Shown here one piece after another: positions 1 to 64,000 of a stretch of 64,000 nt of DNA. The first letter of the stretch is position 1. Each line of letters opens with the position of its first letter. A program made the position numbers and the translations under genes. The stretch comes from Adineta vaga (lineage: Eukaryota > Animalia > Rotifera), in NCBI GenBank assembly GCA_021613535.1, contig CP075496.1, positions 13,392,001 through 13,456,000 on the forward strand. The letters run 5' to 3'. The notes under the pieces were generated by a model. That model made no database searches and was not told the DNA's origin. It saw nothing but the letters and a program-made list of their open reading frames with translations.

Positions 1-1
1 T

Positions 2-406
2 AAGAATTTCTTCATAGATTGCTTTCTGTTTTAATAAACGTGATAATTCAGGATTGTTTGTTACAGTTGTTGGTTCACGATTGACAACATATTCGTGAAT
101 TTCACGTAAACGTAAGAATAAATATCGTAATGAACTTAATTGTACTGTTATATCGTTTAATGTTGCTTCAAAACGTGTACGTTTATCAGCAAGATTTTGT
201 GCTTGTTGTTGTTGATGATTTGGATTTGGTAGATGTGGCGTTGGACGTGTTAATTGTGTAAGCCATACACAGATTTCTGTTGGTTTACTAACTAATTCTT
301 GAACAGTTTCTTGACATTGACGAATACAAGCAAGACGTGATAATGGTTCTGATTGACCACTTGTTGGTAATTTTAATGATGATAAAGAAGAAGAAGAAGA
401 ATGCAT
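2..406 (-). CDS. MED30: Mediator subunit 30-like (3' end outside window)
   Basis: Manual translation from ATG at 406: MHSSSSSLSSLKLPTSGQSEPLSRLACIRQCQETVQELVSKPTEI...LSSLRYLFLRLREIHE, resembling the MED30 RIGQETVQDIV..TMEI and LSVLFRKLR segments. Open to the window edge. A TTTAG acceptor lies 9 nt upstream of the ATG. Confidence 0.7.
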   Translation of the reverse strand, partial: MHSSSSSLSSLKLPTSGQSEPLSRLACIRQCQETVQELVSKPTEICVWLTQLTRPTPHLPNPNHQQQQAQNLADKRTRFEATLNDITVQLSSLRYLFLRLREIHEYVVNREPTTVTNNPELSRLLKQKAIYEEIL

Positions 407-1791
407 TGAGAATATCTAAAATAATAATATTCATCAAATCTCAATAGACTAGACAACCTTAATCGTGATAAAATATGATTAAATATTGACAGTTAGATTT
501 TTTTCCTTCAACGAGAAAAAAATTCAATGGAATATTTAATGAATTATATCACACGAGCTTGATTTTCTACGATTCTGCTTACGTCATTTTGTAAGAAAAT
601 GATTTATTAATGATATTGAAAGTTTAATTACGATAATGAAAACAAGTAAATACGGAAAACGCATTAACATCAAATACAATCTTCACTATACTCAGCACGT
701 CTTTTATAGTAATTGATAATCTTCTAATTAATAACACTTCTTATTACTCTATAATTAAATAATCACGTTCTTTTTTTTTCTAGGATTAGGAAACTTTAAA
801 GAAAAGAAAAAAGAATGTGTTCAATGATTGATGTAAAATACTATTGCAGATAATTACTACCAAAATAAAAATGAACGACTTTTCTTATTTGGCGTACTTC
901 ACATTGTATTCATGTTTAAAATCGAATTTGATCTATCTCAGACAGTCTAAGATAAATATAGAAAACACTTGAGAATACACCGGTTTCATATGATTCTCCG
1001 TCTGGTAGACACGAATGACGGATTAAGATATTTCATTTCAGAATATTTACTAACGTCGAAGAAGTATCCTAAGATTAATATACCGATCCAATTCAATTGA
1101 ATCCGTATTTCATTTCAATCTATAAATATCTTAGATTATTGCGTTTGTGGAAACATACCATAAGATAAAAGTGTAAGGAACAATTTTAATACTTATGCAA
1201 AAAATTATTTATGATAGACTTAATATTTGTTAAAGTGATATTTACCTATGAAAAAAGTGCAATAATCTGTTATAAAATACTTTTCTTTGTCTGTCAAAAT
1301 TCTTTCAGGTAAAATCTTGTCAATGCATTGGTTATCTCATATTCCAACAATGAATTTATTTTCTCTAGTGACATCTGTTATATGTAATTCGGAAAAGAAA
1401 AAAAAGATAATTTAAATTTCTTCAGTATTCAAATGTATAATTTCATCATTCTAAAACATTATTTATTTTTTAAAATTTAAAATAAAAAACTTTCATTTGT
1501 CGACTTACTTACATCAACAATGGCAATGTTCATCAAAAAGAGACGAGAACAAACAAAAAATAATAATAAACGGTATTCTCTTCACTTCACTCTTCGTTTT
1601 TTTTACACATTTCTAGATCAATTTTTATGCTCTTGAAATAGGCTTATTTCTCATTGATTAACATCCTTTCTTTCTCTGTGTGTACTTTTGTGTTAATCTT
1701 TTTTTTTTGTTTGAATTCTATGAAATTTGATTGTTGATTTTCATTATCGAATATTCAATTGATCTCGCTCGATGATCATCGTTTTTTTCTA

Positions 1792-2739
1792 ATGGACTTA
1801 ACTAATAATCTAATTAATTCCAATACTACACCATCGACAACCACAACAAATCCACCGAAACGTGTTCGAATTGAAAGTGATGATTGGAGTGATAAAACAC
1901 CTCGATCACGTCTACTTGAACGTTGGAAAGAACAAGATGTATACATCGATTATTTAGAATTACGTTTACATCAATTACAACAATCGATTGACTCAAATGA
2001 ATTTATTCGTGAAAAAGAAGCGGAATGTAATAAATTAAAATCTATGCTTAATTATCGATTTTTAACGAAAACATCACAACAACAATCATTGGTAAGATTC
2101 ATAAGAATTCTGCATGAATCTTTATCCTTTATTTTCTTTCCAAGGATCAAATGCGTGATATGATGCAAACACCATCATTAGCTCGTCTTAGACAAACATA
2201 TTTAGATCCATCAATTAATCTCATCTATGGACAAATGCGTGAAGAAATTGAACATAGTAGAAAAGCACGGGATGAAGCACAAAATGAATTACAAGCTTGG
2301 CAATTTACACCAGATAGGTAAGCATTGTTTATCAACATCGAAGTATTGAAGAATTTCATGTCCTTTTTTTTCTATCATAGTAAAACTGGTAAAATGCTTA
2401 TGGCAAGATGTAAAAAACTTCTTGAAGAAAATGAACAATTAGGAAAAATCGTATCATCAGATAATGTAGCAAAATTAGAAGGTGAAATTGCATTACAAAA
2501 TCGACTTTTATCTAATATTAAAGATGCACAAACAGGTAAATCTTTCTCCTTAGAAACGAATACGATTCAATTTCACGAAATTTTCTTTAGATTATGAAGA
2601 AATTATGTTAGATATGGATAGTAATATGGATGCAATGTCGAATACATTACTTCATATGCGTCATCAATTAAACGAATCACATCGACAAATCAGTTCATTA
2701 AATGAAGAAAATACTCGTCTAAAAACTTTATGTCAGTAA
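1792..2739 (+). CDS. WTAP: Pre-mRNA-splicing regulator WTAP / Fl(2)d (m6A writer complex subunit), 4 exons
   Basis: PKRVRI...RLLERWKEQDVYIDYLE; spliced LRQTYLDPSINLI, QNELQAWQFTPDSKTGKMLMARCKKLLEENEQLGK and LEGEIALQ match WTAP. Three short GT-AG introns. Confidence 0.9.
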
Positions 2740-3563
2740 CATAAACTATGACTGCGGCTTTAAATAAAGTCAAGATTTTAATTATTAAAAAATAAAATCT
2801 AAATTTATTCAACGTTTCGATCTTTATAAGATCATTGTCAAGGATTTACAAGCTTTTTTTTTCTAACAATTATTAACATGAACTACAATTTATTAGAATT
2901 GCTGTAACTACTCAAGTCATTCTCGTACGATGGGAATCGGCCAGATCTGAGAAATTCGCGTAGTAGGACTTCAGCATCGTCTCCCAGTATTTGTTTACGG
3001 TTAGTTCATAAACATTACACCCACGTCCACCCTTACATCATTAAAAAAAATAAAATATGTATTTCTATTGAATTGAATTGATTTTTGATTGAAAACCAAA
3101 TTACAGTCGCAACTATCAAAAAGATTCTGTATCCATCATCGATGTTTCTTAGCATAATTCTAATCAAATCCACATGGTAAAAGGAGAAATCAGCACTGAA
3201 AAATTCTTCAAAACTTAACAAGGGCGGACAAGTGAATTGCGCAATTCCCAGCAGTGTGCAGATTTTCTCTAAAAGCATTGTTATATTTGAAGGTAATATT
3301 GTATACATATCAGAAAAATATCGGAAATTTCTTTTTCGTAAATTCTGTGCATACCTTAAATAGAAAAGATAACGAAAAATGTCATATGTTAAGATAATGA
3401 GCTTAAATACGTTTATTTGATACTAAAAGATTATATTCTAATGAACTATAGTTTAATACATTTGTTTAAATGAGCTCGTAAAACTATGTTTTCATTCAAT
3501 CAAAATGACCTATCTACTAACTACAATAAAGTAAACTAGAAAAGAAAAAATGTTCTTCAAAAA

Positions 3564-4979
3564 CTAAACGACATGTTCAAATTTGTAAGAAACGGTTTTT
3601 TCTTCATCAGCAGGTAAGGTTACTGCACATTTGATTGTCAAACCATCTTGTGTGCAGGCTGTGTTTGGTGTTCCTAATTTTACGGATACACCATAATTTT
3701 GAAGCTTATATTCAACTTTCACTGGACGATTTTTCTTGAAATTCTTCAAGATAACATTTACATTGTAAATTGTTTCTCTTCGTGTTTCCGCATGGAAACT
3801 ACCTCGACGGCTGCTATCATTATAAGCACGAGAAGAAACAATAGTAACATTTTCTCTATAAGTAATATCACTATCTTCACCAATTGAGAATTCATGTTTA
3901 TCTTTAGCAGCTACATTTGGTAATGATGTTTCACCAACAAGACGATCATATTCACGAATAACACAATTTCCACGAGATAAATATCGATCAGATGAGAGAC
4001 GATATGAACGTTGTGCTTTACCGCTGAATGCACCAGCACTTTGAAAATGTTTAGAAATTAAAGCGTATCGTTCAACGGTAACATGTGGTCGAAACATTGG
4101 TAAGAGATAATTCGTTTTTCCTTCGATTGAAAATGGTTTGGTGACAGTAAACATGTATAAACCAGCAACTTCTTCTGCTTTAGTAATTGTTGGTGCAGGT
4201 GACATTCCTGGTGCTGCGCCAGCCACTGAACTAGTTTCATACATGACTTCGTCACGTGCTGCACTATAGTGTTTCCAGTTGGCTCCGGAATGCATTTGTA
4301 AATTAATATCACCACCTAACAATTCAGCATGTTCAATATCAACTCTCGATTGACCATCATTTCGAATATCAGCCATTGAAATAAGAACTGCATTCTTTGA
4401 TTCATCAAATAAATTTAGTTGATATCGTGTCTTCCAGTTGAGATTTGATCGAAGATAACTTACATAAACTGCATCAGTTGTATCAAATGTAAAGTTAACA
4501 TAATATTTTGATTGTGGTGGATCATGGTCATATACAATGTGATCTGATGATGCAGTGAAAAAGATTGGATCTTTGCTGATATCTTTATCGATGAGTTTGA
4601 CCAGATTTCTTCGTTCATCGATGAGTGTTGCTTTAACGAATTTTGTTTCGGTGTTTGAAGATGATGGTGTACGAACAAAGATGTGAGCATTGTTGAGTGA
4701 TTGTTTCTTTTCGGTGACTGTTTGTTGTGTGATATTGACATTGGTACCAACGAGAGTGACAGAATCAGAACGAATATCTCTCCAATCATCTTCAGAAAAC
4801 TCGAGAGGTAATTTGCCAAGTGGCTGAACGATTTCAGCAAGATTTGAATAGATTTTAACATGTCCAAGAATACGATGGTCTGTGATATTTCCTACTGTAT
4901 TTTTCTTGAAATGAAGAAAGGCATTGCTTGTATTGAAAAACACAGCTGATGCAAACAGAAGCAGGATTGACTTCATCAT
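3564..4979 (-). CDS. Secreted DUF4139-like protein, intronless (copy 1), horizontal-transfer candidate
   Basis: 471-aa ORF with an N-terminal signal-peptide-like segment. VKIYSNLAEI, VSYLRSNLNWKTRYQL, ADIRN, LLGGDI and a C-terminal beta-rich TLPADEEKTVSY end resemble DUF4139/DUF4140 proteins. Confidence 0.65.
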   Translation of the reverse strand: MMKSILLLFASAVFFNTSNAFLHFKKNTVGNITDHRILGHVKIYSNLAEIVQPLGKLPLEFSEDDWRDIRSDSVTLVGTNVNITQQTVTEKKQSLNNAHIFVRTPSSSNTETKFVKATLIDERRNLVKLIDKDISKDPIFFTASSDHIVYDHDPPQSKYYVNFTFDTTDAVYVSYLRSNLNWKTRYQLNLFDESKNAVLISMADIRNDGQSRVDIEHAELLGGDINLQMHSGANWKHYSAARDEVMYETSSVAGAAPGMSPAPTITKAEEVAGLYMFTVTKPFSIEGKTNYLLPMFRPHVTVERYALISKHFQSAGAFSGKAQRSYRLSSDRYLSRGNCVIREYDRLVGETSLPNVAAKDKHEFSIGEDSDITYRENVTIVSSRAYNDSSRRGSFHAETRRETIYNVNVILKNFKKNRPVKVEYKLQNYGVSVKLGTPNTACTQDGLTIKCAVTLPADEEKTVSYKFEHVV

Positions 4980-5649
4980 TCAATGAATAATTCTTTTATC
5001 TGGTATATAATCATGAGAGCACACTGAAATATATATTTGTGGTCGGAAAAGAGATGATAAGAAAAGTGGGCGATGAGTATCTTTTCTTTCTATCTAAATT
5101 CATGATGATGTCGGCTGGTTGTCATCGATATGTTCTGGGAGAAAAAAGAAAACACTAACCTCACGCTACGAAGCTTTATGCAGTGTATAATCATTGACGT
5201 CGAACGAATTATTTTTCCATAGACAATCTCAACACATTATTAATTCTAAGAAAAAAATTAAGATCATCTGCAGATGAATGATTGTGTTGTCGAAGATAAC
5301 GTACTAATTGATATTTCTTGTTCGTAAAGCACAGTCTGAGATACACTATATTTTAGAATATACTTGCAACATGTCAAAGCGACTTAATTTCTGTACTTGA
5401 TTATTGTTCTCAAAAATAAAGTGATGTTTATAGTTAAAATCATCTTTAATATGAACTCAGTATTTTTGTGTTTTTCTGTCGTATCATTTACTCTACAAAA
5501 TATACAGAACATTTGTATTGTGCATATATTATTGTTTATTTAAATTCAATCATACAATCTATACTACTACAAAACTAAGAAAAGTGCATGAAAGTTACTT
5601 CAATAGGTCGTTATATAGGGTATAGTCAAAACATGAATAGTTTGTTGAA

Positions 5650-7045
5650 TTAACTGATTATTTCGAGTTTGTAAGATAAGATTTTTTCTTCATTAGGTCC
5701 TAATGTTGTCTTATATTTAACTTTTGAACTTTCAACTGTAAACTCTGTATATTTGTGAATCAATTTAATTGAACTACCATGCACTTGTTCTTCATATTCA
5801 AGTTTAAATGGACGATTTTTATAACTTTTTAAGACGAGATTGACGTTATAAGTTGACTTTGTTTTTTTTACTACTTGATACATGCTAGTGCTTGGAGACA
5901 TAGCTTGTGAAGAAATTAAAGTAACATTTTCCTTATAAATGACATCAGCATCTTCTCCAATCGAAAAATCATGTTTGTTCTTTGAAGCTATATTCGGTAA
6001 TGATGTTTCACCAACAAGACGATCATATTCACGAATAACACAATTTCCACGAGATAAAAACCGATCAGATGAGAGACGATATGAACGTTGTGCTTTACCA
6101 GTGGATGCACCAGCATTCTGAAAATATTTAGAGATTAGAAAGCGTATCGTTCAACTGTAACCTGTGGACGAAACATTGGTAAGAGATAATTCGTTTTTCC
6201 TTCGATTGAAAATGGTTTGTTAATGGCAAATGCATACAAACCAGCAACTTCTTCACCTTGACTGATACTTGGTACAGAAGCTTTTGCACTTGCTCCATCC
6301 ATGGCAGCAGAATGGCTATACATGGCTTCTTGAGGCATAAAATGACGTGGTGTCCATTGGAACTTGAATGCATTTGTAAATTAATATCACCACCTAACAA
6401 TTCAGCATGTTCAATATCAACTCTTGATTGACCATCATTTCGAATATCAGCCATTGAAATAAGAACTGCATTCTTTGATTCATTAAACAAATTTAGTTGA
6501 TATCGTGTCTTCCAGTTGAGATTTGATCGAAGATAACTTACATAAACTGCATCAGTTGTGTCAAATGTAAAGTTGACATAATATTTTGATTGTGGTGGAT
6601 CATTTTCATATACAATGTGATCTGATGATGCAGTGAAAAAGATTGGATCTTTGCTGATATCTTTATCGATGAGTTTGACCAGATTTCTTCGTTCATCGAT
6701 GAGTGTTGCTTTAACGAATTTTGTTTCGGTGTTTGAAGATGATGGTGCACGAACAAAGATGTGAGCATTGTTGAGTGATTGTTTCTTTTCGGTAATTGTT
6801 TGTTGTGTGATATTGACATTGGTACCAACGAGAGTGACAGAATCGGAACGAATATCTCTCCAATCATCTTCAGAAAATTCGAGAGGTAATTTGCCAAGTG
6901 GCTGAATGATTTCAGCAAGGTTTGAATAGATTTTGACATTTCCGAGCACACGATGGTCGGTTGTATTTTCACTTGAATGCTTGTTAAAATGCAAGAAAGC
7001 ATTGTTAATGTTGATCAAAACAAAGAGAAATAGAATAGACTTCAT
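5650..7045 (-). pseudogene. DUF4139-like copy 2 with two frameshifts (pseudogene or assembly error)
   Basis: Colinear paralogue of copy 1 split over three different frames (ORFs 6128-7087, 6135-6338, 5650-5901). Indels near 6355-6362 and 6137-6141. Confidence 0.75.
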
Positions 7046-7877
7046 TATTGCTAGTTGTTGATGTATGGTTTTGTATGTTAAGTACACATGGAACGTTTCT
7101 CTAACATATATACTACTTATGTGGGAGAAAAATATTGTTTTGTTTTATCCCATATTTTATGGAAAGACGCACAAATTGATTACAACATAAGGTTTTTGTC
7201 AACGATAATAGCTAATAATCATCAACGGAATAGGCATTTACTACGACATATTTGATGAATAACTGATGAAAAATAGAACAATATGTATGTATAGATGACA
7301 TTTTTGACAGATGTTTAAAGTCCAGTTGTTTTTCTTCAGTTATGAATAAGGACTCGATCATGCTGTATATGTACGATGGTGGTTATAAATATCTGAACGA
7401 CTGACGAATATCGATAAAAATATTGTATCTATCATTTTTGTGAAAAGGTAGAAGGATATTCATAGTGTGAAGGCTAGAAGTTACACTCTAATTCGATGTA
7501 AAATGATGCTCGTCCCACGACAAGGAGAGATGTTCTGTAGTTTGAATTTTGCTCAAAGTTATGCATACAATACATAGGAAATAAATGTAAATGTCGTAAT
7601 ATCATTGTTAAATATTACAGCACAAAATTAAAACAGAAAATTTGCATCTTTTTTCATTTACTATTGTATCACAAGTGTCAAACTTGAAAGTTGAATTCAA
7701 GTTTCAGTTTATACTGTTCTGAATTGTAAAGAATTTGTTTTGATTCTTGTAACTACGAAAGTTTTCTTTTGTGGTATCATATTTGTTGATCTAGTCTTTT
7801 TGTTTTATCTTACATTATACTTTCGTAGAGAAAGAAAAATTGAAGAATAAGTTATACCTCTGCTATCTCAACAGACA

Positions 7878-10800
7878 ATGGGACGTTTGATAACATACTG
7901 TGCTGTTGTTGTTCTTGTTCTTGTACTTCTAATACATCGTAAGTTTTGAGGATGTGAGGGAAACTTTCTATAGTTATAAAAATTCTTAAATATGAATTCA
8001 TATCAGTTTTATTAATAGTATGGAGATAATAATTGAAGAGCACGAGCCATGAGAGACATTAAGATAGATAGAAAATCAAATATCAGAATAGAGATTATGG
8101 TAACATTATTAATTGATTAACTTTTGATAGATAATGAAAAACAATAGTATGATTTTTCTCCGAAATTTTTCACAGAATCTGGTGCTGTGCAATGGCCTAA
8201 ACCTACTACTTCTTCATCTTCGACAAAGGCAATTGCTGACTTGATATCTCGTGTGCTTGATGGTGCTCCAATTGCTCGACGTTTTGATCTTTCAATCAAT
8301 GCTGATTTAGCCGTCGATGGCAAAGATGTTTTCGAACTTTCAAATAGCCCTGATTCGGGTTCAATAACTATTTCAGCATCATCCGGCGTGGCTGCTGCAT
8401 GGGGATTCAATTACTATCTCAAATATGTTGCTGATAGTTCATGTAGAAATTAATTACTATCCATAGTGTCATTTCTATATTTGATCTATTTAGTCTACTG
8501 GTCTGGCAAAAATATTCGACTCTCTGGCTCAACATTGATTCCAGTACCATCACCTATTCGAATAGTTGCAAATGATTTCTATCGTTGGTATGGTAATCCA
8601 TGTACATTTAGTTACTCATCTGTATTTTGGAACTTTTCCAGGTACGTTCTCATTTGATGAGTATGACTTTATCTTTTTTTTGTATTGTTTAATTTCTATG
8701 TCAAGATGGGAGAAAGAGATTGATTGGATGGCTATGAATGGAATCAATCTAGTTTACGCTACAACTGGAATGGAATATATTTTTAGTCAAGTCAGTATTA
8801 TTTTTCTGTTTTGAAACAAAAATTAATCAATACATATGATATCATTGTAGGTATTTCTTCGAATGGGTTTCACTCAATTGGAATTAGATGAATATTTCAC
8901 CGGTCCTGCTTTTTTAGCTTGGTAAAAAAAGAAATCATTATTCTTAGATAGATTATAATCATGTGTGTTATAATAAAAGGCTTCGTATGGGTAATCTTCA
9001 GAAACATGGTGGTCCTTTATCCCAAAGTTGGCATCAATCACAATTTCAATTAGCTAAACAAATTATCCAACGGATGACTGATATTGGAATCATACCAGTT
9101 CTACCAGCTTTTACAGGTTTTATGCCGCGTACAGCACCAAAGTACATTACTATCTTTAATAAAGACACATATAATGCTAAGAAGATATTCGTTTTAGACG
9201 TTTTCCAACTGCAAAATTCTATTATTCATCAGATTGGAATGGTTTTGGCTGTAATGATTCATGGTGAGTTTTCATATATTGAGTGCGAATTACTTAGAGA
9301 ACTCTTCATTTTAAATATTAGTTTACCATATCTTGATCCAACTGATCCATTTTTTCAACAAGTTGGAGTAGCACTTTTGAATGAAGTATGTTTATATTTT
9401 TATCTTTTAAAAATTGAAGACTTAGATATTCTTCTTCATATTAGACAGTAACTTCTCTGAATATAGTCTCACATTTTTATGCCTGTGATCTATTCAATGA
9501 AATGACACCACCGATTAGGTATGACTCACTTTGGAAACATTTTTGTTGTGCAATATATTTCATATAGTGATCTCAACTATTTGGCTGATGTCAATGCAGG
9601 AATAATTCAAACAATGCAAACAGTTGATCCATATGCTATTTGGTATATTCTCGTTTATATCAAAACAATTATTTCATGTATTATTTCTGTACATAGGGTA
9701 ATGCAAGCTTGGCTATTCCTTTCAGATTTTTGGACACCAGATCGTGTGAAAAGTTATCTGAGCAAAGTTCCTGAAGTATAAAAAGAATTCTATTCTTTTG
9801 TCTACTTTTCTAATATACATTTTCTCACATGAAAAGGGCCATTTGATCTTACTCGATCTTTTTTCCGAAGCTCGTCCACAATATTCACGTTTTCAATCCT
9901 TCTATGGTCATTATTACATATGGAATATGTTACATGATTTTGGTGGAAATAATGGTTTGTTTGGTTCTCTTGTTAATGTGACAGATGTACATATTCTACT
10001 CGATTATACTGTAGATAACCAATAGATATTATTTCTAGGGTCCACAAGCAGCCAGAACTTTTTCTGGTGAACATATGATAGGTGTTGGTATTACCATGGA
10101 AGGCATCAATCAAAATGAAATAATGTATGAATTTGCTCTTGAACAATCATGGCGTTCTCCACTCAACGAAACTGAATTGAACGATTGGTAATTCTATTTG
10201 AATACAATTTAGTCGACACATATAAATCTATAAATTTAGGTTAGTTGGATTTGTTATGCGTCGATATGCTAGTAATCAAACAATACCAAGTTCTGCTTTA
10301 TATGCATGGCAAGAATTAGGAAATTCAGTTTATCATATAAATCCTTTTCGTGTTTATTCATTGATATTACATAGACCAGCACTTGACCGAGAGCAAGGTG
10401 TAAGTGACAATGAAGTTTATATCTCTCATCTACTTGTAATTTTTATGATAGATTAGTTTCGATCTTAAAGCTCTCTTATCTGCATGGGAACTATTAGTTG
10501 ATGCATCAACTCAGTTGAATGCTGATTTATTTCGTTACGATTTAGTAGATATTACTAAAGAAGTTCTTCAATATAAATTTGCATGTGATTTTGTACAATT
10601 GATTGCTGCTTTCAATCGAAGCGATCTTTATGGTGTAGAGTAAGAAACTTACATGAGATTTGCCTGTTCATCATCTGTTGTAAGCAATCTCTTTAGAACA
10701 CAAGCAGCTATTCTGATAGATATTTTAGATGATATGGAAATGGTATTAGCTTCAGATCGTCGTTTTCTTCTTGGCAATTGGATTGCAGATGCATTACAAT

Positions 10801-11447
10801 TTGCACAGAATGAAGAAGATATTCATTTTTATAATCTTAATGCTAAACTACAAGTTTCTATTTGGGGAACGAATTATACATTAGGATTGTTTGATTATGC
10901 CAATAAATTTTGGTCAGGAATGATTCAAGAGTATGTATAAATACAATTTCATTGATTTGCAATAAGAAATAGAACATGTTCCTTCGATGAAAAATTGATT
11001 GAATGAGATATTCATCTATATATTACAAACTGGATTTCTTTCTAGTTATTATGCTCCTCGATGGCGTGTCTTTTTCGATGTACTTTTAAAGAGTCTTATT
11101 GAAGTACGAACTATTTTTTGTTCACTTCCTTAGCTTAGTAAAATACATATATATCTATATTTATACCTAGGGCATTCCAGTCGATACAAATGTGTTACAC
11201 AAGCGTTTATTTTTCGAAGCGGAATTGCCATTTTTCATGTTAGACACAAAATCCTATCCAACAAGTCCAAAAGGTACATTTTCTTATAATTTGTTCGTTG
11301 CAGAGAAATTTTTATTGACAATTAGGTGATTCCATCTCAATTGTTCATGACCTGTTCAATAAGTATCGACCATCATTTAATGACGTATGCTTACCATTGA
11401 ATTCCGTCAAACAACAACAATATTTTTTCAACCGATATGATAACTAA
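7878..11447 (+). CDS. NAGLU: Alpha-N-acetylglucosaminidase (GH89), multi-exon
   Basis: Signal-peptide exon [20 protein letters not shown]; motifs [37 protein letters not shown], catalytic FNEM and [27 protein letters not shown]. Confidence 0.93.
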
Positions 11448-12123
11448 GAAGAAGAAAATATGAAGTCGGAAAAAAATTGACAGTAATATTTTCACTATAC
11501 TTCGATTGAATTTGTAATTTGTCTTTTTTTGCTAAGTATGATTCATAGAGGAAGTTTATAATAAATCAAATCGTAAACATTTGCCCTTTCTATATTTCTT
11601 TTTTGTACCACTAGATCCACGAATTTCTAATTCAACATTTAAAGATATGTCTCGAATTCTTGGTATGACTAATGAGGGTGGGTGTGGATGTGAGTGTGGG
11701 TGAGTACGACTATGTAGATGAACAGTAGACTCACCACTTATATCTATTCTGAATATGGTATTAAATACATTCCTCTCAGTTAGGCAAATTACCCAAACAT
11801 TATAAATATATAACACGTAAGATAGATAAGCGATATTAGCAAATAGTGACAGAAAAACGACAGAGAATTCGGACGGACATGGAATAAATACTATTCCAAC
11901 ACAGATGTCAAATTCTTCATAGAATCTTCAGAAGAGATGTGTGTAGACTACATAGCGATTTTACAATATAAATTCATGACTCTATGTCGTAAATATCATG
12001 GACACTGAACTTATATGCTATTATTTAATGTAGACATTCCTCTTTTAATCGTATAGGAAGTCAGAAAAACAAACACTATATACATTATGCTATTTTATAT
12101 CATTAATCTTTAAAAAAATTTGC

Positions 12124-13590
12124 TTAGAATTCCATTTCTTCTATGGCTTTATCAATTAATAATTGTAAACGAGTCATATTTATCTTAATAGATGCAACTT
12201 CTCGAGTATCGGACGCACCTGGAAAATCAAATTCATAATCTTGTGGTCCATACACCTGATAATACTGTTTTCGAACATGAGGTATATGATTAAGAAAAGC
12301 TCCGTCCATTGAAGCACTTTGACCGTATGCATAACCATGTGGTTTAGTGACATAATAATCCATTACTATTGCATGTGCACCATGTGGTAGCAGTGGTATG
12401 ATCATTGAAACACCACCACATGGCGTAATTAAAATAGTGGAATGTAATAGCTTCTCAATCTGTCGATTAAATGGAACAGTATGCCATTCGATCACTTCAG
12501 TAGATATATTTGGATAAGTTTCTCGAACAAACTTCTCTACTTCTTCTAGGTTTGCAATGGCACGATGTCTTTTTGCTCCAAAATGCTTCGTTATAGAATC
12601 CGACTTATTAGTAATAATAATATGATGCTGTTTTGGCACAAAATTAGGATCAAATCCGTTATATTGTATCATTTTTGATCTCCAATTATAGTAAAGTATT
12701 TCACGTCCATGATATTGTTTCACTTCTGGTTTTGGAAAAGCATACATTTGTCCTCCAAGAACCAAACTATCAAAACATATATAGTTTGTTTTAAAAGATT
12801 CTATATAAGTTTCAAATTGTACCATAGGATTTTCACTTAACGCAGGTATTACATATTTATGATACGTACGGAACAGACTCGTATTATCTATTTTGTTATA
12901 ATGCATAATGATCAGGTTTCGATCTTTTATATTTAGTCGATCCATTGAATATGAAATCGAACCAAGATCTTCCCATAGTCCATGTCCTATGCTACCTGAA
13001 GCGAAACGTGTCTGTGTAAGAGTATGTATTTGTTGAAGTCTTGTCAAGTTTTTCGTTGGATATGTTTCGTCAGTAATGTATGGTGCCCATGATGTGTCTC
13101 CGCCCACCATAAGTGACACAAACGGAGATGGCTTACCATCTATGCCAAATTGATATAGCATGCCTTTCGATGAGTCATAGAAAAGTGGCTTTGGTTTAGT
13201 TTGAGGTAGTCGAAAATAATCAAATCTGCTACCAATTTTATTATAACAGACATTGTAAAATACACAGAGACGTTCTTTCCATGCTCCATAATCATTTTCA
13301 TTTCCAGTGCATGTAAATTTGGAGAAATATTGACTTGTATTTTGTTGTAAATAAGATATTGCTATTTCATTGTGGAATATGTGTTTTTTAGTGAAACTCG
13401 TTGTTTCTTTGTTATTGTTAATTATACAGCTTCTGTATGAAGATGCAAGATTTGATCTAATTGAAGTATTGAAAAACAATGGAGATACAACAGCTCCAAT
13501 AGTAGCTGAAATTATTACGAGGATAATCTCTTTTTTATAGTAAAATCGTAGTTTATCATTTGATTCTTGTTTTATAAGTGGTTCATGCAT
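12124..13590 (-). CDS. Type II membrane glycosyltransferase, GT61/DUF563-like, intronless
   Basis: 488-aa ORF with one N-terminal TM. CVFYNVCY, GHGLWED, CFDSLVLGG, RAIANLEEV and FNRQIEKL..ILITPCGG resemble GT61 motifs. Confidence 0.65.
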   Translation of the reverse strand: MHEPLIKQESNDKLRFYYKKEIILVIISATIGAVVSPLFFNTSIRSNLASSYRSCIINNNKETTSFTKKHIFHNEIAISYLQQNTSQYFSKFTCTGNENDYGAWKERLCVFYNVCYNKIGSRFDYFRLPQTKPKPLFYDSSKGMLYQFGIDGKPSPFVSLMVGGDTSWAPYITDETYPTKNLTRLQQIHTLTQTRFASGSIGHGLWEDLGSISYSMDRLNIKDRNLIIMHYNKIDNTSLFRTYHKYVIPALSENPMVQFETYIESFKTNYICFDSLVLGGQMYAFPKPEVKQYHGREILYYNWRSKMIQYNGFDPNFVPKQHHIIITNKSDSITKHFGAKRHRAIANLEEVEKFVRETYPNISTEVIEWHTVPFNRQIEKLLHSTILITPCGGVSMIIPLLPHGAHAIVMDYYVTKPHGYAYGQSASMDGAFLNHIPHVRKQYYQVYGPQDYEFDFPGASDTREVASIKINMTRLQLLIDKAIEEMEF

Positions 13591-14798
13591 TTCGGCAAAT
13601 GATAATTTGATCTACAAAATATAATGGAGACAAATATATTATGACTAAAGACCCACCACTGTACCAATTTCTTCGTGCGTTTGTTATCAGTAATAGTAAA
13701 TCTATTAATATCAATCGTTGGCAAATGATCTGACATGACATCTTCTAATTATATTTCAGAAAATGAAAATTTCTTAGAACTGAATATAGTCTCATTGTAG
13801 AATTTATAATTATATCCAAAAGTTACATTAATAGAAATCCTATGAAAGTGCACGGTGATCTGTGTGTTCAAAACTGAGATGAACACGAGCCGGACTTTCC
13901 AAAATATAAGCCGAACCGAACCAAGTTACATATTTTTAAACATTCTCTTAGTAATAAATAAAATTGTTTATCGTTACTTGCAGTTCATTCGACTTGTTCG
14001 TTGGAGTGATTTTTCGCGTAAAAATGCATTGCCTTAAGGTCCACAATTTTATTTATTTTAAAGATGATACTCGTCGTCGAGAGAAATATTATCGAAAAAT
14101 AGGACTAGAAATGGATGTAAAAGAAACAGAGATGAAAGTCAGATCAGAACAAGTAGTACTTCACCGGCTGCTGGAGAAGTTTGTATTTCTCTTCGCTATT
14201 AGTGAATTTTTCAAGTTTTCGCAAATCTTTGAAAGTCCTTGAGAAGATCCTTTGGAATTAAAAGAATTCCACTTAAATTCTAGATGGTTTTAGAAAAATT
14301 AAGAAGAGATGAGAAAACTTTGAAATATTTTTGACCAACCTCTATACTTTTCAAAAATATAGGAAAAACGTCGATCCTCGGATATTGTTCGCATTCGTGT
14401 GGTTCTGCATAAAGATTTACAACTTGGACATCTGACTTTTTATAAACTAACTTTTCGATAATTTTCGACTGGGTATTATTAGATTCGGCAGTGCGACTTT
14501 GGTGAATAACATGCCTGCAAAATTATCAACGATATCTTGTAATCATACATCTACAGCATATATAATCGCATGTAGTTTTAAACGTTCTACCACAAATATC
14601 TTTGATCTTCAGCTCATGATTTCATGTTTCAAGTTTTTCAACTTAAAAATAGAAGTATGAAATCAATTTAGTGATAATTACACATATGCTAGCATATGTA
14701 TTAATCTTAGATACATTGGTTTGGTTGCGACGCTGAACCGAATTGCCCCATTCTTTTGCTCGAAAGTACTGGTATCTGCTGAAATATATGGTATGCTA

Positions 14799-14858
14799 AA
14801 AACAAAAAAGGAGTTCTTCGAAATCTAAGAGGGTTTCGAAGAACTCCTTTTTTGTTTT
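14799..14858. repeat. Perfect 25-bp inverted repeat with 10-nt spacer (possible mini-MITE)
   Basis: AAAACAAAAAAGGAGTTCTTCGAAA (14799-14823) and TTTCGAAGAACTCCTTTTTTGTTTT (14834-14858) are exact reverse complements. Confidence 0.9.
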
Positions 14859-17800
14859 CCGTGTAGCGGTTGCAGTGTTAGTGGTCGTCCTACCATGTTT
14901 TATTTCGTTTCTAATACTTACTACCATTGTACTGTTAAACCTATGCCTTTTTCACTCAGCTGAAATAAATAAAAACACTTAACTGTCGTAAGAAATGAAA
15001 AATCGCGTCTGCTGAAAAAGAAACTAAATAATACATGATTTTCTTGTGCTCCTTGATTGTGATTCATGTGTTTTCATCCATCACGAATAATGTTCTCGTA
15101 AAGACTGTTCTTATATCTCACATCTACAACTCCGCTTTTCATCTAAGACCATGGTGACGATCGTCTTGTTTATTAAATAGAGAAAATGTTAAGCATAAAG
15201 AGAATCATTGATGAACCGTTCTGAGGGTAGGGATGCATCCAGTTCAACGTTTTGGTATAAGTTTCGGGCTCGGTACACTTTTAATTCAGTGAAATGTATG
15301 AAAAGCAAACGAAAACTGTCTCAAGAGGTATGCTATTGCTAAAAAAGAAAGAGAGAAAAGACAGTGCGCAGTCACATTTCTCTAGCAGTTGCAAGGCCAC
15401 TTAACGTCCACAATATGTAAATAATCAGAAAAAAGTTCTGTTTTTTTTCACATTCTGAGATGAATATTGAAAGACATTTACCTCACTTCTAAAAAAGAGT
15501 GGTACGAGGATGTAGATTGCAAAATCATTAGTTTTCATACCACCAAACGATAACGGAATATTTGTTTAATATAATTCTGCTAGATATGAGTAAATACAAA
15601 TTACCAGTCGCATTTTCCCTCACTCAAGAATCAAATTTAAGTTTTATTTGTAACGCTTCTATATATATAGAGAGAGATAGATAGCTCGGAAAAATCAATG
15701 TTTGCTTGAAGTTTCAATCGAAATAGAAAGTTAAATATGAACAAGGATTTTTCTTCTCTTTGGTCTTCCGATAATAACATTTATAATTCATGAAGCTCGG
15801 GCATTACAGCCAAATAGAATGATCGTTATATTATACCAAGTGGGAATCAATGGTTTTTTTATTTGCACTTATGAGTCTTTTTGAAGAAGATGAAGCATTT
15901 GCAATCATCGAGCTACTACAGATGAATTATTTGACATTATGTGCAGAATTGACAGAAATTAAGAAAACATTTTTTTCAAATTGTAGACGCACCGCGTATC
16001 TTGGTAGAAAATTTTGACAATTCTGCCATTTTTCTCGTTGTTCAAGTAATGACAAATAAATTATGTGTCATTCAGTGTAGTTTCGATGATCAAATACTAT
16101 TTACTACAGTGCATTGGTCAATAACGATAAAGATTTTCCCATATCCTCAAATATTTCTTTGTTTAGTCTTTATTTGTAAACGTTAATTGTACTCCATGAT
16201 TTTTTTGGAATTATAAGAAACTATGTCAAGCATTGAATTAGAAAACTTTTCCAATTTAAAACTCTTTGATAGAAGCTTCTTCCTGTGTAGATTCGCATTG
16301 TATGAAATTTCTGGAAACTCCTTGCGGACGGTTGCTCAAGAGACATGATTCTTTACTTTTAGTTATTTGTCCTATGAATTTGTAGAAAATAATTTGATTA
16401 AAACCAAAATTCGTGATACATTGATATTTTCATTTTAGTTCGCAGCACATATCATGAAACTATCTGAATTCTATACTTATTTATTTATATGAAGATTTTT
16501 CAATAAAATATTAGTCTTTATTTAAGTTATATCATTTTATAATATGCAATATTATTGAGAATATCAATTATTACTATAATCTGTTATTTTTTTTCATCTT
16601 CAATTGAAATATTTTGATTATACTTTATATGATTCACCTTCAAAGAAAATTTATGCCGTAGTCGACAGTGACAATATCTTCAAACTTTAAACTCATTCAC
16701 ACATGGTTCATTACTCATGTTAGCAGTATACATACATAACGAACGAACTTCATTTCTTCGATAAAACACCTCAAATTTTCATATTGATACCTTCGATTGA
16801 TTTAGTCTTGAATATATATGTATATATCTTCTGCTTCATTTGACATGTAGTGTGAATACAGTTGCCCGAGCTTTTTAAGTAATTTTCGATTATTCTGAAA
16901 GCATAATTTAGTGTCGTGCAAATCGAATGAGATGAAATCTGTTTGTGCAGATATTATACTTCAAACAATATTTTTCTACGAAGAAAGGTTTTTCTTTGTT
17001 AAATATCATCATCAATACCTATTTATGAATGACAATCATTTTCTCAATCGACCATAAATCTCTCAAATAAAATGTAAAACTCTAATTGGAGGACATAAAA
17101 AATTCTTTTTTTTTCTTTTCGAATTTGACTGATTTATAGATCTTTTTCCGTTCTTTTGAATAACCGTTGATAAAAGCTTGTGATAAATTAATCCTATTAA
17201 ATCGTTGCGCAAACAATCGACAAGAGAGCGTATGTATATGTCGCACGCTTGCCTATCCGATGACATTCGTAAAGCAACGATAACAGCGACGAAATTGGAG
17301 ATGCCAAATGAGCAAGTAATCCTATCAAACCTAAAAGGATAGAGAGTGAATACTCAAAGCTGTCATATGCTTGTATATTGATGTTGTTTTTAAATAGGAG
17401 ACGAAGAAGGAAGAAGAGAGAATGAAATTGAAGAAAAAAAGTAAAATATGACGATCGATGAGATATAGCAATTCATATGCCATACGCACACTTGAATCAA
17501 TCCACTTTACTTTTGCACTACATTTAGTAGATTTCTTGTAATGTATAGACAAGAACGACACAAACGTCGACAAGGTTGTTTTTATTATGCTTCGACCGAT
17601 ATGATTTCTCTTACAAGCATGATCATCATCTAACAACTGTTCTCTCCTCTCAAGAGCAGTATGTGCTTGCAAGCCAGCAAGAAACAGAGAGAGAGAGAAT
17701 GATGGCGAAATTTTATCTTGAAGTAAGAGAAGAGGGAGAGAGATTCTTACAGTTCTTATCACGATTCATGCATATATACTATAGCACATTTTACTATCAA

Positions 17801-18713
17801 GTGGAAAGCAAAAGAAGGAGGGGGCAATTATAGATGCAACCACGCTTTGAACATATTCTTGTATAAAGAAAAAAAAGAAAGAAAAGAAGGTAGAAGAAGA
17901 AAAAAAATCGAATTATCGGCTAATGGAAAAATATTGTATTTCCCTTACTCTCGTTTGTCATTCACACGTCAGTATTTTTATCCAATCATATTTTAACACA
18001 AAATATTTGTTGCATGCTTAATAGTAGAGATTTTTTTTTCAAATAGTCAAAAAAATATATTTTTTTGAAGTAGAAATAATTATATTACATTATTACAAAA
18101 AAAAACATCGATACAGCAAGTTTATTATCAAGTAATAACAAACATATTCATGAGGTGTACATATATATGTATATGGATGATTAAATGTCGCATGGTTTCG
18201 TTTTTTTTCCTATTAAACAAACAAAACATCAGCAAAATGTGAAATTTGAATATGAATGTTATTATAATATAAAATGAACTCGAAAAGAACAGAACAGAAC
18301 ATAAATTTTCTTATTGTTCACTCTTTATATGATATACGAATGACACTTGCCCGCTTCGCAACTAATAGGTCACCCGATCAATAATTAGACTAGCTGTAAA
18401 ACAGACCATATAGAAGTTTTACTTTCTTCTCTTTCTTCTTCTTCTTCCATAAATTCATCGGATCAATTCATAACAATAGTAGCGGTGAAGACTGCACGAA
18501 AAAGAAAATTTCAATCACGATTCTTTTGCTTTGGGCTGTCTCTTTTTTTCAGTCATTCTGTGGGTATGTAGCGGAATGAATGAATAAATGAATGAATGAG
18601 TTGAATAGCAAAGGAGAGCGCCGTAAGGTTCATGTCAATTTCACTAGAACATTTTTCGTTTCATATACGACAAGAAAACAGTGAAAGGAGGAGAGAAAGC
18701 GAAAGAAGAAGCG

Positions 18714-18735
18714 AAGGAGGAGGAGGAGGAGGAGG
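18714..18735. repeat. (GAG)n microsatellite
   Basis: Direct GAG/AGG trinucleotide run. Confidence 0.8.
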
Positions 18736-19081
18736 TTAAAGAGAGAGGAACACCACTGGCATCAATTGAGTATCAATCAATTTAAAAAACCCCCTATCTC
18801 GTGATTACTTGAGCTTTTTACAATATGTATTCACGCAGTGTATACTGGTATCGTACTCAAATAAGAGCATGAATGAATGATGCAATAAAGAACAACGATG
18901 AGGTAGAGTATAAAGAATCCACTGTACACATTGTAAGACATAGCTGAATAAATTAGAACAGAGACATAGACGCACACGCACGCACGCACGCACACACAAA
19001 AACACATATTTAATGATTATCATTCATTCTCGCTTTTTCATCATCTCATCATCACAGTATTGCTTAGTCGATTTGGTTTTC

Positions 19082-19084
<3 letters not shown>

Positions 19085-19110
<26 letters not shown>
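19085..19110. repeat. (AT)n microsatellite in FoxA 3' region
   Basis: Direct AT dinucleotide run. Confidence 0.85.
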
Positions 19111-19118
<8 letters not shown>

Positions 19119-19147
19119 TTTCGCTTTGTTGCTGTCTTGTTATGTCT

Positions 19148-20746
19148 CTAAAGCCGAACCGGCTGTTGAAAGTCAACAACATTGTTGCTTGATATAACTG
19201 TTGATGAAGATGTCGGAGGAAATTGTGTAAAATAATAGGGAGATGATCCTTGCGGATGAAGTGAATTAGTTGATGATGATGGTGATGATTCAGCTGGATA
19301 ATAATTTGTTGTATTTGTGGATGTTGAACCATTATTAGAATAGACAATATCGGTTGGTGTTGTACTAGATGGAAATGGTTGTAAATTAGCATAAATAGGA
19401 GTGTGAGGAATTGAAATAAAACGTTGTTGCTGTTGTTGTTCACTTGAATAAAGTGGATGTGAATGATGATGAAGATGATGAGTAGGATGATGTTGAGTTT
19501 GAGGAGAACGAGGAACTGATTGGCATGTTTCATGCTGTTTAGATGAAGGAGAAATGAGAACACCGTTACCTATAAAAAAAAGATCGATTTTATATATATA
19601 TATACAATTATTTTTCTTTCATTTTTGAAACTTACCATTTTGTTGATGAAAGGCATCTTCACTTGTTGATAAAAGTTTTGGTATAGGTGCAGTAAAATGA
19701 TTTATAGTAACATTTGAATGATTCAATGAAATATGTGTTGGAGTTGATGATGACGTTCTTGTTAATGGCATATGAACTTGACTATCCATTAACATCGATT
19801 GATGATGTTCATCATCTCTTATATTGCCATTTTCAATTGATTCATTTTCATCTTCATCATCATCATCATCATCATCAGATACATCACTATTTGATGCTAA
19901 TGGATCAGTTTTATTCATATTTGTTGATGTAATACCCGATGTTGATTGTTGTTGTCCATTATTAGATGTTCGTGATCGACTTTTCGATGCTTGTTTTGTA
20001 CATTTGAAACGTTTTTGTCGTCGTAAATAACAACCATTTTCAAACATATTTCCAGCATCCGGATGTAATGTCCAATATGAACCTTTACCAGGACGATCAG
20101 GTCCACGTGGAACTTTAACAAAACAATCATTAAATGATAATGAATGACGAATAGAATTTTGCCAACGTTGTTGATTTTGTCGATAGTATGGAAATACATT
20201 CATAATAAATGAATAAATATCATTCAATGTGACCATTCCTGTTGGTGCATGTTGTATTGCCATTGTAATTAAACTGATATATGAATACGGTGGTTTCGAT
20301 GGTGTATTACCACGTCGATTCCCAGATGGTGCATTTGTTGTGGTCGTCGATTGTTGACGTGATACTAAATCGTTATTGTTTTTTTCTACTGAATGATTGA
20401 CATCATAAGGTGATTGTGTTAACATATAACTCGATGATTGTAATGGTTGTGAATTGTCATAATAATGCATTGTTGGTGTCTCTAATTCAATTTTTGTCGT
20501 TGGAAGTGATTGAACAGGTACAAGAGTTGCATAATTTAAATGTTGTGATTCAGCAATGATATGTCGTTGTTGTTGTTGTTGTTGCGACAGTAACGATGAT
20601 GATGATGATGATTGTGGTGGTGGTGGTGGTAGTAGTGGTGATTGAATATGTAGAAGTTCATTTAATTCTGGTTTAAATTCAGGTGTAGTATTATTTGATG
20701 ATGATGATGTCGATTCATCTCCGATACTAGTATGATGATTGTGCAT
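19148..20746 (-). CDS. FoxA: Forkhead box A (HNF3/fork head) transcription factor, paralogue 1, 2 exons
   Basis: [15 protein letters not shown]...[54 protein letters not shown] is diagnostic for FoxA. A phase-1 intron (~19570-19635) leads to an open exon 2 ending at TAG 19148-19150. Confidence 0.92.
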
Positions 20747-23061
20747 TCTGACTCTTGTTCTTCTCTGAATTCTTTTTTTTTTGTTTGACTTTTATTTTTC
20801 TTCTTTTTCTCTTCTCGTTTATGTGAAAAAAAAAGAGAACATACACAAAGTCAATAAGTATTTGGATTGATGGATAGTGGTGATCGTTGTCGTCGTCTCG
20901 ACCACTATTTGATCATCATTTAAAAATTAAAGGATATCTTGCTTGTTCGCGTGTATTGTAGACAACGTCAATTCGAATACAAACAAATCTTTCGACGAGA
21001 ACGATGACGGCAACAACAACCAATGCAACGAATCCTCGTCGAGCAAAGAGAGAAAAACGGAAATGAATCCCTCAAGTAAAAAGTCTGCTTTCTATTCTCT
21101 CCTTTTTCTCTCTTTCTCTCTATCGTGTTCTTTTTTTCTTCTCTCGTCGTTTGTCGTCGTACAGCACGATCAAAAGCTCTTCTCGTCGTCTTCTTCTTCT
21201 TCTTCTTTTTTCCTCTATTCAACGACATTTTGCTGCATATAAGCGCCCGCTTTTATTATAATTCAGCTATTCAACGGACGAATCAGTTCTTCTCTTTTCT
21301 TGCACACTTTTAACCATTACAGACAAGCAGAAAAAAAAAGAAAGCGAGAACGAGAAAAAAAGAAAAGAAAGAAATCGAGAGTACGTGCTATTTCGTCTAA
21401 AAATGTCGTCACTATAGTGTGCAGTTGAGTTACAATGAATTGTCAAGAAAAACCTGAGTCAAGAAGCAAAAGAGAAAAAAACATACGAGAGAGAGAGACG
21501 AAGAAGGGAGGGTTTGATTTCTTATCTATGTAAATGACGAGAAAAGAGGTGAAAAAAAAGCAAAGGCTAAGACTCAGACACAAACAGTCCTTTTTTTGTA
21601 ATACGTAAAAAAGAAGAAAAAATCTCGTTATATGATTCGTCAAAAAAAAAAGAAATGCGTTTTTTTCTTTAAAGACGGACTTTCCTGACGAATGAAAAGA
21701 AAACAGTAAAAACGAGCTATTCTTATCAGTTGAAGGAGAATATTATGTATGTAGACTTGTTGTTAAGATTGATATGAAGATAAATATGCGAATGAACAAC
21801 TTTTTTTTCTCTATGTGAAAAGATAATCTCTGATCATTTGAATTTCTCTTCTTTTCCGTTATCGTTTGTTTATTACAACTTACCTTTAGAAATAATTATC
21901 AATTTTGAAATTAGACTTGTTGATGCTGTACTTGTCAAAAGTATCCTATGTTGTACTATACTCATTTGTTCGTGTTGAATGTATATTTGTGTGTGCACTA
22001 CTAACTATGTGAGCAAGTAGTGAAGAAAAAAACGAGAGAAATTCTGTGTACATACGTCTCACTACTACTAAAGTTTTGTTTGTTGTAAATAGAGCGTCTC
22101 GTCGACACACATACATACAATGTGTAAAAAGAAGAGAAAGTTTCACTGAGCGAACATACATCACAGGAAGACGAGAGAGGGATACGAGAGAGACACAAGT
22201 CGAACCTAATAGTAGCACAAATTTTTTGTACTTGTCATTATTCGTTATGTGCACATATGTGTGTCAAGAATAAATACATATAATAGGGAACAAATATTTG
22301 CTCAAAGACGACGCAGAAAAGTAGTTCTTCATTATAATATAACTGTAAGTGAATAGGAGAAATGCTTTCTGTCGTCATCATCATCATCATCAAATGGAAA
22401 TTTATAAAGAAAGAACAACAAACTAACAGATTTCAAATTATTCTGATTATCAGTAAAGCTGCTCATTTTCTTTGCGAAAAAGAAAAAACAAGCCGATATC
22501 AATAGATAGTTAGTCAACAAAAGAATCCTATCGATTACATGATATAAGAGATATTCTTTCACAAACGGATGTCACATATCGCATAGACAAAATTTTCTTC
22601 ATTTCTGCTTTTTCCTTCTCCAACCATATGTTCATATTCGTATATGCCTGTATAGCGAGAGAGAGAGTGAAAGCGGAAGACTAATCCTTCTTGCACGTAC
22701 ATATTTTTCATTGTTTGCTGAACGTGCATATATTGGAGCTACCTGTCTGATGAAAATTGATAACCAAGACGAAGAAAAAAAAAGATCAATCAAGATTTTG
22801 ACAATCATGTCTTTCTGTAGCTGAGAATAAGAAATTGCACATATAGATATATAGAGATATATTGACATACGCACACACATACATACGCACAAAGTATATT
22901 GAGAAGACAGAAAACAAAAAAAAACGAAGAAATAGAAGAAAAACACCGCGTAGAATTTGATCATAATTTGTATTTTTTGGTTGTTTTGTATTATGTATGG
23001 AAATTAAGAAAGAGACTAGGTTAAATTTGAAGAAAGAAAGAGAGAGAGAGAAACAACGATA

Positions 23062-24265
23062 TTAAGAGGGTGAATTGGTATTATTATTAGTGTAATAATA
23101 ATTATTGGTATTTGTTGGATCCAAATAATTACTTGTTGTTTCATGACCAGTCATTGTTGAATAGAATGATTTGAAATCTGCTTGACCACTGATAAGATCA
23201 TCGATTCGAAATGTACCAGGTGGTGGAATTTGATGTAAAAATGCTGCTGCTGCGGCTGACGTTGTTGTTGGATCAATTGCATGAAAATATTGAGGATTAT
23301 GTTCGGAAGTTAAATATTGTAGACCATTATTATTTGGGTCATAATTTTGAGATGGATAGATGGATGAAGATGTTGGATGATGATGATGATGATATTCTGT
23401 TTTAATCATAGGCATTGGTTCATTCGAATAGGTTGTTTGTGATGGGAGTTGTGAATATTGTTGCTGAGGATGGTGATAATATTGTTGTGCTAATGGAAGA
23501 GTTAAAGATTCGGATGCTGTCGCTTGTCGTGGTGATGAACCTGGTGAATCAAGTCTTCCCATTGTATTATCGGATAATGGTGATGATGATGAATGAGATT
23601 TATTTAGATTTAAATTGCCTATTTTATCTTTAGTTGTTGTTTTGGATTTATTTGGATCTCTTGTTCTATCTTTGACTTTGAAACGTTTCTGTCGTCGTAA
23701 ATAACAACCATTTTCAAACATATTTCCACTATCAGGATGTAATGTCCAAAACGAACCTTTACCTGGACGTTCACTACTACGTGGAACTTTAATAAAACAA
23801 TCATTAAATGATAATGAATGGCGAATGGAATTTTGCCAACGTTGTTGATTTTGTCGGTAATATGCATAACGATCTTGAATATATTGATAGATTTGTGATA
23901 GAGTACACATACGATCGGGTGAACCATTGATAGCATGAGTAATTAATGAAATATCTTAAAAAGAAGAGAAAAAAAGAATATTCAATAATAAATTTGTCAA
24001 TCTTTTCTATTCGTTTATATAACTTACAAGAATAGGGTGGTTTGGATGCTGCATATCGCCGTGCATAACCAAGACTAGCGGGAGGAGGAGGTGGTTGTAA
24101 TGATGAATTATTTGGTGATGTTTGTTGAATTGGATTATTATTATTGGCAGCAGATATTTGCGTTAAGTAAGCTCCATTATTTGATGGCCAAAGATCAGCT
24201 AGATTCGGATTTCCATCGAGTTCATTTGAAGGTATTAATGAATATGACGACGTATTACGATCCAT
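23062..24265 (-). CDS. FoxA: Forkhead box A transcription factor, paralogue 2, 2 exons
   Basis: [11 protein letters not shown]|YISLITHAI...[51 protein letters not shown]. Intron 23955-24027. C-terminal eh1-like FRIDDLI. Confidence 0.92.
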
Positions 24266-27200
24266 GTTATTTTTTTTATGTCATCATTTAAAACGTTGTT
24301 TTGTTTTTGAAATAAATTTATAGAGTCTCTGTTCTTGTCGTATGTGTATGTGCGTGTGCGTGTATGCGCGCAGAACTTGGTGTGTCAATGTAATGTTTGT
24401 AAGAGATGCAGAAGGAAGAAGAGAAAAGAAAAGAAAAAATGTGGGTGACAAGAAGAAAACGAAGAGGAGGAAAAAAAGGGAAATACGCGAGTGTAATTGA
24501 AGTGAAGAAGAGCCGATTGGCTGACCGTATACATAGATATATATATTCCGTTTTTTTTCTCTTCCCTTTTCTCTCCTTTTTTTCTTTCTTAACATCCTTT
24601 TGCCAATTGATCGATTTCCGGATGACCATCCGTGTAGAGAACAAGGTCAATTGGTTAAAAATAAAAATCTCTTCAATACATGTCTCGTCGTTGTAGTCAA
24701 ATAGTCGGATGAACAATTAGAGATCGAAAGTATCAACAGTTAATCCATCAAGGAGAGAAAAAAACGAAGAGCTTATTGATTATCATTAAATAAAAATGAA
24801 TCCAACAAGCGCATAATGCCGACGTCTAGTATGTTGTTCTATCCCATCGATTTGAATCTCAAACCGATTCTTTATTTACTTTTCATTCGTCGTCAAGCCT
24901 TTTTTTTCTTTGAAGCTTTTCACTGATTAGATGATGAGAGCGACACATCATCATCATCATCATTCAATGTTTTCTTTACGATTTTAAATTATCCTTTTTT
25001 TTCTCTCTTATTTCAATATAAATTTTTTCCGATGATACAAAAGGTATATGTGTGACTTGGAATATTTTTGTTATTGTTGATAGAAATGATTTGATTCTTT
25101 GAGAGAGAGATAGAGAAGAAAAAAAAGGCGAAAAGTATGAACATCAAAAGGGATATAATAATCAGACAGAAAAATTGACTGAGTATATGTGTATATGAGC
25201 TTTATCGAGAGTAGGTGCAATTGTCTTCTATGTTCTTCGGTTAACGGCATTTCACATTGAAGATAGATAGAAAATATTTCGTTTGATCATTAAAACTCTG
25301 TCAATGAACGTTATGAAAACGATAAAATTGACACATGATTAAAAGAAATGATTTTCAAAGAAAGAAACAAAATCATCATGAGAAACTTTAGTTGGAATTT
25401 AACACTCACCAAAAAACTTTTTTCCTTGTTACATATTGATCAGACGATTCATAATAAAATATACATATATACCTATATGTATAATGTCTGCTTGTCGAAC
25501 AACAAGAATTGTCGTCTTCTACTTCTGTTCTTATTCTCACTTATGCTTGCATACATTGCTTCTCTTTCTATATTTACTAATTGAAGTTGCAGTAAATAAA
25601 TATTGAACAAACGCTTTCTCTCTCATTCTCATTTTCTCTCTTTCACGTACAAATATATTCCCTTTCGTGTGCATGTGTGCACACCGCACTATGTTTTTTA
25701 AAAACTATGTACACAAGAATAACGTCGTCCCTCTTGCTTTCTCGTTCTTCTGGTTTTTTTTCTTTTATTTTATTCTTAAGAATATGAGAAATAGAGAAGA
25801 AGAAGAAGAAGAATGAGAGAGAATCTTATGTTTTGTTTTATCGACAACGTAGTAGTAATTTTAATTCTTTTCTTTTTCATTTCGGGTTAAGTAAACATGC
25901 AGATGGTTGAATATGTACAATTCTGGCTGGCACTATGTTTAGCATATAAAATAATAAAAGTTTATGTGTTACAAGTTGGCAAACATAGAGATGGAGGATA
26001 TATTCGGATGTATAGTTCGACATTGACATGACCTGTCTGTTCGGATATATTTACTTTTCGAGCTTACACTCTTTTTCATTAGAATAGAGATGTGAAAATG
26101 GTCAACATATTGAATATGAAAGAATGAAACGGAAAAAATGTAAAATTAAGTCAACATTGATCTCCGTTTTCGTAATGAGAAAACTGAACAAGGAGACAAG
26201 ATGATGCTTTTCACTCCATTAATGTTCAATGAGATATGATGAGAAGAAATCATTCTTCTTAAGAAAAAAAAATTAGAGAGAAAACTATGATTGAATAGTT
26301 TCGAAAAATAATTCTAGTTAAACATTGTTCAATCATTGACATGAATAGTTCAATTATTTGATGGCTTCCTTTTTCTTTTTATTCTTTTTGCCAAGAGATA
26401 CAATCATAGAAGTGAAGATGAACATAAGGTTCCTATTATCGAACATATTGAAAGCGATTCTTAAGAATTGAATGAAGACAGTAAATACTCGAACATGCAT
26501 GATAAAATTTTCAACGAATTGATGTCTATTGGGCAAACTAATCAAAAAGAAAACTGGAATGAGTCGTAGGAGGATTGTCAATATTAGATATAGACGAACG
26601 AAAATCAATCATACATATGCATACAGAAAAAAAAAGAACTCACTTGAACGGCTTGCTCTATTACTGACAATGATGATAGTGATAATGATGCTCTTGGTTT
26701 ATTTGTCTGCTATGCCGATGTATGTGTGTGTATGCGTATGCAAAGAGAAAACGAAGGAGAATAAGTGAGGTGGCCACCACCATCAATTCGTCGCATCATT
26801 GTGTGGTTGACTAAATCAATATTTGCCCATTTTAAGTCGCTATTCTCGACACTGTCTTCTCATTGTCGTTTTCTTTTTCAAAGAAATATCTTTCGAACTA
26901 TTTGATTTAATGTAAAAGAAAAGATTGTCATCAATATGATAAATTTGTTTTAGAATAGATTAATGAAAAAGAAAAACTAATGAAGTTTTTAGTTTTGATT
27001 ATCAATTGAAATACTTTACAGTTAATCTTTAACGATAGAAACTGTATATTTGAACAATGTTCATATCTTCAGAAAAGAACAACAACAACAACCAAAAACA
27101 TTTTATCTACGTGTTGTTTATTCGAACAAAAAAAAATATTTTGTCTTTCGATTAGACTCCACGTCTTGTGTTGGTGTTTGATTATTCCAAATAGCAAATA

Positions 27201-27538
27201 TGTATGTACGATAGTAAATTGCCTACTTTGATGTAGATGACAGCATATTACGTTTCGTAATCGCTCTAAATAATTTCAAAATTTTCAATAGAAGTATAAA
27301 AATGAACTTGCTACGTATATAAACAATTACAATAAGTCGATATAAATTAGAATTTCGTTAAATATAATGTAATGATGAAATATTCCTATGCATTTATGCT
27401 ACTCAAATGTAATTACACTAATTACGCAAGTATGAACCAATCTGATTAGATGGTATAAAAGCGTTGAATATGATTCGTGTTTACTCGAAAAACTTCTTTC
27501 TATTTTATCTCTGTAGCAGAAGAAAATTTTCAAGTTCA

Positions 27539-28302
27539 ATGGACTGGTTGAATACTTATGAGAATGCTACGGAATTCTATAATGATGCTAATCGTCGCTG
27601 GCCACAAAATAAAAGTCAACCACCTGGAAAATGGATCTTAGGATCGTATGACGATGAATCTATAATCGTTTATCAAGCTTATAATTCTAATATTGCCAAA
27701 TATGCTAGTGAAAATCATCGTTTTATCGGATGTCCAGATTATAATCGAAAACGTATGACATGTAAGAGAGAAATTTCCATTTATTTTGATGTAAATATAG
27801 ATCGAGATTTTTTCCAGGGATCAAGACGAATTTCCTTTGGATGATGTATCGTTCTCAATGGGCAACAGCGCCAAATCAAGAACATATTTTAGCAATATGG
27901 TTACGAAGATCAGCATTTGAGCGTTATTTAGCTCAAGCTTTACATAGTACACATAAAGGTTTACCTGAGGAGAGTGAAGAGAAATCTGCAAAAGATAGGA
28001 CTGATTCAAGTTTAATTCGTTTACAATGGGATCCTGATCATCATCCACATGGTACATCTGTTCCTGGTCGTCGAGCAATTCAATTAGGTTTGAAAAACGT
28101 TGAAAAGTTTCTCGATGGTAGCGATATAATTCGTATTGTCGATATAACTTCATTTGTTCAAAAACAATATCAAAATGCTGTTTTACCGAAAGAACGACTT
28201 GATCAATTAAGAGTTCCTATTGAACATATCTATGTACCAGCAGACGAACAAACTTGTGTTCATATACATTTAGATTCCTGGAAAGAAGACAATGAAGAAT
28301 AA
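27539..28302 (+). CDS. DUF4291 family protein, one intron (27762-27817)
   Basis: IIVYQAYNSNIA, RMT|WIKTNFLWMMYRSQW, QEHILAI, IRLQWDPDH and RRAIQLGL match DUF4291. Confidence 0.85.
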
Positions 28303-28677
28303 AATTATATTTTAAAGAAATTTACATTTAATCTAATATCTCAATTGCTAAGCAAATGTTTGTTGAATATCAAGAAAATAAAATAAAGATATATTTTTAA
28401 AATATGTTAATATGATTTTATTCTATACGTAATTCCGTCGTACATATAAGAATAAAAAGAAAATATAAGCAAAATTGAAGACAAACAATAGAAAAAAAAT
28501 AGAGTAATGAATAGTAGTTAATACACCGTTGAAAAAAAATGATCACTGTATTTATTTGTCTTTTCTTTGTATACATATTGAACAAAGAGAAGTACGAAAT
28601 AAATCTTTGTTCTTTTTCACCATACAAATCATTAATATTTCAAAATTCATTAGTTTCAAATAAGATATACATTTATT

Positions 28678-30057
28678 TTATTGTTTGGTTTGCGATAATG
28701 GTTTCCATGGTTCAGGTGTTGGAAGATTTTCAATTGGAGTAAATCGAAAACGTCTTTCGAAAGCATAATCATACATTAATGCTCCCATATTTCGTTGATC
28801 TATGGGTTGTTCATTGGATACATTATTAGGAGAGTCTGATGGTGGTGGTCGTTGAGGACGTAGTGTACCGACGTTATTGTTAGTTCCTGCCGCTCTTGGT
28901 GGAGGAGGTGGTGGGTGTGATGGTAATGGTGAAGAAGAAGGGGAACCATTTGCGTTTTTCATTCCCATGAATCTGGCAACAGTATCCGCATTGAGTGTAA
29001 CCGTTGGTTGCTGACTATTATTATTCAAAGGTGATGATGATGGTGGTGGTGGAGGTGGAGGACGAGCAGGCTTCTGTTGACTATCTGAAAATGAAAATTG
29101 AAATGTTTTATAAGATGATTCGGTGGGAAAAACTAATGATAATCACTTGACGGAGGTCCTTGTGTATGAACAAATTTTGGTTTATTTTCATTAGATGACG
29201 AAGATGGTGGTGGAGGAGCCTCTCGAGGAGGAACTTTTGGAGTATGCGATGGTGCAACTGGTGACATTGGACGACCAATCTGTCTTGATGTAGCTTCTGC
29301 ATTATCTAAGAAGTGTGTAATAATAGTTTAGATTTGTAATTGATAATCTATCTTTCGATTATTCATTCTTACTTGTATTTCGAATCGTATCCGATGGATT
29401 TGTCGACGGATGAGATGGTCTAATAGGGGATTGCTGTGTATGTGATGATGGTGGTGCTGGAGGTGGATTTGGTTTTACAGGAAACGATTGAACTTGTGGC
29501 GGTTGTAGTGACATAGGGAGAGGTGGAGGCGGTGGCGGTGGTGGTGGTGGTGGTACAGTAGGAGGTGTTGTTGTCTGAGATGATTTAGCAATTGTTGGTT
29601 GTATTGGTGATGGCGGTGCAGGGATATTAACTGGAGAAACATGTGAAATAGCGGTTTTCTCAGTTTCTTGGTTTCTTCCTCTATTGCCACTAGTCGGTTT
29701 TAAAACTACAGCACCAGGGTTAAATGATCCCAGACTAAATGGGGTAGTCACAGGAGCAGTATTTGGTCTGCCATTAGTGTTAGTTCCATTAGGAATTGCA
29801 TTTCGATTAGAATGAGAAGAAGCTGAAGAATCTGGTGTGGCACTCTTGGCTGCATTGTTATTGCTAGAACCTCCAACTATCGGAGCACTTCGATCATTTG
29901 TTACAACTTTTTTTAGACCACCTTTAAAACCACTAATATCATTCAGAAGATTACTTCGATCACCGCCACCTGTCGGCGGACGCACTGCTCCTGCGTTATT
30001 TGCTGGTGGTGGTGGTGGCGGTGGCGGCGGTGGAGGAGGTGGAGGTGGTGGTGGCAT
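28678..30057 (-). CDS. WIPF: WASP-interacting protein (WIP/verprolin), 3 exons
   Basis: Poly-Pro N-terminus, WH2 domain (DRSNLLNDI..GLKKVVTNDRSAP) and C-terminal WASP-binding motif FERRFRFTPIENLPTPEPW. Confidence 0.9.
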
Positions 30058-32558
30058 CTAAGAAATGTTTCACGTTCAATAATCGAGTAGAAGTATCATT
30101 GCTGTATTTTATCTAAAATAGGTGAGAGCACAGAGATAAGATGAAATATCACATCAACAGCGTGAATAATCAAATACGACTGAGAGTCTAGTGAATAAGA
30201 TAAAGCAAAAAAAAAACGCCACGAAAAAAAAATAACGAAATATATAATCATTATAGACATGTTTTTCTCGTTCTATACAATCATTGTCATTCTGTGTCAA
30301 CAAACATTATAGTCGCGCATTATTTTCTTCCTATGTGATGATAAACAAAAACGAAAAAAAACACTCCAAAGAATTCACCATACAGTATTAATCATTAGAA
30401 TAGGCGTGTTATTTTCTAGTTCCTTTATCGTATTTTAAGTTCCTATATTTCAATTTTTCTGTTGAAAAGTAATAACATCCTTTGTTTGAATAAAAATTTA
30501 TTTCTAAAACCATGTGACTATAATAAAGATGCATGCCTTATCTACTGATAGTAAAAAAACAATCAAAAAAAGATTCTTTTTTCTTTACGAAAAAGAGTGG
30601 TAAAAGCTATTTCTAAGATAAATAAAACTGTGTGAAATCAAATATTCTAGTCTCATTTTATTCTCAAAATCGAAATGCATAAATACAAAATACATTATGA
30701 TTCAATGGGGAAAAAACCTCATTCTATATAGCTCATTTTTGAAATAAGAGATGCGACTATCGAAAGATAAGTTATCATTATCTCCAGTCGATAATAGATG
30801 TATTAAATTCGATAGCGAAGCCTGACAAAAGACGAATGATATTCATAGTAATGAAAGATATGACTGAATCGATCCTCTATTAATTTATTTCTTATCATTG
30901 CAGAAACAACGAGACATACTGATGCCCACATAAATATCTCAAACAGAATATTTTTATTCGAAACAAATCAAAAGAATATCTGTTTTAATCATGAACATGA
31001 TATGATCTTTTTTGAAGATAAATGGTCCATCATGAATATAGACAGAGAGCACACAAAACATAGTCGTCACTTCTTTAATGCACTTAATCCTGTTAGTTGT
31101 AATAATAGGAAAAGAGAGATTGGAAAATTACAAAAAAAGTTTTTGTATGTTACCCTAAATGAAGAATACTTGTTGAAGTTTATATAGAAAGCAACTGACT
31201 CGACGAAATGATTTCATCAATAATGTCATACAATATTTGATATTCTGTCGGAAAGGTATTTTTTTTTATAGAGTTTTGACAAATAAAAGAACAAACAGAA
31301 CACAAATAATAATGTTTTTTAAATGACTTGATTGAACATAGACTCGAACCAATCGATGGTACTCGCTGAAAAAAGACTGATTTCGTGCGACATCTTGATA
31401 TAAAGTGTGAAAATGATCACAAATCATTTCAGTCATTGTGTTTGACATGTAAATAAAATAATTGAATGCATTTACGTATCTTTTGACCAAATATTGATTC
31501 ATCAAGGTCAATCTCATTGTAAAACATATTGAATATACTTGAACAAGTTCGAACTTTGTTTTTTTTTCATTCGCCTTTGTTCTAAGGTTCTTTTTCTTTG
31601 CTTGTATATGTCTTCCTCTCATTTAAGATAGGTATTACTTCGTGATATGTATGATAAATAATGCTTCGACGATACACGTGAAGAACAGTTAACATCAGAC
31701 AGACAGACTGACGCACATCACATCGTATCGTATCTATTTATTCGCAACCCCACTATTCCACAGGCCATAGATCGATAATAACAAAAGAAGAAGAAGAACT
31801 ACCATCATTATTTTCTTTCCCGTGATCATGACTAACAACAAGATTATCATTCATATTCTCTATTTCTTATTGTTAATGAGAAGATAATCGAATACGACTG
31901 TGCTATTTTGTCTATATTATATATCTGATTTGAACAGAACATTGTCGTAAGTTCGTGTATTATTTTATTGAATCATCTCAGTATATAGATAGAGATTTTG
32001 TTAGTATAAATCAATTGAGTCAATATTGTCTCATGTGTTGATAGAACATGTTCAGATGATATTATATTCAGATGTGAAAGAGAGAAAATATTGGGTAAAT
32101 AAGAAAATAAAATATGATTATTTTTGTTGTAAAATTTGACATCAAGAGAATCTTTTTTTCCTCTTTGCATCATAATTTTTCCTCTTCTGTTCCTATGTTA
32201 CTCACACATACTTTTTACTCGTTCTCTTTTTTTTCTTTATTTTTTTACTCGAGTTGTGTGCCTGTTTGAATGTTAAGGTCTTGTCATATTTCCGCGTCTT
32301 TTATTAGACGAGAAAGAAAACATTCGTTACTTGTCGTTGTCAACCGATTATTCAGCAGAATTTTTCTGAAAATTATGTATGAGTTTTTTCAATAGTGTAG
32401 AATTCTCAGATTTCTTCTTCTTTTTCATTTCTAGACTTTCATAAAATATATAAAATCATTGTTGGTACGAGAGAAATAACGTCAATCAAGTGTTCATTCA
32501 TGTGTAAAGAAGGAACGAGGAAGTTGATTTTTTAAATTTCTAGAGTAATAAGATTGAA

Positions 32559-35104
32559 ATGGCAAAATCTATTACACCAGATAGTTGTATTCGGTATGAA
32601 CCACCAAAACAAGGCTTAGATAGAAAACGTTCCTGTACAGGTAAGAAATGATGAACTTGGATGAATTAAAAAGATAATTGATTCGAATTTTAGATATTCC
32701 ATGTTGTTTGATTTTCTTAATATTTATCGGTGGCTTTGTTATTCTAAGTATTTTCGCTTTTCAAGAAGGTATATAAAAGATTTTCGAAATATCGAGTTTT
32801 ATCTTACTGGTGAGTTTCAATAGGTGATCCAAAACAACTTCTTCATCCTACCGATAGTCAAGGGAATCTTTGTGGATCAGGCAATTTACAAGATCGACCT
32901 TATGTCTATTTCTTTGATTGGACTAAATGCATTAAATCAGTTAATTTTGCTGCTAACATGTTGAAAGGTCGTCCATTCGTTTGTCCAACAACTCAAATTT
33001 GCGTTCAACAATGTCCAAATGAATCTACATATTTTGGACTTAGTAATTATCAAGCAAATCGTGTATGTACATACGATGTTACTGCAACTCAGAATGACAA
33101 TGATCAACTGGTAGAAAATGGAAAATGTGCACATTATATCTTAGCAAGTAAACCACTGTTTGGTCGATGTATTCCAGAAACTTTACAAAGTTTAGCGAAT
33201 GATTTTTTTCAAGTTTGTAAACAAGTTTCATTATTCTTCGAATAATTTTTTCGATCTTGTACAGGTAGTAGATAATAATAATGTTACGAAGAATATAACT
33301 GATTCAAATGGACAACCGTTGACTCGAACTGAAATTGGAAAGGTAATCAATTCTTTTTTCTATGTAAGAATTGATTTCAAGATGATATTTTCTTTAGGGT
33401 GTGAAATATTTAGTTGATCTTTTGAATTTAAAACAATTAAGTGCATTTCTTGTCGAAGATTTTACTACATCATGGAAATATATTTTAATTGCATTAGCTT
33501 TTGCTGCCGTTCTATCGGTATATTAAATGAATTGTTTTGTTGCTTTTCTTCTTCTAATAGATAAATGAGAATTCTTTTTAGTTTGTATGGATTTTATTGA
33601 TGCGTTGGCTTGCAAAACCAGTAGTTTGGCTTGGTATTCTTTTATTTATCTTTATGTTAGGAATCATTACTGGTTTTGCATTTTATGAATTTGATCAACT
33701 TCGAAAGAAAAATGATAATCAAATTTTAACAGAATTCAAATTTGTTGCCGATGCAAATTATTATCGAACTTTACCAATAACATGGCTAATTATTGGTATT
33801 ATATCAGCTATTCTACTTCTTATTTCAATTCTTGTCTTTTTGGCTCTTTTAAAACGTCTTCGAATCGCTTTAGCTATACTTAAAGAAGCATCGAAAGCAG
33901 TTGGTTACAATTTTTTTAGTCTTTTCTGGCCATTTATTCCATTTTTATTACAAATTGGAATATTTTTCTATTGGGCTGTTGTTGCTATTCATCTAGCTAC
34001 AGCAGGAAAACCAATTTATCGTATAGTTTTTAATGAAACATTAGCAAATACAACTAATGTACAATTAGGAGAAATTTGTGATCCAAAGAAATGGAATAAT
34101 ACAAATGGATCAAATCAACAATGTGTCTTTTGGGAATATGGTTATGATCCACAAGTTGATTTAGATAGTATACTAAATGGTATATAACATTTTTAGAATC
34201 GAATAAAACTCATCTTGTTATATTGATTTAGGAACGGGTCAACATTTTAAATCTTTTATACAATTTGTCAATCAAAATCAATGGTTACCTCAACTTTTTT
34301 CTGCTTTTATGTTATTTTGGTTAACTGCTTTTGTTATTGGATTTAGTCAATTAGTTCTCGGTAAGTTTTTATAACAATAGAGATTAATGGAAGTCTATTT
34401 CTATTCTAGCTGGTATTTATGCACGTTATTATTGGGATCGTGAACGATTTGGTGTTCCATGTTCATCATTATTTGCATCTCTTTTTCGTGCACTTATATT
34501 TCATCTTGGTACAGTTGCATTTGGTGCTTTATTAATCGCAATTGTGAAACTTATTCGTGGTATTCTTGAATATTTTGAAGAGAAAGTTAAAGATAAAACT
34601 GGTACAATTGCTCGATGTTTATTCTGTTGTTGTCGTTGTTGTTTATTTTGTTTGGAAAAATTCTTAAAATTTCTTAATCGTAATGCTTATATTATTACTG
34701 CTATCTATGGTACAGGATTTTTTACATCTGCACGACGTGCCTTTCATCTTATTGTGTCCAATCCTCTTCGTCTACTTGTTATTGATAAAGTTTGTGATTT
34801 TCTCATTTTTCTTGGTAAATTATGCATTACAGCTGGTATTGGTATTCTTGCTTTCTTCTTCTTTACACGTCGAATTGCACAAGCAGAAAAATATGTTCCA
34901 GAATTACATTATTATGCAGTACCTTTATTATTGATTATCATTGGAACATACATTATCGCAACATGTTTCTTTTCAGTTTATTCAATTGCAGTTGATACAT
35001 TATTTATTTGTGCAATACAAGATATACAATTACATGAAAGTAATAAAGATCATCACTTAATGATGCCAAAAGGTTTGAAGAAAGTATTTCGTGTTCAAGA
35101 ATAA
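32559..35104 (+). CDS. SLC44A: Choline transporter-like protein (CTL/SLC44A family), multi-exon
   Basis: RKRSCTD.PCC, PTDSQGNLCG, CPTTQICVQQCP, HLGTVAFGALLI, CCRCCLFCLEKFLKFLNRNAYI, AVDTLFIC. Confidence 0.92.
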
Positions 35105-35347
35105 CAAAAATTGAAATGAACTTTTTCCTTGTTTATAACAAATGAAAGCAAAATCTTCATATGAAATCCCGCACAAAAGAATTGAAAATTTACATCTTGA
35201 ATGCTTCTATATCATTTACTTTGTTCTTTATTTTTTTGTATTAGTTGAATATTGCAATAAATATTTTCAAACGTTGATATATTAATTTAAAAGATCATCC
35301 AATACATCGAGTGTTTAAAAATAGATATTTCATTTTTCTTTCTTTCT

Positions 35348-36947
35348 TTATTTATTTGCAAGAAGATTTTTCCAATTAAATGGTACATCAATATCACATG
35401 CTTGTACTCGATCACTAATATCTGGACCTAGTGGTGATCGACTTTCAGGAGCAAGATTATCAGGCATTTTTGATAGTATATTTAAAGATCGTTGATATCG
35501 TTCAATACCATTCCTTTCGAAAAGAATGTAAATGATATTTTAACATTTACTATGTAATTTCCTACCAAGCAATCATTACACCATTATCTGTACATAATTG
35601 TGGTGGTGGACAAACAAGTTCAACTCCATAATGAGCACAAAGATCATGGATGCGTTGTCGAAGATATAAATTACTTGATACACCTCCGGACAACACCTAA
35701 ATAGACATAAATTTTCGTAGATTTCGAGAAATTCTTAATTTTTTTTTACATACAAGTGTTCGTTTCCATTGTGGTTTTTGAACAATATCACAAAATAATA
35801 TTGCTCGATGAATACGTGTTTCTATATGTCGAACAACACTTGCTTGAATGCAGGCAGCAAAATCTCTCAGTTTTTGTTCATCGAAGTTAAGAGATCCTAA
35901 CACAACATGTGCGATGTGTAAACAAATAAAGAAGAAGAAATAAGATACCACAATGAATCGTTTCTTTTTCAACTACTCGATTAATCTGTGATAGCATACC
36001 ACCAAAACTAAATGAACAATCTTTGATTTTAGCAGAATATTTTGATGTTATTAATTGATATCGATTTTCATCACCATCTCGAGCTAAATGTCCAATCGCT
36101 GCTCCTCCGACCATATCTCGAACTAGTGGATGTTCATGTAATTTCATTGCTCGGGCACTCTATATCAAAGATATATTCGATTTTCATATTTGAAATGATT
36201 CCAAACATAGTTTCAACTAACCTTATCAAATGCTTCTCCCGGAGCAATATCTTTAGTTTCACCGAGTCGATAAAATTTATCAACATCTTCAACAATTCCT
36301 AAAATACAATGACCACCACTGGCTAATAAGACCATATATGGAAATGAGACACTATGAAATAAAAGCAATCAATATTTGTTCGAAATAGAAAACAAATAAA
36401 TCATTTACTTATGCGTTAATCGAACAGTAAGTGCATGTGCTTCCATATGATGAATGGGAAGAAATGATAGATGGGTATATTTCTGAAGAAGTTGACGTGT
36501 AAAATTTATTCCTTGCCATAATGAAATAACTAGACCAGGTTTGACACTTGTGGCAATAGCAGCAATTGTCTAGACTATATAGAAGTCAAATGTATTAGCT
36601 CGTTTAATAATAAAATATAGATCAAATTTCCAATCGTTTTGATCTTTCTTTTTCTTTTCATCAGAAAATTGATTTTGAAATCGTGAATGACTTACATCCC
36701 ATTCAATATCTTTCATTGCTTCCGCAACTACTGGTACTAAATTTTCATAATGATGATTTTTTGCAATACTTGGTACAATACCACCCCATGGTTGATGATA
36801 TTTCAATTGATTTCGACATGCTTGCCTTAGAATTGTTCGGTCACTATCAACAACAGCTGCTGCTGTATCATCACAACTCGTTTCAATACCTAAGATTCTC
36901 AATGGTTGATGAAATCGATGAGTTGATAAACGTCGTATGATCATCAT
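35348..36947 (-). CDS. OSGEPL1: Mitochondrial tRNA N6-adenosine threonylcarbamoyltransferase (Qri7/TsaD family)
   Basis: [67 protein letters not shown]; Arg-rich presequence-like N-terminus. Confidence 0.9.
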
Positions 36948-37540
36948 CTAATCAATAAAAAAGAAATGAACAATCTAGTTTTATTGCATCATACATGACA
37001 TCGAGTTCCATCATTTTACATTCATCATTTAACAACAATTACACGATAAAAAAAGAAGATGATATTCACATCAATATACAATGGAAAGATAAAAGATCAA
37101 TAAAAAAAGAGATATTGCGTCTTTTCGTTATGCAAAGCCAAGATCTTCCAGTACACTTCGTTTTTCTTCAAGTTCATTCTAAAAGAAAAAGTAAATAAAT
37201 ACATAATAATGATTAATTTTACGTCAAAATAAAGCATAGTCACACACAGCTTTACATGTAAAGCATAGATAGAGATAAATCTCATGCATAAATCGTGTAC
37301 TTTTTTTATTTTAATTCTACATGTGTTTGACATACAAAAAAAAGACAACACTGAGGAGAAGAAGAAGAAGAAGAAGCAATCTCTTGAAAATACTCGAAAT
37401 CTGACGAAATCATAAACGCGAGTTAATTATGAAAAATAGAATTGGAATTGGAACAAAAACAACGAAAGAAATGTCAAACACATGCAAATAAAGCGTGCTT
37501 GTCTTTTTTTTAAAATAATCATCATTCAAGCAGGATGTTC

Positions 37541-38516
37541 TTATCCAAGACCATGATCTTCAAAGAAACCCTGTGGTGTTTCTTCCTAGAAATAGATAGA
37601 TACAAAAGGAAAACAAAGCTAGAAAGCATTTGCAATATGCGAAGAAAGAGAAAATTTCATTGCGATTTAGTTTTATTCAGAAGAAGAAGAAGAAGAAGAA
37701 TTTCAATTTGTTCTTTTTTTCAAAGAATAAGCACCCTTAATTAATAGATTTATATAAAAATTAAATCAATCCGTATTCATAGAGTATTTCTTGAAGTTGA
37801 TCATCCTATGAATGATATTATATGTTGTAAAGCGTGTTTTTCAATTGTTTTTTTTCAACATATATGTGTGAATAGCTTTGTTATTTGTTTGGAAAATCTC
37901 AGCGAAAAAATTTCAATTCTAAACTTACCTCTTGTATAACATCTTGATCATTAATAGCTTTGAGAACACATTTTTTACTTGTTTCTTGAATTTCACCACC
38001 GAGTATGAATTCATCAAAGATAAAATATGCTTTCTCAAAATTGAAGATGATATCCAATTCACATACCTATTGATTCAATCTAATAGTTTGTAAATAACTA
38101 CGAAAATTGACTTACACTGCCAAAATATTTATCAAGTAATTCAACATAACGATGAATCGTTTCTAATGTTAATAATTCATTGTCATCTTGTTCAACAGCA
38201 CAACAGAAATAAAGACTAGCATATCTTAACGAAACAAACAAGGATGAACGAGTAGTATAGATGATATTATTACCGTTTATAGACAACTTTCAGATCTTTC
38301 CATTCGAGAAAACTTGACATTTTTGGTTTACGCGAGAGAACTGCTGCAATTAATTCACGTGTTGTTTTTTTCTTAGTTTTATCCGTTTGGGTTGTGTACC
38401 ATTTTTGCAAACGAAGTTTACCTTGCCGACTGAACAAGAGAATAAATTGGATCTAAATAAAATCAATAAATACATCAACAAACTCATCGAAAAACAATAA
38501 GATTCAAACTTACCAT
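37541..38516 (-). CDS. AP1S: AP-1 adaptor complex sigma subunit, with two alternative 45-nt last coding exons (37761-37805, 37541-37585)
   Basis: M|[19 protein letters not shown]...KVVYKR|[33 protein letters not shown]|[30 protein letters not shown]. Confidence 0.93.
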
Positions 38517-39141
38517 ATTATTTGTTATTCGTAAGAGAAAAGAATAGAAAATAATCTAAAACATATATAGATATGGATCTATACTATGGTTTATTTTGTA
38601 ATTTGCAATAGAGAACTACAAAATAAAGATAGATTTTTATTCAAATCAAATGATAAAAACAAAAAACAAATCAACATACAATAACCGGACATATTGTTAT
38701 CGCTTAACTGTTCCAATTATTGTTTTTCTCTTTTCGTTCTCTTTCGTTACAAATCCTGTTTATCTATCTGACAATAACAAAAACAAAACAAAAAACAAAC
38801 AAAAAAAGAAAAATCCTGAGTTATAAAGTTCCTTCTTCTTTTTCTTCTTCTTTTTTTTCTATGTATCATTCTGAATTTCTCTTGCTTTTTCAAAATATAC
38901 ATCACATCAACATAGAACATTATGTTGAAAATAAACAAAAATGAATGAGAACTCGTGGAAACACAAGTTCTACCAGTAAATATCGATAATGAAGAAAAAA
39001 AGATCGAAGGAAAGAAACAAAAACTATAAAAAGAAAAAAAGAGAATATAATCATATATATATAAATGATGATACTGTTACAAATATATAAAAAAGTGAGC
39101 TCGGTACTTGAAAGATAAAACAAACAGAGAGAACTGATAGT

Positions 39142-42100
39142 CTAAACTGCCGTCATCAATGTCGAACGAATGTTCGAATTATTATTGTTTAAATTCGCAT
39201 TGATATTCGATGATGTCGGACGGATGGTTGTAAATGAGGAACTAGTCGATTTTATCGTTGGTCTGGACGATATAAAAGCAGATGAAGGACTGTGATTGAA
39301 TGGAATAACAAAACGAAATTTGCCTATGCCTTCATTTTTTGTTAAATTATCATAACCTTGAGAATATGGAGTTTCTTCGTCGTCATCATTTTGATTCGTA
39401 ATGGTCGATGAAAGTAATGGTTCAACAGATCGAGCACTTCGTATACTTGGTCTTTGATATTGTTCAAGAGGTGTAACAACACATTTCGTTGAACGTTCAA
39501 TAGTAATTGGAATATCATAAACACGTTTTGGCATAGACTAAAAGAAAAGAGAAATCATTTATTTTACATCTTGATTTTGTTCTAATCTATGTACTTGTTC
39601 TCGAAATTGAATACGTTGATCATCAGTTGTATTAGATGGTGAGACATGAGTGGTGGTAAAACGAGGTAAAGGTAATGGAGAAGATGGAAGTGTATCATAG
39701 GTTTGAGGACAAGAAGAACGTTCATTCGGATTTGGTGTTTGCGGAATTGATATTGATGATGAAGAAAAAGGTTTGACAAAAAGATTTGCAAGTTTATTAA
39801 CATATTCTGTTGGAGTATTGTGAATAGGTGAAGGACGTGGTAATGGATTTTGACGACGACGAGAATGTCGATGTTGTGTTGAAGAATTATCCGATGCACG
39901 TATACAAAAAACAGTGTTTTCTGGAGAAGATGAAGGATCACCATTTGAACGAGATGATTTGGATTTTACACGATGAGATTTATGACCATTGTGTCGAGAT
40001 GAATGAGATTCCGAACGACTAAATGATATAAAATTTTAAAAAAAACGTTCTCAATGGAAAAAAGAATCTTACTGCTGTTCATCATGATTTTTGATTTTAT
40101 CACGTCGTTGTGGTGGAACAACTACATGATTATTATTTCGATCAACTGGAGTAGACATAACGACGACATTATCATAAGATTTTGGTTGATCATATGTTTC
40201 ATTAGTTGATGTCACAATTGATCCATTCGTCATTCGACGTACAGGTACAATTAATGTTCCATCATGACCGTCATTATTATGTAATTTCGATGCATTATGA
40301 TAGATAGTTGCTTTTATAATTGGAGTCGAAGGTTGAGGAGTAGGAATTGATTTTGCACTTGAAGAAGAATAAATTTCTATTGAAGAAAAAAGAAATGATC
40401 AAACGATTGTCTTTTTTTCTAAATTTTACCATTCGATTGACCAAGATTAATAGTTGCGGATGAACTATCCACATCGGAATAAATATGTGGTTGAGATGAA
40501 CTCATTGATAATTGTCGATGTTTACTTAAAGGTGTCGATGTTGCACTTCCACTTGCTGTAAATATATATTGTGAACTACCTTTGATTTCAACGTATTTTG
40601 CTAATGTATTCAATAATCTTCCCATACTATAAATATTATTTCCACGAATAAAAATTGTTTCACTTTGCTCATCAATTAATGCAAATTGTATATCACGTGT
40701 TTTTTCTTCAGGAAAAGATAATTTACAACGTTTTAAACATAATTCATGGTCTGTCTGTTCACTTAAACGAGATTTATGTATACGAAAGATTCCATCTACT
40801 ATCGTACAATATTTCGTAACAAAGGTATTATTATCCATGGATACAACAAGAAAACCTGTATGGAATTAATTTAGTTATTGTTGATTTTGATTCGAGATGA
40901 AGAAAAAGAACTTTACCTCGTAATTCACAATGTTTTCGTGTTTTTTCATCAACACCTGTTACATTAGCCATTTGATCGAGTAAATGCGAAACGATCTGAC
41001 CTTTCTTACGATTAAATTGAGCGAATATACGACGAGCATTACGTGAAAGTGTTTTCACGTTACTTCGACCTTTTAAATTATCTTTTGATTTTTGTGAAGA
41101 AGACGTCGCATCTTGAAATGACTTTAATAAGAAAGAGAGAGAGAGAATTCAATTTCAATAAACAAAAGAAAATGATATTTCAATTTACTTTAAGCCAACT
41201 ATTCAATTGATTTGGTTCCAATGGTCGAACATAGATGGCTTCGGAAAGACCCATTTGTAAACATAAACATTCGAAATTATCAACAACTGTTATATGAACT
41301 TTTGCATTTGTCATATCAGATACCCATAATGGTGAACTATCATTATCCGATTGGATTTGATTTGTAGATAGAGATGTTTTATCTGCTGCAAAACAAATTA
41401 GATCATAATCATCAAGAACATAATAACGCCAGATCCAATTATGATTTTCATCATAAGTTAAAAGAGGACCATTAGCAATTATGGTTGATGTTGGTGTTGA
41501 CATTGATAATCGACTAGCTGGTTTTGAAGGGAGGTTATCATGATCACCTATGTTTTCAATGAGAAATTAAAAACAAAAAAATGTATTTTTTTTATAGTGT
41601 TTAAAAGAAGAATTACCATTGGGAGTTTGTGGTGATAATGGTTCGAGATAAGTATTTTTTGGAACATCGATATACCATTGACTTTGTGCATCTGTTGGTT
41701 TATGTTTATTAGTACAATTTATGTGATTGTCATTGTTCGATGAACGTCGAATGACAAGTGGTGTTGATTGCTGCTGTTGTAATCGTTGTTGTTCTTCTTC
41801 AAATTGTTTTTTACGTTCTTCTTCTTCTTCATCCGTAAAATCATCGCTATCATCATCAGTTACATTATTTGAACGGAATCTGACAGAAAAGAAACACAAA
41901 TTAGGAAAAAAAAGATCTTTTATTTATTGAAATGATTTACAATGATTGATCATCAGGTATTGGTGTTGGTTGTGAAGTTGCAGGTCTACTAAGTTCATCC
42001 AGTCTATCAGCATACATAGCAGCAATTTGCCGATGATCGTGATCTAGATTTGTACTGCTCAACATAGAACGAAGAAACGTTTCAAGACCGGGTAAAAGTT

Positions 42101-42248
42101 CTATGAGTACAAATAAGGTTTTAATTATCTAGTAAACAATGAATTCAATTCTAATCTTACCATTAACATTATTTGTTGACGTTGTAGAGGCCATTTCAGT
42201 CGATGATATGAATAAGTCGATATTAGACGACGATTGTCGATCACGCAT
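39142..42248 (-). CDS. Two-PH-domain adaptor protein (AFAP1/SKAP-like N-terminal helix), multi-exon
   Basis: PH-like blocks at 41180-41503 (NGPLL..WIWRYYVL...LNSWLK) and 40419-40860 (FVTKYCTI...ELCLKRC), followed by a long S/P/R-rich tail. N-terminal ELLPGLETFLRSMLSSTNL resembles the AFAP/SKAP N-terminus. Exons are linked by GT-AG introns. Confidence 0.55.
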
Positions 42249-43665
42249 TACGATAATTCACATCCTTCGTTGTTCACGCCAGTAGGAGGGGCCCTTCAAC
42301 TGTCTACAAATAACAACAACAACAACATAACACTGCTTGATCAATGACGCGAATATGTAAGAAAATATATTTCTTTCTTCCTTTTTTCTTTCTCATATAT
42401 TATAGGAGTAGTTGGCAATTGAATTTTAAGACCTCCGTTACGTTTATATAAATGTATAGGGTATGTTTATGAGCTGGTAATATTGACCTTCATTTTAGCG
42501 CAACCCTATCGAACACAAATTCTAAATGCATAGTTCTTTCCTTTTTTTTCTCCCTCTCTCTCTCTCGCTTTTCATGCCGATTTAGTCAGAAAGAGAGGGA
42601 AGAAGAAAGTGAGAACAGAGAGAAGAAAGGTTAACATCTTTCTCGATCACCTACTCAACTATTCGTTCACATAAGACTTCTATGAAAGAAAGAAAAGAAA
42701 AGAAACGAACAATTCTTCTCAATAATACTACTTTTGTTTAATAAAAGAATATATATATATGTATGTTCATACATGTTTAAGAGAATATTGTCTGAAATCT
42801 GATATGAATATACACGCGCAGCTATTCTTCTTCTCAATTGCTTTTGTTATTCTTTTTAATTGTGCATATGATTCTTTTTCTCCATGTCAATATTTGTTTC
42901 TTTTTGATTATTGCAGACATCAGTCAGTGATACAACAAATAAGCTTTCTATAAATGTACCTATTTACAAGCTGATCTCTGTTCAAGCAAGATCAAAGCAA
43001 GCTTGCTTAAAATAATACTCTTTTTCTTCTTCTTCTTGTCCTTAGGGAAGAGATTTACGTACTACTACTACTACTACTACTATTCTGAACAAAAAAAGAA
43101 TGTTAAGAGACATACATTCACATTAAATCTATTTCAAGTATCGATTAGAGACAACAATGCTGCTTTGTATGTTTAACAAAATGTCCAGAGACCAACGTTA
43201 CATATCTGAAGTTCACCATCTAACAATGACTTCATCCTAACATTGCATTGAATGACCTTTACTTGTTTAATAGAAACATAAACAAATCCCTCGAATGTCT
43301 ACATGTTCAATACTAATTATTCTGATGATGTATTCAACGTCTTCGTTTTCTATTTAGGGAAGAAAAAAAAAAGACTGGAGGATGTAATATAAATAATATC
43401 TATACATACAATTGATATCAATCTTTCCAGTAAACAAATTGTAACATATAAAAGATGTCTATCTAGAAAAAAAAATAAATGCAAATTAATTAGTAATAAA
43501 AAAAATAAATGAGTCTGCCGTTCTTTTTTTCTTGATCGTTCTTTCTTTTTCTTTTGACTTCTTTCATTCTCCTATTAAATTGAAACTAAACGATTATATA
43601 AATGCAAATATAAAACCATCAAACTACACATTTTCTTTCTCTCATTCTTCGTTCGTTGTACTCTT

Positions 43666-44408
43666 TTAAAATGTATATCGCATACTTTCAGTACAATCTA
43701 ATTTATCTAAATTTGGTATACATGCAAATTTAATCATTGCAGGTGAACTACAAATACATCGTCACCTAGAGGTGGCATATATTCGTTTAACATCATCTCA
43801 TTAATAAAATCTTTTGAATATTTTCATTCTTTACTTTCATCATCAATAGTATACTAAAATTTCAAACGATCGACATTCGATGCAGCCAACTGTTCAATTT
43901 CATCACGTAATAAAATGTCTCGCTCAGTTTGATTAGCAAATAGAAGCCAAATTTTTATACCAACATGTCCATTCGATACAATAGATGTTTGTTCTTTGAG
44001 CATTTCATTCAATATTTGATACATTAGTGTTATGCCTGAACCACCAGCAATAATACCAAATCGACGACGAATATGTCGAGTAACAAATGATTTAGACTTA
44101 CGTGAACGTATATCAAATAAATCATTCTGTCGATAAATAAGATTTCCCGATGGACCACTAACATGAATTGTTTGACCTATAGAAAATTTCTCCAGGTAAT
44201 TTGGTATTTGACCATTTGGATAAATTTTAATAACAAGATCGAAATAGTCTTGATTACTATCGGATGTTATTAGCGTATATGGCGGTTTGACAAGTTCATT
44301 ATTGATATATGCAGTGAGATAAATATGTTAACGTATAGGTAAACCAAGAACATGTTTTAGTGATGGAAGTTGACAATGAAACAGATGAGTATTATGAGAA
44401 ATAAAAAC
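43666..44408 (-). pseudogene. CYB5R: NADH-cytochrome b5 reductase pseudogene
   Basis: Manual translation ISHNTHLF..LPS..HVLGLPIR*HIYL..ELVKPPYT..FDLVIKIY..GPSG..IAGGSGITLMYQ..WLLFANQTERDILLRDE..KF*YTID..E*KY..PAMIKFACIPNL. Three in-frame stops, one frameshift, and degraded RxYT and GITP motifs. Confidence 0.88.
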
Positions 44409-46109
44409 CTTAAACAAACAATCATAAAATGATGGAAAATTGCAAGAGTTGTCGTATCAATCGACATTTTGATCTAAAAATAATATGAAAAAAGAATTCT
44501 GTTAACATGATGGAAGATGGAATCTGTATTTTTTCTAATTTTATTTCATTCGTGAATGAATCACTCGATGGAAAAGTTCCTTACTTGGACCAATGATGTA
44601 TCTCAGGATTGAACCAATGTCAGATGAGAACGATAGGGGCCTTACTCAACCGATTCCATTCTTAATTGATTCTGTTGCCTGAATTAATTCCAGAGAAAAA
44701 AAAAGAAGAAAAAGCAAAATTTGACAAAAACTACTTACATGTCATGAACAGAAGAAGAAAAGAAAGAAAAAAACTTTCATTTACTGATGGAAGAAGAATA
44801 TATAAAACCACTGATGCATATTCATTTATATATATAGTACATGAGAAAAAAAGAAATACGTAAAATAACATCTCTTTTCTTCTAAAGTATAGTGTAGAGA
44901 AGAGTGAGAGATTGAGAAAGAATTGTGTGAAGCGGAAGAAAAATAGTTATTCAAAAGAAAATTTATTCAATTTTATATAAAAATATTTTTAAACGATACT
45001 TAAGCGATTTTTTCTATTCATTCATTCATTCATTCATTACGCAAAGTCAGAAGGTGAAACAATCTTTTTTTATATCAAGGTTTAGATGTCAATGCTAATT
45101 TTAATCATCGCGTGATACGTTGATCAAAACCGAGGAGTGTTAAAAGATATTTCAACATGTATCTAAGCGCGAGAAAGATAGAAAAACCATAACAGATGGA
45201 TAAACATAATAAAATAATTCTCTTCGTTAATATTGATTACAAAATATCATGTACATATGGTTTTAATTAAAAAATATCAGATAATCCAAGTTAAACTAAT
45301 GCTTTAGTCGTGTCTTACATTTTACTGATAGTTTGAAGTTGCATAAGTTCTTCTTCTTCTTCTTCTTCTTTACATTGATTTAAGACTAGCCAGATATAGA
45401 TTTTAAGAGGTATGAATTAGACAAAGATGAAAAAGAATTGTAATCTTACTTATACTTTACGTAAATTTCATCATAATTCATTTTACTTCATCTACACTTT
45501 ACTGGCCTTCACCAGACTTTACTTGTACTTCATCCATACTTGAAGTTTTGCTTCGAGTAGATTCAAGCATTGCTTTATTTCTCTTTAGAAAAGATAAAGT
45601 CTTATTATTTTTAATCAATACCAAAGATATACTTACTTCTAGCGTTAGTTTAAAAGAAAACAAAATGTATTATTACAAACTAAAGCAGACATAGTCTGAA
45701 AAAAATCTGTCAGATACGCATGAATAATGATAAAATACATGACAATGTGCGACATCTGTTGTCTGAATGTGTAATATCATTTTAAATTTTCATTACAATG
45801 ATAAATTTAGAAGAAAAATGAATTTTTTATTTATTTCAAATAATATTTATTGTTTATTTTCCATGTGATATATTCCAAGTATTCTTCAGAGGTTTCAAGT
45901 CGGTGAATGGATCGATGGTAAATAGGAAAACGAACCATTGGGATAATAATCAAAATGTTTCTTATTTATTCTTTATTTATTTTCATTATTTTTGATTATT
46001 ACTTCAACCTGCAACATTGAACATCAAAAGAACTAAATGTTTTGATTTGATTTTTTTAGATTCTCGTCTGTCGAACAGAATCCCATATTAATAAAATAAG
46101 AAATTAATC

Positions 46110-46580
46110 ATGGATTCCATCGATCGCGGTTCCGTCAAAGATGTTGACCAACAACAATTCACTGCTGCATTTGCCGAATTTCTCAAGAAAACCGGCAAAC
46201 TTGCATTACCTGATGGTAATTGGGTAGATGTTATCAAATTAGGTATTCACAAACAAATGGCTCCAGTCGATCCTGATTGGTATTATACACGTTGTGCATC
46301 AATGGCACGTTTTCTCTACTTACGTCGAACAGGTGTTGGTGCTTTTACACGTGTCTATGGTGGCTTAAAACGAAAAGGTGTACGTCCATCACATTTCCAA
46401 CGTGGTTCACGTAGTGTCGTTCGTAAATGTTTACAATCGCTCGAAAAAGCTAAACTTATTGATAAACATCCATCGGGTGGTCGTGTACTTTCGACATTAG
46501 GACGACGAAACATGGACACCATAGCTAAACAAGTTGCAGAAAAACTTGCTCGACAACAACAACAACAACAACAACAATAA
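46110..46580 (+). CDS. RPS19: 40S ribosomal protein S19 (eS19)
   Basis: SVKDVDQQQFT..FAEFLKKTGKL, PVDPDWYYTRCAS.AR.LY, GGLKRKGVRPSHF, GRRNMD.IA; C-terminal Q8. Confidence 0.96.
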   Translation: MDSIDRGSVKDVDQQQFTAAFAEFLKKTGKLALPDGNWVDVIKLGIHKQMAPVDPDWYYTRCASMARFLYLRRTGVGAFTRVYGGLKRKGVRPSHFQRGSRSVVRKCLQSLEKAKLIDKHPSGGRVLSTLGRRNMDTIAKQVAEKLARQQQQQQQQ

Positions 46581-47350
46581 TAATCAGGAGAATTCGATTT
46601 TGGAATTGATTTCAATGAAAGAAAAACACAAAATCATTGAAAATTATCAAAGAAATAAAAGATCATTTCTAGTTTTGAATTTGTTTTTATTGTAAGATCC
46701 GTGGACAAAACAAAATAAACAAAGAAAAAAAACGCATAAGAAACAATATCATCTCCAAAGTCCAATTTCTGTAAATTAGTCATCTCTAGTTGTTTTTCAT
46801 CCACTTGTCTTTCATTTTGTATATAATTGCACTTGAGAATGATTCTTCGACATAAAATCATCACATTCCAATCAAGATAATCATTATTTGCATTCATAGG
46901 TAAAATAAATACTAGAAGTTTGAGTCTGAATTATATAATTACTTCAATGTTGTTTCATGGATATTTATGATACTCAATAGGATCATAAAAAAAGCGAAAA
47001 AATGAATAAGTAAAGAGCATAAAAGAATACTTCTATTCTTAGTATGTGCATCAATACTACACCCGCGCTCATTAGGTGCGAAAAAAAAAGCTTCAATAGA
47101 CAGAGCACAAAAAATCGGAATACATAAGTCATTTGTAAATACTTTCTCTCTCTCTCTTCTCATCTATCAATTCTTTGACATTCGCATTCGTCTGTCTTTA
47201 TGTATATTACGACAGATTCCACTATTCCTATCGAATAAAAAAACCGAACAAAGATTGTAACTATCGTTACCTTTTTCCTTCTGATCATATTTCTGGTATT
47301 AACAAAATTTATTCAACAAGTCATATTGATATATCTTATTACATAAAATA

Positions 47351-47676
47351 ATGTATTTCAATAAAATTTATGCAAGTTCAACCGAAAGAATTATCACAAG
47401 ATCACCCTCGGACAATACATTCGATATCGAATTACAACATCCGCAACCGCGACGCAGAGAAATCTTCAATCGTAATTATGAAAATGATGATCAGAAAGAT
47501 TCATATTATACTCGTTCATATTCAAATCCATCCAAACAAGAAAGATTCTATTCATCTAATCCTGATCAAATCCAATCTATCAATAATAATATTATTACTA
47601 TTCCCGCAGATCTTCCTGCTTTACTATCGTCTGAATCGATCCTTACACCTTCACCATTTGCACTAGTCGAAGAGAA
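47351..47676 (+). CDS. Putative upstream coding exon of Piezo (N-terminal extension)
   Basis: 109-aa ORF ends at a phase-2 donor (AA|GTAAAA, 47676/47677). Splicing to the CAG acceptor at 48233 reads K-N-F-P-I-M, in frame with the Piezo ATG at 48247. Confidence 0.5.
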
Positions 47677-48246
47677 GTAAAACATTGCTTATTTTTAGTA
47701 GAATATTTGCATCATGTGAAATCCTTTCGATTCAGAGAATCAATTTACTATATGCCGTCTTTTTCTTCTTTCTATACGTCAAAGAAATGTGCTATCAGAC
47801 TGAAAGGAACGAAAAAAAAGATAACAGAAAGAGCAGTTGTATTACATTGGTTAGAACGATTCTTTGTCTGTAATTGTAGAGAAGCAGTAGGTAAAATCTT
47901 CCAGTCACATGTTCATATTATTCGTTAGTTCATTAGGGATTTTCTTCTATGTTGTAGTAGGTTTTTTTCTCCTGCCTTTATATTCACCGAGGAGAAAATC
48001 GATATGATTAAAATAGCATAGTAAAAGGTGAGGCATATCATGTAGTCAAAAATTGTAGACGTGACTGAATTTTTATTCGCTCAGATATTCGACATAATCG
48101 TTAACATTTTGTAATTCCAATGACGCTAGAAAATGATATCGAGATGGAAATTATCATTGCCTCTTTGTTTCATACTAGAATATACCAATGTTAAAAATTG
48201 AAATAATTATTTCTTTCTTTGTTTTCTTTGCAGGAATTTTCCAATA

Positions 48247-51200
48247 ATGACTCGTTCATTATTGTCTGCTCTTATTCTCATTCTTCTTCCTATTTCATTA
48301 CTCAGCGGTAAAAACAATCAATAACTTTTCTTCTTCATATATGTTTACCTTTAGGAACTCTCTTTCGGTTTTCGGCCATATCATTCATCTACGGGTTTCT
48401 TCTTCTGATTCTTCCATGGTTAGGTACAATCAACGAAAGAAACATTCGAAGTAAATATTCATAATTTCATCGAATTTACAATAAAATATTCTATTTTAGA
48501 TCGTTTTCGTTCATTCATTCTTGTTACTATTTTAATCAGTCTTTTGGCTAGTCTTGCTCAACTTATCTTCCAATCAATTCTTCTCGCCAATAAACCATAT
48601 GGTCATACATTATCAAATTGTACTTCACGTACTCAACTTCTTCAATATTTTGGTTTAGAACGGTAGGATTCGATTTTGAAAGCGATTCTCTTTGATATTT
48701 ATGAACATATTTTAGTCTCGATAATTCAAATGCTATTCGAATCTTACGCTTAATCTTTCCTGATATCATTATATTTGCTGTATCAACTATTTGTATTGTT
48801 ATTATTCGACGTTCATTACGAATTTCGAAACGACGTCAAGGAAATGATCTACAAACTTTGACAACTACGAATAATACAACAAATTCATCACCATCATCAA
48901 CAAATAGTACGAATATAATCAATCGAAAAAATCTTTGGCCAAGATTATTATCAGTTATTCGACGTATTCGTCTTTTCATTCAATTTCTTATTGTTGGTTT
49001 TGCTGCATTTGTTTATCCAAGTCTTCTAAATTCGATCTATTTTATTTTCTTTCTTATTATTGCCTTTATATGGTCATTTTCAATTAAATTTGGAAGAAAA
49101 TTCACCATAGTTCGTGCATTATTAGTTCTCTATGCTGGCATGCATTTACTTCTATTCTATCTTTATCAATTCGCCTTCTTTCAACAAGTCCTTCCTCCGT
49201 TATCATTATGGAGCAAGTAAGAAAGAAAATTAATCTCTATATTATGTAGGTGTACATGTTTTCTTATTAATAGTGTGACAGGTTTAACAGCAATTGTAAA
49301 ATCGAATTGCACAGACAATGAACCACGTTTAATAACGAATCTTGTATGGAGCGATTATATTAATCCATGTGCAATTTTGCTTCTGTATTTTTATTTCGCT
49401 TTTGAAACCAATCGAAATCTTTTTCAAAAAGTAAAGAAGAAACATTTCAGATCTGTTTATTGAAATCTAAATGACATTTCTTCTTTTAGAAGATACACTC
49501 AACTGTAACAACAATGCAATCAATTGAACAACAAGTAAGATATTGATTAAGAGTTCAGTTTATTTTCAATGAATTACTTATCTCATACTCTACATGTCTC
49601 TTTAATCAGATAGATCCTCGTCGTAGTATTAATAAACAGGTTTGCATAATTACGGTGTATGTTTTCATACTATTCGAATAACGAAAACTTCTTTACAGAG
49701 GGACTTGATCACGTTGACTAATCATTTTATTTTATGCACTTTTCCAGTTTTATTAAGGAAATTATCACTAAGCTTTATAAGATTGACAAGAAATTGATTG
49801 ATGAAAGATATTATTAAACAGTACATTGAACGTATTCACATTGGGTTTTTCTTTGCTTTCGCATATAGAAAAGATAATAAACCCGCTTTTAATAGCCATT
49901 CTATTTTCACTTGTTTTTCATGTTCAATAATCTATTAGGCAGAGTGGTGAGGATCAAATCTATATATTTGATGTCCTATGCTTGTTCTAGAGTTTGGTTA
50001 ATACAGTGGAAATACGACGTACATTGGAAAATAGTTCTCCAACTGGTCAACGTCGATGGAGTACGGAACAACCTAGTGATCAAACATGGCAAGGACGAAT
50101 TATTTTTGTAGTCTATTCAATACTTCGTGTCTTAGAACGACAAAGTTATTTATTATCTTTAATCGCTATGCTGGTAAAATGAAATTTTGATTTATTTTAA
50201 AATCAATACTTTCTTTAGGCATGGAGTATCACTTTTCATAGTTTATTAACATTAATCTATCTTCTATGGGCATGTCTTCTTTGGGTACTGCCAAAATCTC
50301 GAAAATGGTGTTTGAGAATGAGTCCATTTTTTACAATCTATGGTGCATTATTATTAATCTTACAGTATCTAAGTGGTTTTAAAATTGGTTTCAATCAATT
50401 AAATTTTCCATCGGATCGTCATACAATGGAACAAATTGGTATAAAGATACATGATTATCAACCAGCATTTATTTATTTACTTGTTAAAGTATGTCAAATA
50501 AGAATAGAAAACAAATTGATTTGAGAGCTTTTATTTTTAGGCATTTTATATGATGTTTTTTTGGTTAACATTTCGACAGCATATCAATGAATGCAAATGC
50601 CGATATTCAACCAAATGAAGGTTAGTTTTTTAGTCGATTAGAACTTAAGAAAACAAAATGTAATGCAAATATTTCTAGTTCTAGAACTAAGTGAAAGGGG
50701 TAATTCGAGCTTTCTAAAAACTTCTTTTTATTCGATCTGCTTATCTAGATTGCTTAAATTCTGAACTAGTTCTATTGTATTTTTGTTCCTAGGTCAATCA
50801 TCGAATTCATCACAAGAATCATATCCAAAACGCTTAGGTAAAATTTTATTTGATTTCTATTCGTAAAATATAGAAAACAAGTTTGTTGTAGGACGATGGA
50901 TGGTTAATTTCTTAACAAAATATTGGATATTTGTTTCTTGTGGAATGCTTTTACTTGTTAGTATACAGGATACAGTTGTCATCTATCGAATAATCTATAT
51001 GGCATTCTATTTATTCTTCATTCTATCATTTCAAGTAAGAAGAAACTTTTCAAACGAAGATATAAATCATCTTGTTTTTCTTTTACAAAGATTTCATTTG
51101 GATTTTGGAGAAGAACAGCAGCAACATTTCATCTAACAATTATCATCTATTCAATGATTATTCTAATTGGAATATATATCTATCAAGTAAGATTTGAAAG

Positions 51201-54200
51201 ATTATATTGAAAAGAATAAAAAGATTTTCTTTGATTTTATAGTTTAAAGTAGTAAATGTCTTTCTATTAGCAAGATTTAGTGAAGAATTGTAAGTTTTTA
51301 TAAAGAATCAAAAAAGGAATTTTGATTAACTTGATTTTTATCGTTTAGATTATCATCCATTGGACTTGAAAAAGTTCAATCGGATGTTTTGGCTGTTAAA
51401 TTACTTACGCCAAGTACATTTCTTGTCGTCAATATAATGCAATTGTATTATTTTCATTCGGGTTGGATGGAACTCATAACAATGCCTAAGTAAATTTCGA
51501 AAAAAAAGAAAATAAGAGAACACTCAATGACGAATTTGTTTTTGCTTAGTGATAAGAATGTTGATGGTCGAGCAACTGGTACCATAAAAGATATTCATAC
51601 ATATGCGAAAGGTAATAGAATAATTCTCTTGATTTGATAATGATTTAAATGAAATTTTTATACAGAAAATACAGACAATCCAAATAGTCTTCAAACTCAA
51701 CAAATTTTACAAAGTAAACCAGAAACTTGGCAAGAATCGTTATATAAATTATATTTTCGAGCAAATCGTTTCTACAAACAACTTGCTTATTATACATGGC
51801 GTTTTGCTGAAATTCATTCGTTTAAATTAGTTCTATTTATTATGGTTCTTGTTTCTATTCTTCGAGTAAGACAAGTCTTTAATTTTGTTTGTTTTTCTCA
51901 TTAAAATTCGTTTTTATTTTTCCAAAAAGGTCTCAGCATTCAATGTTTCATTAATTATTTTAACAACAATTGGTTTAACATTATTACGTTTACGATCATT
52001 GATTAATTTATTAACATTAATTGCTACAGGTTTATATATTCTTGCATCGATGTGTTATCAATTGGAAATAGCTAAACAATATATTGTTCAACGAAATATT
52101 TTCGTGAGAAATTGTTCACAAGTAAATGTTGAAAATAAAAGTATTTAATAGGAAATAACTGAACTTAATTCATTTAGATTATTCCTAATGTTACATTAAA
52201 TGAAAATTTTAATACAATTCCCAATGATACAGCGAAATGGTTTGGTCTTCAATTAACATCCAATATCGGTCGATTAATTGGAGTAAAAGTTTTGGTTTTC
52301 TTTTTAATCGTATTCTTGAATTTTCTTTGTAGGTTTATATTTTATTAACAGTGGTCTTAACATTGGATGCTATTGCACGATATCGACAAAGACATCGTCG
52401 TTTATCATTATCGATTCATTTCAATGTTCATTTAGTTGAAAATCGTTTTCCAATTCTATTTGAACCATTTGCAATAAAGGATGTTGATGATGATACATAT
52501 GAATATGATATTCTTACGTATAGACAAGCAGATCAAGGCATGATTGAGTTTCTCAAATATTTATGTAATTTTATTTTCTATCGATTTGGTTTGGAGGTAA
52601 ATTATTTGATTTCTTGGTTTTTTTCTTCAAAGAATTCATCAATTATTGTGTATTTAGATATGTTATATAACAACAGTTATTGTTATTGGTATACGGCTTG
52701 ATGTTATGGCTGTTTTATATGCAGTTTGGCTTGGTATATTTCTGATTTCAAGTCGACGAACAATTCAACGTTTATGGCCTATTTATGTTTTATTTCATAT
52801 TATTGTCTTTCCATTACAATATATGAGTGTAGTGGGTGCACCACCATTTCTATGCTTTGGTTAGTAATAACAGATCAATCGAACGTGCTTTCATATGACT
52901 CAGTGATGATATATTCGTTTTTACCTAACCAATGAGATATTCATTAGAGAAATGAGGATGGAAAGAAAAACCAATAGTTGTAGACTATACCGTTCTCTAT
53001 GTTTTACTAGATGTTAGTCATCCAGAATGTAAAAGTACAAACATATTATTTTAATACTTTTGATGTTATTATTGTAGAATATCCATGGGCAAATCTAAAT
53101 CTAACTGATTGGTCACAATTGAAACGATGGCTTTATTTAGCAGATTATCAAAATCCACCGATTGCTTCACAGTTAATTGGTAAGATTTGTATAACGATAA
53201 ACTCTACGAATTTATTTTGATTTCATTTAGCTGATTTTTTTCAATTCTTATTTGCTTGTCAACAATGGCATGTATTTACATATGAATCTAATGAAAAAGA
53301 TCGTGTTTATGTTGAAGCTGGAGGTTCCAATCGTGAAATTGTTCATGATGATGATGTTTATAAAAATAATCCAACATGGGATTTCGTTACAAATAAACGA
53401 CATTGGCTTGATCATATTAAATATGCTGTATTTATGTACGGTGCATGGAGTGTTCTATCAATTGTTTATCTTGCTGGAACAACACGAATTAGTTTACTTG
53501 GTCTTGGTTATCTCGTTGCCTGTTTCTATTTTCTATGGTATGGTCAAGATTTTCTAACAAAACGATTGTCATTGATGCTTCGATTGTATGTAAAGACTTT
53601 CTTTTCATTCTATCATCTATTTCATTTCGTTTATAGATGGAATTATTTGATTTATTACTGTTTTGCGGTGGTATTTATTAAAGCATGTTTACAGGTATGT
53701 CAATCAAGAGACAAGAAATAGAAAGAACTATTTGATATTGAAGAAATGAGATATAAAACACTTTCAGGTAGTTGCGTGTCTTGGTCTTCTATCAGCTCAA
53801 TGTGCAATTGAACAGATCTTTGCTATTGCCTGTTTACAATCAGGCATTCACAGTCTCAATAATTATGATAGCACATCTCCCACAGGTTCTTTTTTTCCCG
53901 TTTATTCTATAAATATTTCTCCTTTGTCTTTTTTGGGGTTGCGAAAATATTATTTTTCTCAAGCATGCTTCTTCTTTTATTCGTAGAAGAAAATAGATAA
54001 ACGAATAGGAATTCAAATTTTGATTGTCTTACTTTGATATTTCTTTAGGTAGTCGTTTGTATCTTTCTCTATCCAAAAACATCTTGTAAAATGGAATCAC
54101 GCATGTCAACATTTTGCACGTTTGTGGATTTGTTTGTGCCATGTTTAAAATCTGAATTTAAACCTCAAACTAACTGTTCTTCATCTTATAAAAGTATAGA

Positions 54201-57200
54201 GAAATTCCAAAGTTTCATCAGTCAATTATCTATTACTCGTATTTTCTAGCTGGAACAGAACAATGTGATCGAAATGCAGCTGATGCAAGTTTTTTCATGT
54301 AAATATATCGGTTTTATTTAATAGAACAGTATTGAAGAGAAAAGATTTGATCTTTTTTTCAGGGATGGATTTTGCATGATATTTATATTATTACAAAAAC
54401 GTATATTTTCAAGTTATTATTGGGAACATATTGTCAGTGAACTTCGTTCACAAGCAAAATTAGCTAGTCAAGGTGCTGTACTTTTCAATGAATTATCACG
54501 TCAACGAATTGAAGAAGATCGTATACAAGAAGATCAAACGGTCTCGAAAATAACACGAAGCTTAGATCGTATTAAAGAACAACAATCAAAATTAAATAAA
54601 ACAGATAGTAAATCGACATCAGCACTATCGGAATCATCAGAACATTTTGAAGGTATGTTTAGTAGACAATTGTAGAGATATATAAATCGATCATTGCATT
54701 GTTCTAGCTATTCGTTCGGGTGATTATTACATGTTTGATTACGAATCGGATGAAGAAGAAGATGAAGGAAATGTAGATGAAGCAACTGTTGCACAAGAAC
54801 AGGTTGAGAATTTGCAATTAATACAAATTACTAAATGACATGAATATATATATATTTCTAGATTCTTCATGTTTTAACTGCAACTGATAAAGAAGCAGAG
54901 ACTGCAGTGGTTACTCATAGTAAATTCTATTTAAAAGAAGAAGCGACTTATTCATAAATAACTACAATCATTTTTTTTCGTTTATAGAATCTGCAACAGC
55001 ATCTTTCATAGAAACAAATGGTCAAGACATTACTTCAGTATCACCATCTTCTCCTCATCCAGTTACAACTGCAACAACGATGCCGATCTTAATGGATTCA
55101 GGAGATAATACAGCGTCAGTTGTACCAAAAGGTAAATTATTCTTCTATGTAAAAAATGATAATTGATATCTGATTTGTTACAGAGAAGAAAGGTAAACGT
55201 AAATCAATTTTGATAAAAATTCGTCTTATTGGTTGGATTATAATGGATTATTTAATTGATTTATTCACTCGTAATTCTCGAGATTATCGAGAAGTATCAA
55301 AAAAATTAGCAGAAATGAAATCCGAAGATAAAATACTTCAACAAGAACGTATTCGTGCTGAAACAAGTATTGAAACGGTAAGATTCCCTTTTCTCAATCA
55401 GTAGATTTTCATTTCATATATCTCCTTCTTTAGAATTCAGTTATCGATATCGATGAAATGGCTGGTGGTGATAGACCAAATGGAAATGGGTAAGATTCAT
55501 TTATTTCCTATCGTTGTCTTTTTCTATACAATTGTATTTATTATTTAGACATATTCATTCTCAACGTGTATCTCAATCGTTTGATTTAAGTCAACGTTCA
55601 CGTTTCTATCGTTTATTTGATTCCATATTTTATTTTATCATGTCTCGATCTGAACTTCTTTGTTATTCAGCAATGATTATCAATCATTTAACATCTGGTG
55701 CACTTTTATCTCTTCCACTTCCATTATCGATCTTTCTTTGGGCAATGTTATCATCACGTCCATCACGTAATTATTGGATTACAGTTTTAACTTATACAGA
55801 AGCAATGATTGTCGTTAAATATATCTTTCAATTTCGATTTTATCCATGGTATGCAAATCCAGTCGATACACGTCCATTAGCAGCGATTAATATTATTGGA
55901 ATTAATCGACAAGAAAATGCGGCATCAGTAGCGGATTTATTTTTACTCCTATCACTCTTTCTTCATCGATCAATCTTAAAAGTAAATAATTACAAACTAT
56001 TTTCATAATAATAAATTTCATTTCTTATTCTTTTAGCAACTTGGACTATGGAAAGCCGAACAAACTACACCAAACGGTATGTATGAAATGGAATAATCTG
56101 TTTTCTATTTCAATAATTCATATAAATAATATTTGTATATTTAGAATCTGTTGCTGTTGATACCAATGCTAGTACTACAGTTCAACAAGAAGAAGAAGAA
56201 GTAGAACCAAAAACTGAATTAGAATTTACACGAATAAAAAGGTAAATTATCTTTAAATGATTTTCTTTTTCATCTATCTAAAAAATTTGAACAGAATTAT
56301 ATTCAAAATACGGTATGATAATCTTACTTCACATAGATAAGAATAGAATATGAGCATGTTTACATCTTCTTGTAGACTCTTTCATACACTGACTCATCTT
56401 TATAACATACGAATATTTTCTTCTTTGTATCTTTAGAAATGTTTATTTTATGAAACCAATGATTAGATTTTATCGACAACTTAAACAAGCATTATTCGTT
56501 CGTGATGTTTATGCACCAATGTTCTTCTGTGATTTTATTAATATGATTATTGTCATTGGATTCTATAGTCAATTTGGTGTAAGTATCATTAAATAATAGA
56601 AATGAATTTATTTGCAAGAAAACAAAACTTCTTTTTTACAGTTACCTAAAATCTTCAGGGTAATAAATGAAATCATTAAGAATATTTGCCACAAAACTAG
56701 AATTTCATTGATTCACAACATTTCACATCTAATTTGTTTTCATTTAATTGAAGAAATATAATTGAAATTTCTTTTCTAGGAACGAGCGGGTGGTAATGTT
56801 GTTCAAACAATAAAAGAAAATAAAGTAAATATTGACAATTCATTAATAGTTATTTTATGATGAATTTTTAGGTTCCTGTCGCATTTTTGGTTATATTATT
56901 AGTTCAATTCGTTTTACTTATTATTGATCGTGCACTTTATCTTCGTCGAAATGTACGTGGTAAATTATTCTTTCAATTATTTCAAGTTATTGTCGTACAT
57001 ATCTGGTTATTTTTTATTTTACCTGGCATAACTCGAACGTAGGATGAAAGCAAATCGAATAATTATTTATTTTTCTTTAATTTTACAGGAAATTTCGTGA
57101 TAATGTTGCTGCACAATTTTGGTATATATTCAAATGTATTTATTTCGGCTATTCATCGATTCAAGTACGATTGGGTTATCCCAAACGAATAGCTGGTAAT

Positions 57201-59681
57201 TTTCTTATGAAACGATATAATTATGTCAATCAAATTCTCTATCGAATGTAAGTAACAAAAATATGTTTGACAAACTACGATAATTTCTTTTTAGTTATCT
57301 TTTATTTCCATTCTTATTGGAATTACGAACAATTATGGATTGGATGTTTACAGATACAGCACTTGGATTAACAAGTTGGTTACAATTAGAAGATATCTAT
57401 TCAAATGTTTATTTGTTAAAATGTTCAAGATGGGCGGAAGAGGTAAATTTTAGTTTAGAAGTATAAGTTGAAAATGAAAATTCTTATTCTATATATTATC
57501 GAATGTCACTTTAATTGTTGTTTATGGTATCTTATAGAAATATCCAACTAAACGTGGAGTTCCTCGTCCAAAAGCAACAAAATATGGTGTTGGTGGTTCA
57601 TTATTGGCTTTATTAATTCTTTTAATTTGGTTTCCTCTATTATTCTTTTCATTTACATCATCATTCTATCAACCAAATCCACCGAAAGAAGTTAATGTAG
57701 AAATTAAATTAGGGGGTTATTTAGTAAGAAAATCTTCCATATTTGTTATTTTTCAATTATTTTATTTCATCTCTCTTAGCCAATATATCAAATGACTGCA
57801 CAAGATGTCGATTTAGGTGCCTTTACTGAAGCAGATTACAATAATCTTCGTTCATCTATTTATTCACCAAAATTTGGACCAGCTGTCGAAGTAAACATTC
57901 TCTTTTTTTTCATTAAAAACATCTCTTAATCTATTTCTATAGGATAGTGCCTATGCTTTCCTACGTGATTTCAATCCAGCTGATATCTATTGTGTGAATT
58001 TATTCGCTACTAGTGTCAATTTATGGGAAATTAGTCAACCAATTCGTGATATTGTTGTCGATAATTTACAACGCAATGTAACTGTACCAGTACGATTTTC
58101 TTATACAATAACACGTAATCCTCCGGGTGAGGATGATGCGGAAGATATAGCCGCAGTTGTATCTGGTGAAAATATTGTGGATATAAAACCTGAAGATCAA
58201 GATATTCGTAAGGCACTTATTGAAATTTTAATCAATGGAACATTTGAATCACAAAAGAAAATGTAAAATAATTGTATCTTTAGTTTTCTTTTTCTAAAGA
58301 CAGATTTCGTTTTGGCTTTTTTTTTAGAGAATTTACAATTAGTAATTTAATGCCAAGATTTTTACATGTAAAACCAAAAGCTAAACCAGAAGGCATCGAA
58401 TCATTTCAAAACGGTAAATTATTTATAAAACTTGTGAAGATTTATTTATTGAATATATATATATCATTTAGTTTTTCAACCCGAATATCATTCGAATATA
58501 ACGATGGGTCTTAATCGAGCACGATCAATTCCAAATAGTACGGAAGTTTGGTGGAAAATGTCAGAAGATCGAACAGGTTTTAAAGTTAATCCATCATGTA
58601 AATAATGCAAATATAATATAATTGAATTTTGAATCAATCACTTGTTGAATTTCTTAGGTTTATTTTCAAATCAAGATTATCTGAGTATGATCTTTTTCAA
58701 TGATAAAATCTCACCAGCTAATATTTCATTTCTTACTCGATATGGGTAAGTCAATATTGAAATTTTTTCTTAGACAACTAGCTTTGCTCGATTACTAACT
58801 AATAAAACTAACTATTATTCACCGCATGCTGTTTATTTTGTATGTTCTTTTCTAATATGAATATGTTTTTCTCTCTCTCTCTCTCTCTTTCTTCTCACAA
58901 CAGCTTGTTCTCCTTCTTCTTCTACTTATCTTGACCAACGATCATCATTCTCTTTTGTTCATGTTCCTTTTTTTCTCTCATGTAAATTGTCTCTAGTATC
59001 ATTGGTATCTACATTTCAATTGTTTCTGTTGCTGCTTCGTTTATTCGTGGTCAACTATTTGGTACAACGAATACAATTATGTTCGATGAATTACCTCAAG
59101 TCGATGCATTATGGCATTTCTTAAACGATATTTATCTCTTACGAACTGTTCGAGAATATGAAACTGAAAATGACTTTTTCGATCGTTTAGTATACATTTA
59201 TCGTGATCCACAAGTGTTACTCTATTGGACAAGAGAAAAACCCGATTCCAAATAATTGAAAAATTCTTTTTTTGATCAGATATTTTCACATGTGCGTTTT
59301 TTTTGTTTCTCTGTATGTAGAAAAATTCACGTGTTCTTTCTTTCATAATAGTGAGAATAAGAATAAAGTTTTCAATCAATGAATTGCAGAAATAAATTTC
59401 ACTGTTTTTTTTTCTTCTTTTCTTTTCATAGGATTATTGGTTTATATACAACATTCGTCATTGTTGTTGCACGATTATTACGTACAGTATTACAAACAAG
59501 TCAAACGATCATGTTTAATGAATTACCAAGTGTCGAACGATTATGGCATTTATTACGAGATATTTATCTAGTTCGAGAACATAATATTTTACATATTGAA
59601 GAGCAATTATTTGCTAAATTAGTGTTTTTATATCGTTCACCCGAAACATTAATACGTTTTACTAAATCAAAAGTCAATTAA
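48247..59681 (+). CDS. Piezo: Piezo-type mechanosensitive ion channel, highly multi-exon, alternatively spliced
   Basis: AWSITFHS, FYRFGLE, LLQKRIFSSYY, IRSGDYYMF, PLSIFLWAMLS, IDRALYLRR, PFLLELRTIMDW (PFxxExxxxxxW motif), KYGVGG, IWFPLLFFS, IMF.ELP and LYRSPE. Exon phases were traced by eye; there is one apparent frameshift at ~50570-50615. Confidence 0.95.
53768..53885 (+). other. Piezo: Piezo mutually exclusive exon X1 (extracellular loop before the beam)
   Basis: CTTTCAG|GTA GTT GCG TGT...CCC ACA G|GT; 118 nt, phase 0 to 1; VVACLGLLSAQCAIEQIFAIACLQSGIHSLNNYDSTSPT. Confidence 0.75.
54049..54193 (+). other. Piezo: Piezo mutually exclusive exon X2
   Basis: TTCTTTAG|GTA GTC GTT TGT...TAT AAA A|GT; 145 nt, phase 0 to 1; VVVCIFLYPKTSCKMESRMSTFCTFVDLFVPCLKSEFKPQTNCSSSYK. 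Confidence 0.7.
58997..59255 (+). CDS. Piezo: Piezo alternative terminal exon A (inner helix + CTD)
   Basis: CTCTAG| phase-2 acceptor; (G)IIGIYISIVSVAASFIRGQLFGTTNTIMFDELPQVDALWHFLNDIYLLRTVREYETENDFFDRLVYIYRDPQVLLYWTREKPDSK*; AATAAA at 59362. Confidence 0.85.
59432..59681 (+). CDS. Piezo: Piezo alternative terminal exon B (inner helix + CTD)
   Basis: TTTCATAG| phase-2 acceptor; (G)IIGLYTTFVIVVARLLRTVLQTSQTIMFNELPSVERLWHLLRDIYLVREHNILHIEEQLFAKLVFLYRSPETLIRFTKSKVN*; AATAAA at 59767. Confidence 0.88.
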
Positions 59682-59781
59682 AATGAGAATCTTTGTGATA
59701 TTGTTCTTCATCATGCTTTTTCTGTTGTTTGTTATTTAATCTTAGAAAATAATCATGACTTTGTAAAATAAAAAATGTCGA

Positions 59782-60804
59782 ATGTCATCTATCTTTCAGA
59801 TGAGTGGAATAGAAAAACGTAATTGGAATGGATATACATTAGTTTTAGTAAGAATTTCTTAGATTATCTGATAGAAAATGAAGAATGTATGTTTTAGCCA
59901 TCGATTTGTCATTGTTATGTGGGACAATTGGCAGTCGATACTTTAATTAATACTTTTCATATGAAAAGTGTACGAATACTTGATTGGATGTCTGTTGAAC
60001 CGGTGATTGCTTATGATCCGTATGAAAATTCGAATCAAGAAAATTTAGCATTTGGTATTGAAGGTAAGAAGAAATGAATGAAAATATTGAAATAAATTAT
60101 TTGAATTGTAGTTTATGAAGAATCAAATTTGAAATTATTAGTTATTCAACAACGCGGAGGAATTGTTTCAGGCAAACGACAAGCTTTTGTTGATGAACTG
60201 CTTGCATTTTTTAAAAATGAACAATTAAAAGAGATTATTGTTTTAACAGCATTTAATGCTGTTGAACGAAATGATGCACAATTAACTGGGTAGGAACAAT
60301 GAAGAGAAGAAGGAAAGAAAACGAAGATGTTAATGATTGTTTTCTATTTTCAGTGATCAATTTCGATATTTATCAACCGTAGTAAATTCGAATAATGTCG
60401 GATGGATTTCTTTAGAAGAACGTCAAGATAAACATCATCATAAGGTTGTTCGTGATCGTGATCGTTATTATATTGCAGGTGGTGGTATTGCAAATCGATT
60501 ATTCTATACAGCGTAAATAAATTTGTTTGTTTTTTATAACATATTAAAATTCTCTTTTGAATCTAGACAACAAGCTCAAATACCGATTACTATTTTACTA
60601 ATGTTTACTGATATTGGACAAGAAATACAACATGCTAATGAACTATTAATTCGATTAAATCAATGGAAAAATTGGCGTCAAGTAATGTTAATTGAAAGAT
60701 GTGATATGATTTTTTAGTATTTGATTTCATAGGTTGAACGATGGCAAATGCCAGCATCTCAACGAGCATGGATTGAAACACAAACTGTTCCGCCAATTTA
60801 TTGA
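59782..60804 (+). CDS. PSMG2: Proteasome assembly chaperone 2 (PAC2), 6 exons
   Basis: GYTLVL|PSICHCYVGQLAVDTLI, PVIAYDPY, E|VY...KLLVIQQR, ERNDAQL, IAGGGIA..L, WQMPAS. Confidence 0.82.
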
Positions 60805-60931
60805 TGAACAAATGAAATACATTGGTTACTAAGTAATTTTAGTGATCATTGTATTGTTTTTATTTTCGTGCCTTTTTTTCTTCTGTTGTTGTTGTTGTTG
60901 TGATATCCTATTCGATTTTTCTTTCTTTAAC

Positions 60932-61531
60932 ATGACAAACGAGAAAATAACTGATCGAAATTCGGAATGTTTTCTATCAAGAAAGTTTCCATTGCCTGAA
61001 CAACAATTTCGAAATAAAGATCTATCACAATCATCTCCGATTCTAAATATGAAAAATCCATTGACAACATTGAATTATTTGTCTCTTCTACAATCGATAC
61101 CATTAGATCAAAATCATTATGATACAACCAATTCATCAAATTGCTCTTCTATTCTTTCCGAAGAACCCATCGTTCTCAAACTTAATATTCCAATTGAAAT
61201 GATTGTTCGAACTATGCCTCAACAAATATCATCATCATCTCAAGAACAATGCAATCATCGATGTTCTTGTCATACACATCTTCCATATCAAACAACATCG
61301 GAGAATATTTCAAAATCACCTATGTCTTTCATACGAAAAGTGCAAGAAATATTTTTCGGTAACGACAATACGAATAATGATCGAGGAGATATTCCTTCAA
61401 AATCATTTGTGCGCGCTGATATGCCAACTTTTGATTCACATCTGATAAATGATGCAAATAGAGCAAGAAGAATGCAACAACAACCGAAAAACTTTCAGAA
61501 ATCATGTTCGAAACGATGTGACTGTGATTAA
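60932..61531 (+). CDS. Hypothetical protein (199 aa, intronless)
   Basis: Long stop-free ORF from ATG 60932 with plausible codon usage; no family recognised. Confidence 0.5.
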   Translation: MTNEKITDRNSECFLSRKFPLPEQQFRNKDLSQSSPILNMKNPLTTLNYLSLLQSIPLDQNHYDTTNSSNCSSILSEEPIVLKLNIPIEMIVRTMPQQISSSSQEQCNHRCSCHTHLPYQTTSENISKSPMSFIRKVQEIFFGNDNTNNDRGDIPSKSFVRADMPTFDSHLINDANRARRMQQQPKNFQKSCSKRCDCD

Positions 61532-61927
61532 ATATTGTTTTTATATATGTTCTGACTATAAACTGAATGGAAGAGGTTTTTCTTTCGTCCGTATTGCATC
61601 ATCTTTAGAAATACAGTATAGTTTATGCAATATTGCAATTGATTTATCTGACGATTGATTTTCATCATATATTTTACAACACGTTCTTGACAGTAAGTTG
61701 AATGCTCCAATAGCTATATTTTTTCACATGATCTCTACAGAGATGAGCTTCTGTTCACAATAAATTCTATTGGTCGATATACAAACCAACCAAAGATGCT
61801 TATTAAAGCCGATCGAACATATAAGTGATTTTTCGTTCGGCTTACTGTTGTGTTCATCTTAGTGTCATTTATTTGACAAATGCACTTGTTCTCTTTCTTT
61901 GACAAGATGTTCTCATTCTAGATTTCT

Positions 61928-64000
61928 ATGGCAAATAATTCTACTGATATTCAGATCGGCGTTGATTATATCAGTGCTGCTTGTAATTGTTGTCCACATT
62001 CTCTCGATTGGCAAAATGGTCCTCGATTGATTTATGGTGTAACAAATAGCGTAGCTCTTTGTTCTGATGTATGAGTTATCGAAATGAATACAATCTTTTT
62101 TCTAAACAAGAATTTTATCTATCATAGACTGCACCGTTCTCGGTACGAAAGACATTTTCAGGCCATCAAGGACGACTCAATTGTGTGAAATGGATTCGAC
62201 GAGAACAACAAAGTCTGTCTTTATTTTTCTTTGAGCAAATAAGCACATTGTACTAAGTGTATTTCTTTATCTATATAGATTCAAATAGTGATCATTACTT
62301 TCTCAGTGCATCTGTCGATAAAACAATCGGTTTATGGAAAGGAAAAAATGAAGATGTATGACATTGTTGAACTGAAAAAAGAAGGAAGAGATTGAACTGT
62401 TTTCTGTTATTTTTAAACTAGTATGTTAAACATGTGACACTCACAGGACATCAAAATAGTGTAACTACTGCTGATGGTTATCAACTATCTCCTACCGGTG
62501 ATATTTATGTAGCTAGTGGTTCTGCAGATTCAACAGTAAAACTTTGGCATATCTCTGATACGACAGGTATATCTCTATAAGAATTATTGAAATGATTAAA
62601 TAGACTTTTCGTTTAGTAACTTGTCTACATACACTTGATTTTAAGAATGGATTTGCAATAACCTTGCATTTAGTTCCATTGGATAATCATAAAGATAGTG
62701 AGTGTTTTCTTTTTAGAATTAAATAGTTAAAATACGCATTTCTTTTGGAAATCTTTAGTGTTTTTATTATTCGTGGCAACAGATAAGAACAAAGTACATA
62801 TTTATCAAGTTTCGAATAGTATAGTGAGTAAATTAAATTGACATATTTAAAAAATGACTTATAAATTGGATTTATACAGATTGAACAAGTATTTGTTTTA
62901 ACTGGACATGAAGATTGGATACGTTCAATAACAGTACAGAAAACAAGTAAGAAATAGACAACACAATTATCTTTTTATTCTTTTTATTGATTTTTCAATC
63001 AATACAGCACCATTTCAATGGTTCGTTGGAACATGTGCTCAAGATAATTATGTTCGAATATGGCAATTATCATTTGATGATAAGAATAACAATAATAATC
63101 AAACAAATATGGATCCATTAGCATTGAAATTAAAACGAAGTTCATTTTCTTTGAAACATTCTGGTAAGAAAAATTGTCTTTATAAAATGACGTTATTTAT
63201 CTATGTTTGATTTAGATCAATCTCAAACTAATGTCGAAGTAGAACTCTATTCAATATTATTAGGACATGAAGAAGCAATCTATGGTCTTTGTTGGTATCC
63301 AAATACAGGTAGAATGATGTTTAGTGTTGAAAAATGTGTTTCATAAAACGATATTTAACCTTGAAGATCGAAAGAAAGCAGCAACAACAATTCTATCTGC
63401 ATCAATGGATAAGTCAATGGTTTTATGGACATTTGATGATAATCAAAAAATGTATATCGATAAAGTAAATGTGTCCTTGTTTTATTCTAAAATTTGACAT
63501 ATTCTATTATTCCAATAGGCTCGTGTAGGTGAAATCGGTGGTAATACACTAGGCTTTTATGGATGTACATTTAGTCCATGTGGTTCATATATACTCGGTC
63601 ATGGTTATGAAGGTGCTTTACATTTATGGAGAATTGAAGAAGTGAGAATTGCAAGGATAACAATGATTTTTGAAAGTGTTTCTTTAGATTGATGATCGTA
63701 TTAATTTGATTCCACAAGTTATTAATAGTGGACATTTTAGTACAGTAGAAGATTGTTGTTGGGATAAACATAGTGGACGATATTTATTGAGTGTATCAAC
63801 GGATAAAACGACACGTTTACATGCAGAATGGAAACGAAATGAAGTAAAAGAAAAATTTTCAGTTTTGATTGTATTTTAATTTTGAAAAACATAAGATGAT
63901 TTCATGGCATGAAATTGGTCGACCACAAATTCATGGTTATGAAATGAAATGTTTGACTTTTATTGGTTCAAATCAACAACGAATCGTCTCAGGAGCTGAT
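61928..64000 (+). CDS. ELP2: Elongator complex protein 2 (WD40), 3' end outside window
   Basis: [89 protein letters not shown]. Confidence 0.93.

What the first reader, a model, noticed from the sequence alone, without database searches (positions are those of the whole stretch)
58746..59681. Piezo with two interchangeable pore modules: duplicated alternative last exons encoding inner helix + CTD
Seen: one phase-2 donor (TATGG|GTAAGT, 58745/58746) is followed by two intact, homologous but strongly diverged exons, A (58997-59255) and B (59432-59681). Each has its own AG acceptor, stop codon and AATAAA. Established (mouse Piezo1 numbering recalled from memory; confirm by alignment): this segment forms the pore-lining inner helix and the cytoplasmic CTD. 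L2475/V2476 form the hydrophobic inactivation gate, K2479 confers voltage-dependent inactivation, MFEE(2493-2496) affects conductance and selectivity, and PE(2536-2537) forms the cytoplasmic constriction. Exon A has S/V, S, MFDE and PQ at these sites; exon B has I/V, R, MFNE and PE. Inference: splice or polyadenylation choice swaps the pore, giving a slowly inactivating, less voltage-sensitive form (A) and a more canonical form (B), possibly as mixed trimers. I know of no described Piezo with a spliced-swappable pore.
Basis: partly seen in the sequence, partly recalled or inferred. Interest (0 to 1): 0.92.

Follow-up and report, generated by a model that had tools for sequence, protein, structure and literature searches.

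The report
Piezo with two alternative pore exons
A rotifer gene for the touch-sensing channel Piezo carries two diverged copies of its last exon, the one that builds the ion pore; both have been kept intact for a very long time, so the animal can probably make two channels with different pores, although only one of the two splice forms has so far been seen in RNA.

Summary
After the phase-2 donor at 58745/58746 lie two homologous terminal exons, A (58997-59255) and B (59432-59681). They are 45% identical, and each has an AG acceptor, a stop codon and a downstream AATAAA.

**Conservation.** The same layout (donor, exon A, AATAAA, exon B) occurs in eight other fetched loci, seven of them distinct, plus Didymodactylos carnosus. 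Codon models give omega 0.09 for A and 0.05 for B. The part of A upstream of any usable ATG also scores 0.09, so A must be translated through its acceptor.

**Type-specific pore residues.**
- A has Ser at L2475 (20/22), no charge at K2479 and Q at E2537.
- B has Ile/Val/Leu, Arg and Glu/Asp at those sites.
- In mouse Piezo1, L2475S slows inactivation about 5-fold and L2475I speeds it about 4-fold.

**RNA.** Contigs from three studies show only the 58745>59432 (B) junction. Exon A is covered at 17-34% of the main contig's depth, only by unspliced contigs. Three spliced fragments from related taxa also use B.

**Verdict.** B is the default pore. A is very probably a rarely or conditionally used alternative last exon, but its junction is unproven. 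No paper describing this was found.

The parts
58658..58745 (+). Penultimate coding exon of the Piezo gene (...NDKISPANISFLTRY + GG of a split Gly codon). It ends in a phase-2 donor.
   Evidence: RNA joints 58597>58658 and 58744/5>59431/2 in runs X11, X9 and X17. Translation. Conserved in all related loci.
58746..58751 (+). Shared 5' splice site GTAAGT. Read through unspliced, the frame stops at once (GGG TAA), giving ...TRYG*.
   Evidence: Sequence. GG|GT(A/G/T/C)(A/C)GT in all nine loci.
58779..58791 (+). Conserved intronic element TAGCTTTGCTCGA about 30 nt downstream of the donor, in an intron that otherwise cannot be aligned. Candidate splicing-regulatory element; function unknown.
   Evidence: Exact 13-mer at the equivalent place in L009, L010 and L015, with near copies in L013 and L016. 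One match in the window against 0.04 expected. No exact copy in the fetched C1 ohnolog loci (L003/L006), whose last intron is only about 55 nt.
58997..59255 (+). Exon A: alternative terminal coding exon for the inner (pore-lining) helix and CTD, with its own stop TAA at 59253-59255. Its acceptor (TAG|T) has a weaker pyrimidine tract than B's in 6 of 9 loci.
   Evidence: Orthologues in 9 loci with an intact frame and conserved acceptor. Omega 0.09. Covered by unspliced RNA contigs at depth 5.9 to 18.9. Pyrimidine fractions.
59362..59396 (+). Two AATAAA signals (59362-59367 and 59391-59396) in the 176-nt spacer after exon A. Putative poly(A) signals of the A isoform.
   Evidence: An AATAAA lies 49 to 139 nt after the A stop in 8 of 9 loci, within a similar AATAATAAA context. 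X9 contig 58717-59389 ends about 22 nt after the first signal. That is suggestive only.
59432..59681 (+). Exon B: the terminal exon used by default, encoding the inner helix and CTD, with stop TAA at 59679-59681. It has a strong pyrimidine tract and a TAG|G acceptor.
   Evidence: Junction 58745>59432 in three RNA studies at the depth of the main contig.. Omega 0.05. Spliced fragments from other taxa, P0186-P0188.
59682..59772 (+). 3' UTR of the B isoform. RNA contigs end at 59733-59745. An AATAAA lies at 59767-59772.

Best explanation
This is the 3' end of a Piezo gene in a bdelloid rotifer. The organism is probably Adineta vaga, which is an inference. The last exon encodes the pore-lining inner helix and the cytoplasmic CTD. 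It was duplicated in tandem before the living bdelloids diverged, and both copies have been kept as alternative last exons.

The single phase-2 donor at 58745 can join either of two exons:
- Exon B (59432): strong acceptor, the default, and the form seen in bulk RNA.
- Exon A (58997): weaker acceptor, own stop, own AATAAA about 110 nt downstream.

The choice between splicing to A with cleavage after it, or skipping A and splicing to B, exchanges the whole pore module while leaving the roughly 2,400-residue mechanosensing blade and cap unchanged.

Shown:
- the anatomy;
- its conservation;
- protein-level purifying selection on both exons;
- lineage-fixed differences at gating and permeation sites;
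- use of the B junction;
- transcription across A.

Inferred:
- that the 58745>58997 junction is made, probably in few cells or in particular conditions;
- that A-channels inactivate more slowly and with less voltage dependence (Ser at the L2475 gate position, no charge at K2479);
- that the two differ in permeation (acid at E2495 in A only; E2537 is Q in A).
For: 1. **Anatomy and homology.**
2. **Conserved layout.** A search with exon A found 32 ORFs that are 64-95% identical to it, from ENA, Logan and JGI contigs. The eight loci fetched from other organisms (seven distinct) and D. carnosus all show the same order: donor GG|GT, exon A with an AG acceptor (TAG|T in eight, CAG|A in D. carnosus), an intact frame and its own stop, then exon B. 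An AATAAA follows A in 8 of 9 loci.
3. **Selection.** Under GY+F3X4 on 9 taxa, omega is 0.092 for A (2dlnL 288 against omega=1), 0.093 for its first 27 codons (2dlnL 83), and 0.053 for B. Median pairwise NG86 dN/dS is 0.16 for A, 0.14 for B and 0.16 for the constitutive penultimate exon.
4. **Splicing is required.** There is no in-frame ATG between the upstream stop and exon A in 7 of 9 loci. In the window a TAA lies 5 codons upstream. The selected inner-helix codons can therefore be translated only after splicing from an upstream phase-2 donor, and the nearest is at 58745.
5. **Type-specific residues.**
   - L2475: Ser in 20/22 A; I/V/L in 14/14 B.
   - K2479: S/T/Q in 22/22 A; R in 14/14 B.
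   - E2495: D/E in 17/22 A; N/Y/T in 14/14 B.
   - E2537: Q/T in 21/22 A; E/D in 14/14 B.
6. **Published mouse Piezo1 data.** The inactivation time constant is 11.9 ms in wild type, 62.2 ms in L2475S and 2.8 ms in L2475I. K2479 sets the voltage dependence of inactivation (PMC6349400). E2495/E2496 affect selectivity, conductance and block (PMC7796548).
7. **Transcription of A.** RNA covers exon A in three studies at 17-34% of the main contig's depth, while a 201-nt intron of the same gene has depth 0.
8. **Regulatory hints.** There is a conserved intronic 13-mer next to the shared donor. A's acceptor has the weaker pyrimidine tract in 6 of 9 loci. Both are typical of regulated exons.
Against: - No contig from the three RNA studies carries the 58745>58997 junction.
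- The contigs over exon A are colinear with the genome: X11 58759-59441, X9 58717-59389 and X17 58950-59256. The last includes 47 nt of intron upstream of the A acceptor.
- The three spliced fragments recovered from related taxa all join to B. A further search with the shared upstream part found only unspliced genomic ORFs.
- The coverage over A could be retention of an unusually long (686 nt) intron.
- The ohnologous Piezo copy on contig C1 does without exon A; its last intron is about 55 nt.
- One of the nine loci (L014) lacks an AATAAA after A.
- The functional predictions carry single-residue results from mouse Piezo1 into a module that is only about 40% identical to it.
Confidence: 0.65

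Rival explanations
1. The conserved event is intronic polyadenylation or retention. Transcripts that fail to splice at 58745 and end after exon A encode a Piezo that stops at ...TRYG* and has no pore. That product would be a decoy, a dominant negative, or a way of turning the gene down. Exon A would matter mainly as the carrier of the poly(A) site.
For: Every contig over exon A is unspliced. X9 contig 58717-59389 starts in the penultimate exon, runs through the donor, and ends about 22 nt after the AATAAA at 59362. The frame stops immediately after the donor. The AATAAA after A is conserved in 8 of 9 loci.
Against: This does not explain protein-level selection on exon A, which has omega 0.09 with synonymous sites diverged. 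It does not explain the conserved AG acceptor in the right phase, or the retention of Piezo motifs at about the same score to mouse Piezo1 as exon B. This event may well coexist with the main explanation.
Confidence: 0.12
2. Exon A is translated from a transcript of its own, made from an internal promoter or by spliced-leader trans-splicing onto its acceptor. The product would be a free inner-helix/CTD or CTD-only mini-protein that modulates Piezo trimers.
For: In X17 only 58950-59256 is covered and the first 200 nt of the intron are not. X11's contig starts at 58759 rather than in the upstream exon. Spliced-leader trans-splicing operates at this locus: the downstream gene carries the leader at 59798. 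An ORF MFDELPQ...DSK (59079-59255) exists.
Against: The 27 codons upstream of that Met are under the same constraint (omega 0.093). In 7 of 9 loci they have no in-frame ATG before them. No loose end with the leader sequence was reported at 58997. The contig ends are at low depth (about 6) and could be coverage dropouts.
Confidence: 0.08
3. Exon A is a relic. It was once an alternative exon, is no longer used in this species, and survives as an intact-looking frame inside the last intron. The gene would make only the B pore.
For: Only the B junction is seen in three RNA studies. The ohnologue has lost exon A altogether.
Against: The frame is intact over 86 codons in a 30% G+C genome, where about 8% of random codons would be stops (my estimate). 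The window's copy is 81-84% identical to those in L009, L010, L013 and L015, with its acceptor and stop preserved. Selection is strong across the whole clade. A very recent loss of use in this one species cannot be excluded from sequence alone.
Confidence: 0.1

Closest known systems
Tandem-duplicated exon substitution (mutually exclusive or alternative homologous exons), well known in ion-channel genes; reviewed for human genes in PMC9741552, PMC8373072 and PMC9013439 (titles and abstracts seen)
   Same: A tandem exon duplication gives two homologous, same-phase exons of which one is used per transcript. The events are ancient, both copies are under purifying selection, and the protein is fine-tuned in one region.
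   Different: Here the pair is the terminal exon. Exclusivity is enforced by each copy's own stop and poly(A) signal rather than by steric, frame or RNA-pairing mechanisms. No docking/selector pairing was found. Use of the second copy is not yet seen in RNA.
Known Piezo splice variants: Piezo1.1 (exon 30 skipped, lateral plug), Piezo2 exons 33 and 35 (PMC12490864), and C. elegans PEZO-1 isoforms that differ in the N-terminal blade (PMC12951647 abstract)
   Same: Alternative RNA processing of a Piezo gene is used, or proposed, to tune inactivation, permeability and sensitivity. Heteromeric channels of two isoforms have been proposed for Piezo1/Piezo1.1.
   Different: Those variants add or remove intracellular loops or blade repeats. 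None replaces the inner helix and CTD that line the pore. I found no paper describing a swapped pore module.
Engineered mouse Piezo1 inner-helix mutants L2475S, L2475I and V2476S, and the K2479 voltage-dependence determinant (PMC6349400)
   Same: The natural A/B difference falls on the same positions. A has Ser at 2475 and loses the charge at 2479. B has Ile at 2475 and keeps Arg.
   Different: The mouse data are single substitutions in a mammalian channel. The rotifer modules differ from mouse and from each other at more than half of their residues, so the direction and size of the effect are predictions.
Paralogue-level diversification: vertebrate Piezo1 versus Piezo2, and the bdelloid ohnologue on contig C1
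   Same: Different pore modules with different kinetics exist in one organism.
   Different: Here two pores share one gene, one promoter and one mechanosensing body. The ohnologue on C1 keeps only the B-type module.

Membership tests
Piezo mechanosensitive channel (C-terminal pore module) | Significant match to the Piezo C-terminal profile (Pfam PF12166, its last ~80 positions) above the curated cut-off | tested here: met
   A scores 87.2 bits and B 109 bits against a cut-off of 26.9, both on profile positions 219-298. Upstream exon 57943-58260 matches positions 21-113 of the same profile.
Piezo mechanosensitive channel (C-terminal pore module) | End-to-end alignment with the inner helix and CTD of solved Piezo structures, keeping the MF and P(E) constriction motifs | tested here: met
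   A residues 1-81 align to mouse Piezo1 2466-2546 at E 7e-18. B aligns at E 2e-19. M2493, F2494, E2496 and P2536 are kept in both types.
Piezo mechanosensitive channel (C-terminal pore module) | Forms a mechanically gated cation-conducting trimer | not testable with these tools
   Needs expression and patch-clamp. No structure or complex prediction was run.
Tandem-duplicated alternative last exons | Two homologous exons in tandem with acceptors in the same phase after one donor | tested here: met
   45% identity, E 8e-25. Both acceptors complete the split GG|N glycine codon. The same holds in 9 loci.
Tandem-duplicated alternative last exons | Each exon has its own stop codon and its own polyadenylation signal | tested here: met
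   Stops at 59253-55 and 59679-81. AATAAA at 59362, 59391 and 59767. An AATAAA follows A in 8 of 9 loci. Actual use of a cleavage site after A was not tested.
Tandem-duplicated alternative last exons | Both exons under purifying selection at the protein level in several lineages | tested here: met
   Omega is 0.092 for A and 0.053 for B. Both reject omega=1, with 2dlnL of 288 and 364.
Tandem-duplicated alternative last exons | Both splice junctions observed in RNA | tested here: inconclusive
   58745>59432 is present in X11, X9 and X17. 58745>58997 is not listed in any. These are contigs, which drop rare variants.

The most novel reading that the evidence does not exclude
Swappable pore modules may be a recurrent, unrecognised feature of protostome Piezo genes rather than a rotifer oddity.

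Tandem terminal inner-helix/CTD exons, each with its own stop, also occur elsewhere:
- in an unidentified AT-rich eukaryote (L017);
- in a probable mollusc contig with three modules in a row (L021).

In addition:
- the Mya arenaria gene model WAR12852.1 holds two modules fused;
- a Timema gene model holds a duplicated inner-helix exon.

Under this reading, animals tune Piezo inactivation kinetics, voltage dependence and permeation cell by cell, by choosing a pore exon on a constant mechanosensor. Gene predictors routinely hide this by fusing or dropping the extra module.
Probability: 0.35. Interest if true: 0.85.

Novelty: new variant of a known kind. Interest (0 to 1): 0.72.

Why it matters
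Piezo inactivation kinetics decide how a cell filters mechanical stimuli, and human disease mutations act through them. All known natural Piezo isoforms change loops or blades, never the pore-lining helix.

A gene that keeps two pore modules would be a natural experiment in Piezo gating:
- One module has Ser and the other Ile at the hydrophobic inactivation gate.
- They also have opposite states at the voltage-dependence lysine and at two acidic permeation sites.
- The differences have been held for the whole history of bdelloid rotifers.
- Evolution has, in effect, already made and kept the L2475S-like and L2475I-like channels.

The idea can be tested directly with chimeras.

There is also a practical lesson for annotation. 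Gene predictors fuse such modules, as in the D. carnosus and Mya arenaria models that hold two modules in series, or they drop one. Databases therefore currently hide this arrangement.

Tried and rejected
1. **Degenerate junction patterns in JGI metagenome contigs.** The A junction gave 0 hits, but the B-junction positive control also gave 0. The scan is uninformative.
2. **Search for spliced A-forms among 5.8 billion proteins.** I used the D. carnosus model P0033 (region 1-113) and the shared upstream part of P0187. Only B-spliced fragments (P0186-P0188) and unspliced genomic ORFs were found. The tools leave out the window's own species, and candidate lengths are capped, so longer spliced ORFs could not appear.
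3. **Dating the duplication with a tree of 75 modules.**
   - A and B each form starred clades.
   - A falls next to a group that includes the first module of L017 (support 88).
   - The AU test does not reject A+B as one clade (p 0.51).
   - With 83 columns the order of events is unresolved.
   - Only presence in D. carnosus dates the pair to before the bdelloid radiation.
4. **RNA pairing between the conserved intronic 13-mer and sites near either acceptor (a Dscam-like docking/selector).** Duplex energies were no better than for shuffled motifs, and the best partners were not positionally conserved. The inverted repeats in the window are AT-rich chance matches.
5. **A conserved CAG|ATAT about 25 nt after the A stop as a third acceptor.** The frame opens for 35 codons in the window but closes at once in L009 (by eye). 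Rejected as coding.
6. **The D. carnosus model (pen-A-B in one protein) as evidence for a two-module protein.** Rejected. Exon A there ends ...KKQ followed by TAG, and the predictor used a GT overlapping the stop.
7. **The X9 loose end at 59426.** It maps to C4:520273, so it is a chimeric contig formed through a pyrimidine run.
8. I reran it without that sequence, taking the mouse numbering from the ungapped alignment.
9. **No joined (spliced) protein model.** All searches were exon by exon or used proteins returned by the tools.
Full report
**What is there.** The penultimate coding exon ends TATGG|GTAAGT at 58745/58746 with two bases of a glycine codon.

Exon A follows 251 nt downstream:
- acceptor AG at 58995-58996;
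- coding 58997-59255;
- stop TAA at 59253-59255.

Exon B follows after a 176-nt spacer:
- acceptor at 59430-59431;
- coding 59432-59681;
- stop at 59679-59681.

Their translations are 45% identical, E 8e-25. Both match the last 80 positions of Pfam PF12166 well above the cut-off. Both align end to end with residues 2466-2546 of mouse Piezo1 and with Piezo2 and invertebrate Piezo structures, at E about 1e-18 to 1e-20. It is right at every site named.

**The organism.**
- The window lies on contig C4 of a 100.8-Mb assembly in six contigs.
- RNA contigs of the downstream gene carry ...CTTACCAAG joined at 59798. That is the 3' end of the rotifer spliced leader GGCTTATTACAACTTACCAAGAG (PMC3795323).
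- The closest named protein is from the bdelloid Didymodactylos carnosus.
- Six chromosomes with ohnologous pairs 1-3 and 4-6 are described for the Adineta vaga AV20 assembly (PMC8494291).

I infer that the window comes from A. vaga or a very close relative.

**RNA.** I laid the contigs of four runs on 56500-60300. X11, X9 and X17 come from three studies of the same organism, and their contigs skip every intron of the gene, so they are RNA.
- All three carry the junction 58745>59432 (exon B) in the main contig, at depths of 34, 57 and 18.
- None lists a junction 58745>58997.
- Exon A is nevertheless covered in all three, at 17-34% of the main contig's depth, by contigs colinear with the genome: X11 58759-59441 (depth 5.9), X9 58717-59389 (18.9) and X17 58950-59256 (6.2).
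- A 201-nt intron of the same gene (56579-56779) has depth 0 in all runs.
- X9's contig ends about 22 nt after the first AATAAA behind exon A. X17 covers exon A but not the first 200 nt of the intron.

These details hint at processed, A-containing RNA, but they do not show the A junction.

Among database proteins, three spliced fragments from related taxa (P0186, P0187, P0188) all read ...FLTRYG-IIGLYTTF, which is the B junction. No A-spliced fragment turned up. These searches omit the window's own species and cap the length of candidates.

**Conservation.** This is the strongest evidence. A search with exon A found 32 ORFs that are 64-95% identical to it, on contigs from ENA, Logan and JGI. 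That is far closer than A is to B.

I fetched eight such loci, seven of them distinct, plus the D. carnosus scaffold. All nine loci, counting the window, have the same anatomy:
- the penultimate exon ending GG|GT;
- an intron of 188-314 nt (about 1.4 kb in D. carnosus);
- exon A with an AG acceptor (TAG|T in eight, CAG|A in D. carnosus), an uninterrupted frame of 83-86 codons and its own stop;
- a spacer of 87-189 nt (about 1.3 kb in D. carnosus);
- exon B with a (T/C/A)AG|G acceptor and its own stop.

An AATAAA in a similar AATAATAAA context lies 49-139 nt after the A stop in 8 of 9 loci.

A codon model on nine taxa gave these values:

| Region | omega | 2dlnL against omega=1 |
|---|---|---|
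| Exon A | 0.092 | 288 |
| Exon A, first 27 codons | 0.093 | 83 |
| Exon B | 0.053 | 364 |

Median pairwise dN/dS is 0.16 for A, 0.14 for B and 0.16 for the constitutive penultimate exon.

In 7 of 9 loci there is no in-frame ATG between the nearest upstream stop and exon A. In the window a TAA sits five codons upstream. The selected inner-helix codons can therefore be translated only if exon A is spliced to an upstream phase-2 donor, and the one at 58745 is the obvious candidate. This is an inference, but a strong one.

Regulatory hints:
- An exact 13-mer, TAGCTTTGCTCGA, is conserved about 30 nt after the shared donor in an otherwise unalignable intron. There is one match in the window against 0.04 expected, at the same place in L009, L010 and L015.
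- There is no exact copy of it in the fetched loci of the ohnologue that lacks exon A.
- A's acceptor has a poorer pyrimidine tract than B's in 6 of 9 loci.

**History.**
- The genome holds two further Piezo terminal modules.
- The copy on C1 is 90% identical to B. Its last intron is only about 55 nt, with no trace of exon A. Given the paleotetraploidy of bdelloids, one ohnologue kept A and B and the other kept B alone.
- D. carnosus has both exons. From memory, it is an early-branching bdelloid, so the pair predates the bdelloid radiation.
- A tree of 75 modules recovers A and B as separate well-supported clades. It puts A beside the first module of an unidentified eukaryote (L017) that also has two tandem modules.
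- An AU test cannot reject A and B as sisters (p 0.51). Whether the duplication is older than bdelloids is therefore open.

**What the swap would do.** Across 22 A-type and 14 B-type modules the differences at functional sites are fixed by type:

| Mouse site | A-type | B-type |
|---|---|---|
| L2475 | Ser in 20/22 | Ile/Val/Leu in 14/14 |
| K2479 | Ser/Thr/Gln in 22/22 | Arg in 14/14 |
| E2495 | Asp/Glu in 17/22 | Asn/Tyr/Thr in 14/14 |
| E2537 | Gln/Thr in 21/22 | Glu/Asp in 14/14 |

M2493, F2494, E2496 and P2536 are kept in both types.

Published mouse Piezo1 data bear on these sites:
- L2475S lengthens the inactivation time constant from 11.9 to 62.2 ms, and L2475I shortens it to 2.8 ms (PMC6349400).
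- K2479 sets the voltage dependence of inactivation (PMC6349400).
- E2495/E2496 affect calcium selectivity, conductance and block (PMC7796548).

By analogy, the A pore should inactivate more slowly and with less voltage dependence than the B pore, and the two should differ in permeation. B is not simply the canonical form, because it has lost the E2495 acid that A keeps. All of this transfers results from single substitutions in a channel about 40% identical. It is a prediction, not a result.

**Comparison with what is known.** Tandem exon duplication followed by use of one copy per transcript is a known way of tuning proteins, including ion channels (PMC9741552, PMC8373072, PMC9013439). Piezo genes are known to be alternatively spliced (PMC12490864; PMC12951647):
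- Piezo1.1 lacks exon 30, which encodes part of the lateral plug.
- Piezo2 varies at exons 33 and 35.
- C. elegans PEZO-1 isoforms differ in the N-terminal blade.

None of these replaces the inner helix and CTD. Five full-text searches found no report of a Piezo with alternative pore exons or of rotifer Piezo. I rate it a new variant of a known kind.

**Beyond rotifers.**
- The D. carnosus protein CAF1285104.1 contains pen-A-B in series. This is a gene-model artefact, made by using a GT that overlaps A's stop.
- The Mya arenaria protein WAR12852.1 also contains two modules in series. I did not inspect its DNA.
- A 6.5-Mb contig (L021, probably a mollusc) has three terminal modules in tandem. 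The two I read in full each end in their own stop.
- A Timema model holds a duplicated inner-helix exon.

So the arrangement may be widespread and hidden by annotation.

**Verdict.** Exon B is the default pore. Exon A is a conserved, selected coding exon that must be spliced to be read. That makes alternative last-exon use the best explanation (confidence 0.65), with the A junction still to be seen.

The rivals are:
- intronic polyadenylation giving a pore-less protein;
- an independent A transcript;
- a recently disused relic.

Each leaves part of the evidence unexplained.

Noticed in passing
G000:C1:1432577-1432816 (-), loci L003/L006: This is the ohnologous Piezo copy. Its terminal exon is 90% identical to B, but its last intron is only about 55 nt and it has no exon A. 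P0120, from another taxon, shows the same short in-frame intron. One ohnologue kept both pore modules and the other kept only B.
   Followed up: partly
L021:2170-2445, 7096-7347, 8127-8375: A 6.5-Mb ENA contig (37% G+C, probably a mollusc; the first module is 73% identical to Mya arenaria module 1) has three Piezo terminal modules in tandem. The last two each end in their own stop and differ mainly in the inner helix. The Mya arenaria protein WAR12852.1 (P0035) carries two modules fused in series.
   Followed up: partly
L017:2929-3009, 3867-4205, 4411-4671: An unidentified AT-rich eukaryote (ENA metagenome contig, 12.3 kb) has a penultimate exon followed by two tandem terminal modules, each with its own stop. 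The first carries a YIYRDP motif like exon A and groups with the A clade (support 88). The organism was not identified.
   Followed up: partly
P0037 (Timema genevievae CAD7588074.1), residues 269-398: This insect gene model contains a partial first inner-helix segment followed by a complete inner helix + CTD. It looks like a duplicated inner-helix exon, possibly a mutually exclusive pair, merged by the gene predictor.
   Followed up: no
L019 (D. carnosus CAJNOK010018596.1) 162-3412; protein CAF1285104.1: The deposited gene model joins penultimate exon, exon A and exon B in one protein by using a GT that overlaps A's TAG stop. It is an annotation artefact that hides the alternative-exon structure.
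   Followed up: yes
window 59798-59800: An X17 contig carries ...CTTACCAAG before 59798. This matches the 3' end of the rotifer spliced leader, so the downstream gene (ATG at 59800) is SL trans-spliced only about 55-65 nt after the ends of the Piezo B-isoform contigs (59733-59745). The spacing is operon-like.
   Followed up: partly
window 59275-59285 and equivalent places in L009, L010, L011, L013, L015: A conserved pyrimidine run followed by CAG(A/G)TAT lies about 20-35 nt after the exon A stop, in the putative A 3' UTR. It is not coding, since the frame closes in L009. Its function is unknown.
   Followed up: partly
window 59432-59510 (first 26 codons of exon B): Synonymous divergence among orthologues is much lower here than in the rest of exon B (median dS 0.37 against 1.0; tree length 5.1 against 12.5 substitutions per codon). 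This suggests an added nucleotide-level constraint such as exonic splicing signals.
   Followed up: no
window 53768-54193: Another first-stage note (s1-484778) proposes a mutually exclusive exon pair in a blade loop of the same Piezo gene. I did not lay reads there, and a quick ORF listing was not informative.
   Followed up: no
window 59426; G000:C4:520273-520302: An X9 contig leaves the locus at 59426 and continues in sequence that maps 12.9 Mb away on the same contig. It is a chimeric assembly through a pyrimidine run, not a splice.
   Followed up: yes
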